From Haplodiscus bocki (taxonomy: Eukaryota), in contig OZ296655.1 of NCBI GenBank assembly GCA_965655095.1, positions 39,990,001-40,054,000 on the forward strand: DNA of 64,000 nucleotides, read 5' to 3'. How positions within the stretch are numbered: the first letter of the stretch is position 1; each line of letters begins with the position of its first letter. The notes under the pieces are model-generated. The model was not told the origin of the DNA and did not search any database. It saw only the letters and a list, made by a program, of their open reading frames with translations. Position numbers and translations under genes: made by a program. This document shows positions 1-64,000 of this stretch, one piece after another.

Positions 1-319
1 TGCCATTCTTTGGAGAAGTGCTTTAACGATTAATAATTGATTGTCTTTTACTATAGAGTCAAATCGGAGGTTTACAGTATTAATATTTGAAATAATCAAG
101 GATGAAAATGAAGGAAAATGAAAACTGGTTAAATATCGTCAGTAATATCAATCAAAAACAAATATTCGCTCGCTCTGGAGAAGGTTCAAAATAGTTCTTA
201 AGAGTTTCGAAGAAGTTCTGAAATGCTCTTAAAATATTATGAAAGTCCACTTGAATGGCTCTCAAAAGTTCTGCAAAGTTTTGTTGGAATCCCAAAAACG
301 TTCTCAAAAAGTTCTGACG

Positions 320-1000
320 TTGTACTTTCGTTTCTCCCATTTAAACTTTCTCCTGGCGGGAAACATAATTGTTTGCACGCCAAGTCAAAGTACAAATAGG
401 GAAAAGTACTGTCGAAAAGTATAGCGTCAAAGGTAAGATTGCCTACTCTGGCGGGAAAAAAGCAACCTTTCCATCCATCTCTTCCCTCATAGGACGCGCC
501 TTTTCCATCTTTCGACAGAAAATGGACGGTCCTAATCCGTCAGAGATGGACATCAAAGTGTTTATTCCCGCGCCGACACCTTTGTTTACAGTTTTACCAA
601 ATTATTCCGTAACTGGAAAAAGGAAAGAAATTCCTTAATTATAAAAAATTGATTAAAAAAAATATGGAAATGCATGACTTCAAGTAATATAAAGAATCAT
701 CACCCTTACTTCACTTCATCAGTAATCACAGCTCATTAGTTCCTACTCTTCGGAAATGAGGAGAAACTAGTAGCACTACTAGTTTACTCCCCATTCGTAC
801 GAGTAGTACTAGTGGATTCCGGAAAGATTACGGAATCGTTCCGTATTCATTTGTAGTGGTCGTATTCTTTGCTCAAATGAGGAGTGATTCCGGAATAATT
901 CCGAAATCGCTACAGCGCGGCAGCGTAGTAATAGTAGTGACGTCACCAGACTAGTAGCGACGGAACACGTACGGAACAAATATTCACTCCTAGAGTCAAT
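320..1000. repeat. Old dispersed repeat, left copy of an inverted pair (partner ~4930-5610)
   Basis: Colinear with the reverse complement of ~4930-5610. Examples: 'cacgccaagtca', 'cagaaaatg...taatcc..cag/gga..gacatc', and 'gtacggaacaaatattcactcctagag' vs 'ctctaggagtgaacatttgttccgtac'. Confidence 0.75.
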
Positions 1001-4000
1001 ACACTTGAAATCATTCAATCTACGTACAGCATCAATTTAATTCTAATTTGAAATTAAATTGCACTTCTAGTAATCAATCATTGTTCGATTTCATTGCAAA
1101 AAAGGTGGATTTATATTTAATAATTAAATAATTATGTTAATATAAATATAGCACCTATTCTATTAATAATACCCTGTGAATACTCGTTTGTTCCGTAGTA
1201 ATTCCGTCCTAGCCCGGATCAGTTTGGTTCCGTATAAACACGTAGCCATATTTATGTGCGTTGTTAGGGATACGTATATATACGTATCCGTATATATGCA
1301 CAACAGTTAAATTACATAGAAAAGTGATAGTTAAAGTCTAATAAATGTTTTGAGTTTCTTCTAAGCATTGGGTGGCTTTTCTTGTGGTAAGGGTTGGCCG
1401 CATGCCTCGCATGTGTGCTGCGACACATTACCTGCGGCACTCAGATAAATTCCCATTGAAAACTCATGTGTAAAATAGACCTGAGCCCCCAAGTAATATT
1501 GGATGGAAACTCCGGTAAAAATTTCCTGACTATCATTGTAACTTTACTTGAGTTTTTTTGTGGTGATCTCTGGGGATCTTCCGGTAATTCGGATAATTTC
1601 AGCCATCCTCAGTTGGTTTCTTTTTACCTGAGTACCTCAAGTAAAATTAACTGAGTTTTCAAATTAATTACTAGCGGCAAAAAATTCAGTGCTTCTACCT
1701 GCAGCTGGTTAAATGTTCAATGTTCATTGCTTGGTTGAAATTTTTTTTTTGGAAAATTGATGCAGACAGATTTTGTTAGGTTGGAAGCAGAAACATGAGT
1801 ATATGTTGTCAATTCTTTGGAATTTAGATCTTCAGTCTTGCAACAAGAAGGCGATTAATTCAAGAGTTAAACCCCAAGGAAATTGCCAAAAGTTAAATTC
1901 TTGTTGAATTTCCGATTTTTTTGTCGTGTATGACATGCGGCGGAGCAGAAAAATAAAGAAAAACAGATACCCCCAAAAATGACCGAAAGATATTTTTTTA
2001 ACTTGGTAAAGTTGTATTTGCCATTTCACTAGTATTTTGGCAAGCTCAATCATGTTCATTCTTATCAAGCACTTGACGCTACTAGCTGCTACTATGTTCT
2101 TCGCCTGCTTTTCTCTCCCAAAACAATGAGGTCATATCACATAATGTGACATCATATGCGTATCGAAATTATAATAACTAACGACTCTGAAGACATATGA
2201 TCAGTCACGTGACATGACGCCACGTTCGTGGCCAACTCTGTGCTAGGTCAACTGGGGAACGAATGGACAAGTTATAGTATGTATGCCTTTCATTTTTTGC
2301 TCAGTCAGATAATTCTCAAATCAATTCGGAGCAAATGTCAGAAAGCACGCCGTTTCACTCAAGTCAATTCCTCCCAACAACGTTTCAGTAAGTACCCAAT
2401 GAAGTGTTGTGAGCAGTAATTGTTAGTTCGGAAGTGTTCTCATTTTCTGTCCGAGCTTCAATTTTTTTTGCTTAAATTTCTTTTATTATCCTACTTTAGC
2501 TTTAACTTTCGAAGTAACCAAGTAAATCAGAAGCCAATCGTACTTAAATCTTATGAACTGAAACTCAACAATGTTTAACGCAGATTTTTTTGTTTAACTT
2601 TCAATCTTGTTCAATCTATAACATTGGCAACCTTGCCACTCTTCTCAATCTCAATTTGAGATTGAAGTTTTTTTCTCCGGTAAGGCTCCGTCAAGTGCGT
2701 ACGAATGAAATCCTGGAAATTTGCGAACATAGGAAGGATCAAACCAGTCGTAGGTATCGCGATGGCGAACTTGACATTCCACCACATAAGAGGAGTCTTT
2801 GTATAAAGCAGACAACCCCAGCGTATTATTAGTGTAGAAAATGTGTGGCCAATTGCGCACCAAAAGAACCTTTAGCCGGCCTGTATTTAGTTGACAACAC
2901 AGCTTGAATATTAAACTAAGACAATTTAAAAACTTTGGATCAATTTCTGTTTGATTTTCTCATTAATTTTTTTTACACAGACGCTTTGGTTTTATTCTAC
3001 TGTTTTTCCTTGTTCGCTCTTGAATTTGGCCTAAAATGGTACTAACATACTTATCTTTTATATCGATACAACCATAACTTGTACTTCATCAGTTTTTATA
3101 GTGCAAACTTCTTCTCTTCAGTTAACAGAAACCGAAGGTAAAGACTTTTTTTCGAACTCACGCCTGAGGCGACCTTTGTTGAAGTGTAGGAAGGAAACAA
3201 TCGCAACTTTTAAGGAAGGAGACTTTTTTTGAAAACTCAAAATAGTAATTTAGCTTGGACTAGAGTGTCTTTTGAGACTTCTACCACTACTCCCAAAAAC
3301 CCACCTTAGCAACATTTCACATTAGTTTCAATTTTTTTTTGTTTCCTTGGTTTTAACACTATTTTGAAGGTTTTCCACGATTAATTTTAGTATGCTTCAA
3401 ACATCAACATGAACAGAGCACTGTTTGGTAACGGAATTAAAAACAGCCAACTGATGGTTGACCATGGAAAGGTGTTAATTGTAAAACAAGCTGGGAAGGC
3501 TCAAGCCGACGCTGCCCGTAAGGCTCACATTTTTGAGGGTGGTATCGCAAAAATTTTTACTTCTGGAATTTTGTGAGTTGCTGATGTGTGGTAGCATGAA
3601 ACAAGTTTGCAACCAAATACAAAAAAAATACAAAGGGGTATCAGAAATATTTTATTTTTGTCAGTTCAATTTTTTTGTTAAGTGCAAAGGAAGGATATCA
3701 CAAACTTTTTGGATTTTTCCTTTGTCAAAAGTTTTGAACTTGGCAATGGCCACAAAATATCATGAAAAATGCTTTACACGGTAAAGATGTCTCGATAGTT
3801 CTAATATATACCCTCTTTCCAGCATTTTAACCTGTGATTAGGTGCCTTTTGAACTTTTTGCAGGAACTAAAAAGATGGATCTGTTAGGAGTGAGCTCTAT
3901 GAAAAAGAATTTACTGTTATTGTCTGGCACTTTTTCTTCTAATGAGCGCCAACAAAAACGATGGTGACGAGAAAAATAACTTTTTCTTTTAGTAGTTTTT

Positions 4001-4929
4001 TGCGAACAAAGTGCGCACTGTGAAACTTTTAAACCCTAAATTTAATTATTGCAATGCTTCAACTTGGTGGTACATCACATTGCATCTAAACTGTGTGAGG
4101 ATGCCGGTACGCCGGAGCTCCACTGCCGCTCTGTTCATGCTCGGATGTGGAAATTAGAAAATAGTTTTATATCCAATATATCCATTCATTTTTCAAATCG
4201 AACATGTCATCAAAAACTTTCAATTTTGAGCAATTGGGATGCGACAAAGAACGGCGGACTTTGAAAACGGGACAACCCCGGCCTTTTCGGAAACAACACG
4301 AAAGTGTTCATTTTGAAAACGTCGATTGGTTACAACAAAGATCACCGGTTTTGTCGGTCTTTGCAGAAATGAAAATTGTTCAAGATGAAAGCGTCTTGGA
4401 ATAATTATCGACAATTAGCAGGTAAATTACTAATGTACTAATGACATACCAATATAATCTAAATATCATTGCAAATTTGAATGAATTTTGATGCATTTTT
4501 ATTCATGAAAAAAAGTTCCCAAAAAATAGCGGCAGGAGTTTTTGTGTTACTGTCGCAGAACATCTGCGAAGCCTGCGGTTAGAGAATTCTACAAGAAAGA
4601 ACATTCCCAGGAGACCTCAAAGGAATCAATGACTGCATACTTAGAACAAAAGACGCTTTTTTCATAATTTCCTCAACCCTCATGTAAGTGATCCGTGAAG
4701 ATAAGGATCACCATACTGAGCTAATCAAGACTAAGACGGAACCCTTACGAAAAAAAAACAGATTTTCAAAGGGTATTTCAACCTACATTGCGCTGTTTTT
4801 TATTAATTTATTTACAAGTGGTATGAATCCGCCTTAAATCTCTGATTGATTGATGTGCTGTATTACTGATAATAAAAAGAAATAAAGTAATTAATTGAGT
4901 TAAAAAACAGCGTCACTGCAAAATAGCAA

Positions 4930-5610
4930 GAAGGCTCTAGGAGTGAACATTTGTTCCGTACACGTTGTGTCGCCACTGGTTTGTTGACGTCATAATAATT
5001 CCAACCAATCAAGCTTGTGACCATGTTGTGCTGAATACGGAGTTAATCCGGATCTACTCCTCTTCACCGCTCAATTTAACTAACTGACATGCTGCCACCA
5101 GTGAAAACGGAAACCTTCGGGAACGCATCATTAGGTACTCGTTTAAATGAGGAGTAAACTGCTATTGCTACAAGTTTTTCCTCATGCTGAAGACACGAAT
5201 AAAATAAACCCTTATATTTGTACTGTGCATGGAAAACTCATGACTATTTGTTAATCCTATTCTTGCCCCTATTCTAATGCTTGACTTGTAAACATTTACA
5301 ACCTCCGACTTCGGATTTTTTAATAGTCGCTTTATCTTATGGAACAATATGTCGACGCGGGAATTGACATTTCGATGTCTTTTTCCGATGGATTAATTCC
5401 GCTCATTTTCTGTTGAAAAAAGGAAAAGACGCTGCCTCTGAGGAAAAAATTTGATGGGAAAGTGTTCATATCTCGTCCGATTTGGCATTTTATTTACTTT
5501 GTACTATTAATGTGAAATTACTCTCCCCTGTTTTGTACCGTGACTTGGCGTGTAAGCAAATATGTTTACCTCCAAGGAAAGGGTAAAAGAAGGAGAAATG
5601 AGAGTACTCA
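4930..5610. repeat. Old dispersed repeat, right copy of an inverted pair (partner ~320-1000)
   Basis: Reverse complement aligns by eye to 320-1000 with many substitutions; stop codons interrupt the frame equivalent to ORF 369..638. Confidence 0.75.
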
Positions 5611-7399
5611 ATTATGATTCTGTTGTAGAGATGTTAATACCCAGTCCTGTAATTTTGCGGATCTGACAGTTTTTAACCAGTTATTCATTTTCTGCCTAGT
5701 TATAATTTACAATGAAACTCAAATCAATCTGGAGCACTTTTAATGATTTATCCTTTCACAAATGGCAATATCAAGAAAAAAAGCGAAAGAAAGCAGTTAA
5801 CAGGGACAGCGGAGATGAAAATCTTAGTAACAATTTGTCACGGGACATAAATTTTCCTAGAGTAAGTAAGGACCACCTTACATGAGTCTCAGAAGAAGTT
5901 GAAGGGAGAGTGACTAGGCAGTTGTTTCAGTAGTTCAAATGGACAGAGAGTCGTAATCTGGGTGGCTGTCGAAACTGCACGGTTTTTTGTTGAACTCACA
6001 ATTTCGGGTTCAATCCGGAACCGCTCCAGTCATTTCTCTGAATTACAACAGGGAGAACCAGGAGCACAACGAATAGCGTTCCCAGAATGATCTTCATTCT
6101 GAACTGGGTGCTTCGGTCAACAGGTCCCCCCACTTTGTGATTTTAGACCCTGACCAAGTCACCACAGATGCCCCATTCTAATCAATCCAAGATAGTCATT
6201 TTTTTCCGTATCGAACTCGTCTGAAAATTTTTCCAAATCACCAAACAGAATTTTTTGAAAAATGCTCATGGTATTACCAACCCCACCTTACAAAACGACA
6301 TGTTTCTCGAAAATGAGAGAACCAAAAAAATCAAAAATCTTTTTCTGGGTATTTTTTGACTCATGTATCGAGGTAAAAAGATAAAAATTAATGGACCAAA
6401 CGGTACACCCTACACTTTTTCCGTAAGGACTGAAGCTTTCAACTTGTTCCTGTATTGAAAAACTGAAAAATGCATTCCCAACATTTGAAAATATTGCATT
6501 TTCTAGTGGTGTTTCATTTTCTAATAGTATGTTGGTAAAATAATTGTTAATTTTTAAGCCAAGACGCTTTTGCCAATGAAACAATTTCGACGTTTTTTTA
6601 TAAAGTAATAAAACCACGCTCAGTACTCAAGTTCGAAACGATTTTGTCTGGTTTTTGCAATCAGCTGATTTGTCCGGTTTAAAAATGACAGTTTCGTCCT
6701 GCCCCCTTTCGCAAGATGTTTTCCGGGTCGAGAGTTCAGCTGAGGTTCTTCTACAATAGGGACCCATAGGTTGACGAAAAGATTCTCGTATAATGTGGCC
6801 AAAATTAGCGGCTGATACAGGCGTTTAGTGCCAAACTTCAGTCGATAAGATTTTTCTATTGATTTTCTTGAAGTTTATCCATGACGGACAGCACCTTTTT
6901 GGACCTGGGCCCAGCCAGCAGCCATTGGGCCTTCCAGCGGATAATTATCAAAAGAGAAGTTCAACTGCTAAGAGCTTGATAATTTCAATCTGCGATTAAG
7001 ATGATTATTTAGCTAAATTAGTTCACGACAATAATTTTCCAATCAATCTTTTGGTCTTTTGGTGTTTTTGGCCACATACCGCCGATCAATTTTTAAAAAT
7101 TTTGCACCAAAAACGACACATTCGCGGATCCTAGAGCTACAGTGGCAGTATGAACTGAGTAATGGCCGATTTTATCCAAAAAATACCAACAATTCACACA
7201 AATTTAGTGTTGTGTAAGCCTTTCAGTCCTCTCGGGGTCTATTCTGGTCTCGGAGATTAATTTTTTTTCAAAATGTGGATATTCTTAAATGCCATGTAAG
7301 TTTTAATCATCGTTAGCAGTTAAGTATTTAGCCCGGTATATCTACACCGTGATCATCTGTTAAAAAGGAAAATTAATAGAGCGGTGAACGAACCTACAC

Positions 7400-8200
7400 A
7401 GACGGAGGGGTGACTCTCAGATACCGCAGCTCCTATCAGTGCGACTATCGGAGAACTCTTGAAAGTATATCAGTTTGAATAATTAACACAAATCGAAGTA
7501 ACGTATTAGATAGAAGATGCTGTGTTCTCGCAACTAGCAAAACGGCATTATTTGTGAAAAACTTTTGCAAGAACAACTTTCAGTATAGGTTTGTGCAAAA
7601 AATTTTTATGATCGAAACTTTGAAAATTTTTTCTGGTCTTGGCCTTGACTCAGAAAAACCTATTTGCGCTTTTTCCCTTGATCTTTCCAAGCTGTATGTG
7701 AATTAAAGTCAATTCTGGATTTAAAACTTCAAAGTCCGTGGAAGCTGCAGATTTTTGTAGGTACTTTCTTCAGTTGTTCTTGCGTTCATACGATGGTCAG
7801 ATGCAACGTCATTGTTTACTAATGAAAATCGTGGAGTAATCAAAGCAGTTTGTTCTTTGAAAACCTAAACAAAAGATAGAAGAAAGCTGTTGCGTTCTTA
7901 CAATGAACTGTTCAGTAGCTCTCGATTATCAACTCTAACAGGCAGGAATGATCAAAAACACTGTTAATTGAAAAGATTTTGCAATAAGTGCAATAAAAAA
8001 ATATATATATTTTCCAGTCTCGGAAAATAATATATATTGGCTTTTTAGGAAAATAATGTTTCAAGTCATCAATCTGAAGCGAGTTCCGCGCACCTCAAAC
8101 GTTGTTGAGCGTTTGTTCAGTCGTACAAAGAATAATGCACCAAGATATTGGCGAAAAATTCTCTAATGCATCTCGAATTACCAACTACCTTTTTGATACC
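7400..8200 (+). pseudogene. Decayed hAT-type transposase C-terminal fragment
   Basis: ~8080-8130 translates RVPRTSNVVERLFSRTK, matching the hAT C-terminal P-x-(T/S)-S-x-x-x-E-R-x-F-S motif; surrounding frame is broken by stops. Confidence 0.45.
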
Positions 8201-10096
8201 CTTTTTGAGGGTGGGGGGACTTGCGTAAATATAACGAAGTGTTTGAGTGTGGAAAATATTTCATCGGATCAGCTAAAATGATTTTCTTTATTTTCAGTCA
8301 GTACAAATGAACTATTTTTACTTCCGGAGAATAGAGCAATAACTAGTGTTTTTGAACATCCGTTCTCCTGAGAAGTCATAAAAGGAGCTGATGAGTTACA
8401 ACCATGTTTTTTTTATTCGGTGAACAAAATTCATTTTGAAATAATTTTCTTCCAAGAATTTCTCTTCCACTATATGTCTTTTCTCTTCTGTTTGTCTCAG
8501 AACTATTTTTGTTTCAGTTTCTAGTGGAGAAAAGCCAAGCGCTACTGTTCCAAGAGACTTAGAAAACATAAACATAATCGCCAAAAATCCTTCAGGGAAT
8601 TGTATATTAACTCACGTTGTTCAAAAGGGTTCGTGAATTAATTTCTAGTCTGTAATTTGAAATTGAAACTTGTTGAACACTTTTGGCTGATCGAAATTCG
8701 AACGTTGGTTAGTCACGCAAAATTAACATTTGAAATTTTCAAAATATTCTTCTATCATTATTTTTTGCTCGTCATTGCATTCACCAGTTGGGCAAATTGA
8801 CTGCAGACTCCCCAGTGACGAACTCCATTTACTCTAGCTATGCCTCTTAATATTTTTATTAGAATGTTGGTATCAAACATGCTTTACCAGTACCTGCCAA
8901 TTTTTGGTTTTTGATCAAATATGAATCAAACTTGCAGTTTTTTGGAAGAAATATGATTACTGGCAGTTTGGTATAATTTTGTTAAACGTGGAGTTTCACA
9001 ATTTTTGAAGGAAAAATCTTACTTGGTCATAGAGTTGTTTTGTTCCGAACAAAATATTTGAGCGGGGATCAAAAATGAAGATGCACTAATGGAAATTTTT
9101 TTGGTGAGTAATGGTTTATTCGATCAATTGATCAGTTACCGTTAGTTTCGTATGACAATAAGAAAGCTTCCTAACTGTCTAATTTTGTTGAAGGTGGGTG
9201 CTTTTTTGTGTTCATCTAGTAGGTTAATCGCATTTTATTAAAAAGTCAACTAACAAGCTAATCAATTTTCCTAAGTTTAAATTGATCTGTACACAAACTC
9301 ATGACTAGTTTTTGAAAAGCAACTGCTTGTCGATCTGAAAAAAAGTCGAGAACTGTTGTAGGAAATTCAAACAAGGCCCCAATCAAACTGCAGGACCAAA
9401 TAGACCGAAGTTTCTATCGAAATTAATCAAAAGCGCTTTGCTTCGATGGAAATTAATGCTGGACAAAACAAAGTATCTCCATTTTGTTTCAACTGGCAGC
9501 AATCTGGCTTCTGTCTGATTTGGTTAAAAAATCTCGAGAATGCAAATTGAAACAGTAAATGCTAAGACCGCAATCAATGAAGCCAAAATTTTCAATCTGA
9601 AGACTTCCGGTAAAAAATAAACCTGAAAATGGAATGATAGAGTTTGTGTAAAGGTTTCTATCGGCACCAGAAGATCATTTGGCTTCACTGGACCACCATT
9701 GGCTCAGAAATTGACGTTCTTGACTGGCATTCAAAAACACTCAATTGAAGAAATTGATAATTATTTGATAAGTGCTACATCTTTTACTTAAATACTTATT
9801 AAGTGCAAATGACTTCCTGTTCAGATAAAGAAAAATTTTAAAAATATTTGCACGTTGAGAACCTTTTCTTTGGCAAAATCTGATGTGGTATTGTCGTAAC
9901 AAACTTAAATGCTGTCTGCGAGCAGTTTGGAAAACAATTTACGCTGCACAGGTTCCGCCCCTCGATTTTCCGATAATGGTTTCTGTATTAAACTTTCCAC
10001 TTTAGTAAAAAAGGAAGAATCAAATTCGGTGCGCTGAGGGAAGGAAAAAAGAACAGGCCTACAGGTTGAACAAAAAAATTGGAAAAAAACTTTAAT

Positions 10097-10118
10097 TATA
10101 TATATATATATATATATA
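10097..10118. repeat. (TA)n microsatellite next to the assembly gap
   Basis: Direct reading. Confidence 0.9.
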
Positions 10119-10132
10119 ACAAACAAATTATA

Positions 10133-10332
10133 NNNNNNNNNNNNNNNNNNNNNNNNNNNNNNNNNNNNNNNNNNNNNNNNNNNNNNNNNNNNNNNNNNNN
10201 NNNNNNNNNNNNNNNNNNNNNNNNNNNNNNNNNNNNNNNNNNNNNNNNNNNNNNNNNNNNNNNNNNNNNNNNNNNNNNNNNNNNNNNNNNNNNNNNNNNN
10301 NNNNNNNNNNNNNNNNNNNNNNNNNNNNNNNN
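10133..10332. other. Assembly/scaffolding gap, 200 N
   Basis: Run of N. Contiguity across it is not guaranteed. Confidence 0.99.
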
Positions 10333-10659
10333 TAATTACAAAAACGTGTTTTTTTTCGTTATTAAATTGCCTTGCCTGCGGGATTAATATTTATAGTGTC
10401 GATTGGAAAGAGTTACAACCCAAATTTCGTATTAAGAAATGATTCTATCAAAATTTTTTCCTGTACTGAATAGATGATGACGATGAACCTAAATGTAAGG
10501 CCTGACATTTAACCTACAGTATAAACATAATCGACGAAAAGTTTGACTTGAAAAAAACTATAGTTTAGTCCGGGAAAAAATGCTTAAAAAAATATGAGAC
10601 CTCGCTAATGACTCTTCCTAGATAAATACCAATGATTTCGTCACCAAAGCTGAACTGAA

Positions 10660-13600
10660 GAGCGATGACTGTAGGACCGCTGTATGAAGTGTTAGAAAAA
10701 CACCAAAAGCAAATTAATTCTACAATGATAGACAATAATCATTATAATTTTTTTCTTTGTAGATTTTATGTGAAAAACACAATAGGTAAACACACCATAT
10801 GCATTAGTCCTATGCAGAAATGTAAACGCTCAACCAAAACAAGAACCAAAGTTAAAAAGAGACAGATAATGTTTTTCCAGCCATAAAACAAGTATAAAAA
10901 AATTCGCTCCTGATCATGAAAATGCAGGTGTTTTGGTAGGAAAGGCAAAAGAAAATTATTAAAAATTCGTCAAACATTGACTACATTACTTATTTCGACT
11001 GCTGGATTTTGTGAGTTACTGTGAACATCTATACAAAGAAAAATTGATGAGAAACAATTAGAATAGGTGCAAATAAGTGGTCTTTTGTAGTAATTTGACT
11101 TTCTGTAAGCATTTCATAGTGAGGAATCTATGCAATAAACAATGAAGTGGGGATAAATCTAGGAAATCTTAGATTGTCCTGGGCAACCGTAGACATCTAC
11201 AAAATGAGCCATTCATGCCATTTTTAATATAGCACTTATATTTGAACTTCAACCTTCTTTAACTCACATTTGGATGCTATAAACTTGAAAACTGATGAGC
11301 TTTGATGAGAAAACTAAGCTTTTAATGGCCTTTTACAATGTTTTGATAAACTATAGGTCTAAAAATAGTAAAAGATTAGTGCAATTTACAACAATTGGGC
11401 ATATATGATTACAGTCTTTGGTTTTTGTTATACAATGGACATCTACAAAGTGGAAAAGTGTCTTGATTTTTAGTATACGTCTAATTTTCAAGGAATACAT
11501 TTCGTTTAGCCACAAATTTTCCGAGGTTCAGTTTCTTCTGGAAAACTGTAGAAATCTGTAAAGTGAAAATTTTGTGCACTAGAACAAAAACAAGCACATG
11601 TATTTGGAGAGCAAGCTTTGTTGACAGACTGGTACTATCTATTTGCTGATAAATTGATGCATTACACATAGAACTTTCATACGTTTTTGGACGCTTCAAC
11701 TGTTTTTGGTTACAAAAAACGTCTGTATAAAAATAGATGCAATTTAGTTAGTATAGGCAGAAGTAAATGAACCTTTAGGCGTAAAATTGGCATCTACATA
11801 GCAAAAAATTGCTGCAGTATTGCACTTTGAAGAAAAATAGGCATATGTAACAAGACAGTTGTTTCGTTTTGACTCAAAGTCGATATCTTTAGGGAAAATC
11901 ATTGAGGCAATAAACAGAGAATAGGCCTTTTCATTTGGATTCCTGTTTCGTTTTGGCATTTTGTATTTATGTGCATAGAGAAAAAATGTTGCTTTTGTAT
12001 AAAATGGATTTTTATTCGAGCTCTTTGAACAATTGGGCCACTGTAGTGATCCAAAAGTGAAAAATGATGCAATATCCTTAGTATGGTCACAATTATTTGA
12101 ATGCTCGGTTTCTCTTGAAACCCTGTGGACATCTACACAGTGACAGATTGATGCATTTTATGAAAAAACTCACATAAGTGATTTCTACGATTGTTCTTGC
12201 ATGCTGTTTCCTCCTTTTTTCGAAAGACTTGTTCATTCTTCATTTAAAAAGCCTAATTATTGAGTCACTGAGATTTTTTTGGGGTACTGTTGGCATCTGT
12301 AGAAAGAATAATTGATGCACCATAGAACAAATAGTTGGGCGACGATGGTTTCTGACTTCGATTTGGAAAACTGAAAGCATCTGTCAGCTAAAAACTTGAT
12401 ACATTATACTTTTGGGCCCAAAGCCCAAAGAGTGGTTTAGGATACCATAGACATACTTAAAAAAATTCTGGTACAATACAAAAGTAAATGCAAACAAACA
12501 TGAACACTGAAGTTGTTTTGAGTTTTTGTGGCAATCCCTTTAGACAAAATGCATTTCACATAAAATAGGGATACATATTTGGACATTCAGACTGCTTTGG
12601 GCTGCAATAGGCATCAACTCACTCAGTGAATGATGCAAAAAACTCACAAAGGTTACAAAACTTTGGACTCTTTGACAAATTCGAGCTGCTGCGGACATCT
12701 TTTGAGTGAAAATTTGATGAGAAACAGTTAGTAGAGGCAAAACAATTGGAACTTTTCTTTTTCTTTGGAATACCATAGGCATCTAAATATCTAATAATTG
12801 AAGCAGTATTCAAAAAGTGAAACACAAAAGTTTGCAATGTGGGAATGTTTTGATTTTCTTGTAGACTTCTGTATAGTTACAGACTGATGCAAAAACTTTC
12901 TTCGAGTGCACATCTTTGGTCCTTTAGATTAGTTTGGCTGACAATGGGCATCTATATAAAGATAGATTCATGCATTTCTCAATAAAAAACTAAACCTAGT
13001 AGGATTCTTGCATTGACTCGAGCAAATTCAAACATCAAAAAAGTGAAAGATTGATGAAAAAAACTTAGCATACGTTTACCTACTTGGAGTTTTTTTGACT
13101 TAATATAGGCCTTTTCATAGGCAATACCTTTTGGGTCCTAAGAACTTTTTAGCTTACTGTAGGCCTCTATAATGAAGAAAGTGGATAAATTTTGATAGAA
13201 TAAGCAAACTCAATTGAAAAATGAATTTTTCGGGCGAGTTGTTCGCATATAGACAAAGAACGATTGACGCATTAGAACAAAATCGTCAACTATTTTAGGA
13301 CTCTGCCTTCGCTTCTTCATACTGTAGGCATCTGTATGTTAAATCTGTGATGCGTTGTACATAGAAGGGCATGAAATTTTCATTCTGTCCCGTAAGTTTT
13401 TTTTAGCTGCTGTACACAAGTTTAAACGGAAATACTGGTAAAAGATCTCATTTAAGGTACACGTCTTTGTACTCTAAGATAAATATCGGTTACAGTACAC
13501 ATCTAAGTAGTGAAATGTTGATGGAAAACACTTGGTGAGTGCCAAAGTTTTTAGTGATTTAGCCTAGTTTTGTTTGGTGTAGCCATCTATCCGTTGAAAC

Positions 13601-16600
13601 ATTGATAAAACATTCCGCAGTGCGTGATACATTCATTGATTCTACGATCCTTCGAAATGAAAGATTGGTGCTTTTTACTCAGCATAGGAATGCTCATTTG
13701 GACTTCAAGCTCCATTGACATACGGTCCACTTGCTCATACTGAAAGGTTAATGCATTGTGCATAGGAATGTAAAACATTTTTGACTTTTAGTTTACTCCG
13801 ATTTTGTAGGTAGACGTCTATTGAGTGAAAATTGGTTGAAATGGACTTGGTATAGCCACAAAAAATTGAAGTTTCAGGTTCTTTTGGAATGCAGTAGACG
13901 ACAATGAGTCAAAAGTTGATGCAATTTATTCAGCATAGGGACAAAAATTTGGAATCTTTGTTTTGTGACACATTCAGCAACTTTGCATTGAACGACTGAT
14001 GCTATATACACGATACATTCAAACATATTCGGACGCTTCGGTTGTTTTTGGTTATTGTAGACATACTTATAAAGAAAGAAAAATGCAATACACGTGAAAT
14101 AGGCAAACAAATTTATACTCTTCGTCTTTTTGGCTTGGCATACCCTCGACAAAATCTCAGGTAAAGTTTTATCAAACATAGAGGAAAAAGAGACACATGT
14201 TCGGAAAACTAGTGAGTTATGACTGAACGTCATTATCTAAGTGATGAACGATTGATACATTAGATGGGTAGTGGGCCACTTAGTTTGGTGTTATAGTTCG
14301 TTTTGGCAAACCGTAAACATCTCTATAAAAACGAGAACATATATGTATAAAAGGGCGCCTAGGCTGAATTGGATTACTGTGGACATCCACGAGAGTATAG
14401 GCACCGAATTCTCTGTTTCGACTATTTTGAACACCATATGAGCATCTTTTTATTGGAAATTGGTGCAATATGCGTAGATTAAGGGTTTTGATTTTGACCG
14501 TTAGTTTGTTTCAGGCCACTATATACCTCTGTTAAGTGAAATATGGATGTAGTCGACAAAGAATTAGCAAGTTATCAGGACATTGATTTATTTATGACAA
14601 CGGGTGGCATCTATAGACTGAATGATTCATTCGTGAGAAAAAGAACGATCTCAAATCTTTGGACTTTGACTTCGTTTTGTCTGACTGTAGGCATTTGTAC
14701 GTTGAAATATGGATGCGTTGTTGTATAAAGCGTATACATGTTTGGTCTCAAAGATTGATTTGGGCTTGTGTAGACCTGTATAAAAAAAATTGAGGCAGTA
14801 TGGATAGAATGGTCACCCATTATTAGACACTAGGTTTGTTTTGGTAGACTGTGAAATTCCATGTAGTCTTCGGATGATGCAATTCAAAAAGGATAGGGAT
14901 AAAATGTTCGCCTCGTGGACCGTTTTGGGCTACTGTAGTAATAAATAAACTCTCAAAAGTTAACGAGGAAAACTATTTTTATGTACACAAAATCGTTGTA
15001 GCGTAAGATACAACTGAGTTACAGAAGACACCTATATCCTTATAGTTTTTGTAAAACACTGAAAAAAGGCACGAGTGTCAGTTGTTTCATTTTTTTTGGT
15101 TATTTCGGAGCCATCTCCAAGGTGAAATATTGATACAATTTACTTCAAAGGTTTTTACAATCTTTGACTCTACGAATAAACAGGAAGACTGCAAATGCCT
15201 ATAAAGCGAAAGATTTTTTCTTTTTACTCACCATAGCAACACATATTTGTACTTTAAGTACTTTTGACAAACAGTAGACACAGTAGTCATCTCCACACCG
15301 AGTGATTGATGCGCTGTAACAAGAAAAGTTTCACAAATTCCACTGTCAGCAAACTTTGTTTTCTTTGACGTCCATTAAATGAAAAATGGATGGAATGCAA
15401 TTGGTAGAGGCACAAAAACTTGGGGTTTCTGATTTTTCTGGAAAACTGTAGACTACTAAAAAAAGAAAATTTGATACCGTATACTTAATATAGACACATG
15501 TATTTGTACTTTGGGTTTTTTCTGATGCACTTTCAGCGTCAATGGATTGGACGACTGATGCAATACTTATGAACCAATCGAAAAACGGGCTACGGTCGAC
15601 ATGCAGTTTTCGATGATTAATGCAATACGCTCAGTATAGACACCCATATTTGGTTTTTGGCCGCTTTGTACATTCTGTAGGTGTTTTTGTGTCGGAAATT
15701 GAAGCAATATACATAAGCAAAGGATGTAGATCTTGACTGTTTGTCTTTTTAGGCTACTGTAGAGATCTATATTTTGAGAAATTGATGCCTTTTGCAGTAC
15801 ATAGATTAGGTAAACATGTTCAGACACTAAAGTTTAAGTTGGCAAACTGTAAACCTCTCTATAATAAAAAATAGATGCTTCGTACGTAGAGTTTTTTTCT
15901 GGACACAAAGGTCGTTTTGGGCTACTTTAGGCATCTGTAATGTGATGATTTTTGTTTTGAGCAAAAATCATATATTTTTCGTTTTCTTCATACCTTTTTT
16001 CTTAGGAGTACCGTAGGCACCTATAAAGTGACAGATTGTCGCATTTTTTAATTCATAGGCCTAATAAAAAGAAATCTTATCTTGTTTCGTGCAATTTCAG
16101 GCAAAAATAGTGTTGCAAAAGGATGAAGTTCAATGAGCGTAGGCACACATGCTTGAACTCGTACAGTATTTTGACTTATCGTAAACCTCATCAGAAGCAA
16201 AGATTGATGCAGTTCATTTTTTTTCACAAGCAAGGTTTCAGATTGCTTTGTATTACCATAGACCTCTGACAAAGTGAAAAACTGATGCAGTTCGCCCGGA
16301 CTGGGTACTTAGATTTAAAAATTTAAAATGAATAGACCTACTTATGGTAACATTATAGTTGAACATTTGTGCAAAATACTTTCGGAAGGCATCAATATTT
16401 GGATTCTAAGAGTTTTCTGGGTTACTTTAGACATCCAAAGCTCAAAACTTAATGTAAAATAAATTGGCCCACTTAGTTGGACTCTTAGATTGTTTTGATA
16501 TTTTTCAAGGATGTGTATTTTGATGGATGGATGATTTTCCACATTATGTCGGCGTAGTTAGTTTCGTTCAGACTGTTTGGAGTAACCAAAACACATCAAG

Positions 16601-17335
16601 AGTGAATAGTTGATGAAATTTACTCATCATGGGAACAAAGATTTGAACTTTTAAGTTATACTGTAAGGCTTGGCATACTGTAAGCATCTATACAATGACA
16701 AGTTGATGCATTGTACACAAAAAAAACGCATGCATATTTGAACTCTTTGATAGTTTTGGGCTACTGTGGACATCAATGTAGTAAATGGTTGAAGCAAAAT
16801 ACTTAGTTTAACACACATATGAAGGCACTCAGTTTGTTTTGGCGTAATGTAGGCCTGTAGCTAGTGAGAGACTGATACAATGTACTTGAATTAGGCAGAC
16901 ATCTCTGGACTATCAGATTTTCTTAACATGGTTTAGGCGTCCATCTGAAGATAGATTGATGCATTAAACATGACATTGGCTCACATATTTGCACTTATAA
17001 ATTATATTTGTTAACTCTAGGTAACTTTATATTTGAATGCTGATTCTTTTAAGATAGAATAGATATGCAAAGCTGGACTCATATTCTTTTGGTTCACTAC
17101 AAACGTCTATGTAAAGGACAAAACGGAAAATGATGCGATATACCTGAATTAGGTTATCAAAAGTGAACTAGATGGTTTTTTGCTCTTTGTGCGATATGTA
17201 TGTAGTGGAGAACTGTTAAAATATACCTAGTATGAGCTTACAAATCTTAACTGTTAGATTGTATTGGCATTCAGGATCTTTCTTTGTGGTGGAGGGTTGA
17301 TGGAAAAACAGAGAACTAGTATAAACATGTAGAAT
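10660..17335. repeat. Highly diverged tandem array (satellite), ~84-bp unit, roughly 75 copies
   Basis: Recurring unit similar to ctactgtaggcatctata..gtgaaagattgatgcatt.tactcagtataggcacacatatttggact..ttgttttggg. Unit starts at 11019, 11103, 11187; TTGATGCA-like cores at 16703, 16789, 16872, 16956, 17040. Left edge is fuzzy. Confidence 0.88.
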
Positions 17336-20300
17336 CTGGTAGTCAAATGGCCCCCCTTAGGCAACCCATTTTTGGAAATTAGGTCTGATTACCTTCCCTA
17401 CATTCAGTGAACTCAGAAAGCCTTTTCCTGAGCTGTGGACCAGACATGAAAATGTTTAGCAGTTTTCAAATGCTCAAATTGAAAAAACAGTTTGAGAAAC
17501 CCACGTTTTTAAAAGGTAAGCAATTGAGAATATCAAAACAAAGTCTCTTTTGCATGAACGTACAAAAAATTTATTCGATGTTTCTAGAAGTGAATCATCC
17601 CTTGACTCTTTCGTTAGCACTTTTTTAACCTTCTTTGGTTTCCATTTCCATGAAGTCTCAATACCGCGCCGACTCGTTCATCAACCACCAAGTTTCTATT
17701 ACTTTCCTTCCAGATATAAAAAAGTCTCAATGTCAATCGAACTAACTTCAAACACACTTCCAGTTTCCGGGTAAGTATCTTGTGCTTGTTGCTTGTTCGA
17801 CTACAAACCTACTCCTCGTTGGCGTTTCTTTTATCCCTTGCGCATAAAATTCTTCGAAATTATCGTTTAACTCGGAGTCACACTTATGCTTTTAGTTGAG
17901 TCCCGAGTCCGGAAAGTCCACTGGAGAACATCGTTTCTGTTGCTTCTCAAGAATTTGTTTGTCTTTTGCAGCTTTAGAGATCAGAGATGCTAGTTGATCA
18001 TGGGCAGGGCTGGTTGGGACAGGTTTCTGTTGACCTCATTCATCCCTTGTGGGCTATTATGGTAAACCAACTTCTCCCCTTTCACTATCAGCTTGTGTTT
18101 CTTCATTAAATTTACTATCACGGCACTCATAGTGAACGACTGGGAGACATGTAAGAATCAATTATAAGCGAAGCAGCTTAGAAAGAACTTGCTGCATAGT
18201 ATTGTGATATTGATATGTATATGATCCAGTTTTGTGTTGATAGTACAAGAAGACTGAGCTGTTGTCGATGTGTTTCGGAATTGATCAAAGCTTTGCTCCT
18301 TTCCTGGGTCCTTCGTCATTACCTACGTTGTTTTTGTTTATTATACCACTGTATTTTCTACAACTTCAATTTCAGTCCATCAGTCTGCTCGATGGGTTCA
18401 TCGGCAAAACAGTCTTTGAAATTCATCGAAACCACTTTGTATTGCTTTTTATAGATTTCATCGTTTTCTAGAAGTGCTTCTTTTTTTTTGATTTTCACCA
18501 GAAAGTCTGTGTCAAAGTAGAGAACGCGACAACTTAAGTCCTTTTTTTATTTTACAGTGCAAGCGATAAATTATTGGGACGATAAGTTTTTTCAGAAACA
18601 GTAGAATCATAGTGCCCACAATCATTTTCTGTTCCATAGAAGACCCCCCCTTTTTACTAGACACAGCAGCATGGTTTTCGGCAGAAGTCTTGATTAGGTT
18701 GAACAATTGCTGCTCTGTCTCCGAAATCATTGAGCCAGCAAACGAGTTTTGAAGGAAATCTTCAGGTCACAAGAACTATTTTTTAACTGGGAAGACTTTT
18801 CAATTCGTGTTTGGACTGCTGGTGCTTGAGCGTGTTTTTTGTGTTCAAGACCTTAACCCACATTGTTCTGTGAAGTCAGGACTCCATACACTTCTGTTAT
18901 TCTTAAATTGAGTTTAAAAAAAAACTTCTACTTAATGTGGTGCATCGTGTAGTTCCAGTTGTCATGTAGGGTTTGAACCGGTTTTTTTGTATCACTCTTC
19001 GAGTCATTTTCTGTCCTTATCCTAAAACAAGTGCCCTTGCAATAGCCCGAAACTTTAAAACTCATTTTTTCAATGACGGGACCAGAGGAAAGTGACGACG
19101 AATTTCGGCGTAGTGCTGGTTCACTTCTAGAATGTGTTCGACATCAGATGTGACCGGAGTGTATCTGGTTTCTCCCAGGTGCTTCTCCATTAATTCAAAT
19201 ATCTAAACAGGCCAAGAAACTTCTGCAGTGTGACCCTTTCATGTTGTCACTTTTGGAAGTATCCTCAATGCTTGTTTTTGGAGAGACTACTCTGAAAGAC
19301 GGTGGAACTCCTCTATTCTAATCTTGTCAACTATTGAAATTTGTCAACAGATCAACTGCTGCAGTTTGCTCACAGGAAGACATTTTCAGATTATTGTGAG
19401 CATATGAGATGATGTGAACTGTCCAGTGCTTTGGTTTCATAGAAAACTCTCCCGAAATACTCAACCACACATGCTACTAGAAAACTTTCAGTTTTGGGGT
19501 AGAGTTCGTGTTAATGTTTTGTGTTTGAACGAGCACAAGTTTTGTGTACATCTTAAGCATAATTCGATCGAGTTTGTGCATCATTCTTTAGGATGTTTTC
19601 CAAGAGGCAAGTGGAAGCAGCTGCTTTTGTTTAGAGTTATCGAGCTTTTCGGAAAAGGATTTTGGCTAAAATTTTCTTTACTTGTAGAAATTTTTGTAGA
19701 TGAGCTGTACGACGACCGTAATAGCCGTCAAATAGGCTTAATTTAACCTGAGGTGAGAAGTTCGCAATTTTTTGAGTGAAGAAATCATGCGTCGCAGACT
19801 ATGAACAATCCTGAGATAGTCACAAACTGTTTCAGCGACCTAATTTTTATCATTGTTCTTTTTAGCGGATATTTCGAACGATAGACATGTATACTTTCTG
19901 TCAGATGAACGTTTGAAGTTGATCATGTAGGCACTTGTAAAAACTCTGAGACTTTTGCAAACATGTTGCGGATCATGAGTGGACAAAGAAAAAGGAAAAA
20001 GGAACAACTTGACAAATCTTCTTTTCGAATGGCAGTCGGAATAAACAAAAGGAAGGAACATTCTGTTGCAAAAACAAGGATTAATTTTTGAAATGTTTGC
20101 TGAAAGGTTTCCAACCGATCCAGCAGCTGAGGTTAATTTCTTTTCTAGGATTTTAGCGTCTGTAAAAACGGTGAACTTGTTCGAGGTAAAACGAAATTTT
20201 ACGCAGGGGACTTGTGGAACCGCCGCCATCTCTGTCAGACTTTTTTTTGACTTCTCCCAATGAAAAAACAAGGTGTCTTTCCTTCCATCCACCATTTTCA

Positions 20301-22649
20301 GCAAACAAAAACGACTCGGTTGATGAACTCCAGTTATATCAAACTTCTGTTGATGATCATTCGAGCAGCTGAATACCGGTTGAGTTAGGGGTTGTAAGTC
20401 TAATTCCCTAAATTTTGCTACAATTCAATGAGTTCTCAAATGTTTATATATTAGTTTTAGGTTGTTTGGTGAGGCATGTTTGTAACAGCAGGGTCAAAGT
20501 GTAGACAATCGGATTAGCTCGAGTTCAATCGGGTTGCCTTGTACAATTGTGAAGACTAATGCGGCATGCCCTATCTCTGCCCTCACAGCGTAGGTTTCTT
20601 TTACAGTTTGGATTAACTACCACAATTTCGTGATTACAACATCGTGATAAATTAATCGATCATCGACCACTAGTATATGAATGCCGAGCTGCACTTGATG
20701 CCGTCACTCTGTTACTCACATGGGCAGCGAGATTTCTTGTTGATATCGAAACCGCACAATTTTTCCAAGAGTCCTGGGAACTACTCCCATTTACTCCGAA
20801 GAGAATGTTTTTGTTTCTGATCGAAAATAGTTCAACTTGCAGTCATTCGTTTGCTCGAATTGGTCCATTTTATTGAAACACAACGGCATAGTACAATCTT
20901 TAATCGAATAATTCGCTGCTGGGTTCCGTGTGAGCGTGTTTGTTGACTCATGCATTTCCGCCATGATATAACTACTTTAGAAAAGCTTGGACCGTTTTTT
21001 AGGTCTCAGACAGCGGTGAAACGATGAAGGCAGCCTTTGTGTTTTTCCCGGATGAGACTTCCCAGCAATACTTGAAGTCTGCAACTCAATAGAAAAAGGA
21101 GCTAAAAACAGTCTATAATAGGGTTGCAAACAATAATTTTTACTTTTAAGTATAAAATCTCTTCAAAAATTTGATCACTTGCTCAGGCTGTTCGGGTACG
21201 TGGCACCGGCAACAGTTGCTTTACACTTTCGGAAGAACTCTTTCATGGCAATCCTCCGCGGTATATCAGTCGTGTGGCAGAAATGCTGATGGTAATCGTC
21301 TCTTCACCATTCAGTGGTTTTCAAAGGTCGATCTTGATTGTTATTTGCTACTTCATTGATTTTCAATGACGTGTGTTCCTATCTTTCAATTCACTCTAGC
21401 AACAAATGGCCTTTCAGGATATTTTTCATGAGGTCTCTTTCAGTTGACATTGGAGTAGAAAACACCTCGCGAGGTCCATTTTGGAGGTCTCCTTGGAATC
21501 CAGTGAAATTTTGTATTGATTTTTACTGGATGTTAGTGATAGCTGTGAAGAAGTTTTCTAAATTCATTTTTGGGGATAAATGCATTTTTGAGGGATACGA
21601 ATATTGAAAACAATTTTTTGTGACAGGCTTACAAAAATTGTTATTGCATTCCTGTTTGAGTTGTCGTCTCATTGGTTGATTCGACGTATTCTGCCTGTTT
21701 CTGCCGATACATTGAGCAAAAACAAGCTGATGACTGTTAAGATTGTTTTTCGCCGAGAATGGTCTTTCACCTCTGTCGCAGGCTTTCAAGACTTCTTCAC
21801 TTAAGAAGTAGGCAAATTTGATTGAAATTGTTTTAGTTCATTTTTTTGTTACTTTTGTTTTGCCCTAATTTAGTTCAAAGCGTTGGGAAAAGCCGTAGTT
21901 TCTACCATCCGTTGATTTGTCTCAGTGGAAACTGAACGAACGTTATTTTTAATTGAACGGCGATAAAAGTGGGACTGATTTTTTTCATACTTTCGTTTGA
22001 TCTGTTAGAATTAAAAACTTTTTTGGGCCCTGTCTGTTGGAGATATGAATCTGTTTTTCCATCTATTGACAGCGCCACGATCAGACCGTTCCGAAAACTG
22101 CTTGCCTTAACCAAAGAATTCTGTTGTTCAAATTGCAATTCGATCTATCATACGTCCAAGCGATGAAATTCCTAAATTTATTTTTAAAACTTGAATTTTT
22201 CGTTGCATGGTTTGCTCTGTGGAAGAGTATCGTAATGTTCCGCAACTCTACTCTGAAGCCAGAAATTTTTTTCACTCAATACTGTTGCTTTATTTTTGAA
22301 GTCGTTGGAGATGAGATTTGGTCTGCCATCAATAAGACTGACGGGACAAAAATACTTCTTTTGTCCGTCACATCATTTGTTCTGAGAGGTAGTTGCATTC
22401 AGGTTTTTATTTTTTTTGTCCCGGTGAAGTGCTCCGCGCCTAATACTTTGGCGTATTTTTGAAATGAAAGACGCACAAGTGAATAAATCAACATCTGAAA
22501 ACGGTAGCAGGGCAGTTTTTTCAGTTTTAAAAAATTTGTGTTTTGCTTATAAAGTTTTGACAATCATGATCAAACTTCAAACTATGTAGAGTTTGACTAT
22601 TAGCATTTTTCTCTTGTGAGCACAACCATGGCACCCTCACAGCATATGC

Positions 22650-23030
22650 TAATTGAAACCAACCCGTTTTGATTAGCTAATAAATGGTGTTGAAGCGTTA
22701 TAGAAACTAAACATCTAATGAGAAAAGGTTTTTTAGTAGAGGTCAGAAAATTTAAAGGAAGGCTATTGAAGAACGTTTTCAATAATTTCGTCGGTTTCAG
22801 TGTTTGCCTCGGATCACAAATGTGTTTGTAGTTTTGAGTTGATAGCTCAGGGATTTTGCAATGAGTTTTTCTACATAGTTCTCGCAGAATGGAATTCGAT
22901 GTCTTCGTCCGCTCCGCGCTCATTTTTTGCAGACGTTGTGGTGAAGAAAGTGTTGTTCTGTACCCAGAGCGGCAATTCAGCCTCTGCATAATGACCGTTG
23001 TTTCTTTAATTCAATTGCTCAGATCGGCCA
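22650..23030 (-). pseudogene. Polinton adenain-like cysteine protease remnant (tentative)
   Basis: Directly downstream of the major capsid gene. GHYAEAELPLWVQNNTFFTTTSAKNERG resembles the G-V-F-x-x-D-x-x-P...I-x-N...G-x-H-W N-terminus, but the catalytic residues are not retained. Confidence 0.35.
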
Positions 23031-23049
23031 ACCGTTTTTGGAACTAGAC

Positions 23050-24260
23050 TTTCTCGATTCAATTTTGGCATCTAATTTATTGTCCAGAATCTTTTCTTCT
23101 GAGTTTTTCGAGATGAGTCAAGGAAAGTGATTTTTAAATTAATCCTCCAAAGCTATTTCTTCCGTAATTTGCAGTCAATGCTGCAGAGAACCTTGGTTCT
23201 ACGGATTGCCATGACTTGGTAAACTTTAGGTCTAAGAAGGAATGGAAAACTTGCTGGGTGCTTGTAATGCCTGAACCTACTGAGTGTTGATTGCTAAACC
23301 ACCATAATTTCGTTCCATGTTTTTGTGGACTGACTGCCAATGCCTGCAGTAATTTCAAAAAAAGGAAGGGTATCTGTGGCTAATGGGGTCCCAACAGTGG
23401 TGTAATTCTTGTAGTTAGTATTGATCGAGTTAAATTGAGTTTATGAATAGAAAAAAGGGTTGGGTTTGTCAATTTGCCTTCGAGGAAAAATATACTGGTT
23501 TTCATGGCTTTGAAATATTCCCGGTTGATTGTATTTTCTTGATTACATTTGATGTCAGTGTAGCGACAGATTGCTGAAGACAAAAGCAATGAAACATTTT
23601 AGCTCACTGTTATTTTGCGCACACATAGATTGTCAAGATTTAATCAAATATAACAGGTTTTGGCACCGGCCTAAGACGTAAATAAAACTCGGGTCTGGTT
23701 CCGGAGAATGACAAGTGTGGTTTAACTCCACCGAAAAGATGCTTATCGGAAGCAAAACTATCTCCAGCAACGTTAACAGTTTGTGACAGTGTTGCTGATT
23801 GTCTCGTTTCTGCTTCTCAGTCTGAAAACGCTGGAGTCGTTGAATCACCGGGGTTTGTTTTCAAATTTTTGACGTTGCTTTTTGTTTATAGAAAATGCAG
23901 TCTCAAAAAACGAAATCTCTGGATAGTTTTTGTCCGGGGATGAAATTTTAATTCAATTCGCTCTAATCGGGAAGAGTGAAAACAAGGAAGTCAAGTTCCT
24001 GCTTTAAAACATTGGCATGCCTGTTTCTGTGGCATCTGCTGCGTGATAAAAGAAGCCTTTCCCATGTGATTTTGTAATTTTTTTTGTTGTTTCGTCTGAA
24101 ATAATTTGCGGATCAACAGAGTTTATTCCGATACCCGTAATGTCAATCTCCAATGTAGGACCATTGAGAAGCTTAGTCGGACCAATCTTTTCTTCCAAAC
24201 ATAAGTCAGAGGTAATCAATATTTCATGTTTCTCCATTTAGTCAAGATAGGTTTGTGAAA
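23050..24260 (-). pseudogene. Polinton major capsid protein (PY, double jelly-roll) remnant
   Basis: N-terminal EEKIGP..LNGPTLEIDITG...VDPQII; mid TSIFFLEGKLTNP..SIHKLNL; C-terminal GITSTQQ.FHSFL...SVEPRFSAALTAN resembling PY 'FDLT...E.KF..AL..N'. Many frameshifts. Confidence 0.7.
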
Positions 24261-24329
24261 CTTCGACTGGTAAAACACTCGATAACACGTTTCTCCCTTC
24301 AAAATAAATCAGACCGAGGTTTGTCTGGC

Positions 24330-24600
24330 TTTTTTTTCGTGTCATGATTCTTTTGCTTGCCCGTCCTGCAAGATGTTTCTTCATACTTTTTCTGATCTGT
24401 CAGCTTTTTTGGGATTTTGCCTTGTGTTTTAACTTCAACAGTGTCGGGTTAGTCTGATTTTGCCATTTTTCCCAAAGGAATGATCAACTGTTCGGGAAGG
24501 CGTTTTTTGCGAATGGCAAGGCAACGACGCCAACAGTGGCCACTAGTGACACAAAATCACTTCCACTTTGTCACGAAAAGCTGAGCAAAAAATGTTAACT
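24330..24600 (-). pseudogene. Polinton small basic/amphipathic PW-like protein remnant
   Basis: TVGVVALPFAKNAFP segment lying between the minor and major capsid genes, the usual PW position. Confidence 0.35.
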
Positions 24601-24629
24601 GTGCACCAATAGTGATGCAGCTCTATCAT

Positions 24630-25340
24630 CTATTGTTTTTGACTTTCAAAACTCACGCAATCATTCCTATGCCCAAAATGGATTTTTGTGCACACTCATT
24701 GAGTAGGAATTCAAGTTAAGTTCCTTCTTTTGTACTGGTATTTTTTCAACTCTAGCTCCGTTTTAAGCATTTTGTATTGTTGCTGACGTGGTTCCAAACT
24801 TCATTTAGATAATCTTTTTTCCAAACAATGATGCGCATAAGAGGCGACTTCACTCCAGCAACACGTTGTCGTTCAATAATAATTGTGCTCACACGAAACA
24901 CGTTGCTTCACGCTGTAAGATCCGGCGGGTTTCAGCTTGTAATTGGTCTTTTGTTGCCCAATTTTCCATTTTCACCAGCAAAAATGCCTTAGGGTCAGTT
25001 TTTATTGGGTCCTTCATTGAAAACATGAACATCCAACACACATCGGGTTCAAAAAATGACTCCAAAGTTTTCCTCAAACTTCAGTTCCACAAAGGTTTGC
25101 TCCCTCAACAAATCGAAGTGCAGAGGATTTAAAATGCGGCTCCCTGCTTTACTGCACTACTCAAACCAGAGTTCCAAAGTGACCTGCTGGGAAAGTTTCG
25201 TTGTCCTTCCAATCCTCTCTGCTCAGTTGAATACGAACGTCGATTGCCTTCGGAAAAGTTACAGATGTTAGGAAAGTGAAGATGTTGTAACTGTTTGTTC
25301 AACGTTTTCAATGCCGATTGGATATACATGTTCCGTTCAT
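24630..25340 (-). pseudogene. Polinton minor capsid/penton (PX) remnant
   Basis: ~24820-24890 reads STIIIERQRVAGVKSPLMRII (PX motif I-I-E-x-Q-x-V-G-D-x-x-A-P-L-L-R); N-terminal HFPNICNFSEGN; C-terminal ILGIGMIA*VLKVK. Confidence 0.65.
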
Positions 25341-25399
25341 GTACTTGTAGCAGTACAGGAAAACTTGCTAATCAGTTCCGATTGAGTTGAATGTGCTCT

Positions 25400-26260
25400 C
25401 GAAAATCCAAAAGCTGCCATTGTGCTTTTGTTATAGCGTCCATCAGTTCGTTTTATCAGATTTTCCAGTAATATCGGATAAATTGAACGACCGAGGGATG
25501 GAAATTGGAATTTGTCTATTTTGACTTTTCGGTTTTTAAGTTTTGCTATGACCTTTCTGGAGTGGAACTTTTCTGCAGTCGCCTCTATTGCAAAACGCAC
25601 TGTGTTTCTAATATGGAAACGCGTTTAGTGACGATCTTTTTGATTTTTCTGCAGCCTTGGCTCGCAATTAAAAGACACATTTTGGAGGCCATTTTTTAAA
25701 ATAGTTACTACTTTCGAGCGTGAAATGATGGTACCAAGGGATGATTGCGGTTTTTTAATTCAATCAATTCACTCGTCTTCCAACTATTTGTATGTTGTTT
25801 TTGATTCTAACTTGCTTTTGTATAACTGTGTACAATCGTTTTTCGCAGAGTTGTTGATTTGTACATTCGAACTTAGTGCTTTTGTCGGACTGTCTTTCTT
25901 GAGGCCTGTTGCTCCCAATGATTATCCTGAAAAATTTGGTGAAACTACCAAATAGCGTGAAAGAACATCTGCTTCAATGAAAAAAATTTACCCCGTTGTT
26001 AAAACTGGCTGGTTTGTCCGCAGAGACTGTATCAACTGACCAAAGACACTCCAATTTGTAGGCAATCATTTTGTGGCCTCGAAAATTACGACTGATCTGT
26101 TGATAGTTTCTATGCACAATTTTGCCTTGTAGAAATCAAACCACACTTTTGAGTATAAATTTTGAAACTTGGTGTAAGCTGGGAACACTTTCGTGATCAA
26201 CTGCTTCTTCACTTCAAATAAGATTTTTTTCATGTCTCGAGATGTTCCACATCGTTTTTG
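25400..26260 (-). pseudogene. Polinton retroviral-like (rve) integrase remnant
   Basis: Manual translation: LWSVDTVSADKPASFNNGVNF/FIEADVLSRYLVVSP...NRPQERQSDKSTKF, matching W-x-x-D-L...N-G-x-K-Y-L-L-x-x-x-D-V-L-S-R...D-K-G-T-E-F; C-terminal VPLQKGH...IPISIPRSFNLSDITG. Confidence 0.75.
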
Positions 26261-27149
26261 ATGTTGTATTCCTGTGTTTTTGCTAGGTTGCTGGCTTTTT
26301 TGAAGTCTTGATTGATGCAGTTTGTTTGGGAAGTTTTGATTTGCCCGAAGCAACTTGTTTCTTTGATATGTTTAATCATTCGTTTCGCTGCAGAAATTGC
26401 AACCAACTGATGGGTATGGTTTATTGTTTCTGCACCTACTTTGTAATTGGGATCCTGTTAAAAATTTTTATTTCGTTGCTTGTTGTAGAATGTTGATGTT
26501 ACATTAGTTGAAGTAACTGTACTTCCAACCTTGAGCATGCCGTTTTCGTTGATGGATACAATGAATGCATCTTCAACAAATTCTTCAGTTTAGCGTGGAA
26601 TCGGTTTCTTGTTGTCTTTATGGGCGCAATTGAGCCCAGAAAATGATTTCAAAACAAGTTTTTGGAAACCTTCCGCTTTGTTTTGCTCTTTAATCTCAGT
26701 CTCCTCGGTTTTTTCTGAGTTGTCGTATTCTAACGGTTGACGCTGTTAAGTAAGATTGACATCTTTTGTTCTACCATTAGCAGTTCGGTCATGCAAATCT
26801 TTCAACGCTTTTGGCCAATTTCCTCGAAGACGTTTTCGGGAATGAAAACACACTCTTGTGCAACATTTAGTTTCGGCCGAAAATTAACAGGAACGACCAA
26901 ATATCTTCAACAATTTTGATTCTTTGGAATATGATGACACTTCATGCTTATTTTTTGTTGGAAATGAGGCACGGCCGATTTTTCGTTCCTTTTCTGAAGG
27001 AAATAGGTTGTTCACATCAAGGGGATTCTTACGATTTTTAATCCTAGGCCACATTCGCATGGCAGTTTGACTGTTGAGTCAAGACATTGATCCAAAATGT
27101 TCCAACCCTTTCTCCGTTGTTTGCTTTTTGGCCAGCGCTTCCGTATACG

Positions 27150-27800
27150 CAACGTCTTCGCGTTTTTTGTCAATGGTGCTCATATGGCCACGATGAAATT
27201 AGACAATTGGCTGTAGGTGTGGGACAACCACATTCGAATGGAAACGTTCGCCTTTCAAAATCAACCGAGACGTGGTTAAACGTTTCGGAAGTTGTTTTTT
27301 TGTAGCAATCGCACAGATTTTTTTTACTTAGTTGTTTTCGGTGCACGATAGTTTGATGGTTGTTCTGAGGAGATATGAGCAGAAGATTGTGCGTTGTTTT
27401 CAAATTGATTGTGTGCCGCCACTTCCTTTGAACAGGAAAATTTTGTTTGAAAAAGAGACAAAGAATGCTGTTAGGTCTACCCCTGTAACGATGCTTTCAG
27501 GTGCCTTTCTCGGATGAGAATCTTGTCATGAGTTATTGAAAACCAGTAAGCAATTTGAATTTTTTAATTTTATCCAGTTCTAGACAGGATGAAAAGTCAT
27601 TATTCAACTTTTCGTGTACCTGCCTAAACAGTTGTTGATATCCCTCGTAAAAGCAGTAGGTTATTTCAATGGCTTTGTCAATATAGAATTTTGTCGTGGA
27701 AGCAATCATCAACAAAAAATAACTGAACTTTTTCAGTTCCACGCGGTGTTTTTCTGGTCATGAAACAACGGTCATCAGAGAAAAACTAACTTTCCCATAG
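27150..27800 (-). pseudogene. Polinton FtsK/A32-like packaging ATPase remnant
   Basis: ORF pieces 27533..27742 (ITYCFYEGYQQLF..) and 27170..27403 (TTHNLLLISPQNNHQ...QL...CYKKTTSETFNHVSVDF) match the T-H-x-V-L-F-K-x-P-R-D...A-T-x-x-P-F-G-(H/Y)-L-x-x-D pattern. Walker A is degenerate. Confidence 0.72.
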
Positions 27801-30800
27801 TTGGCGTTATGGCAGAATATAAGGAACTGCTGCGAGCAAGAGAAAACCATACTGTTTTTTGTGGATTTGTAATTACATTAAAAAACTTACCGCAGTACTT
27901 ATAATGTATGGCAACAGTGATGCTAGCACCGTGCTGGAAAACCTCTTCTGCAATTTTTCACTCTGACACTTATCGAAAAAATTGTCCCCAACTGGTTAAC
28001 AGCTTACTGAGTAATTTTTACGCTCTTCCACTTCAGTAGGAACTGATTTTGAACGGGAAAGTCTGATTCGCAAAGGTTACAAAAAAACACAGATGGTATG
28101 ATGTTTCGATTTTTTCAGTAGGTATGACCTTACTTCTAGCATGGAGTAAAGAAAATATGAAATTTGAAGTCAATACTGGATTCATTTTCTGCATTTTTCT
28201 CCCCTCCTTGAAATTGAGGATAGGAAAAGGGTTTTTTTTTCTGGACTATTCTATTGATTACCGAAGTCTTTTGAAATCTGTCTTGGTAACCATGTGTCAT
28301 CAATTCTATTGGCTTTAGTCTGATTAAATAACTCGATTAGCTAAGTGGTGGTAAATTGTTCTTTTTGATCAGGTCTATTGGTCGACAGTTAGACAAGATT
28401 TTCGACGTTCTGAGAATTATACTCCAAAAAACGGTGACTGAGTTGATACTATTTTCGCGGCACCTGATTTCTGCAAGTGTATAATGGCGGATGGTTTCTT
28501 TCAAAACATTTTGATGAGCGATTTCCACTATTTCTTTTTGACTACGCAATTTTCTGGAGGTCTAACATTGCCCGGTCTCACCGCCATTAGTTGAAATGCT
28601 GTTGAGGGGTGTAGGGACAGATTCGTTGACAATAGTAGCTGTAGTTTCTGAATTTTATTATGGTTTCTGGACATCTGGTTGTCCTTGCTTGTTTATCCAT
28701 GTCTAGTATTGCAAGGCCTTTTTCCTCGAAGAATGGTCAAAGTAGCGTTCGCGTTGACTGAATGCAGAGCAAATTGTACTGATGTATTGAGAACAATCTG
28801 TTACTCTAGGACAACCGACAGTTTCTACCTTCATGACTGGGAGTTATTAGTTCCATAACAACCCACTTTCTTTCTGTCTCATCAAATAAAAGACATCACT
28901 TGAAAATGGGCGATATGAACGGATATCAAAGGTGAAAAGGAGTAAATTTTGTTGAGTTCCACTAGTCCAGTCTAATTCATGCAATTGTCTCGTTACCCAG
29001 AGATGTTTTTCTTGCGTCTTGAGTAATACTTTCTGTATCGAAGGGAGGTAAAAGACTTACCCCAAAATTTTGGCGAACAAACTGATTTTTCCTTGAAATC
29101 GAAAAAATGATTGAGTCGCAACGCTTCGAAGTCATTCTTAGCGTTTTTTGAGTTCAATATTTCTGTTTGCTGGTGAAAATTGGATGCAGAAGTTTCACTT
29201 TCAGAGTCAAGGAGAATAGATCAAAATTTTGTGAGTCTTTAGCACTTATCAAGGAAATTTTTCTTCCAAGGATACAGCGTAGTTTGGAGAGTTTACTTTG
29301 TGGAAAAACCAAACATTCTACTTTCTGAAATATCGAAATTTTTATTCACGGTGATTTATGATATCAGCAAAAACGAAAGGATCCATAGATAGGGTAAACG
29401 TGAAGCTGCAATGGTCTGCATGCATCTGTTTAAAAAGTGTCGGAATTACCCTCCAATGAGGAAGTATCGCTAACATGGAGGTAATTAAGAGTCATCAAAT
29501 CTCGTGAGCTTGTCTTAGTAGAAACAAGAAAAATTCGTGAAAATTGTGACAAACGTAAGTTCTATGACGAATGTTTGCATACAGTCGTCCTTGTAACGTA
29601 AGCAAAGTCTTTCCGCCAAGTTCTGCACTGGAATTCTATGCAGAGTCAAAATTCTGTTTGTTGTGTCGCAAATTTCATCAAAAATTCAAGAGATTTTCAC
29701 TGGTTCTTGGTTAGTAGAGGGAGTTGTAACTTTTTGGCACCCAGTATGTCGTAATTCTGCTTTCGGTATCGCAGGGTTGAACACTGACGAATAACCTCGG
29801 TGTGTTGTAATGATGACCAATACTACTTTTTTACACGCCTGTTGTTATCAGTTTGTGGTGATGAGCCAGTAAAACCGTCGCTTGCTGGTGAAACGATCAT
29901 TAGAGCTCCAAATTCTCAAAACGAGGAATTTCAATCTTGGTTTCCAAAATGTAAAAGAGGCCACTCTTTTGATTTTGACTGCATCATACAAGAGCTTTTT
30001 TCTGAATACGCGGTCTTTTCAGTAAACTTTCCAAAATCTAGTTTTATACTCAAATTTTGTCAAGCGTAGATGGAACTGTTAACGTGCGTTCGTGCTTCAT
30101 GAGTTGATTGCCGACTGATATTTTTCGGAGATTAATGCTACTTGCATATGTACTTTTTTGACTTTTATCCCAGCGGACATTTTTGGGCAGTGCATTTGGC
30201 ATCCATTGTGAAAACATGATCATCCGTTCAAATATTATTGTTTCATTTGCACACTTGTTTCTACGATAATGCATTCTTGCAATGTCACCAGTATTGGCTT
30301 TGCCGAAATTGATGCGACATTAAAACTATGTTCAAAAAGCGCAATCAGTGAAACGCAAAATCTAGTGATCAAGGTAGGTTGATTTTGATCGTCGAACCGA
30401 GGAATTAGTTTCCAATCCCACCCGCCTCGAAAATTCATACATTGTTGTGTTTGATGTAATTCTGAACTTCCAAATTTTATTCAATTGAATTAATGACAAC
30501 TTTATGATACTTTGGCGCAGGTGAAGAAACAAAATTTTTCCCATATGTACAACAGTTAACAGGTGCGATCCCCGCTGTTCATATTTTACAACAAATAATA
30601 ATGGTGTAGATATACTGGGCCTAAACCCTCTGTGGCGTGGCCCGATAAAGCGGTTAAAACCGTGGAAATAAAGCTGTTAGTTCCAAGTTTGAATTAACAA
30701 CTGAGAGTTTATTCTAACAGAAATGGCTTGAATTCAGCAGAATTATAAACAAATCAAAACTTTGTCCGAACGTTTTTCTTTGAACCGTTTGTTCGGTGTC

Positions 30801-30934
30801 GATGAAACAAGCCCCTATGTTCAGTTTCTCTTAGTTTAGCCGGTTTCAATTTCATCCGCTAGAGGGCGTCTTTTCATGCTTTCGGAAGAAGTTTCCATAA
30901 TCGGCTCTGATTGGCCAAACAAACTTTCATAGGC

Positions 30935-31027
30935 AAAAAGAAAAAAAAAGGTTCGGTCCGATCGGGAATCGATCGCCGGAGCTTTCTTTTACGAGTCCCG
31001 GACGCATACCGTTACGCCACCATTGCC
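30935..31027 (-). ncRNA. tRNA-Thr(CGT)-like Pol III cassette inside the LTR (tRNA-derived, probably not a functional tRNA)
   Basis: Minus strand: GGCAATGG TGGCGTAACGGTATGCG TCCGGGA CTCGTAA AAGAAAGCTC CGGCGATCGATTCCCG ATCGGACC, then T9-C-T5. A-box-like, anticodon-loop-like, B-box-like elements and an oligo-T terminator; stems pair poorly. Confidence 0.55.
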
Positions 31028-31242
31028 ACGGTAACGCCGGTTACGAGTTCGCTAAATAGACACACGCAACGGTTTAATCCGCGTGCGTGACCGCTTACTT
31101 GATTTAATTCGCGTACGCGACAAGAAGCCTATTTATTCTCTTAGAAAATAAAATTACCTAAAAGAGTTCCGGATTTCCTTCAATTGAGATTTTCCTTATG
31201 GCGACACATTGTTTTCGTCCTCAATCCTGCAAGGGCTTGAGT

Positions 31243-31306
31243 ACGATCGATCGCCGGACCTTTCGTTTACGAGTCCCGGACGCATACTGTTGCGCCATCA
31301 TCGCTA
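31243..31306 (-). ncRNA. Second, 3'-truncated tRNA-like copy in the partial LTR
   Basis: TGGCGCAACAGTATGCGTCCGGGACTCGTAAACGAAAGGTCCGGCGATCGATC; near-copy of 30968-31027 that stops within the B-box. Confidence 0.45.
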
Positions 31307-31351
31307 CGGTAACGCCGGTTACGAGCTCGCTAAATAGACACACGCGACGGT

Positions 31352-34300
31352 TTAATCCGCGTACGCGACATCCTCCCGCCTGGGAGAAGACGAGTCGAGA
31401 ACATAAACAAGTTTTGTGGTCGGTCGAGTGAATACGCCGGCCGAAGATCGGATGACAGCTGAACGAGCAATGCCGTCGCATCCGTAATGGAGTTCTTCAA
31501 CTCGAGCGAGCGGGTAGAACCCGTGGGGACTTGTTGGTTCAACGATCCAAACTAAGTCTCCTGTCTTCAATGTGGTAGGGTCTTGCCGGTTCCACTTCGA
31601 TCAAACATTAAGGGTTGGGGCATACTCTGTCAACCACCGATGCCAAATTGCATTGGCGTATGCGACTGACTTTCGATACCGTTGCCGGTGATCGTCAGGT
31701 TGAGCTTTTTCTGGCACATGAAACAATGATGCAGCGCTTGGACCACCAAAGAGAAAGTGATTTGGGGTAAATGCATCGAGATCCTTTGGATCGGAGCTAG
31801 CCGCCGTTAGCGGCCCTGATTTCAGAAACTGCTCAACCAAGCAAAACGTAGTTCTCAGCACTTCGTCCGTAAGCCTTCGATTTCCCCAGTATTTTGTAGA
31901 AGAGAAGCTTACAGCTCTGAACAAGGCGTTCCCAACTCCCTCCGTGATGGGGTGCTGACGGCGGGTTGAACTTCCATTTAATGCCTTTGGACGCAGACGT
32001 TCGCGCTACCTTGTCGGGATCAAAGTTCGCGAAACAGAGGGCCAACTCTTTGTCAGCACCAACAAAGTTGGTGCCGTTGCCAGACCAGATCGTATGTGGA
32101 TGGCCCCGACGCGCAGCAAACCGCTCAATGCCCATGACACATGAGCTGGTGTCCATTTTAAGCACAATCTCTATGTGAACGGCGCGCGTTGTCATGCAGG
32201 GAAATAGGAACCCCCAACGTTTTTCGGTACTTCGTCTAACGGAGACGTGGAAGGGACTAAAATATTCCATCCCCGTATACGTGAATGGGCGTTCCTGGTA
32301 CCCTAAACACTCTCTTAGGAGATCGGCCATCAAAGGCGTCACTGGCGTTGCGCGATGTTTCCGACAAGTGACACAACACGAGCTGATGGAGCGCAGAGTT
32401 GAACGGAGTTTTAGCACTGCGAACGTTTTCTGTATATGAGCACGCAGGAAAACAACGCCTTGGTGGTGGTTGCTGTCATGAACGTGCTTCAAGTAGAGCC
32501 GAGCAAGCGGGTAACGACCATCAAGAACTACCGGATGTTTTGTTTCATACGGAACAGTAGATAGCCGTTTCAGTCGTCCTGCTGCTCGAATCAACCCATT
32601 TTGTCCCACAAAAGGAACGAACGCAGCTATGATGCTGTTGGAAGCAACATATTGTCTTTTTGCGAGCGCCTTTTGTTCTTTTGGGAACATCTCACTTTGT
32701 GCCAAAAAGAGTAGCTCTGCTTCAGCTCGACGAAATTCTCCGGGATCGATTGTTGAGGTTCTGACCGAATCTCGGAACTTGGGGTTGACCCGCAGCATGT
32801 AGGCAACCGTGCGCACTAATTTCGTGTAGGAGCTGTAGTTAGTCCATATGATGAATGGCTCGACGCATTTAGATGCACTTGACATCGTCGTCTGCTGTGC
32901 AACCGGCGGATCCTGTATCAACTTCGGTGACTTCAGTAGGACGCGTTGAGTTGACGGTTGGAATGGCCAATCTTCAGTACGAAGAAACTCGGGACGGTTT
33001 ACCCACGCACTGTTCTTCAGTTCATCACTCGACATTCCCCTCGTGACCACATCGGCGGGGTTGTTCGTTGAAGACAGATGAGCCCATTCATCCCCGGTTG
33101 GTGCATCTGAAATCTCCGATATGCGGTTCGCGACGAAGACCGGTTGCTTTTCGGGGGAGTGAAGCCACTGGAGGACCGCGCTGCTATCGGACCACATGTA
33201 AACTTTTTCAATCGCAAGCGTAAGCGATGCCTCGACGTGGCGTTTCAAGCGGGAAGCTAGCAATGCAGCTTCCAGCTCTAAGTTGGGGATTGTCAAAGAG
33301 TTCATTGGCGCAACGCGTCCTTTTCCGATCACAAATGCCAGTTGCGTTGAGCCGTCGCTCTTTTGCCGGGCACGAAATGCGACCGCTCCAAACACTTCCT
33401 TTGAACTGTCGCCAAAAACCTGAAGCTCAAGGGATTCCACAGGCTCACTGAAGTAGCATCTTTGCAGTTCTAGCGTACTGGGCTCTGGTAATGCTTTGCT
33501 CCAATGCAGGAATTCTTCGGTCAGTTCTTCTGAGAGGACTTCATCCCACTGCTGGCCATGCAATCGCCACACTTCCTTGAGCATAAGTCGAGCTTTAATT
33601 GTGTAGGGTGCAACTAAACCAATGGGATCGAAGATACTGGCCACGCGATTCAACACTAACCGCTGCGTAACTGGTTCAGTAACCGATCTGTTCACTCCAC
33701 GGCTTACTACTAATGTGTCGCTGCGCTGATTCCATTTCAATCCAAGAACGTGTGAAGACAGTTCACAAACTTCCGGTATGCCTGGTGACTGATCTTGTAA
33801 CGGTGGTAGACTAGGTGGCAGATTGAAGTTGCTAAAAAACTTCGTTAGCTTGAAGCCACCTCGCTTCAGCAGAGTCACAAGGTCTTGGCACCTTTCCGTT
33901 GCTTCTTCGGACGTAGCAAAGGATTCCAAGTAGTCGTCCATGTAGAAATTATTCCAAACATTTCCGGCTGCTCGAGAGAACTCCTTGCAATTGTCGTCTG
34001 CGGTTCTTTGTAGCGCATAGTTTGCGCAGGTCGGGGAGTCTTTGGCACCGAATATATGACGGGTATACTGGTGCACAACCACTTTTTGAGTGGGGTACTC
34101 CCGCCACAAAAAACGAAGTGAAGTTTGGTCCTTGTCTGGCACGCCTACCTGCAGGAACATCCCTTCGATGTCCGCCGAGACTGCGTATTGGTGTTGGCGA
34201 AACTTCAAGATGATGTAGAGCAGGTTTTGCAATAGGTCCGGTCCAGTCCTGTTTGTGAAACAATGCAGCACCGTTGAGGACTCTCCGGACTTTCCCTGGC

Positions 34301-35260
34301 TTGTTCGGGTTGAGCACCGGGTGGTGAGGCAAGTACCATTCACGTTTTGAACGCTTCTGCGACTCACTAGGTTCCACTATTTTCACATATCCCTTCATCT
34401 GAGCGTCTTTGATCGTCTGAGCGTACCTTTCCCGCAGGTCTGCGTCCTTGCTCAGGCGATTTTCGAGGGACTTCAGTTGAGTGAAAGCGGCATAGTAGTT
34501 GTTCGGCAACTCGATGTGGGGTTCTCGCCACAACATTCCCACAACGTACTTTTTTCCATCATGGAACGTGGTCGAGTGCAGATTTCCTTGGCACGTGATT
34601 CCTCCGCCGAACTGGGATCTACGTTTTTCACAGCTCCGAAGGTTTCCATATCGTACCAAAGTTTAACTTCTCGAGCAAGAGTTGAGTCTTGTTCGCTACT
34701 CGCCTCGAAGCAAGAAGCCGACAAGTTCGATGTTGAAGGCAAGGGAGCACTGAGGACCCATCCGATTGGCAGTCGTACTGCTACGGTTGACGATTTGTCA
34801 GTACTTGATACGAAGTACTCCATTGGACGGATGGCTTCGTATGCATCCTGCCCAAGTATCATACTCACGCTGGAGTAGTCTATTTGCGTACCTGGCACTG
34901 CATCCAGGTGAGGGTATTTGGATTTCAAGGCTGCAACGTCGATGAAGTCTCTGACAACATCAATCGAAGATTTTGTGAACGCGTTGACTGTGAAAACCTC
35001 TCGTCCTCCGTCGGGTAAGATCGAGCAAAAGTTCATCTCAACCGTTCGGGTTTGGACCACTTCTTGGCAATTGATACCGTTTACGGTGATGGAAGTCACT
35101 TTTCCATCTAGGGACAACTTCTGCGCCAAGTCGTCTGAGATCCACGTGTGACTACAACCGGAGTCACAAAGAGCAAAAACGTTGATTACTTTAGTGGGCG
35201 AGAAAACTTCGAGTTCGCCGATTTGTAGCAGGCCTTTCACACCCGTTGTAGACGTCTTCC
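31352..35260 (-). pseudogene. pol: BEL/Pao pol: aspartic protease, RT, RNase H, integrase, C-terminal DUF5641-like region (frameshifted)
   Basis: ALCDSGCS (protease); WYLPHHPV..PNKPGKVRRV, ADIEGMFLQV, FGAKDSP, FYMDD (RT); FGDSS..GAV, WSDS, NPADVVTRG (RNase H); H..HHQG..CVTC, RAVHIE, APHHGGSWERL (integrase). Integrase Asp positions read GMEYF and SGNGTNF, so the enzyme is likely dead. Confidence 0.95.
31371..31380 (-). promoter_or_regulatory. Polypurine tract (GGCGGGAGGA) of the BEL element
   Basis: Lies at the end of pol and directly abuts the TG of the LTR. Confidence 0.85.
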
Positions 35261-37754
35261 TACTTGAGGTGCTGTTGTGAGCTGTCGAAGCAGCTTTCGG
35301 TCTTGCAGCTGATGTATCTTGAGTGGTCTGCTGCGACGTGGTAATGGGAGTTTTGTTCCAATCCTTTTGACGGGAACACGCGATCAGCGCCGTGAAGGAG
35401 ACTATTGTGAGTCAATTTGCAATTGTCTTTGCCGCAAGTTCGAGCACGGGAACAATTACGTGCATTATGACCCTTTCCGAAGCAGGATAAGCAAAGCTTG
35501 TTGTCGGCAACAATCTTTGCTCTTTGATTGAGGGTCTTTTCGCGAAACACTTTATATCTGAAGAGGGTGTTTTCCCTTGCAGACAGGACACAATTCATTG
35601 GTCCCGGATGACGGCGTTGTCGATTCGGATGCGGAAGCGAAAGTCTTTGTCGCGGTCTTCACTTTTGTTGTCGTTGAATTTGGTTCTCCTTTTGGTTTTG
35701 TTGCAGAGCCAAGTTGCATCCGATCATGTGCTTCGGCTTTCTCCTGCAACCAAAAGTTGAAATCGAGGAGGCTCGGACGTAGCCATCCCTTTTTGACCGT
35801 GTGAAGCGACCAAGACTCTTTGAGGTTCGGTGGAAGTTTTTGAACAGCCTGGTTCAAGAGCGCAGAACTGAAGAGATCAGCATCATACTTCAGAGACTGG
35901 AAAACTGCAATAAGGCTGGAGATCGCACAAGCATAATTATGCTTTCTGAATTGTGGATCTTTACAGCGGGGTAGTTGCTCAACTTTTCCAGATGAGCGGT
36001 GACAACTGCTTGGGGCTGCCCGAACTTTCGTTCAAGCGCCTTCAGAGCGTCGCGGTACAGCGCACCACTATACGCAAATCCCTCAATGGCAATCTTCGCC
36101 CTTCCGGAGACGTCTTCAAATACGTCATCTTTACCTCGTCAGTTATTGCTGCTTGGTCGACTGCACTCTTGAATTGTCCGTACCACTCATGCCACTGAAG
36201 TGGGTTGCCATCGAAGGTTGAAAGTTTCCACTCGGGCAGTTGATCTTTCCGCGAAACGGTTGGAAGTTTGGCAAGATCAATCATGGTCAAAGTGGCGTTC
36301 GACGAGGACAAATCTTCTACCGGCCGATGAGACTCCGTGTTCTCAACTCCGAGTGCAATCGATGTAGCCGGTGCGTAACTGCAAGTATTTTCAGCCGTCG
36401 TTGAAGGTTGATAGGTCGGAAAAACCGAGGATGTCATGTAAGGGGTCTTGTGGTAGTACGTAGTGCCTCCGATACTACATGAGTAGTGCGGCTGGGTGTT
36501 TTGCGATTAAAGCATGTTATCGGTGACAACAGTTGTTAGGTTCTTGGAGGAAGCAGGTGTCTTGAGAAAGTTATGAAAGAGTTCGTCCAACTTCTTCGAA
36601 GCCTTGGGAACCGCAACTAATGATGGAGCAAGTGCTGAAGCCACATTTGGTTTGGGCTGGTTTCGATTCCGAATATCGAAGCGAACATTCGGCTGTGGAT
36701 CTTCAAGAAAATCAGGTTGGTTATCGGTTCAACGGTCTTGGGAAATTGATCAGGTGCGGCAGGACCTTGTGATGAAGTCGGGTTCGCATTAAGTACGTTC
36801 TCGACAGATCTCGGGAGAGCATCGTCGTTGAGGGTCTCAGCAACACGACATCTGAACCGGTTTGCAAGCCAACGGTCCCAGTGGCACCAGCGCTATTAAC
36901 CCAAGCCTCCGTTCGTTCGGAACCATTTGTCGCATTGTCGAAAAGTCCCTCAAACCGATCGCCGTCGGCCTCTTCTTCGTCGTCGCTCTCCAGATCTTCT
37001 ACCGCAACTTCATCCAACTTTGCTTGCTCAAGTCGTTGCCGATTTTTCTCCTGCAGCTCAAACACTGCGAGCATAGCCTTTCGCTTGGCAAGCTCAGCTT
37101 CATGCTCGGCTTTTTGACACGCCAGGGAAGCTTTCTGCTGCGCTCGCCGCTGAGTTTCCACAGCTTCCTGCTCAGCCTGTGGTCGAGCCTGCTCAGCCTG
37201 CTGTTCGGTCTGCCTCGCATGGTGTTCAGCCTCCAATCTTTCTTGTTCTGCTTTTTCCTGAGCAAGTCGTAGTTCAGCTGCGTTTTGACGTTCTACTTCC
37301 TCGCGCTTTAACCTGGCAATTTTCTGTTGATGACGTCGTTGGCTAGAGGAAACAGAAACTTGGCTCTTGCTGGTTGCCTTGCTCTTTGAATGTTTGCTGG
37401 ATCGCTTCGCTGTGCCTTTCGAATCCGAATGCCGGGATCCTCCCTCTTGTTTCGCCGATTGAATTGATATAGGCTCGTGCTTTACTCCAGTACTCATCGT
37501 TTAGGGCAATTAAGCCTTCCGACCACTCCTCGAGAATTCTTGTCAGGTCCTTCGGGTTTCGCTGCCAATTTGAGAAGGTCTTCATTCTTTTCAAACGCAG
37601 CCTGGAATGTAGACTTCGAGCCGTTGACGAGTTTATCCACTTTCACGCGCCTATCCTTTCGATCAATCGCTTCATCTATCAATTAATGACAGATTTTGAG
37701 CTCCTTCTGCAGTTTTGTTCTGCTAGCGTAGAGCTTCTGCAACTTTTCCTCCAT
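35260..37754 (-). pseudogene. gag: BEL/Pao gag (coiled-coil N-terminus, DUF1759-like region, three Cys/His knuckles), disrupted
   Basis: ATG at 37754 (MEEKLQKLYASR..); PEWKLSTFDGNPLQWHEWYGQFKSAVD; CPVCKGKHPL, CLSCFGKGHNARNC, CGKDNCKLTHNSLLH; several stops and frameshifts. Confidence 0.9.
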
Positions 37755-37783
37755 GGCGAGTTGGGGATTGGGTTTTGCGTCAG

Positions 37784-38123
37784 GAACTACTGAAAGTTCT
37801 AATGTCGCGCACCCCCAGGGAATTGGTCTGTTCCGAAACTCTGCGTGCCACGAACTACTTAAAGTTCTAGAGGCCCTTTGAGCTCCGGTCTAGACTAAGG
37901 GACGGGTATTGGAGGATGTCTAGGATGCAACTCCTCAAACAGGAGTTCACACTCGATGATTAGATTGGTAGTGACACCGGACCGAACGGTTCACTCAAAT
38001 CAATATGATTTAGCGATCGACTGCGTATCCGTTTACCTTCACTACTATTGGCCTGAACCGGAAACTTTCCGTGCAACGAACTACTGAAAGTTCTAGAGGC
38101 TCTTCAAGTTCCGTTAGAACCAA
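37784..38123. repeat. Repeated hairpin motif in the BEL gag leader
   Basis: GAACT-ACT(G/T)AA-AGTTC at 37784, 37852 and 38078; the last two sit within a ~75-bp imperfect direct repeat (37824-37897 vs 38049-38123). Confidence 0.8.
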
Positions 38124-38160
38124 ACGACTGAAAACTAGAGAAAACAGAGTGAAAGAAAAG

Positions 38161-38781
38161 TTAATTGAAAGTAACAGTAACGGTAATGTTACTCCGGGCA
38201 ATCCGTCCTGCAGGACGTTGATCTTGCGACGACCGTTTAGTCTGTGAACGTCGATTCAACAGCTTTCGCAGATCGGTTTCGTTCCGGAGTACGGTCCGTA
38301 ACAAACTTCGTTCGGTATCGGTACGAGGATGAAGGGTCGTGAGGTCACTCCGAATAGCGAAGTTACGGCGTTTCTTCGGTGACAGTAGTTTTCCCACCGG
38401 TAAGATCAAAATGCCCGATGAGCACAGCTGCCGAAACACGTATGGAGTTTTTTCACGCTGAATATAGACAATGGCGGCTATCCGGTGTCTATGTCTTGCT
38501 AGTATGTGCAAGAGCTGCTGAACGGAACACGCGTTATAGTTGTTGCTACGGTGACTTGAAAGCGTGTTATTAATCAGATCGTGCCAAATCACGATATCGG
38601 CTCGATGCCGCAAGCAACCGGTGCTTAGCAAATTGTCTAAATTTTTCAAGTAGTTTCGCGCGTTCGGGTTGAAACTTAACCCGGGAGTGGCAAAAGTTCT
38701 CGCAAGCAACCTCCGCCGAAGCCTAAACGGTGAATCGTCAACTGCGTACCGAAGTGAACTAGCGCCGATTACATAGACCAT
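38161..38781 (-). CDS. Intact 206-aa SGNH/GDSL hydrolase-like accessory ORF upstream of BEL gag
   Basis: MVYVIGASSL (block I, G-x-S), TPGL (block II Gly), DIVIWHDLINN (block III Asn), DLTTLHP (block V His); basic C-terminal tail; same strand and GC level as the element. Confidence 0.65.
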   Translation of the reverse strand: MVYVIGASSLRYAVDDSPFRLRRRLLARTFATPGLSFNPNARNYLKNLDNLLSTGCLRHRADIVIWHDLINNTLSSHRSNNYNACSVQQLLHILARHRHRIAAIVYIQREKTPYVFRQLCSSGILILPVGKLLSPKKRRNFAIRSDLTTLHPRTDTERSLLRTVLRNETDLRKLLNRRSQTKRSSQDQRPAGRIARSNITVTVTFN

Positions 38782-39914
38782 AGGACTTTCGGGAGTTTTG
38801 CTGCCCCAATTTCAATCATTTTTCTTACATTTTTTGGGTGAGATAGATGTTCTGATGAATCATGTTCTGACATGCTTTGCGTTTTTCATTACGCTTAGAA
38901 TTGAATATAGAAAGTCATATTATATTCAAAACCATTCAAGTAGTTCAAACACTTCAAGTTATGTACTTTCAATACGATCAGTTTTATTCCCACGCCACAA
39001 TATTTGATTAAGTTTAGAAATATCTGCAAACAAATTGGCATTCTTGCCAGAAAACGGGAGCCGAAGTTTTTTGTTGAAAATCATGACAATAGGATGCTTA
39101 TCACCTTTTTTGACAGAAGCGAAGCTGCGCTTCGCAACACTCGCAGCAACGGAAAACTAACAAATCAACCAATTACAACTGATTTTTAAAGGGGCCACGG
39201 TACTACAAAACTATTGATTAAACAGAAATTTAAATCAATCCTCAAAAATTTATAGTGTAAAAGTTCGAACGACTATACACTTAATTCGCTTTAGTTTTGA
39301 AACAAGCGCGCAAACTGGGCCAGCTGAACGATTTTCTGCAAGTGAGCGAGAGCGCATGAACAAAATCTAGGCAAAATTGGAATGTAGGAACAAAAAAACA
39401 AACGCGAGTTCTGAACGGATCGGAAAACAAAGTGTCAAAAACCTGTGATATAGCACTTGCTTGTGCAAGTGTAAGCATATATGAATATTTTGAACACAAT
39501 ATTCATTTTGACCCTGTTGAAAGACAGAGAGCCCAATTTTCTGAGCGACTTTGACACTTCCAGAAAACATTTATTGGTCTACATCAACGCCATCCCAGTT
39601 TTTCTTCGCTCAAGCAACATATCACTTTCTATTAATCTTGAACTAATAATGACTTCACGATCAATACCCTGAGCAAACACAATTGGCGGACTTTCGTGGT
39701 ATTTCTTGTCGTAGACTCGGCCTTGCCTTTGACATTGCTCCTTAAAAGTTTTTCAAAATTTTTTCATGCAAATTAATCCAATTAGGCTAATATTTCATCG
39801 ATACACAAAATGATATGTTAACAGCAAAAAGCATAAAAAGTGACCATAACTGTATCAGGAGGTATTTTCTTCTTTCACGTTATTCCGTTGAATTGTAACT
39901 ATGAAATGATATTA

Positions 39915-41618
39915 TTACTCAAGTGCATCTGCGTAGCCTGTTTCCATGGCAATTTGAGAACTAGATCTCATTTTGGAAGCTGCCAGTTCTGACCTTCGAA
40001 GGTAATCAATATCTAAAGGATCATAGTCCTGGATATCTGCGGAATTTTCATTGCCGAAATCGCCACCGATAGGGGTTGCATTCGGAGACTGATTTAGGGT
40101 GTTTCTTTTGCCTCTGGGTACGTACATCCGGTTCGATTGGTTGCGGTCAGTATTTTGGGGAAGGGTGCCTCCATTTTGCAAGCTAGTTTGCGAATCGGCT
40201 CTCAAAAAGGTTTGTCTAGGTCCTGTTTTGACAACCAGTGACATTTCTGAAGCCCGCAAAGCAGCTTGGTGTATGTTGGAAGGTTTCTTGGAATACCGTT
40301 GGTTTGAGTTCGCAAGAGGATCCATTTCAGCCGCGTAGTAATTGTAAAGCCGTTTCTTAGATGACCAATACTTGTAAACAAAAAACAGCACAAGAAAAAT
40401 TAAGATTATTACAAGTAGCGCAAATATTGATGTCATTATGACCCAAATTGCGACATTTTTGAAGTCACCAGATTTGTTAACTAGCATAATGACTAATTGT
40501 TCGCTGTCTGGTTGAATTTGATAGTTGAACTTAAAATCTCCGAGCTGGCTTGATATTGTGTAATGCTCGTTAAGAATAGCTTCTATTATTTGCCGCTTGA
40601 CCAAATTTGATTTCACGCAAAAATTAACTTTTCCGCCATTTTCACCATAAAACATCGGCCGGTAGTTCGTTATGGTAATTGGGTTTTCTTCAGGCGAGCA
40701 AACTCTTATCAACTGACAGAAGTCGTAAATAGCCAAAGAAAGTTCGTGGGTAACTTTGCTGTGATCCTTAATTGAGTTGTCGGAACCGGGAAATATTATT
40801 TCGAAACAAACAGGATCAGTGTTTTCTGAGAGCTGTAAAGAAGTAATGTTGGCATTTAATTGGTTGCCATTTGGATTCTTGGATAAACTTTTCTCAAAAT
40901 CAATCAGAATTTTTTCCAGAAAATGTGCGTTAAAATCAGGATTGTTTATTGACTCGATAGCGAAGTTGAGATACGAATTTGGTGAGAAAGAGAATACAAC
41001 TGTGTTATAGAATCCTTTTAAATCTCGGCTATGACTGAAAGCTTGACCAAAATAAGATTTCACAAGCTGTTCGTAATATCTGTAGAGCGACGAATCGTGG
41101 TTTGATAACTGCAGGTAATAATACGAACTTGGATGTTTTAGGTGCGAAATATTCATACTTCCGTAAATTATATTGTAGTCCGAAGAAAAACAAATATTTA
41201 ACAGGAAATCTTCGTTTTTCTGCAAATTGTCAGAAGCATAATATTCAAGTAAAACGTTAGCACTGAGATCTTTTTTGTAAATATCGATTTTTCCGTTGTT
41301 GTTGAACGCTTCAATTGAAGGTCCTTCCGAGTCTGTATCTGGGGCAGTCCAAGCATTTGCTTCCTGAGTTTTTGTCGGATAAAATATCTGTACTTCGGTA
41401 CTACTTTGTCGATAAAATTTGGTCCTCAAAACTTCAGAAGTTGTGATATTATATTGACACTTCTTTTGAGATCCGTAAACAAGTACTCCATATTTTTGGT
41501 TACGGCATTGGGAATCACATTCACAGCAGACTGCATCCGGAGACCCCAAATTTCTGGGACTCGAAAATAACGCGAGTGGTACCAAAATTAAAGTTAGGAT
41601 AAGGTTGTGACACAACAT
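39915..41618 (-). CDS. Intronless single-pass type I membrane protein, CUB-like plus SEA-like ectodomain (567 aa)
   Basis: Uninterrupted 1.7-kb ORF in AT-rich DNA. Signal peptide LILTLILVPLALFS; CQYNI...VQIF...NVLLEYYASD...EDFLL (CUB-like); LSNHDSSLYRYYEQLVKSYFGQAF...VFSFSPNS (SEA-like); TM VAIWVIMTSIFALLVIILIFLVLFFVY followed by KYWSSKKR; ~150-aa low-complexity cytoplasmic tail. Confidence 0.88.
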   Translation of the reverse strand: MLCHNLILTLILVPLALFSSPRNLGSPDAVCCECDSQCRNQKYGVLVYGSQKKCQYNITTSEVLRTKFYRQSSTEVQIFYPTKTQEANAWTAPDTDSEGPSIEAFNNNGKIDIYKKDLSANVLLEYYASDNLQKNEDFLLNICFSSDYNIIYGSMNISHLKHPSSYYYLQLSNHDSSLYRYYEQLVKSYFGQAFSHSRDLKGFYNTVVFSFSPNSYLNFAIESINNPDFNAHFLEKILIDFEKSLSKNPNGNQLNANITSLQLSENTDPVCFEIIFPGSDNSIKDHSKVTHELSLAIYDFCQLIRVCSPEENPITITNYRPMFYGENGGKVNFCVKSNLVKRQIIEAILNEHYTISSQLGDFKFNYQIQPDSEQLVIMLVNKSGDFKNVAIWVIMTSIFALLVIILIFLVLFFVYKYWSSKKRLYNYYAAEMDPLANSNQRYSKKPSNIHQAALRASEMSLVVKTGPRQTFLRADSQTSLQNGGTLPQNTDRNQSNRMYVPRGKRNTLNQSPNATPIGGDFGNENSADIQDYDPLDIDYLRRSELAASKMRSSSQIAMETGYADALE

Positions 41619-43170
41619 ATTTGAGATACGTAAAGATGAGATAACCTACTGCGCAAATACACAATTGTTGAATTTTTTTCTAAGTAAAGTGAGTCAACAA
41701 GCGAAAAAATTGATGGAAAATGTAACACAATGTATAAAGAGCGTCTTCAAGTTACATTATTCTTAGATTAGATTGTTACGTTTTAAATATAGTAGACTAC
41801 TAGATAGCTATGACTTTTGGTAGTTTGGTCTTACAATTTGGAGCTTTGAAACGAAGTGCGAAAATAAACAGCAAAATTGAAACTTGAGTCTTTTTCGTCC
41901 AAACTATAGCTTGACTTCATTCAACATTGGCAACTACATTGTAGCTAATGAAGTGATTTTGTTCACTATGCATACTCTCTTATACTTTCTAGTTTGTTGC
42001 ACTGCCTTCATTTCACATTTACAGCCTTTCTAATTAGTCATCGGGTGATATTAATGACTTATGTAATCAAACATATTAATGCAATTATTTCCGGCTCAAC
42101 TATACAACCAAATTATGAAACTTTCAAGGCTTCTTCAGAAGCTACCATTATAATTCAATTATAAGATTAAACTCAACACATGCGTTCACCCGTGAGATAT
42201 AAATAACTTTTAATGAGGCAGTAGTGCCTGCACAAAATCCTTTTGATGGGGGACGAGAGGTCTTAAAAATATCAACTGAAACAATGGAAGAAACAACGAT
42301 CAAAAATACCAAACATACTGGAGCTCAAAATACTGTAGTTTTGTATTTTGTTACTTCAAAGTCAAGTTAAAGAGCTGGCTCAGGCATTAAAACTTAGCAT
42401 TACTTTCAATTCCCCAATTATGTCGACAAATAACCATCTATTCGAACACTCATCATCAGCAATACTCACTGATATAGGTTACAAATGCAGCACTGAATCA
42501 ACAACCACTTTATTGCAGTATAGAGCTTGATGTAGTTACCCCCACCGCATTGGAGCGCTCTTACATGGCTATATTTCACCAAGCGCTAAGAAATTAGCAG
42601 TCAAGAAAATTACAATTGAGCTAACGAAGATTGAGTGACAACCTTGAAAAAGCAGGAAAAAAATGGAAATGAACGAAAGCAGATAGAGACGCTCGTCCAC
42701 TCGGTAAAAATCAATAACAAGACACCTGCCTAGCACCGGGATATTTTCCGCCCTCCAACTTTGTTAAAGATGTCGCTTAGAACGATGAAAGCGTACATTT
42801 TGGAAAAAAAGCTTCATCAAATTTTTAGTTTTTTGAAAATCAAAAAATTCCTGTATTTTCGCGAAACGTTAACAGAGTTGAAAAAGATTTAGAAAAATTC
42901 TGCAGCAAATGTGTCACCTTTACTGAATTCAAAAGAAATTCAAGTTTCTTTGGTTCCGTACGTATTTGAGAAATCTTTCTATTTCACTTCCATTTTACGG
43001 CAAATATCGACTGGAATATTTTGAGAAAGGAAAAATATTTTTAGTGAAAAATAGATTTTTTCCCTGAATTTTAACAAAAAAGTTTCGAACTTTTGGCGAA
43101 AAATTTTAAGCAGGGTTGTCCAAACTGCAACCTACATCACCAAAGGAACATTTTGAGGAAAAATAATTTA

Positions 43171-43303
43171 CTTACCACCTTAATAACCTTACTAACCTTA
43201 TTAAACTTACTAACCTTATTAACCTTACCAACCTCGCTAACCGCGCCAACTTCGCTAACCTCGCCAACCTACCAACCTAACTACCTACATATCTACCTAC
43301 CTA
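43171..43303. repeat. 9-bp-period low-complexity array (CTAACCTTA / CTAACCTCG / CTAC), probably inside a non-autonomous repeat at ~42.7-43.4 kb
   Basis: Direct reading; explains the LT-rich ORF 43093..43527. Confidence 0.8.
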
Positions 43304-44436
43304 ATTTCTCCCAAACGGGAACATTTTCCTCCAACATCGTTTTGAGTGTGAACGCAATTGGCAAACATCAGGTAAAAAAACGCACCCATTTGAGAGGAAG
43401 ATTTTGCTTTTATATTCTCAAGAATATGGCGCAAAATAATATTACTGTAAACCGCAGACCATGTCACTCTTTCACCTCAGAGGCTGCATGCCCGGAATCG
43501 AATTCCAAAACTCGAAGAAAAAAGTAGAATCAATAGGCCTAATTTAATTACTGAATTCTTAAACAATCAACTAATACCTAGGCTAAAGTGACTTTCTACC
43601 TCTTAATTCAATACGGAATTTTTGCACTCAACCCTCAAAGTATTGGCAAACAATCTGTTTCCTATCAATTTAGGATCTGCTAATATTCATGTTGGGCTAG
43701 GACTCATCATTTCAGGATTTCATCATAAATTGGCCAACCTAGAATTACAGTAAAATATCGTGCACATTGTCTTGAAAAGCATTTTTTGGAACCGAACTGA
43801 AATAATCATTGATTTATGAAAATCTTCACTGCATTCTTTTGAAATAAACTTGATTTTTAAATCGACAAATCTCATCTGCAACTTCAGAAGCGACTACCTT
43901 GTTGAAGTAAAGCATGGAACTGAAAAAAAAAGATCCATTAGAGGACTTATCGACAAAATTTGATACATTTACAATTACGATGTACGTTGTTTTAAACGAG
44001 CATATCTAGAAAACTTATACTATCAATTTTTCGATGATCACATTGTATTTTCAAGACAGTTGGTTACAAAGTTGTTTAGGAGTGACAAAAGGTAGAATTT
44101 GAAAAATATTGTATTTATTGAAGTTAAACTAACGGAAGAATAAAACATAAATTCACGCTTCATTTCAAAAAATATATTTACATATCGAAAATAGTTCATT
44201 GTTAGTCCATACAAAGCGCCGGCTTTCGATCAGGGCCATTAATGGTCATTCGCAAGAACCCTTTGTTGTGAAACAGCTTTTTCCATCCAAACCAACTTTT
44301 ATCCTATTCTTCATTTTATTCAGCTGCATTTTCCACAAAGTGCAAGCATTCCTCGTACAAACAATTGAACCGTTTAAAATCGGGGCTACTCTCGGACTAC
44401 CCCAAGCAATCTAGTCAATGGATACACAATGATGGT

Positions 44437-44576
44437 TCACACAAAAACTGGCAATCCTCGGTACAGCCTGTAATAAACTCGCATTCTCCCAGCCTCTGTT
44501 AGATTGTCCGAATCGATGAATTTGACAACAATTCTGTCCACATAAAATGTCTCACCACTTTCCTTCTTGAAAAAAT
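44437..44576 (-). CDS. MTRES1: MTRES1/C6orf203-like gene, exon 2
   Basis: Preceded by polypyrimidine acceptor ttttcccatcttgttccAG. Phase-1 join with exon 1 gives ..NENDQI-DFFKKESGETFYVDRIVVKFIDSDNLTEAGRMRVYYRLYRGLPVFV*, matching the family C-terminal pattern. AATAAA signals downstream (~44315, ~44114). Confidence 0.8.
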
Positions 44577-45519
44577 CTGGAACAAGATGGGAAAAATGTC
44601 TCTAATTTAGTCCCCTGGCGGGGTTCCAACATTAGTTCCAGTGAATTGAAAGACCACTGACTTTTTCGATCAATTTTAAAGTCTGCAAAACAGCCCCCAT
44701 AAGTGATCCATCCATAAAATCTCAACGCAGAGGCGAAGCGGAACTTCGCTACACAATCTGACTCGTCAGTTGAAATCAGGGATCGCCAAAGACATTTGAA
44801 ACCATAATAGGAGATAAGACTGACACTTTTCAGCAGATTGACACTACAGCAGCTATCAATCAAGAATTTATTCGAAAAAGTCAAATTCAGACAAGTACCT
44901 GCCACACTGTATCGTATTGAAAAAATTGATACGTCAATCATGTCTTTTTAGGTTAGGCCATATTGCTGCAGAGTGTTCAAAGGAAATTTTACTAAACGAC
45001 ACGAAAATGAACAAGTGCCTACCAAAAAGAGGCCTTTTTCGACCGTTTACGCTAGATGACTAGACTCGCTGATGATATCAAAAATTCAAGTTCTAGACAA
45101 GATTAAAACAATGCATGAGCCGGTTTCCCATATACAATCAATCGACGACTTTCGGTTTTTACGACGTGTATTTTCACTTCTTTGACTTCGTGCTGCACAA
45201 AGCTAGACTACTGCACATAACTTTCAAAACTATTGACACTTCGATGAATATGCCTTCCAAGCGACGAGCGAACCAGATATGACCCCTTCCCCCCCCCTCC
45301 GAAAAAAGGACCCAAGAAATTGACAGAGACATAAAACCAAATGAACGGTTCATTCAAACTTTTATTCGATGAATCTAATTAATGTTTGCTAAATTCAAGG
45401 AAACTGAAAAAAATCGCCGAGGGAAATTCAGACTAAAATCCGGAGTAATTTGAATTTCGAAGACATTATTCAAGAGTAGTTTAATTGAGACAACACCAGG
45501 AAGGATGGTCTAATGAAAA

Positions 45520-47374
45520 CAGGGTGACCACTCAAAGCTTTTAAAAATAGAGACCTAATTATCCAGTATGAATAGAGACTTAATGGAGACTAAGAAATGT
45601 CTTAAAACTTAAATTAGAGACTAAATAGAGACTTGACAAAAGCACAAAATAAACGTAAAGAATTCAATTTTTTTATTGTTTAAACATATTATCAATTATG
45701 ATATTTGAAATATTGTTTTCAAGAGACTGTGCGGCTTCTGATACCACAGTGAGTCGCTGGCGCTTTGCAAGAAGCGCGTTAACTGCTTCCTCGGCTTTCT
45801 TCAAATCTTCGTCGACTTTGTTGATCTCTTTTGCAACACTTGCACTCCTTTTACGCTCATATATCCCCAGATGTACTTTGATATTTTCCTTCTCCTCTTC
45901 GTCTTGAGGAGTTACACTTTTCATGACATCTTTAACATATTCCGAGCGCGCTTTACGCATCCGAGAGATCAGCTCAGGGGATATACGGAACGTGTCATAT
46001 GATTCTCGGCAAAAATGACTATTGACAAATCGCATACTATCATAAGTGTCTGAATTCAAGTTCGATTGATAAGCTGACTCTGAAAACTTCATTTTACTGA
46101 AACCTGCCTCCACGACCATATTGTGGGGAACTATAATCAGTATCAATTCAACGAGGCGCTTAAGAGAAGGATACATGTCCAAGCTTTGATTCTGCAGCTC
46201 TTCAGAAAGTGAGCTACTGGCAGTGACCATTCTTAGGGCGGTAAATTCATCCAGAACATTGGCGCTGTTCAGCCCAACAGCTACGCTTAGTAAGTTCAGG
46301 TGAGAAATAGATCTATCTGTGTACTGAGCAGTCTTTTTATACATAAAGAAACAGTACCTGACAATCGGGGATGAAAGAAAAGTGTGAAACCGCACAAGCA
46401 GTTTGTCCAGCTGCAACTCAATAAACCGATTCCAGGAGACGATGATATCTTTATTGCTTCAAGATTATCAAGATTATCAAGAGCGCGTTGGACAGTTGAA
46501 TTATCGATGGAATATTGGAGTCCCTTGTTTTTGGCAGGAAATATCTTCGGCTTGCCATTGTCATAAAGATGTCGAAAGAATGAGGCAGGAGACAAAACAA
46601 CGGAGTGACCAAAACGAGCAAGCAATTTGGAAATGAGTTCCAAAACCATTATCAAACACTGATGAAGAGAAATATTTGGGGACTGGACACTTTTTACGAA
46701 ATAGTAGAGTGGAGCGCAATGGACAACAAACTGATCCAAGTGGACGATGAAAGAATCTTTAGTGCACAAGCGAATCAAATCCTGCTCCTTCGATAACATA
46801 ATTATTTTGCGGACAACGGGAAATTGTTGGCATGCTTCGAAATGAGCCCCCGTCCATCACAATACGTAGAACGTGGAAGAACGTTGCCTTCAACTTTTGA
46901 GTTTCCACGTCGTCATTAAGGGACATTGAGGCAACAATTCTGCTTTGATTGATAGACGCGCGAGCAGCTTTAATGTGAATATCTTGCATTTCGTGTTGCG
47001 CCAACTTGCTGGACCCTCAATTAGGAGAAGGAATAAAAAACATTTCGATAAAAAAAACATACAAGTTTTTGAAAAATTAAAGAGCATTAAAAGAAGTACC
47101 TTTTTTGACAGATATAATCTTGTTGTCATTCCGGCAGCGTGCATCACTAGGTGAATCCGGTACAGAGAGCGCCCATGGATATTTACGTTTCATTGTCGCA
47201 TTCGATTGACAAGGCATATCGACAATCTGAAAATGAACAACAATTGCTAGGATCCCAAGAGGATGCAATAACACATTACAAAAATCTGTAAAAAATAGAG
47301 ACTGACAGTAATATAGAGACCAAATAGAGACCTTTAGAGACCAGTCTCTAAATAGAGACCGAGTGGTCACCCTG
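45520..47374 (-). mobile_element. hAT DNA transposon, internally deleted, in the MTRES1 intron
   Basis: Perfect 14-bp TIR CAGGGTGACCACTC (45520-45533 / 47361-47374); perfect 8-bp TSD AATGAAAA (45512-45519 / 47375-47382); subterminal TAGAGAC repeats at both ends. Confidence 0.95.
45673..47217 (-). pseudogene. hAT transposase, intron-containing, catalytic core apparently deleted
   Basis: N-terminal Zn-finger-like YPWA..ARCRND..ISVKKG|..LAQHEMQDIH; C-terminal dimerisation-like YPSLKRLVELILIIVPHNMVVEAGFSKMK. Too short for a full transposase. Confidence 0.75.
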
Positions 47375-48879
47375 AATGAAAATGAGACAGCTGGCTATGG
47401 GAAAAGGAAAATCATTAATGCAAAGCAATTGTATCATTAAAATAGCCACGGTGCTTCTAAAGAGAGAGAAAACCGGAAACGCGAAAATGAACAAGTACTC
47501 ACCACACTGTCTCATACTCGAAAAGTTGATATGTCAATCATGGCTTTCCAGATTACACCTTTTTGTTGCCCAATGTTTAGGAAATTTGCACAGTAAGCAA
47601 CGCGAAAATGAACAAGCACCTGAGCCGAGTTTACACACAGAGGCGAAGCGGAGGCTTCGCAACACTTGTAGACTAGAAAAACTAAACGATTCAAAGTCAG
47701 CTTGTAATAAACTGATTGATAAATTTGAAAGACATATAATGAGCAAAGCACTAAAATTTTAGAAAATTTCAATAACTTAGGATCCATATAATAACTTAGA
47801 AAGTGCTTTGAGCTTTTTAACTGCATTGAGTGGAAGGCAAACGACGACGCCATTAACCCGTAAGAAATCGCGGTAGATTAGGAAGTAGGCCTTTGGCGGG
47901 GCTTGAACATCAAGGTCAGTGTTAAAGTTGATGGATTAAAGTCGCCCTGTTAAGAGTACAAAAAAAATAGGTAATTTGCAGACTTAAGTGCCAAAATTTT
48001 GGACATAAATTTGGCGAACTATTTTCAAAATTAGATCGAAATTCAAGTTTCTTTCGCAAAAAACCGATGACAAAACAACTTTCACAAATTTGCTACATTT
48101 TAGACGCTACATATATTTTAAAAAAATAGGCCTCTGGTGGGCCTCGAACATCGAAGCGAATGATCTAAAAGTGTTGATTTTTTTCAACCGATAAATGAAC
48201 TTTCAGCAAAACTGCTCCATAAACCATCATAAAAAATTCAACAAAAAGCGCAAAATTACTTTTGCGATACCCTTGGATAAAGTTAAAATCTCTGTAAAAA
48301 GAGGAAATTTCACTAACTTTGAATATACAAAAAATTACTAACGTATGACCAAAATTTTCCGTGATACCCCTTTGCAGCTACTAGTGAGACTCACGATACC
48401 CCTCACGATAAACAACAACACTCACGATAAACAACAAAAAATTTAATGTTGGTATGCAGAATCCAAATACCACAATTTTATAAACCTTTTCCATTTTGAA
48501 ATTCATAGTGGATATTTGAGTGGCGGATAATCGAGTCTTGAATTGTACAAAATTACAACGATTTTGACGTTTGTGGCGGATAATCGAGAGTGAAGTTTAC
48601 ATAATTTACAAAGCAATAAAGGCAGTCGGCTGAACTATTTTAGTTTTGCTACAATTTAGCCCCTACAGATGCCTGACAGAGGTCAGGAGGTGCACCTATA
48701 ATATCGAATACCTTCAGTTCTGATAAAAAGGGGGAAGGCATCTCCAATCTTATGGAATACCTCCGGTTCGCTCCGATATAAACTAAGTTTTACAATGTTC
48801 AAGAACCTTTCAATCAAGTTTGATTACTTGTTTAGACGTTTCAGTTAGATATCTTAAAAACATCAATGAACAAACTCAC

Positions 48880-49345
48880 CAATTTGATCATTTTCATTGA
48901 ACTTCTCGGTTTTCTTGGTTACGAGCAAACTATTCCTCAGAAGTTTTTTCTCGTCTATAATGTCTCTAGCTTTTTTGGAGGATACGTTATATACATGTTT
49001 CAACAGATCGTTAAGGCGGTTTTGCTCCACATTCACGCATCGAAACTTGTAAGGATATGACTCGTTCGGATCAGCAGCATCATCAAAAGAATCAAAATTG
49101 AAGTCTTCGTCGAAGACACTATTCGGTTCATTTCCATCTTGAAAGTCATCATCTGACGAAATAAGCCTCTTCAATGTAATTATGTGACAGGAAATACCTG
49201 GGTAACCCATGAATTTTGAAGCCAATCTATCAGGCCGCTTTACTGCACGGAAATCGGGTAACTGTTGGTTGATAAACAACCGTGAATAAAATCGACACCT
49301 TGTACCCGCGAGTATGGCAATCATCCTGAAAAAATAATGTTTCAT
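48880..49345 (-). CDS. MTRES1: MTRES1/C6orf203-like mitochondrial S4-like RNA-binding protein, exon 1
   Basis: Arg-rich, acid-free N-terminus (mitochondrial presequence-like); acidic linker; S4-like NRLNDLLKHVYNVSSKKARDIIDEKKLLRNSLLVTKKTEKFNENDQI; donor G|GTGAGT at 48880/48879. Confidence 0.82.
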
Positions 49346-49819
49346 TCTTCTATCAGTATTTTTTGATCAGTTACAAATAAGTTTTTCCTCGAATTGTGCC
49401 AGTAATAGAAATTGCTCAAAATGCATTTCCATATTGGAAAGAATATTATTTACTCTGAAAAATCTATACATATGCACTTAACATGGAAATTCTCAATCGA
49501 TTTTCAGCCAAGCACCAAACGGGACCCCACAAAAATATTCCTAAACTGGGGAGCACCCTCCAAACAAAGGGTAATCGGACGAAGATGCGTTTGCCAGACA
49601 TTGAACATTAATTTACTTTTGATTTGTTCACATTAAAACTTGGTTTTCAACAGATGGTTGCAAAACTTCTACGATATTTACTAAAATATCAATTAATTAT
49701 AAATCAATCAAATGAAGAGATGAAGTTTCATATCATTAAATGAAATGAGCGATGATGGGAAGCAGAGAACCTAGTCCAAAACCACCGAGGGTCGGGACTA
49801 CTATCCACAGGTTGATGAT

Positions 49820-50300
49820 AGTAGTTGTCAAATTGAAAACGTTTTGTCAACTTGAAAACGTAACATACTCTAGACCCATTGGAACCGTGTCAGAAGATCC
49901 CAAGGACGAAACTATAATCACGCCAGAATTGTGCAGCAGAGGAAAATCGGACCTCTTACCCTCACGCAGCATTACTACTCCAGCGAACCTTGCTGACTGC
50001 TCCCCAACAAAACAATGGACGTACATCCAGAATTTGCTTCATGGCTTTAAGAAACGATGGTCCAAGGAGTATGTGTCATCTCTACAAGCAAGAGGAAAAT
50101 GGAAAACCGAAAGGAAAAATCTCAAGCTCAGGGAAATTGTTTATGTAACAGACGAAAACGCCACACCCTTGCACTGGTCCATTGGACGTATAGTTCATCT
50201 TTACAGTGGACTCGCCAATTTTGTTCGGGTAGTAAAGACTACGACAGCCACTGGAACGTACTACAGGAGTCCATAAGCTGCGAAAATTACCATCGCTCTG
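49820..50300 (+). mobile_element. BEL/Pao integrase C-terminal (DUF5641-like) fragment from a second family
   Basis: SRPI..VSEDPKD..IITP...KRWSKEYVSSLQARGKW...WSIGRIVHLYSG..FVRVV. Confidence 0.85.
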
Positions 50301-50699
50301 GAGCTAATGATCAACATAGACTTCTGAAGACTTTGATTCACCCTTGCTAATCTCTTTCGATGCTTCAGATTTTGATACCAAAGGGACTGCTGTCACAGAC
50401 TTAATTTCTGACGTGATGAAATCAAGGCGGGCTGTATGTCTGGAATATTTTTTGACAATTTCTGTCTCCACAAAATACAGCGAACCACTTTGGCGCAAAC
50501 AAAGCCCAGTAGCCACCCGATACAGCCATCATAAAGCGTTGTTTTGATAAAGTTTTCATTGCCAAGTCGGGCTCCGAAGTTACAGCTTTTATTAATACAC
50601 GGGGAATTTCTTGTCCGTCGTGAAAGTTGTCCCTCACAAAAACTCAAAATAAGAACTACCTCAAATTTTTGGCTATGCGACAGCCTGGGACTATAATTG

Positions 50700-53600
50700 A
50701 TCCGACTGTACATCTTTGTGGCCCTTCTCGCCCTTTGATGTTCTACTACAGCCATATTACTAACAAGTTGTGCTCAGCTGAATGTGGTTTATCACACGCC
50801 TAATTTTTGTGATAAACTTAATGAATATTTTGATAATATTTATGAAATATGCGCACCAAAGCACAGCGAAAATCTGTGACAGACAATGAGAGCATCAACG
50901 ATGGGTCAATGCATCTCATTCAATGCACTGAGACTGGTCCAAACGGCAAACATTGTGATGCATGGACATCTATAAGGCGTACCGAGAACTTCATGGATCG
51001 CCCCTTTTCATGTGGTTTTTACTCTGCATCGGGGTTTAAAGAGTACAAAAAATCGCCACCATCAAATAACGCCGATATTACGAGTTCATTTTGTGCAGAT
51101 TCAAATGAACAGTATGGTCGACGTGACAACGTCTGCATTGCTGGGGTGGAGGAGATCATTGGAGTGGATGTATATGAGCGTGTGGTAGAGGTGGCAAACG
51201 ATATCTGAGTGACTATATCCAAACGAGATCAGTGTGCGTCATCGCCTGCACTCCGAAAACCTAGGATCACGTCCAATATTTGTAAAGTTTGTCTGACGTG
51301 AAATCAAATTTCGCGTTAGGAAACACAATAAAAACATATTTAAAAAGACTTATGATAATGACGATGTAACACTATTGAGGTCAAATTTAGCAGGAGCCCT
51401 TCGCCAGCGCCCGACGTAAAACATGTTAAAATGTTTAAGGAAAAAGTATTCTTAAAAATGTCCAAGGATAAGAGGCATATTTTTGATCTTTTGTTTGATT
51501 TACGTGATTGGGACATGAAATTTGTTGATTCTGTGTGTAACCAGTTTCGGCATTTTCGGTAGGAGTTTTTTCAAATAAAACGACGCCACCCACTTATTCT
51601 GTCAAAGGTAAGAAAAGTTTCAGCAAAGACAATGAAACCAGTCGAGAAGGCAATGATTGGACTTTTCACGTCAATATCCGTTCGTTTGGTAAGAACTTTG
51701 ATAACCTAGAGCTTTTTTGGAAGCTTTTCGCTTTAGTGAGCCTTCTTCTGTATGTTCATCATAAGCATGGATATGAAATGTAAAGGAACTTCAAGTGTTA
51801 CATTTGAACAATTACTTGCCTCTGATGTTTTAACCTGGGTTCAATAGAAATGACGGTGTAGTCGTTTATGTACATGAATCCATCAAGTACGAGGAGGCAT
51901 GCACTAAAGCAAACGTATGTCATAAAATCAAAAAGGCAACGAACAAGAACAAGCAATGTTTTGTTGTGGTTTGCATGTACATCTCTCCGTCCTTCAAACA
52001 TTCTTCAACGTCGAAAGAGCTTGAATTGTTACTAAATGATATTTCAATATTATATGGCTCCCCAGTTTTTATTGTCGGCGATATGAATATTGACTTTTTG
52101 AAAGGAAACCATTTTTTCGCAATTGTTCATTTTTATTGCAGTATAACGGATTGACGCAACTACTAGCAACTGCAACACGAATTACCATAAGTTCAGCAAG
52201 TCTGATCGATCAAATACTTCATAAATCATTCCTTTGACAGCCCCGTATGTAGTTTTTCTGATGCTGGTTTAAATGACCCCTGTGATACTTTTGCGAAGTT
52301 ACCATTATCTTGTCAAAAATTACGATGTTAGTGAAACTACATTCGAAGCTTTTCCTTCCGTTTATAATGAAAACCTAGGACCAGCTTAATGGAAATTACT
52401 TTCAATTGAACTAAAAATGCCCAATCACTACCATGACCTTGATAGGCATATTGAAGTGTTTTTAGAATCCATACAAAATAGTATTGAACTTTGTAGTTCT
52501 GTGAAACAATGCAAAAAAATGTACACCACGTGAGTTCAAAATTTAGGTTTAAAATGCATCAGTAAGAAAAGACAGGCATTGAAACGATTTAGAGAATTAC
52601 CAACTGCTATGAATAAAGCAAGCCTCCTAAAAATTTTTACTGTTGAAGAAGTTTTACTGTGAAAGAAGATGCAATCATTTTTCACATGCCTTTTCAAATT
52701 GTATGAACAAACCTAAAATTTCTATAAGACGTTTGATGAAATGACAGAAAAAAATCTCAAAGTTAATAATGAAAAAAAGACACCATATATTCCTTTACTG
52801 TTTTCGCGGATAAGTTCAACAAAAAATTGTTAATTCTGCAACTGCTGTTGACGGTCCATCCACAAAGGGTCTCAAGGAATGTAATTAAAATAGTGATTAT
52901 AAGGATTACAAAATGTTTGCCTTCCCAGCTAATATGAGTGAAGTTTTTACTACGGTAGGCAGTTTGAAAAACGCAAAAACCGTTGGAATTGATGGTGTCT
53001 CAACTAAAGTGCTTAAGATTTCGCTTCCGATGATTCGTTTTTGAATTTCTTCATCTATTTGTGTCACGCGTTGAGCTCCCAAATTGTCTAAGGGATGGAA
53101 AAGTATATCCTTCACAAAAGTCGGGTGACATAAGGAAAATCAAAAAGTTTAGTTCGATTTCAATATCACCAGCTATTAGTAAATTGTTTGAGATATTCTT
53201 GTGTGACAATTATGCTCATTTTTCTAGAAGAAGAATTGTTTCATTCGAAGCATTTTGGTTTTCGTAGTAAACGAAGTACTATCAACGCTCTTGCTGAAAC
53301 TGTGGAACAAATTAGGCTTGCTCTAAATATCGATAAAGGTCAAGCTTTGACCTTCTTACAAAATCAGAGCGAGGAGATTTTTCTGATCAAACTCCATCAT
53401 TGAGTGAACTATTTGTGTGAAGTATCTTAGCATTTCAGATGATAAACATTTGAACTTCAATTTCCTTTTTGCTCAGGTAGTTAAAAAACCGTTGAAACTT
53501 TAAGCATTTATATCACAATTGAGACACTATGTTAGAAAGCCTGTGCTTCTTCAGCACTATAATTCTTTTATTAAATTGGTTATTGGATATGGTCTCTTAA

Positions 53601-54200
53601 TTTATGGCTGTACTTCTAAGAGCAGATTGAAACCTAGTTTTAGTTCAAAAGAAAAGTTATCAAGACAACTTTGCTTTAAAGCTCGTTAATATCCATCTGC
53701 AGAACTTTTTATGGAACTAACTGTGTTAAATGTATAAGACTATTATACCTTTGAGATTCCTTTTTTTTTTCTCAAATCAGTTTGCAGTGTTTTCCCAACT
53801 GAAAATCTTAACATGTTTAATGACCGCAAAGTGTCTAATGTTCAAAGCAGAGAAGCTCGACTTAACCTATTTTTCCTGCCAATAGAATGTTGTTCTGTTA
53901 GTCGTAAGTCTCTGCGTTACAGAGGTGCAAAGCTGTTCAGTCACCTAATAGAAAGAGGTTTGAGTACCGTTGATTTTTCGATAAGAATCAAGCGTGAAAC
54001 TTTGAAACACATGCAACATGTAATAGTAAAAGATCAAATAACAAATAGATTTTTTCAATGTGGTTGCTCATCATGTGCTGTGACTTTAATCGGATCCTGA
54101 TTCCAAACTTTGGAGGGTCCCATCTAATGGTGCTATTTATATTATATATCTACATTTACTCACTTTTATTTATATAATTTTAATCTTGTATAAATGTATT
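50700..54200 (+). mobile_element. Decayed CR1/L2-type LINE (ORF1 plus APE-RT ORF2, RT core partly deleted)
   Basis: ORF1: PHD-like IQC..HCDAW..FSCG and EQYGRRDNVCIAGVEE. APE: FHVNIRS, FIVGDMNID, SLIDQI. RT: KTVGIDGV, SISISPAISKLFE, FGFRSKRSTINAL. Post-RT YNSFIK..IGYGLLIYG. Confidence 0.88.
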
Positions 54201-54329
54201 GGTTTTAAATTGGTTCTCATCAGAGAAAATAAATTCTTCTTCTTGAGTTCTTATTTTTATGCTTACATTAATTCAATGCAAGCTGCTTTTCCAGGAATCA
54301 GAGTCGAGTTGCCGATTTATCTAAGCTTC

Positions 54330-54980
54330 CGGCTGCATGCATTCCTCATAACCGGTGTTGACAACGTAAGAGAGCATAGCCGTAGTCTGAGAGTTGACTT
54401 TATCGGAGAGAGTCATCACAGCATGTGCTACCCCCAAGTAAAAACAACGCTCTCACTGGGACCTTGAATTGCCCATTACACGTGCTTCAGCCGCTTCCAT
54501 CTTTCCTCCAGCAACTTCATAAGGTCCTACAGGCGTCCCCTGTTATGGCATAGCTCATGGGCGAGTTCGGTTTTTGTGCAGACCACCCACAACTTCCATG
54601 CTGAGACAAGCGCTGTGACTGATGGGGGCGCTGGTTCGAAGTCCACGTGACACAGCGTCCATGTTCTTTTGACCACCACAAACAGACACGCCTCATACAG
54701 CTCACAGTTACGTTGGGACTCAATTCGTATAGTTACCAAGGCTTTGCTTTCAGCCCTCGACTTCTCCTAGTACTTCAGCTAGCAATGCTCAAAACGTGCA
54801 TTGATGAAATCCTTGTCCGTTTTCACTGGAAAGTTGCCAGGATCCACCTTCTTCTTGCGCGTCTTCTCAATTACTGTGTAGGAAACGGGAGGCCGACGCC
54901 AGTGCTTGTCCACAACTTCACTGATTCGTTTCGCGCACGACCATAAAAGAGGACTTATCCAGCCCACCTCCCGAGTCACT
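54330..54980 (-). pseudogene. JmjC (Fe/2-oxoglutarate dioxygenase) domain relic, intronless
   Basis: CLFVVVKRTWTLCHVDF (HxD at 54641-54649) ...ALVSAWKLWVV... WAIQGPSESVVF, then a frameshift, then LGVAHAVMTLSD (distal His ~54424). ORFs 54779..54979 and 54527..54739 share one frame, separated by stops. Confidence 0.7.
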
Positions 54981-55399
54981 TACACTTGTCTCCATTATTG
55001 GGGTTAGCTACTCAGATTGTGTAATAGGGATCACAATCCGATCCACAATTCATTGTTGTCCCTCTGAAAAGAAACATACATGGAATTGACGTCAGAAGTG
55101 GATCCCAGAACCTAGAAAAACCACATTCAAGTTTAATCAAGTTTGCGGACGTACTCCATTTTTTGCAGATATGATGTTTCCGTCTCTCAAAGTTTGGATT
55201 TTGGCGTTGTCTTTATAGTTAATTGTGGTCATCATGTTTTTGGAGTTTGGGTAGCTAAAACTCCGCGAGGATTCCGTCAGAGCTGCTTTCTATCACTTCT
55301 GAAAATGTTTGGCTATTTTGGATTTTGGACTGATTTTGCCTTTCCATCAAATCGAGCAGTGTAAATCGATACTTTAAATAGTGAACAGAAGTAATATCA

Positions 55400-56800
55400 C
55401 ATAAAAAAGTAATGAAGAAAAGCCTCCTGGGAGTTTGATTGGGCCCTTTTTGGACTTCCTTGACAATTTTTACTGGTCTGTGGTACTATTTTCCTTATAA
55501 CACAATCCCAAGACTTGGACCTTTTTCAGTCAACCAATCAAATTGTGCCAACTGTACCTATCAGTATTTGTTACACTATAATGTTTTTTTTGTTGCCCCT
55601 CATGAAAGATTCTTTGAATTCGACAACTACAGTCAGTTGTAGTAAATATAAAAAACTTCTATTGTTGTACTTCGAGCATTCCGAATGGTCCGCCAAAGTA
55701 CGACCTTACTAGATTACTATAAATCGACCTAATCTTTGAATCGAGAATCGGCATGTACAAAAGATATATGACAATCATCAACTTCCGCCTAAACTCAAAT
55801 TTTCAATACATGCCTCATCGTAGTTGGCGGTGTAACTAACACTCAAAAAATTCTAGCATCTTAGATTGCTCTATATTCAATTAGGTACAGTTAGCACCTC
55901 TTCCAGAGACTTGGCTGTCTTGATTAGGATGATAGATTACTTAGTAATAATTTTTTTTAATAGTACATGCAACAGACTACTCGGTCTACTTGATAGCTGT
56001 GTCTTTTTGCGGACGGTAACTCAAGTAAAGCTCAGACTGTTGCACCGGCTCAATAAGAGTTTACAAATTCAGTATAGTTCCGTACACTCAAGCAGTGACA
56101 AAAAACTTTGCATCTGTTCAAGCGTCCATTTGGTATTTCCTCCATTGTTCTGCCTGACTTCTTTCAAGTCCTGCCCTCCACACCCATTCTTTCATCATGG
56201 ACCATTGGACTAAGTATATTAACACCCAGCTACTCCTCATGCATACTGTTTGATCTCAATGACTCAAAAACCGATTGACACAATTTATCAAGTAGAAATA
56301 GATATTAGCCTGAATGTCCGGACAACTTCTGCAATCAAAATCGGTTTCCCAAGGTTTTTGGAGTGACGCTAGTAGCTGGAAACGGTATGAAAAGTGTCTG
56401 CAATAATGTTGATCCAGACATTACTTAAATCAATATAGACAGTATTCTCAGTCTCACTGATCGCTGTCTTTTGCATTTTCCTGTTGAAGTGGAAGAAGTT
56501 GAAGAATATTTTGTTCCTGGTCTGATAATCCACCCTGTTTCAAAATCTTTTTTTTCTAAATAATAATATGGCCCAGCGTTTCTTCAATCAATTGTTGCTT
56601 TTTTGGATTGTTATGATTCATTTTTTTGATTTTACGCGAAGAACTTCGAGAATGGGCCATTTTTTACAAAATATTTCCACTGAAATTGCTCTACCTCGTT
56701 ATTTTTCATATTTGTATTATGAGGAAGATCATCTACTCAAAGCGAAAGTTTTTTAACGCTGACTTTCCAATTGATAACATCTGACTTTTGACGCTAATGT
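55400..56800 (-). mobile_element. Very old LINE RT remnant (tentative)
   Basis: ~56400-56550 reads (Q)G.IRPGTKIFFNFF...TVYIDLSNVW, resembling the Q-x-G-F-R...D-x-x-K-A-F-D block. Confidence 0.33.
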
Positions 56801-59800
56801 CCGGACGGTTGTGACCTTGAAACCTTTTTAACACTAAATTACAATATTTTTTCCGTAGCATGCGACTGAAATAGTAAGATTTCTCAAATCGTACAAACTT
56901 TGATTTTTGTTTGAAAAATAGACGAATTTCTCCGATTAAAAATTGATAATTTATTCAAAATAGCAAAAGGTGGCAAATTTTCTGTAGAATGGGTATCAAA
57001 TGGCATTATTTCCTGAAAAAAATCTTTTCCACATTAACTGTCAGGTTTTTAAGGCGAAAAATTAGAAAGTTTTTAAATTTTGGCAATTTAGAAAATATGA
57101 CGAGGGGTAGTTTTTGAAACAAACGCTTTAATTCTATTAAAAATTCGTTTTTACCAAAATTGGAAGCTGGAAATTATGCCAATGGTAGCCGGCCGTCTTG
57201 TTGTTTGTGTGCTCGAGTGAATTTGTCTTAATGAACGACACAAATCGTTGCTCATATAACTCGTGTAAATACTCTTTCGGTTGAAAAAAGTTCGGTTGGT
57301 TATCTGTCCCGAAAATATATGGCCTTTCTTCTCGGTTTATATGCTTCAATATTCGAGTCCCACAAGGGGCCTCTTTTTGAAGTAAAGATTCAGGTATGTA
57401 CTTTAAGGTGGATTTTGATTTCCGCAAACAAACTAAGTCAGAAGTTTTTCAAAATATCCATGAATCTTCCCCCAAAAATAAGTTTACTAAGTCACTCCAT
57501 CTTGATTTATCGCAAAACTTATCTAAAAGTAACAAACAACAGAATCAAAGTCGTGCTTTTCTAACGACGGAAATACTTCAACTGAAATGACATCAGCTAT
57601 CAAAGCTTTATGCCCAACCATCGAGAAGAATTGTTATGATTATTATTGTTATTAAGCATGATTTTGGCACAAATTTTCGAAAAAACCAGTTTCAACTGAT
57701 GAGAACAATGATTTCGAGTATGTACGAGTTTGAGATGATCAGATTTCACTGTGGGAATTGTTATATCCACTAAAAGTACAAGTGATGCAGATACTCTATT
57801 TTCATTTCCCGCTTTCATTGTATACCGTGCAGTGGCACAGCAAATGACGCAAAACCAGTGTGCGAAACATTTAACCAGTCAATCTATTTTAGCGAAAAAA
57901 ATACTTGGGCAAAAAAATTGTTTCAATTGGCTGAATGTTAAATGCGTTCTATTCTATATAAAGTAATTAAAATGTACTCTACAGAAGTTAATACCATCGA
58001 AAATTAGTACCAATGGCGTCAACTAGAGTATCCAAATTAAAAGAGACCGATGCTTAGGATCTTGGTAGACTTGCCATGATCGTGCATGATTATGATTGCT
58101 TTTTCAAGATGCATGCGAAAATAAAGGTTCAAAACTTATTTACAGGATTCAAAAACAAAGAAATTAAAAGAAGTATTGTTTTTGAAAAACCTGTCTTCCA
58201 AGTAGATGTCACTACAAGACCTTAGAAAGACCTCTCTAAAGTGTTTTGAAGATGCTTGCATAAGATATATACTAGATTTAAGAAACTTAGTGGGACGTAC
58301 AAAAAAATCAAACTGGATAAACCTTTTATTTATCAAACGTCGGCGTTATTTCTTTATTTAGGAAAAAATTTCAATTCCCCGAGGAGACTGTTGAACCTTA
58401 AGAGTGCAAAAGTAATACCCAGAGTTTTCAACGAGTAAAATTTTGTTCAGTATTCACCTGGCAGTTTAGAAGTTGTTAAAAAAACCTTCAAAGTAGACCT
58501 GTTTATGCCAAGTAAAAGATGTTGTTTCGCTCTAAAAATGAATCAATTTCTACGTGTTTTTGAGGTGACTCATAATGTTGCCTCTAATATGCAACATGCA
58601 ATTAATATTGAAATTAAGCCGGTAAAGTTTAGAGCGGTAGCCTTCTCTAGTGAAGCAAAGCTGACTACAAACTTTTGAGGAATTTGAAAAAATAAGCACA
58701 ATTTTTTGAATGCATAAATTATGAAGTAACTAACCAAGAAAAATGATTTAATCTATAGATGCAATTGGGACGTTGTATGATGAAGAGAGAAGATCAGAAA
58801 TAATCAGGCGGATAAAGAAGAAAGATTTTTATTGCTGATTACGTTGGAATGGTATCTTCGGTTTTGATGACCAATGTAAAAAAGCATAGGGATTGGAGTA
58901 ATTGCCTAATTTGGCACCCAAGACAGCAGTGAGGCTCTTGTGCTAAAAAAGGCATTAACGACAGAAAACTGATCACCATTAACATTACAGCTTGGTTTTA
59001 GAAAATTTTAGCCCGCCGCTTGACCAGCATCAAGAGGGAGTTGATCACTTCCTAGCACAAAGCGAAACAGAATAATATCATGAGGGGCATTCAGGTGATA
59101 GGAATGATAATATTAAAAATATGGATACCTCGAAAATTGAATTGGGTATAGAGTGGAAAAAGAACTCAATATTGGATTGTAGAAATTTTTATGGCTAATA
59201 ACAAGTTTGATTCATAAAAATCACGATAATTCCAGTTTTGCATGGTTACCTATAGTCTCTAAAGATTGCTTACGTTGATCAAAGTGTTTTTCTGATATTT
59301 TTATAAACCCGTTTTAAATTGGAAAGAAACCCCTCGAAGCCTAGTGTAGGTTTGAGAAACTTTCGAAAGTCAAACAAGTTAGTATAATGCCGCTTTTTTT
59401 AGTGAAGAGCACTCATATGAACATACTTGACAAACGTAGACTAAACGAAGATATTGGGCTCAACGGTACAATTTAACGTTTCTTTTGAGCAGCAGGTTTT
59501 GATGTAAAGGCTTTTAAAGCAATTGCTTTAATTTTATTCAACAGTTAATTGAGATTTAGCTAGTTTTTTTGTTTTACCACAAAATGCAGTTGTTACAGAT
59601 ATCAATAGACATATCAAAATCCTGGTATTGAATCCCTATGAAAATTTAAATAAACATCATTATTCAGTAACTCAACCTTCATAAAACCGTTGTGTAATAT
59701 TAATACTTCAAAGAGAACAGAGAAGGAAAATTTTAGGTTTATAAAGGCATACCTTTCGATAAAAACCAGTGAAAAAACAATATGGTAATAAAAACACAGA

Positions 59801-60830
59801 TACAGATAATCAGAAGATTAATTGCAATGCTTGTGGAGGATATATGAAAAACTAGTCTTTTTGTTCATATGAAAGGAGCAGGCAGTAGTTTCTGTGATAA
59901 TTTACCAGTTCACCTCAATAAAAAGAACAATTTTTATCAGCAAAGTTTTAAATATGTGAGCTATTAATAACAGTCTATGCTCCATGGTAAAAATTATCAT
60001 TTGATGAAAAAACGAATACTGAGCAATATTGACTAACCAGATAGGATAACAAACACTGCATTTATATCACCTAAACAATATAACGTCGTGGAGGAGCTAC
60101 ACTCTCAAGACACATTCGTTGTCAAGCCATAGATTTTGCTCTTAGAAGAATGCAGAGATTTTGTTTTCGTTCTTGTTGACTTGTTAGACTCCTGCCAGAG
60201 AAAATAGAACCCTTCCGTTTACTCGCAGAAGACACGAAGATTTTGAAATGTTCAGTTTATCCTAACGCTACTTTGAAATATCACTGCTGAAACGTGGTAA
60301 AAGTAGCACAGATTATAAATTTAACACTGAATTTTTCTCGAATATTGCTACTATTGCTTCATCTAAACTTTTAGAACCCTCTTTCAAACTATTTTTGGTT
60401 AATAGTGCAGCAGTAATCCGTAACTAAGTCAATGGAATCTGATGGAAGAAAAAATACATCTCAATCTTCCTTTCAAGCTGCGTAGCTCCCCGTTTTACAG
60501 GAGGACCACGGGCTTCTACCTGTTTATCTTCGACAGCCCTAATAAACCTATGTCAATGAGGTTTTGTATCTACTTGGCCTCCAAAATAACCGACATCCAT
60601 TCACACTAAGACTAGCTGTTGTTTCAAAATCAAAGACAGTTCTAAAAGACATTGAATTATATAAAGCAAGAAAGATATGGATTCCTTCAGTCGAAAAAGT
60701 ACCATCAGCGAAGTCTACTTGTGAATCTATTTTTTTTAACATTCTGAGGACTATGAGAGTTGATTTTGCATTAACTGCCACAAATGAACTCTGAACTAAA
60801 TAGGCTTTTGTTTTCATCACTGTTGATCAG

Positions 60831-62767
60831 GGTTACATGTCATTTCGTCCTACGCCATTTCAACCGCTGCAATTTCAACCGCTGCAGTTTCAACCGTTCA
60901 CAATTTCAACCGCTTGCATTTTCGACCGCTTGCAAATTCAACCGCCACAAATTCGACCTATTTAATTAAGTTCAAGGTTATTCAAATTTTTTAAGACGTT
61001 CGAAAATAAGTAAAGTAAATATGGAATCAATTAAACGTCATCAATAAGACAGTGTTACGTAATTTCCAAAGGTCATATTGGACAAACTACCATATGTACC
61101 AAACTTGAAAATGATGTTTCTGAACATCATTAGGAAGAAATCAGATGCAATTAGCATCTCACTAGGACAACAAACTTGAAGGGACTTTGATTTCTTGTCA
61201 CCGGCTTTGAACATTTTTCTAAAGGATTAGCCAGCCCGTAGTCCAAATGTACTTCCGATCTCACAAGAGACAATGTCTCTTGGATTAAACTGTACAGCCA
61301 GTCATGTTAATGTTCTGAGACGCACTCCGGGAGGCTGCAAGGAGTTGTCAAGACAAAAAATCAAATATCTCTTCACCTAATGATTGTTTTTCTGCAAAAA
61401 AAAACAAAAACGGAATTTTATTCAGAAGACAAAAAAGAATAATTACAGAAAATAAAAACATACCAAAAATCTCTAAACGTTTTTTATCTAAATTTTGCTA
61501 CTGCTCTGAGATATGGCACAGCATTTTCGAACTCATAAGTGCTTCGGATATTTTGCATGTTTTTTTTTCGTATCGGGGGCGCTTGGAGCACAATAATCCG
61601 GCAGTTTCTGTAACATATATAAACTTCTGCATTTTCGAATCTTTTTCCAAGTTCCACTAAAATACGCCTGCAGTCCATAATGCCAGCCTTCTAAGCTATT
61701 TGTTGTCCGGGCTACCCCCTCTCCTGCTGCATCGTACTGGTTCCACATTTCGATTGGAAAAGTACATAAACACAAGGAGGAGCAAAACAGTTCAACTCTA
61801 CATGGATTGTGTAAATTTGATGAAAGATTTCTGGCGACAATTTAAAAGTTCCATCAACTAACCAAGTATTCGACAAATTCAGTAAATTTTTCATTGTTGC
61901 GTCTCCAAATCTTAGAATTCGCTCCTTATCATCTTTTCCACTGTCTTGTAGGAGGAAGGGAGCAAACTCATCAGGGACGTCAAAATGTTGATCAGTTGGG
62001 GCAGGTATTTGAAGACATATCGCTTTTTGTCGTTTTCGAGAGACTGCTCGCAACAGGTTGTCTTTTTTCGGCATTGCAAGCTGAACTGTATAATCATCCG
62101 AAATCTCGTATATTTCATTGGCAATTGCCACAGTTGGTGTCTAATATTGGGCTCTTCCTTTAATTTGGTTCACAACTTCTTTGGCTTTGCATTCGCCGTG
62201 GTCGCATTCGTGTTTATGGGTACCTTTTGTTTCGGTGACAGTTTCGTTTTTAGTTTTCAAGATTGCGGGACATTTAAGCTTATAATATTTTGTGCAACGG
62301 CAGTGGATACAGTTAATAGTTGATTGTTTCTGGTTGTATGAGTGGCCGTCGTGAAGTGTAATTTTTCCGCCTCGGTTTGATTCTATAATTTGAACTTGCA
62401 TTTTGGAACGTCTGATAGGTGCTGCTACGGGAATACTGAATGGCTCAAAATTTTCACACAATTTCGATTACGATTAGGTGCGAACTGTGTTAATTTCCTA
62501 GTATTGGTGTGTTAATTGCTGAATCCGGTAACTACGATGCTTTTATATTCAAACCATATTTCAATTATTACGTTTAAAAAGGATTAATCTTAGTTAAATT
62601 TTGTTACTGTAATTAATTGATTACTAGATAATTCAAGCGGTTGAAATGGCTCGCGGTTGAAATTGCACGCGGTTGAAATGGCACGCGGTTGAATGCGTGA
62701 ACGGTTGAAATTGCAGCGGTTGAAATTGCAGCGGTTGAAATGGCATAGGACGAAATGTCCTGACACC
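60831..62767 (-). mobile_element. Mutator/MULE DNA transposon, defective
   Basis: ~120-bp TIRs starting GG, built from 15-16-bp ATTTCAACCGCTGCA repeats; perfect 9-bp TSD GTTGATCAG (60822-60830 / 62768-62776). Confidence 0.96.
61484..62404 (-). pseudogene. FLYWCH-MULE transposase, frameshifted and internally deleted
   Basis: SNRGGK..LHDGHSY..HCRC...CPA...HKH (FLYWCH); WLVDGTFK..FHQIYTIH (first Asp); RTTNSLEGWH (Glu). The segment carrying the second Asp is missing between PPCVYVL and FPIEMWN. Confidence 0.9.
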
Positions 62768-64000
62768 GTTGATCAGATACGACAAGACGTTATTTTTTTC
62801 ATTAGCACCTTAGTTAAATAGATTTTAGAAATCGAATTGTTCTTTTTGGGTTGTTTCATCATACTCTTCTACTACTTTCGAAGAACGGCGTTGTAAATGT
62901 TGCTTCTGTCATACCCTTAGACACTTTTTTCTGTTCTCTAATTGTTGACCCAAACAAATATTTCACATCTTCCTAACTTTGTTTTCTTTCTTTTTTTTCA
63001 GTCATTGTTTAGAAAACTTTTCCTGCATACTCTTTAGCTTTCTGTTGATTCATATTATCTTCTCGGTTCCCTTGGTTGCGAACGTAGCCTGAGTATTGAA
63101 GAGAATTTGTAAATCCAACCCTTTGCTCATTGGTTAAAGTATTTGAATGAGACAAAATCATTTTCACTCATGATCAAACGTTTTAGAAAATTAAAAAGCT
63201 GTTGTGGCAGCTTTTTGGTTCCTATTTGACAGGTCAGACGTTAAATTACCACCAAATTCTGATGCTCTACCAGGATTTTTCGCGACATCTTTCACAAGCC
63301 CAGTTCCTGCTGAAGCAGCAGCTTATTCCGGTGAATTGAAAAAATGCACAAATCTTCCAGTCTGAATTGTCTCACCGGGGAAGAATATGGTTTTAATCCA
63401 TTACATACAACACAAAACCCTCCCTGTAGGTAGTTTATATTAATTTACAGTCTTTTTGTTTTATGTTATACATAGTCGAACATACTATGTTGTAGAGTTA
63501 TTGCTCATGCCAGCACATGAGGGTTAGTGTTGAATTTTTGTAGTACTCGTCTATTCATTGTTATATATTACACGGAAAGAAAAATTTCTAAACCTATATA
63601 AAGTAAGGGTTTGTCCAATGAAGTCTATCTGGTTAGTGTCTTCAATTTCTAAGAGAAAAAATAGGTTGCAAAGCACTTCTTTACTAATCTTATTGCAATG
63701 GACCGTTTGTGGGTCACTAGAAACCATAACACCCGCCGGAGAATTATCAATGAAAGTAAGAAGAGAGCTCTTTGTTTCTTATTATTGGTCCATCAACAAA
63801 ATCGTAGAGTAGAAGTGCTTCGAGAATAGAGTTATGCTAATGTGGTTTTCACTTCCAGCTTTCCAGCTGCGTATTTTGTGCGAGTGAAGCCTAACAACTC
63901 TTAGTAGTGGCTAGTGAAAGGGAATGCATTTCGATGTTTTTAAGAAAGAACTAACTGATGAATCATCATTTTTATGGAAGCACTCTTTCCAGGTGATATA

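Follow-up and report, generated by a model that had tools for sequence, protein, structure and literature searches.

The locus raises the question of whether a short, uninterrupted ORF lying just upstream of a decayed BEL/Pao gag (hereafter ORF0) is a gene of the retrotransposon, and whether its product is an SGNH-hydrolase-like protein, as the original prediction had proposed from the letters of the DNA. The window, that is, the whole 64,000-nucleotide stretch of Haplodiscus bocki DNA that was analysed, contains the element on its minus strand, and the features resolved within it are listed in Table 1.

Table 1. Features of the BEL/Pao copy and its ORF0 in the window
Feature	Position	Strand	Evidence
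BEL/Pao LTR retrotransposon copy, 5'-truncated, whole extent	30631..38816	-	L001 alignment, GC island, Pfam domains
Leader remnant upstream of ORF0, 35 nt	38782..38816	-	Homology to full-length copies begins here
ORF0, 206-aa stand-alone SGNH-hydrolase-like protein (predicted), very basic, pI 11.5	38161..38781	-	ATG-to-stop ORF, family, AlphaFold, Foldseek
Spacer between ORF0 and gag, 406 nt, with an 18-nt hairpin core present three times	37755..38160	-	Core search, repeat search
gag-pol, broken, outer bounds only	31352..37754	-	tblastn with uninterrupted 2135-aa L008 gag-pol
126-nt unit copying the first 126 nt of the LTR	31246..31371	-	Repeat search, 91%
3' LTR, ~461 nt	30631..31091	-	Aligns to both L001 LTRs

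The element aligned to positions 9966-18220 of L001, a full-length copy, at 93.7% identity over 8304 alignment columns, and a GC content of 49.6% made it stand out as an island between flanks of 36.5%. Pfam searches of its largest open piece returned Peptidase_A17 (1.1e-40), RVT_1 (7e-7) and Integrase_H2C2 (4.8e-5), pol domains that bear out its assignment to BEL/Pao. The alignment began at L001 9966, 35 nt ahead of the ORF0 ATG, and GC content fell to 30-36% beyond position 38800; compared with full-length L001, the copy was without a 5' LTR, a primer-binding site (PBS) and about 740 nt of leader. It is regarded as 5'-truncated, and not as a full-length element, because a search for LTR pairs within the window found none, only the 3' LTR being present. 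The two LTRs of L001 were 495 nt each (8729-9223 and 17726-18220), and the 3' terminus of the window element read ...CCACA at 30631. The 126-nt duplicate unit, which overlapped the end of pol, was located 278 nt upstream of where the true 3' LTR begins, an arrangement that was also found in L001/L002. A 'tRNA-like LTR cassette', which had been part of the original prediction, is unsupported because neither ARAGORN nor Rfam (element searched in E-value mode, whole window in gathering mode) returned a tRNA or RNA family match, leaving nothing tRNA-like anywhere in the element.

The gag-pol of the copy was heavily disrupted, as had been noted from its reading frames. It could be aligned by tblastn to residues 4-2135 of the L008 polyprotein with a mean identity of 60.6%, and relative to this uninterrupted 2135-aa sequence its frame changed about 8 times and was interrupted by 5 in-frame stops (approximately 13 breaks). 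DUF1759 was not detected by Pfam at E ≤ 0.01 in the broken, open gag pieces of the window; it was found in the gag of L002, L003, L008, L009, L010 and L012. The copy in the window is dead as well as 5'-truncated, and the open ORF0 within it is therefore a relic of a family gene.

ORF0 itself was a clean 206-aa frame from ATG to stop on the element strand, and its description was confirmed. The spacer to the gag ATG at 37754 was 406 nt (predicted as some 400 bp), the GC content of ORF0 (48.5%) was at the level of the element (49.6%) and not of the flanks (~36.5%), and the SGNH-like blocks GASS, PG, HDLINN and LHP occurred in the predicted order, in the window's own protein as G6-A7-S8-S9, P33-G34, H67-D68-L-I-N71-N72 and L150-H151-P152. 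Residues ~1-175 made up a core and residues ~176-206 a disordered basic tail. The caution that intactness might be fortuitous was also justified for the single copy, since 618 nt would stay open with P ~0.29 if breaks were as dense as in its gag-pol; the family itself is not a product of chance. ORF0 could alternatively be unrelated to BEL, either a separate insertion beside a truncated element or a chance frame in decayed DNA, a reading favoured by that probability, by the position of ORF0 at the extreme 5' margin of a GC-rich island that has no 5' LTR, and by dN/dS between close copies, which is uninformative in resting on 6 synonymous and 9 non-synonymous changes only.

Against this reading stands, above all, the position of ORF0 in related elements, where the linkage between PBS and gag that had been proposed as a check was consistently found. 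In L001/L002, L003, L008/L009, L010 and L012, which represent at least five diverged BEL lineages and come from four assemblies, ORF0 preceded a DUF1759 gag and a Pao pol by 200-430 nt. In the full-length copies L001, L003 and L008 it was located within LTR pairs (96.8-100% LTR identity) with a PBS present; a target-site duplication, AATAA, flanked L001 and L008, and no clear duplication was seen at the flanks of L003. ORF0 was moreover not confined to these copies: a word search gave 32 relatives, many with the 206 aa intact, and an exhaustive profile search gave at least 915 clusters (50% identity) at E ≤ 1e-3, 181 of them at E ≤ 1e-30. The family is unannotated, having been missed by every curated model tried. 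Met occupied column 1 in 61 of 82 diverse members, and the longer members look like over-extensions by gene callers.

Substitution patterns, the other proposed check that used the copies themselves, pointed the same way. Between sublineages (ORF0 of the window and of L008) dN/dS was ~0.08 (pN 0.154, pS 0.71), indicating strong purifying selection at that depth, and between the intact elements L003 and L008 identity was 51.5% for ORF0, 40.4% for gag and 54.6% for pol, ORF0 having co-diverged with pol. A separate insertion or chance ORF was rejected on the linkage of ORF0 to BEL gag in full-length relatives, and with the selection, the co-divergence and the 915 clusters also against it, we consider such an origin exceedingly improbable. 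The prediction of a BEL accessory gene was thereby upheld, the gene being conserved and placed inside the LTRs between PBS and gag.

What did not hold was the view of ORF0 as a speciality of BEL elements. Relatives of similar divergence headed both non-LTR (APE+RT) elements, namely L004, L005 and L011, and Penelope-like elements (GIY-YIG/PHD). Because the same module fronts LINE-like and Penelope-like elements, ORF0 is best described as a retroelement accessory gene common to several classes. One further relative (P0030/L006) lay downstream of a gypsy-like pol, where a search for LTR pairs found none. A neighbour-joining tree of 11 context-labelled ORF0s was star-like and weakly supported, so that one and several acquisitions by BEL are not separable on it.

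The nature of the protein was addressed by structure prediction, as had been suggested. AlphaFold modelled the window ORF0 with a pLDDT of 87.1 and a pTM of 0.80, and a second, independent model, of a member 42% identical to it, reached a pLDDT of 94.2. In Foldseek searches with this predicted three-layer alpha/beta/alpha fold, SGNH/GDSL hydrolases came out on top for both models: the GDSL-like lipase 3p94 was first, followed by PAF-AH Ib, thioesterase I and OatA/PatB, with acetyl-xylan or sialate esterases among the further matches (probability 0.9-1.0). Of the 50 best PDB matches of each model, more than 40 were SGNH/GDSL enzymes, and in a viral structure library the named matches were SGNH domains. 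The strength of the matches was moderate (TM 0.40-0.50, rmsd 5-6 Å, best E ~1e-3), and a few non-SGNH alpha/beta proteins appeared low in the lists. The entry 4c1b, the esterase domain of zebrafish ZfL2-1, was absent among the top 50 matches of both models; its crystal form is a domain-swapped dimer (PMC3905857), which may hide it from the list.

In the models, the conserved residues are predicted to follow strands beta1, beta2 and beta3 or to lie in a C-terminal loop, the locations of SGNH blocks I, II, III and V. S8 would follow strand 3-6 and open helix 8-15, block I reading G-A-S and not G-D-S, while G34 would follow strand 29-31, N71/N72 strand 63-65, and H151 would lie in a loop between C-terminal helices. 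The Asn pair was placed within a helix by DSSP in the models, as against the loop typical of block III. Y106 ends strand 4, judged by position alone roughly at the distance expected for a counterpart of S228 of ZfL2-1. Across the 82 members these columns were strongly conserved (S8 in 78, G34 in 75, N72 in 77 and H151 in 81), as were H67 (78), W66 (78), D68 (75), Y106 (76) and N71 (66); the Ser, Gly, Asn and His positions were thus kept in 75-81 of the 82 (91-99%) at a mean column identity of ~23%. The canonical Asp of block V (DxxH) was absent, the position three residues before the His being a mixture of K/T/R/A/Q in the 82 members, and the position five residues before it was acidic in 46 of 82.

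Pfam identified no SGNH/GDSL family in the window ORF0 or in any of the 82 members (sub-threshold KaiA_N and TPR noise only), and phmmer against the PDB and two profile searches returned nothing relevant, 4c1b not being recovered even at E ≤ 10. Of the SGNH-likeness originally proposed, the fold and the Ser/Gly/Asn/His positions were upheld by AlphaFold and Foldseek, and membership in an SGNH family was found by no sequence method. The models suggest that ORF0 resembles SGNH hydrolases in predicted fold and key residues.

An esterase domain in the ORF1p of non-LTR elements was reportedly described by Kapitonov and Jurka in 2003, who are named for it together with Schneider et al. in 2013. Such SGNH domains occur in the CR1, L2 and RTEX clades, for example in ZfL2-1 (4c1b) (PMC3905857). 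Like ORF0, the ZfL2-1 domain is encoded by a retroelement, lies 5' of the RT gene, is positively charged and keeps Ser, Gly, Asn and His. In both, the block III Asn is preceded at a distance of four residues by a His (H67, 78/82, before N71 in ORF0; H191 in ZfL2-1), a comparison based on the 4C1B block as tabulated in PMC10792757, together with PMC3905857, and both read P-G in block II and have L-H-P as their block V (PMC10792757; PMC3905857). The transposon-specific residues of ZfL2-1 are H191 and S228, the latter hydrogen-bonded to H191 (PMC3905857), and the best HHpred template for the L2-clade esterase ORF1 is 3p94 (PMC4120745), which is also the best solved template for ORF0. The two differ in that ORF0 has no similarity to 4c1b detectable by sequence, lacks the N-terminal coiled coil of ZfL2-1 ORF1p (its first strand starts at residue 3) as well as the block V Asp, and is carried by an LTR element whereas ZfL2-1 is a non-LTR element. 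ORF0 is, furthermore, not a domain of an ORF1p but a stand-alone ORF of ~200 aa, followed by gag in BEL elements or by a second ORF before ORF2 in LINEs.

The likeness to SGNH enzymes could nevertheless be superficial, with ORF0 a generic three-layer alpha/beta/alpha protein of other function and its motif order a coincidence. The modest TM and E values, the lack of a link at sequence level and the non-SGNH proteins low in the lists would agree with this. It is contradicted by the dominance of SGNH/GDSL enzymes among the top 50 PDB matches of both models and among the named viral matches, by the four name-giving residues being the most conserved columns and falling at the expected secondary-structure positions, and by three block-level idiosyncrasies common to ORF0 and the ZfL2-1 esterase, and we rate it as improbable.

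Among cellular proteins, the best structural matches (~200 aligned columns) were the SGNH hydrolases 3p94, the PAF-AH Ib alpha subunits and E. coli thioesterase I (TAP), which share with ORF0 a length of 175-215 aa and blocks I, II, III and V in the same order. They were, in contrast, only 8-18% identical to it, and ORF0 differs from them by the absence of a Pfam GDSL match and of DxxH, by a block I that has A-S where they have D-S, and by being a multi-copy, retroelement-encoded protein that is very basic and ends in a disordered tail. A precedent in genomic context is provided by bdelloid rotifers, in which Vesta LTR elements and Athena (Penelope-like) elements carry a GDSL esterase/lipase ORF3 (Rodriguez et al. 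2017, PMC5408684). As with ORF0, an SGNH-type ORF is thus present in an LTR element and common to Penelope-like elements, with accessory ORFs swapped modularly between retroelement classes. However, Vesta is a rotifer-specific, retrovirus-like LTR lineage not described by its authors as BEL/Pao, and its ORF3 is recognisable as GDSL by HHpred and does not cluster with LINE esterases (PMC5408684); by description the two are also set apart in layout, the Vesta esterase being downstream of pol and ORF0 upstream of gag in BEL/Pao. The suggestion of an undescribed BEL architecture stood in so far as no published description of a BEL PBS-ORF0-gag layout was found in the literature searched, but not as regards an esterase ORF in an LTR element, for which Vesta is a precedent.

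The charge of the protein allows for yet another function. The window ORF0 had a pI of 11.5 and the family a median of 10.5, with 81 of 82 members above pI 9 and a median net charge of +10 in the last 35 residues. First ORFs of retroelements usually encode nucleic-acid binders. ORF0 could have an SGNH fold without enzyme activity and be a basic protein that binds or chaperones the element RNA, in the manner of OSK; besides the extreme basicity of core and tail, the missing catalytic Asp would fit such a role. In Oskar, the OSK domain has an SGNH fold that binds RNA and is non-catalytic (PMC10792757); like ORF0, it is a small SGNH-like fold of animals with a basic surface, and it shows that the fold is usable for RNA binding. 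OSK was, on the other hand, absent among the top fold matches, has no sequence link to ORF0 and has lost the catalytic residues. Ser, Gly, Asn and His are, in contrast, retained in ORF0, and the retention of these four at ~23% mean column identity is hard to explain without an active site. A missing acid need not preclude catalysis, as a main-chain oxygen takes its place in 5 of 30 solved SGNH folds (PMC10792757). The ZfL2-1 esterase binds acidic phospholipids via surface charge and did not bind oligo(A) RNA (PMC3905857). We consider a purely non-enzymatic role unlikely, and enzyme and RNA-binding roles are not mutually exclusive; the basicity of ORF0 fits RNA binding as well as a membrane role.

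The ORF0 gene is real, conserved, under purifying selection, located inside the element, and common to non-LTR and Penelope-like elements. We think it fairly probable that ORF0 is a genuine BEL/Pao accessory gene of SGNH fold with a mode of action similar to that of esterase domains in non-LTR ORF1 proteins. ORF0 would be the first cistron of the genomic RNA, between the primer-binding site and gag, and its product a minimal stand-alone SGNH-fold protein which, according to the models, keeps the Ser-Gly-Asn-His positions and is without the canonical block V Asp, with a presumably strongly positive surface and a disordered Lys/Arg-rich tail. By analogy with ZfL2-1, it may act as a weak esterase and acyl/lipid-binding module, and its basic surface might direct the assembly of RNPs or particles to membranes of negative charge and/or to RNA. 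The catalytic activity, the binding of lipids or membranes and the part in the replication cycle are all inferred.

How gag-pol comes to be translated after an upstream cistron of ~200 aa is a question that such a layout poses, and the conserved spacer hairpins offer a lead. The hairpin cores in the window were located at 38095-38078, 37869-37852 and 37801-37784, where the chance expectation was 0, and the same 18-nt core was present in the corresponding spacers of L001/L002 and L008/L009. The spacer, in which the repeat search also gave repeat D2, had a fold z of -1.9. Translation of gag-pol downstream of ORF0 would possibly be helped by these hairpins.

For BEL/Pao elements the finding amounts to a new gene layout (PBS, ORF0, gag-pol), a 5' stand-alone variant of a known retroelement esterase theme, and to a family of hundreds of clusters currently missed by annotation pipelines. 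Tentatively, and with rather more doubt than for the function proposed above, ORF0 may represent a large unannotated, retroelement-specific lineage of minimal SGNH esterases, sharing ancestry with the ORF1 esterases of vertebrate LINEs and having travelled, within the same animal genomes, among BEL/Pao, non-LTR and Penelope-like elements as a self-contained 5' cistron. ORF0 offers a natural comparative system for the role of the SGNH module across retroelement classes. So far, retroelement esterase domains have passed for a curiosity of rotifer elements and some few LINE clades; if the proposed lineage is real, engagement with membranes or lipids would be a recurrent need of intracellular retroelement replication across classes, and not a quirk of a few LINE clades.

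The open reading frame at the head of the BEL/Pao copy in the window (ORF0) runs from ATG to stop on the minus strand, as originally predicted. Its GC content (48.5%) is at the level of the GC-rich island to which it belongs (about 30.9-38.8 kb; 49.6%), compared to about 36.5% in the flanks, and the gag ATG (37754, minus strand) follows 406 nt past its stop, close to the predicted 400 bp. Open pieces downstream on the same strand matched the Pfam families Peptidase_A17 (1e-40), RVT_1 and Integrase_H2C2, which identifies the island as a BEL/Pao element. When mapped onto the full-length element L001, the window copy was found to lack the 5' LTR and the primer-binding site (PBS), as well as a leader segment of about 740 nt, with homology beginning just 35 nt ahead of the ORF0 ATG; no LTR pair was detected anywhere within the window. 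The CpG observed/expected ratio was 1.12 for the element (31000-38800), 1.57 for ORF0 and 0.84-0.89 for flanking DNA. The LTR's initial portion recurs as a 126-nt duplicate that overlaps the pol end and lies 278 nt ahead of where the true 3' LTR starts. In L008 the pol end is overlapped by the LTR itself; the L001/window lineage may thus have gained about 150 nt and a new LTR start. A short way past the truncated 5' edge lies a single-exon ORF of 567 amino acids that matches no Pfam family; its product has a hydrophobic N-terminus and a single hydrophobic segment further in, and the ORF may represent a host gene for a membrane protein.

Coordinates of features in the window and in loci carrying ORF0 relatives
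Feature	Location	Strand	Details
ORF0	window 38781-38161	minus	ATG-to-stop, 206 aa
BEL/Pao copy	window 38816-30631	minus	aligns to L001 9966-18220, 93.7%
3' LTR	window 31091-30631	minus	terminus ...CCACA
LTR duplicate, 126 nt	window 31371-31246 vs 31091-30968		L001: 17446-17571 vs 17724-17849
18-nt core	window 38095-38078, 37869-37852, 37801-37784	minus	small GAACT/AGTTC hairpin, three copies
18-nt core, related spacers	L001/L002 10687-11024; L008/L009 10693-10783
567-aa ORF	window 39915-41618	minus
200-N run	window 10133-10332		assembly gap or masked stretch
BEL element, L001/L002			ORF0 96% identical to window
BEL element, L008/L009			ORF0 74% identical; L008: uninterrupted gag-pol, LTRs 99.8% identical
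BEL element, L003			ORF0 52% identical; gag and pol intact, LTRs 100% identical
BEL element, L010			ORF0 44% identical
BEL elements, L012	613-7597, 10326-17178		ORF0 38% identical; two tandem copies
AATAA target-site duplication	L001 8723-8727, 18221-18225; L008 8517-8521, 17835-17839
Database protein P0013	L008/L009 10001-10756		251 aa
Penelope-like element	L011 17731-20259		weak RT, PHD, GIY-YIG

The many gag-pol disruptions noted in the original prediction were counted against the uninterrupted 2135-aa gag-pol of L008, giving about 8 frame changes and 5 in-frame stops for the window copy (3 and 5 in L001, 3 and 4 in L002, 0 and 2 in L009). At this break density a 618-nt stretch would stay open with a probability of about exp(-1.25) = 0.29, so that the intactness of the window ORF0 proves nothing by itself, and the earlier caution about chance was justified.

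The case for a genuine element gene comes from other loci. A DUF1759 gag and a Pao-type pol follow ORF0 after 200-430 nt in five sets of BEL-linked loci from four different assemblies (L001/L002, L008/L009, L003, L010 and L012). The full-length elements L001, L003 and L008 share one layout, consisting of a 5' LTR (TG..CA), a PBS two or three nucleotides past it, a leader (318-871 nt, containing 1-4 upstream ATGs), ORF0, a spacer, gag-pol and the 3' LTR. ORF0 is therefore an internal gene between PBS and gag, a linkage proposed earlier as a check. This linkage refutes the explanation that ORF0 is an unrelated insertion or a chance ORF, which we regard as very improbable. The L001 and L008 insertions share an AATAA target-site duplication, which hints at an AT-rich target preference of the lineage. 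In L001 and L002, which are contigs of a single assembly, the element and its neighbouring genes are the same and lie at identical offsets, and one synonymous change separates the two ORF0 sequences; the two loci probably represent haplotigs or a segmental duplication of recent origin, and hence do not count as independent copies.

Selection on the protein was evident from the comparison of the window lineage with L008 (pN 0.154; pS 0.71, saturated), which corresponds to a dN/dS of about 0.08. Between the intact elements L003 and L008, identity was 51.5% for ORF0, 40.4% for gag and 54.6% for pol, indicating that ORF0 and the element diverged together, with ORF0 keeping pace with pol. Word searches yielded 32 relatives, including many different 206-aa copies that are intact and 92-98% identical, with others as distant as 31%, and an exhaustive profile search produced 915 clusters (50% identity) at E<=1e-3, 617 at <=1e-10 and 181 at <=1e-30. 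Almost all of these were stand-alone proteins of 190-215 aa starting at the first strand, and none was named in any source. ORF0 is thus a conserved first cistron of BEL elements, under selection. A number of longer family members appear to be over-extended upstream, and P0013 is a gene-caller read-through of a natural TGA stop; read with the standard code, the L008/L009 ORF0 stops after 206 residues, just like that of the window. The ORF0-gag spacer of the window copy holds three copies of an 18-nt core (0 expected by chance), which is unchanged in the corresponding spacer of the L001/L002 and L008/L009 lineages though their ORF0 nucleotides differ from those of the window by about 29%, and is absent from L003, L010 and L012. 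It is a candidate cis element for gag translation behind ORF0, or for packaging.

The SGNH-like motifs were present in the predicted order. Among 82 diverse members, with a mean column identity of 23%, conservation was highest at S8 (78), A7 (78), G34 (75), W66 (78), H67 (78), D68 (75), N72 (77), N71 (66), Y106 (76), R109 (75) and H151 (81). AlphaFold modelled the window protein with a pLDDT of 87.1 and a pTM of 0.80 (core mostly >90; residues 179-200 disordered), and a LINE-linked member 42% identical to it with a pLDDT of 94.2. Foldseek, a comparison suggested by the original prediction, matched both models almost exclusively to SGNH/GDSL hydrolases, with the GDSL-like lipase 3p94 ranked first in each case and, after it, PAF-AH Ib, thioesterase I, OatA/PatB, and acetyl-xylan and sialate esterases; matches in a viral library were SGNH domains of phage proteins. 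S8 follows strand 1 and opens helix 1, G34 follows strand 2, N71/N72 follow strand 3 and H151 lies in a C-terminal loop, so that in the models the conserved residues occupy the places of SGNH blocks I, II, III and V. A merely superficial likeness to the fold appears quite unlikely, with these positions kept on one side and, on the other, TM-scores of just 0.40-0.50 despite Foldseek probabilities of 0.9-1.0, no GDSL/SGNH Pfam family in any of the 82 members, and no PDB relative by phmmer or either profile (the zebrafish ZfL2-1 esterase 4c1b was not recovered). At the position three residues ahead of the His, the 82-member columns lack the canonical Asp; 5 of 30 surveyed SGNH-fold structures use a main-chain oxygen instead (PMC10792757).

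The proposed functional parallel is the ORF1p esterase of the LINE ZfL2-1, with catalytic residues S143, G165, N195, D279 and H282, and with H191 and S228 conserved in transposon esterases only (Schneider et al., PMC3905857). Its activity is weak, it binds acidic phospholipids via a positively charged surface, and it does not bind oligo(A) RNA (PMC3905857). Three features are common to ORF0 and the tabulated 4C1B blocks: block II contains P-G, a His stands four residues ahead of the block III Asn, and block V contains L-H-P (PMC10792757). The top fold match of ORF0, 3p94, was also the best HHpred template for L2-clade esterase ORF1 (PMC4120745). ORF0 differs from the ORF1p esterases in lacking a coiled coil and in forming a cistron of its own. 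It is strongly basic (pI 11.5; family median 10.5; median net charge of the last 35 residues +10) and has no hydrophobic segment. By analogy, ORF0 probably acts like the LINE esterase, as a weak acyl-esterase or lipid-binding module whose basic surface would direct the assembly of RNPs or particles to acidic membranes; for catalysis and lipid binding in particular, the prospect is perhaps a little short of even. The basic tail may hold RNA as well, and a non-catalytic RNA-binding SGNH fold, like the OSK domain of Oskar, is an unlikely alternative to the esterase-like role, one with which the missing Asp would be compatible.

ORF0 relatives of similar divergence also lie immediately 5' of non-LTR elements (L004, L005 and L011), where ORF0 is followed by a second ORF (about 300-350 aa) and then by an APE+RT ORF. 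Another precedes ORFs with PHD-type and GIY-YIG domains, a context that fits a Penelope-like element; ORFs of the same kind in L011 also gave a weak RT match. That L011 Penelope-like element is found 3 kb downstream of the LINE that carries ORF0, and no ORF0 was called ahead of it. The distance tree of context-labelled proteins was star-like: five BEL-linked proteins grouped weakly (57%), the L012 BEL protein paired with a LINE-linked one (73%), and two LINE-linked and the Penelope-linked proteins grouped at 100%. Exchange between retroelement classes is likely. ORF0, with its SGNH-like predicted fold and retained S/G/N/H positions, is a module common to several retroelement classes and not a BEL invention; the proposed accessory gene of an LTR lineage is indeed an internal BEL gene, but the module also heads non-LTR and Penelope-like elements.

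GDSL ORFs were already known in rotifer Vesta LTR and Athena Penelope-like elements, where they form ORF3 downstream of pol (Rodriguez et al., PMC5408684), whereas ORF0 precedes gag. In the literature searched, no account of an esterase-like ORF on the 5' side of a BEL/Pao element was found, which leaves such absence unproven. Of the undescribed architecture originally envisaged, the tRNA-like cassette is unsupported, while the SGNH-like accessory gene and the new layout hold: what appears to be new for BEL elements is an SGNH-like ORF placed between PBS and gag, and not the occurrence of GDSL ORFs in LTR elements as such.
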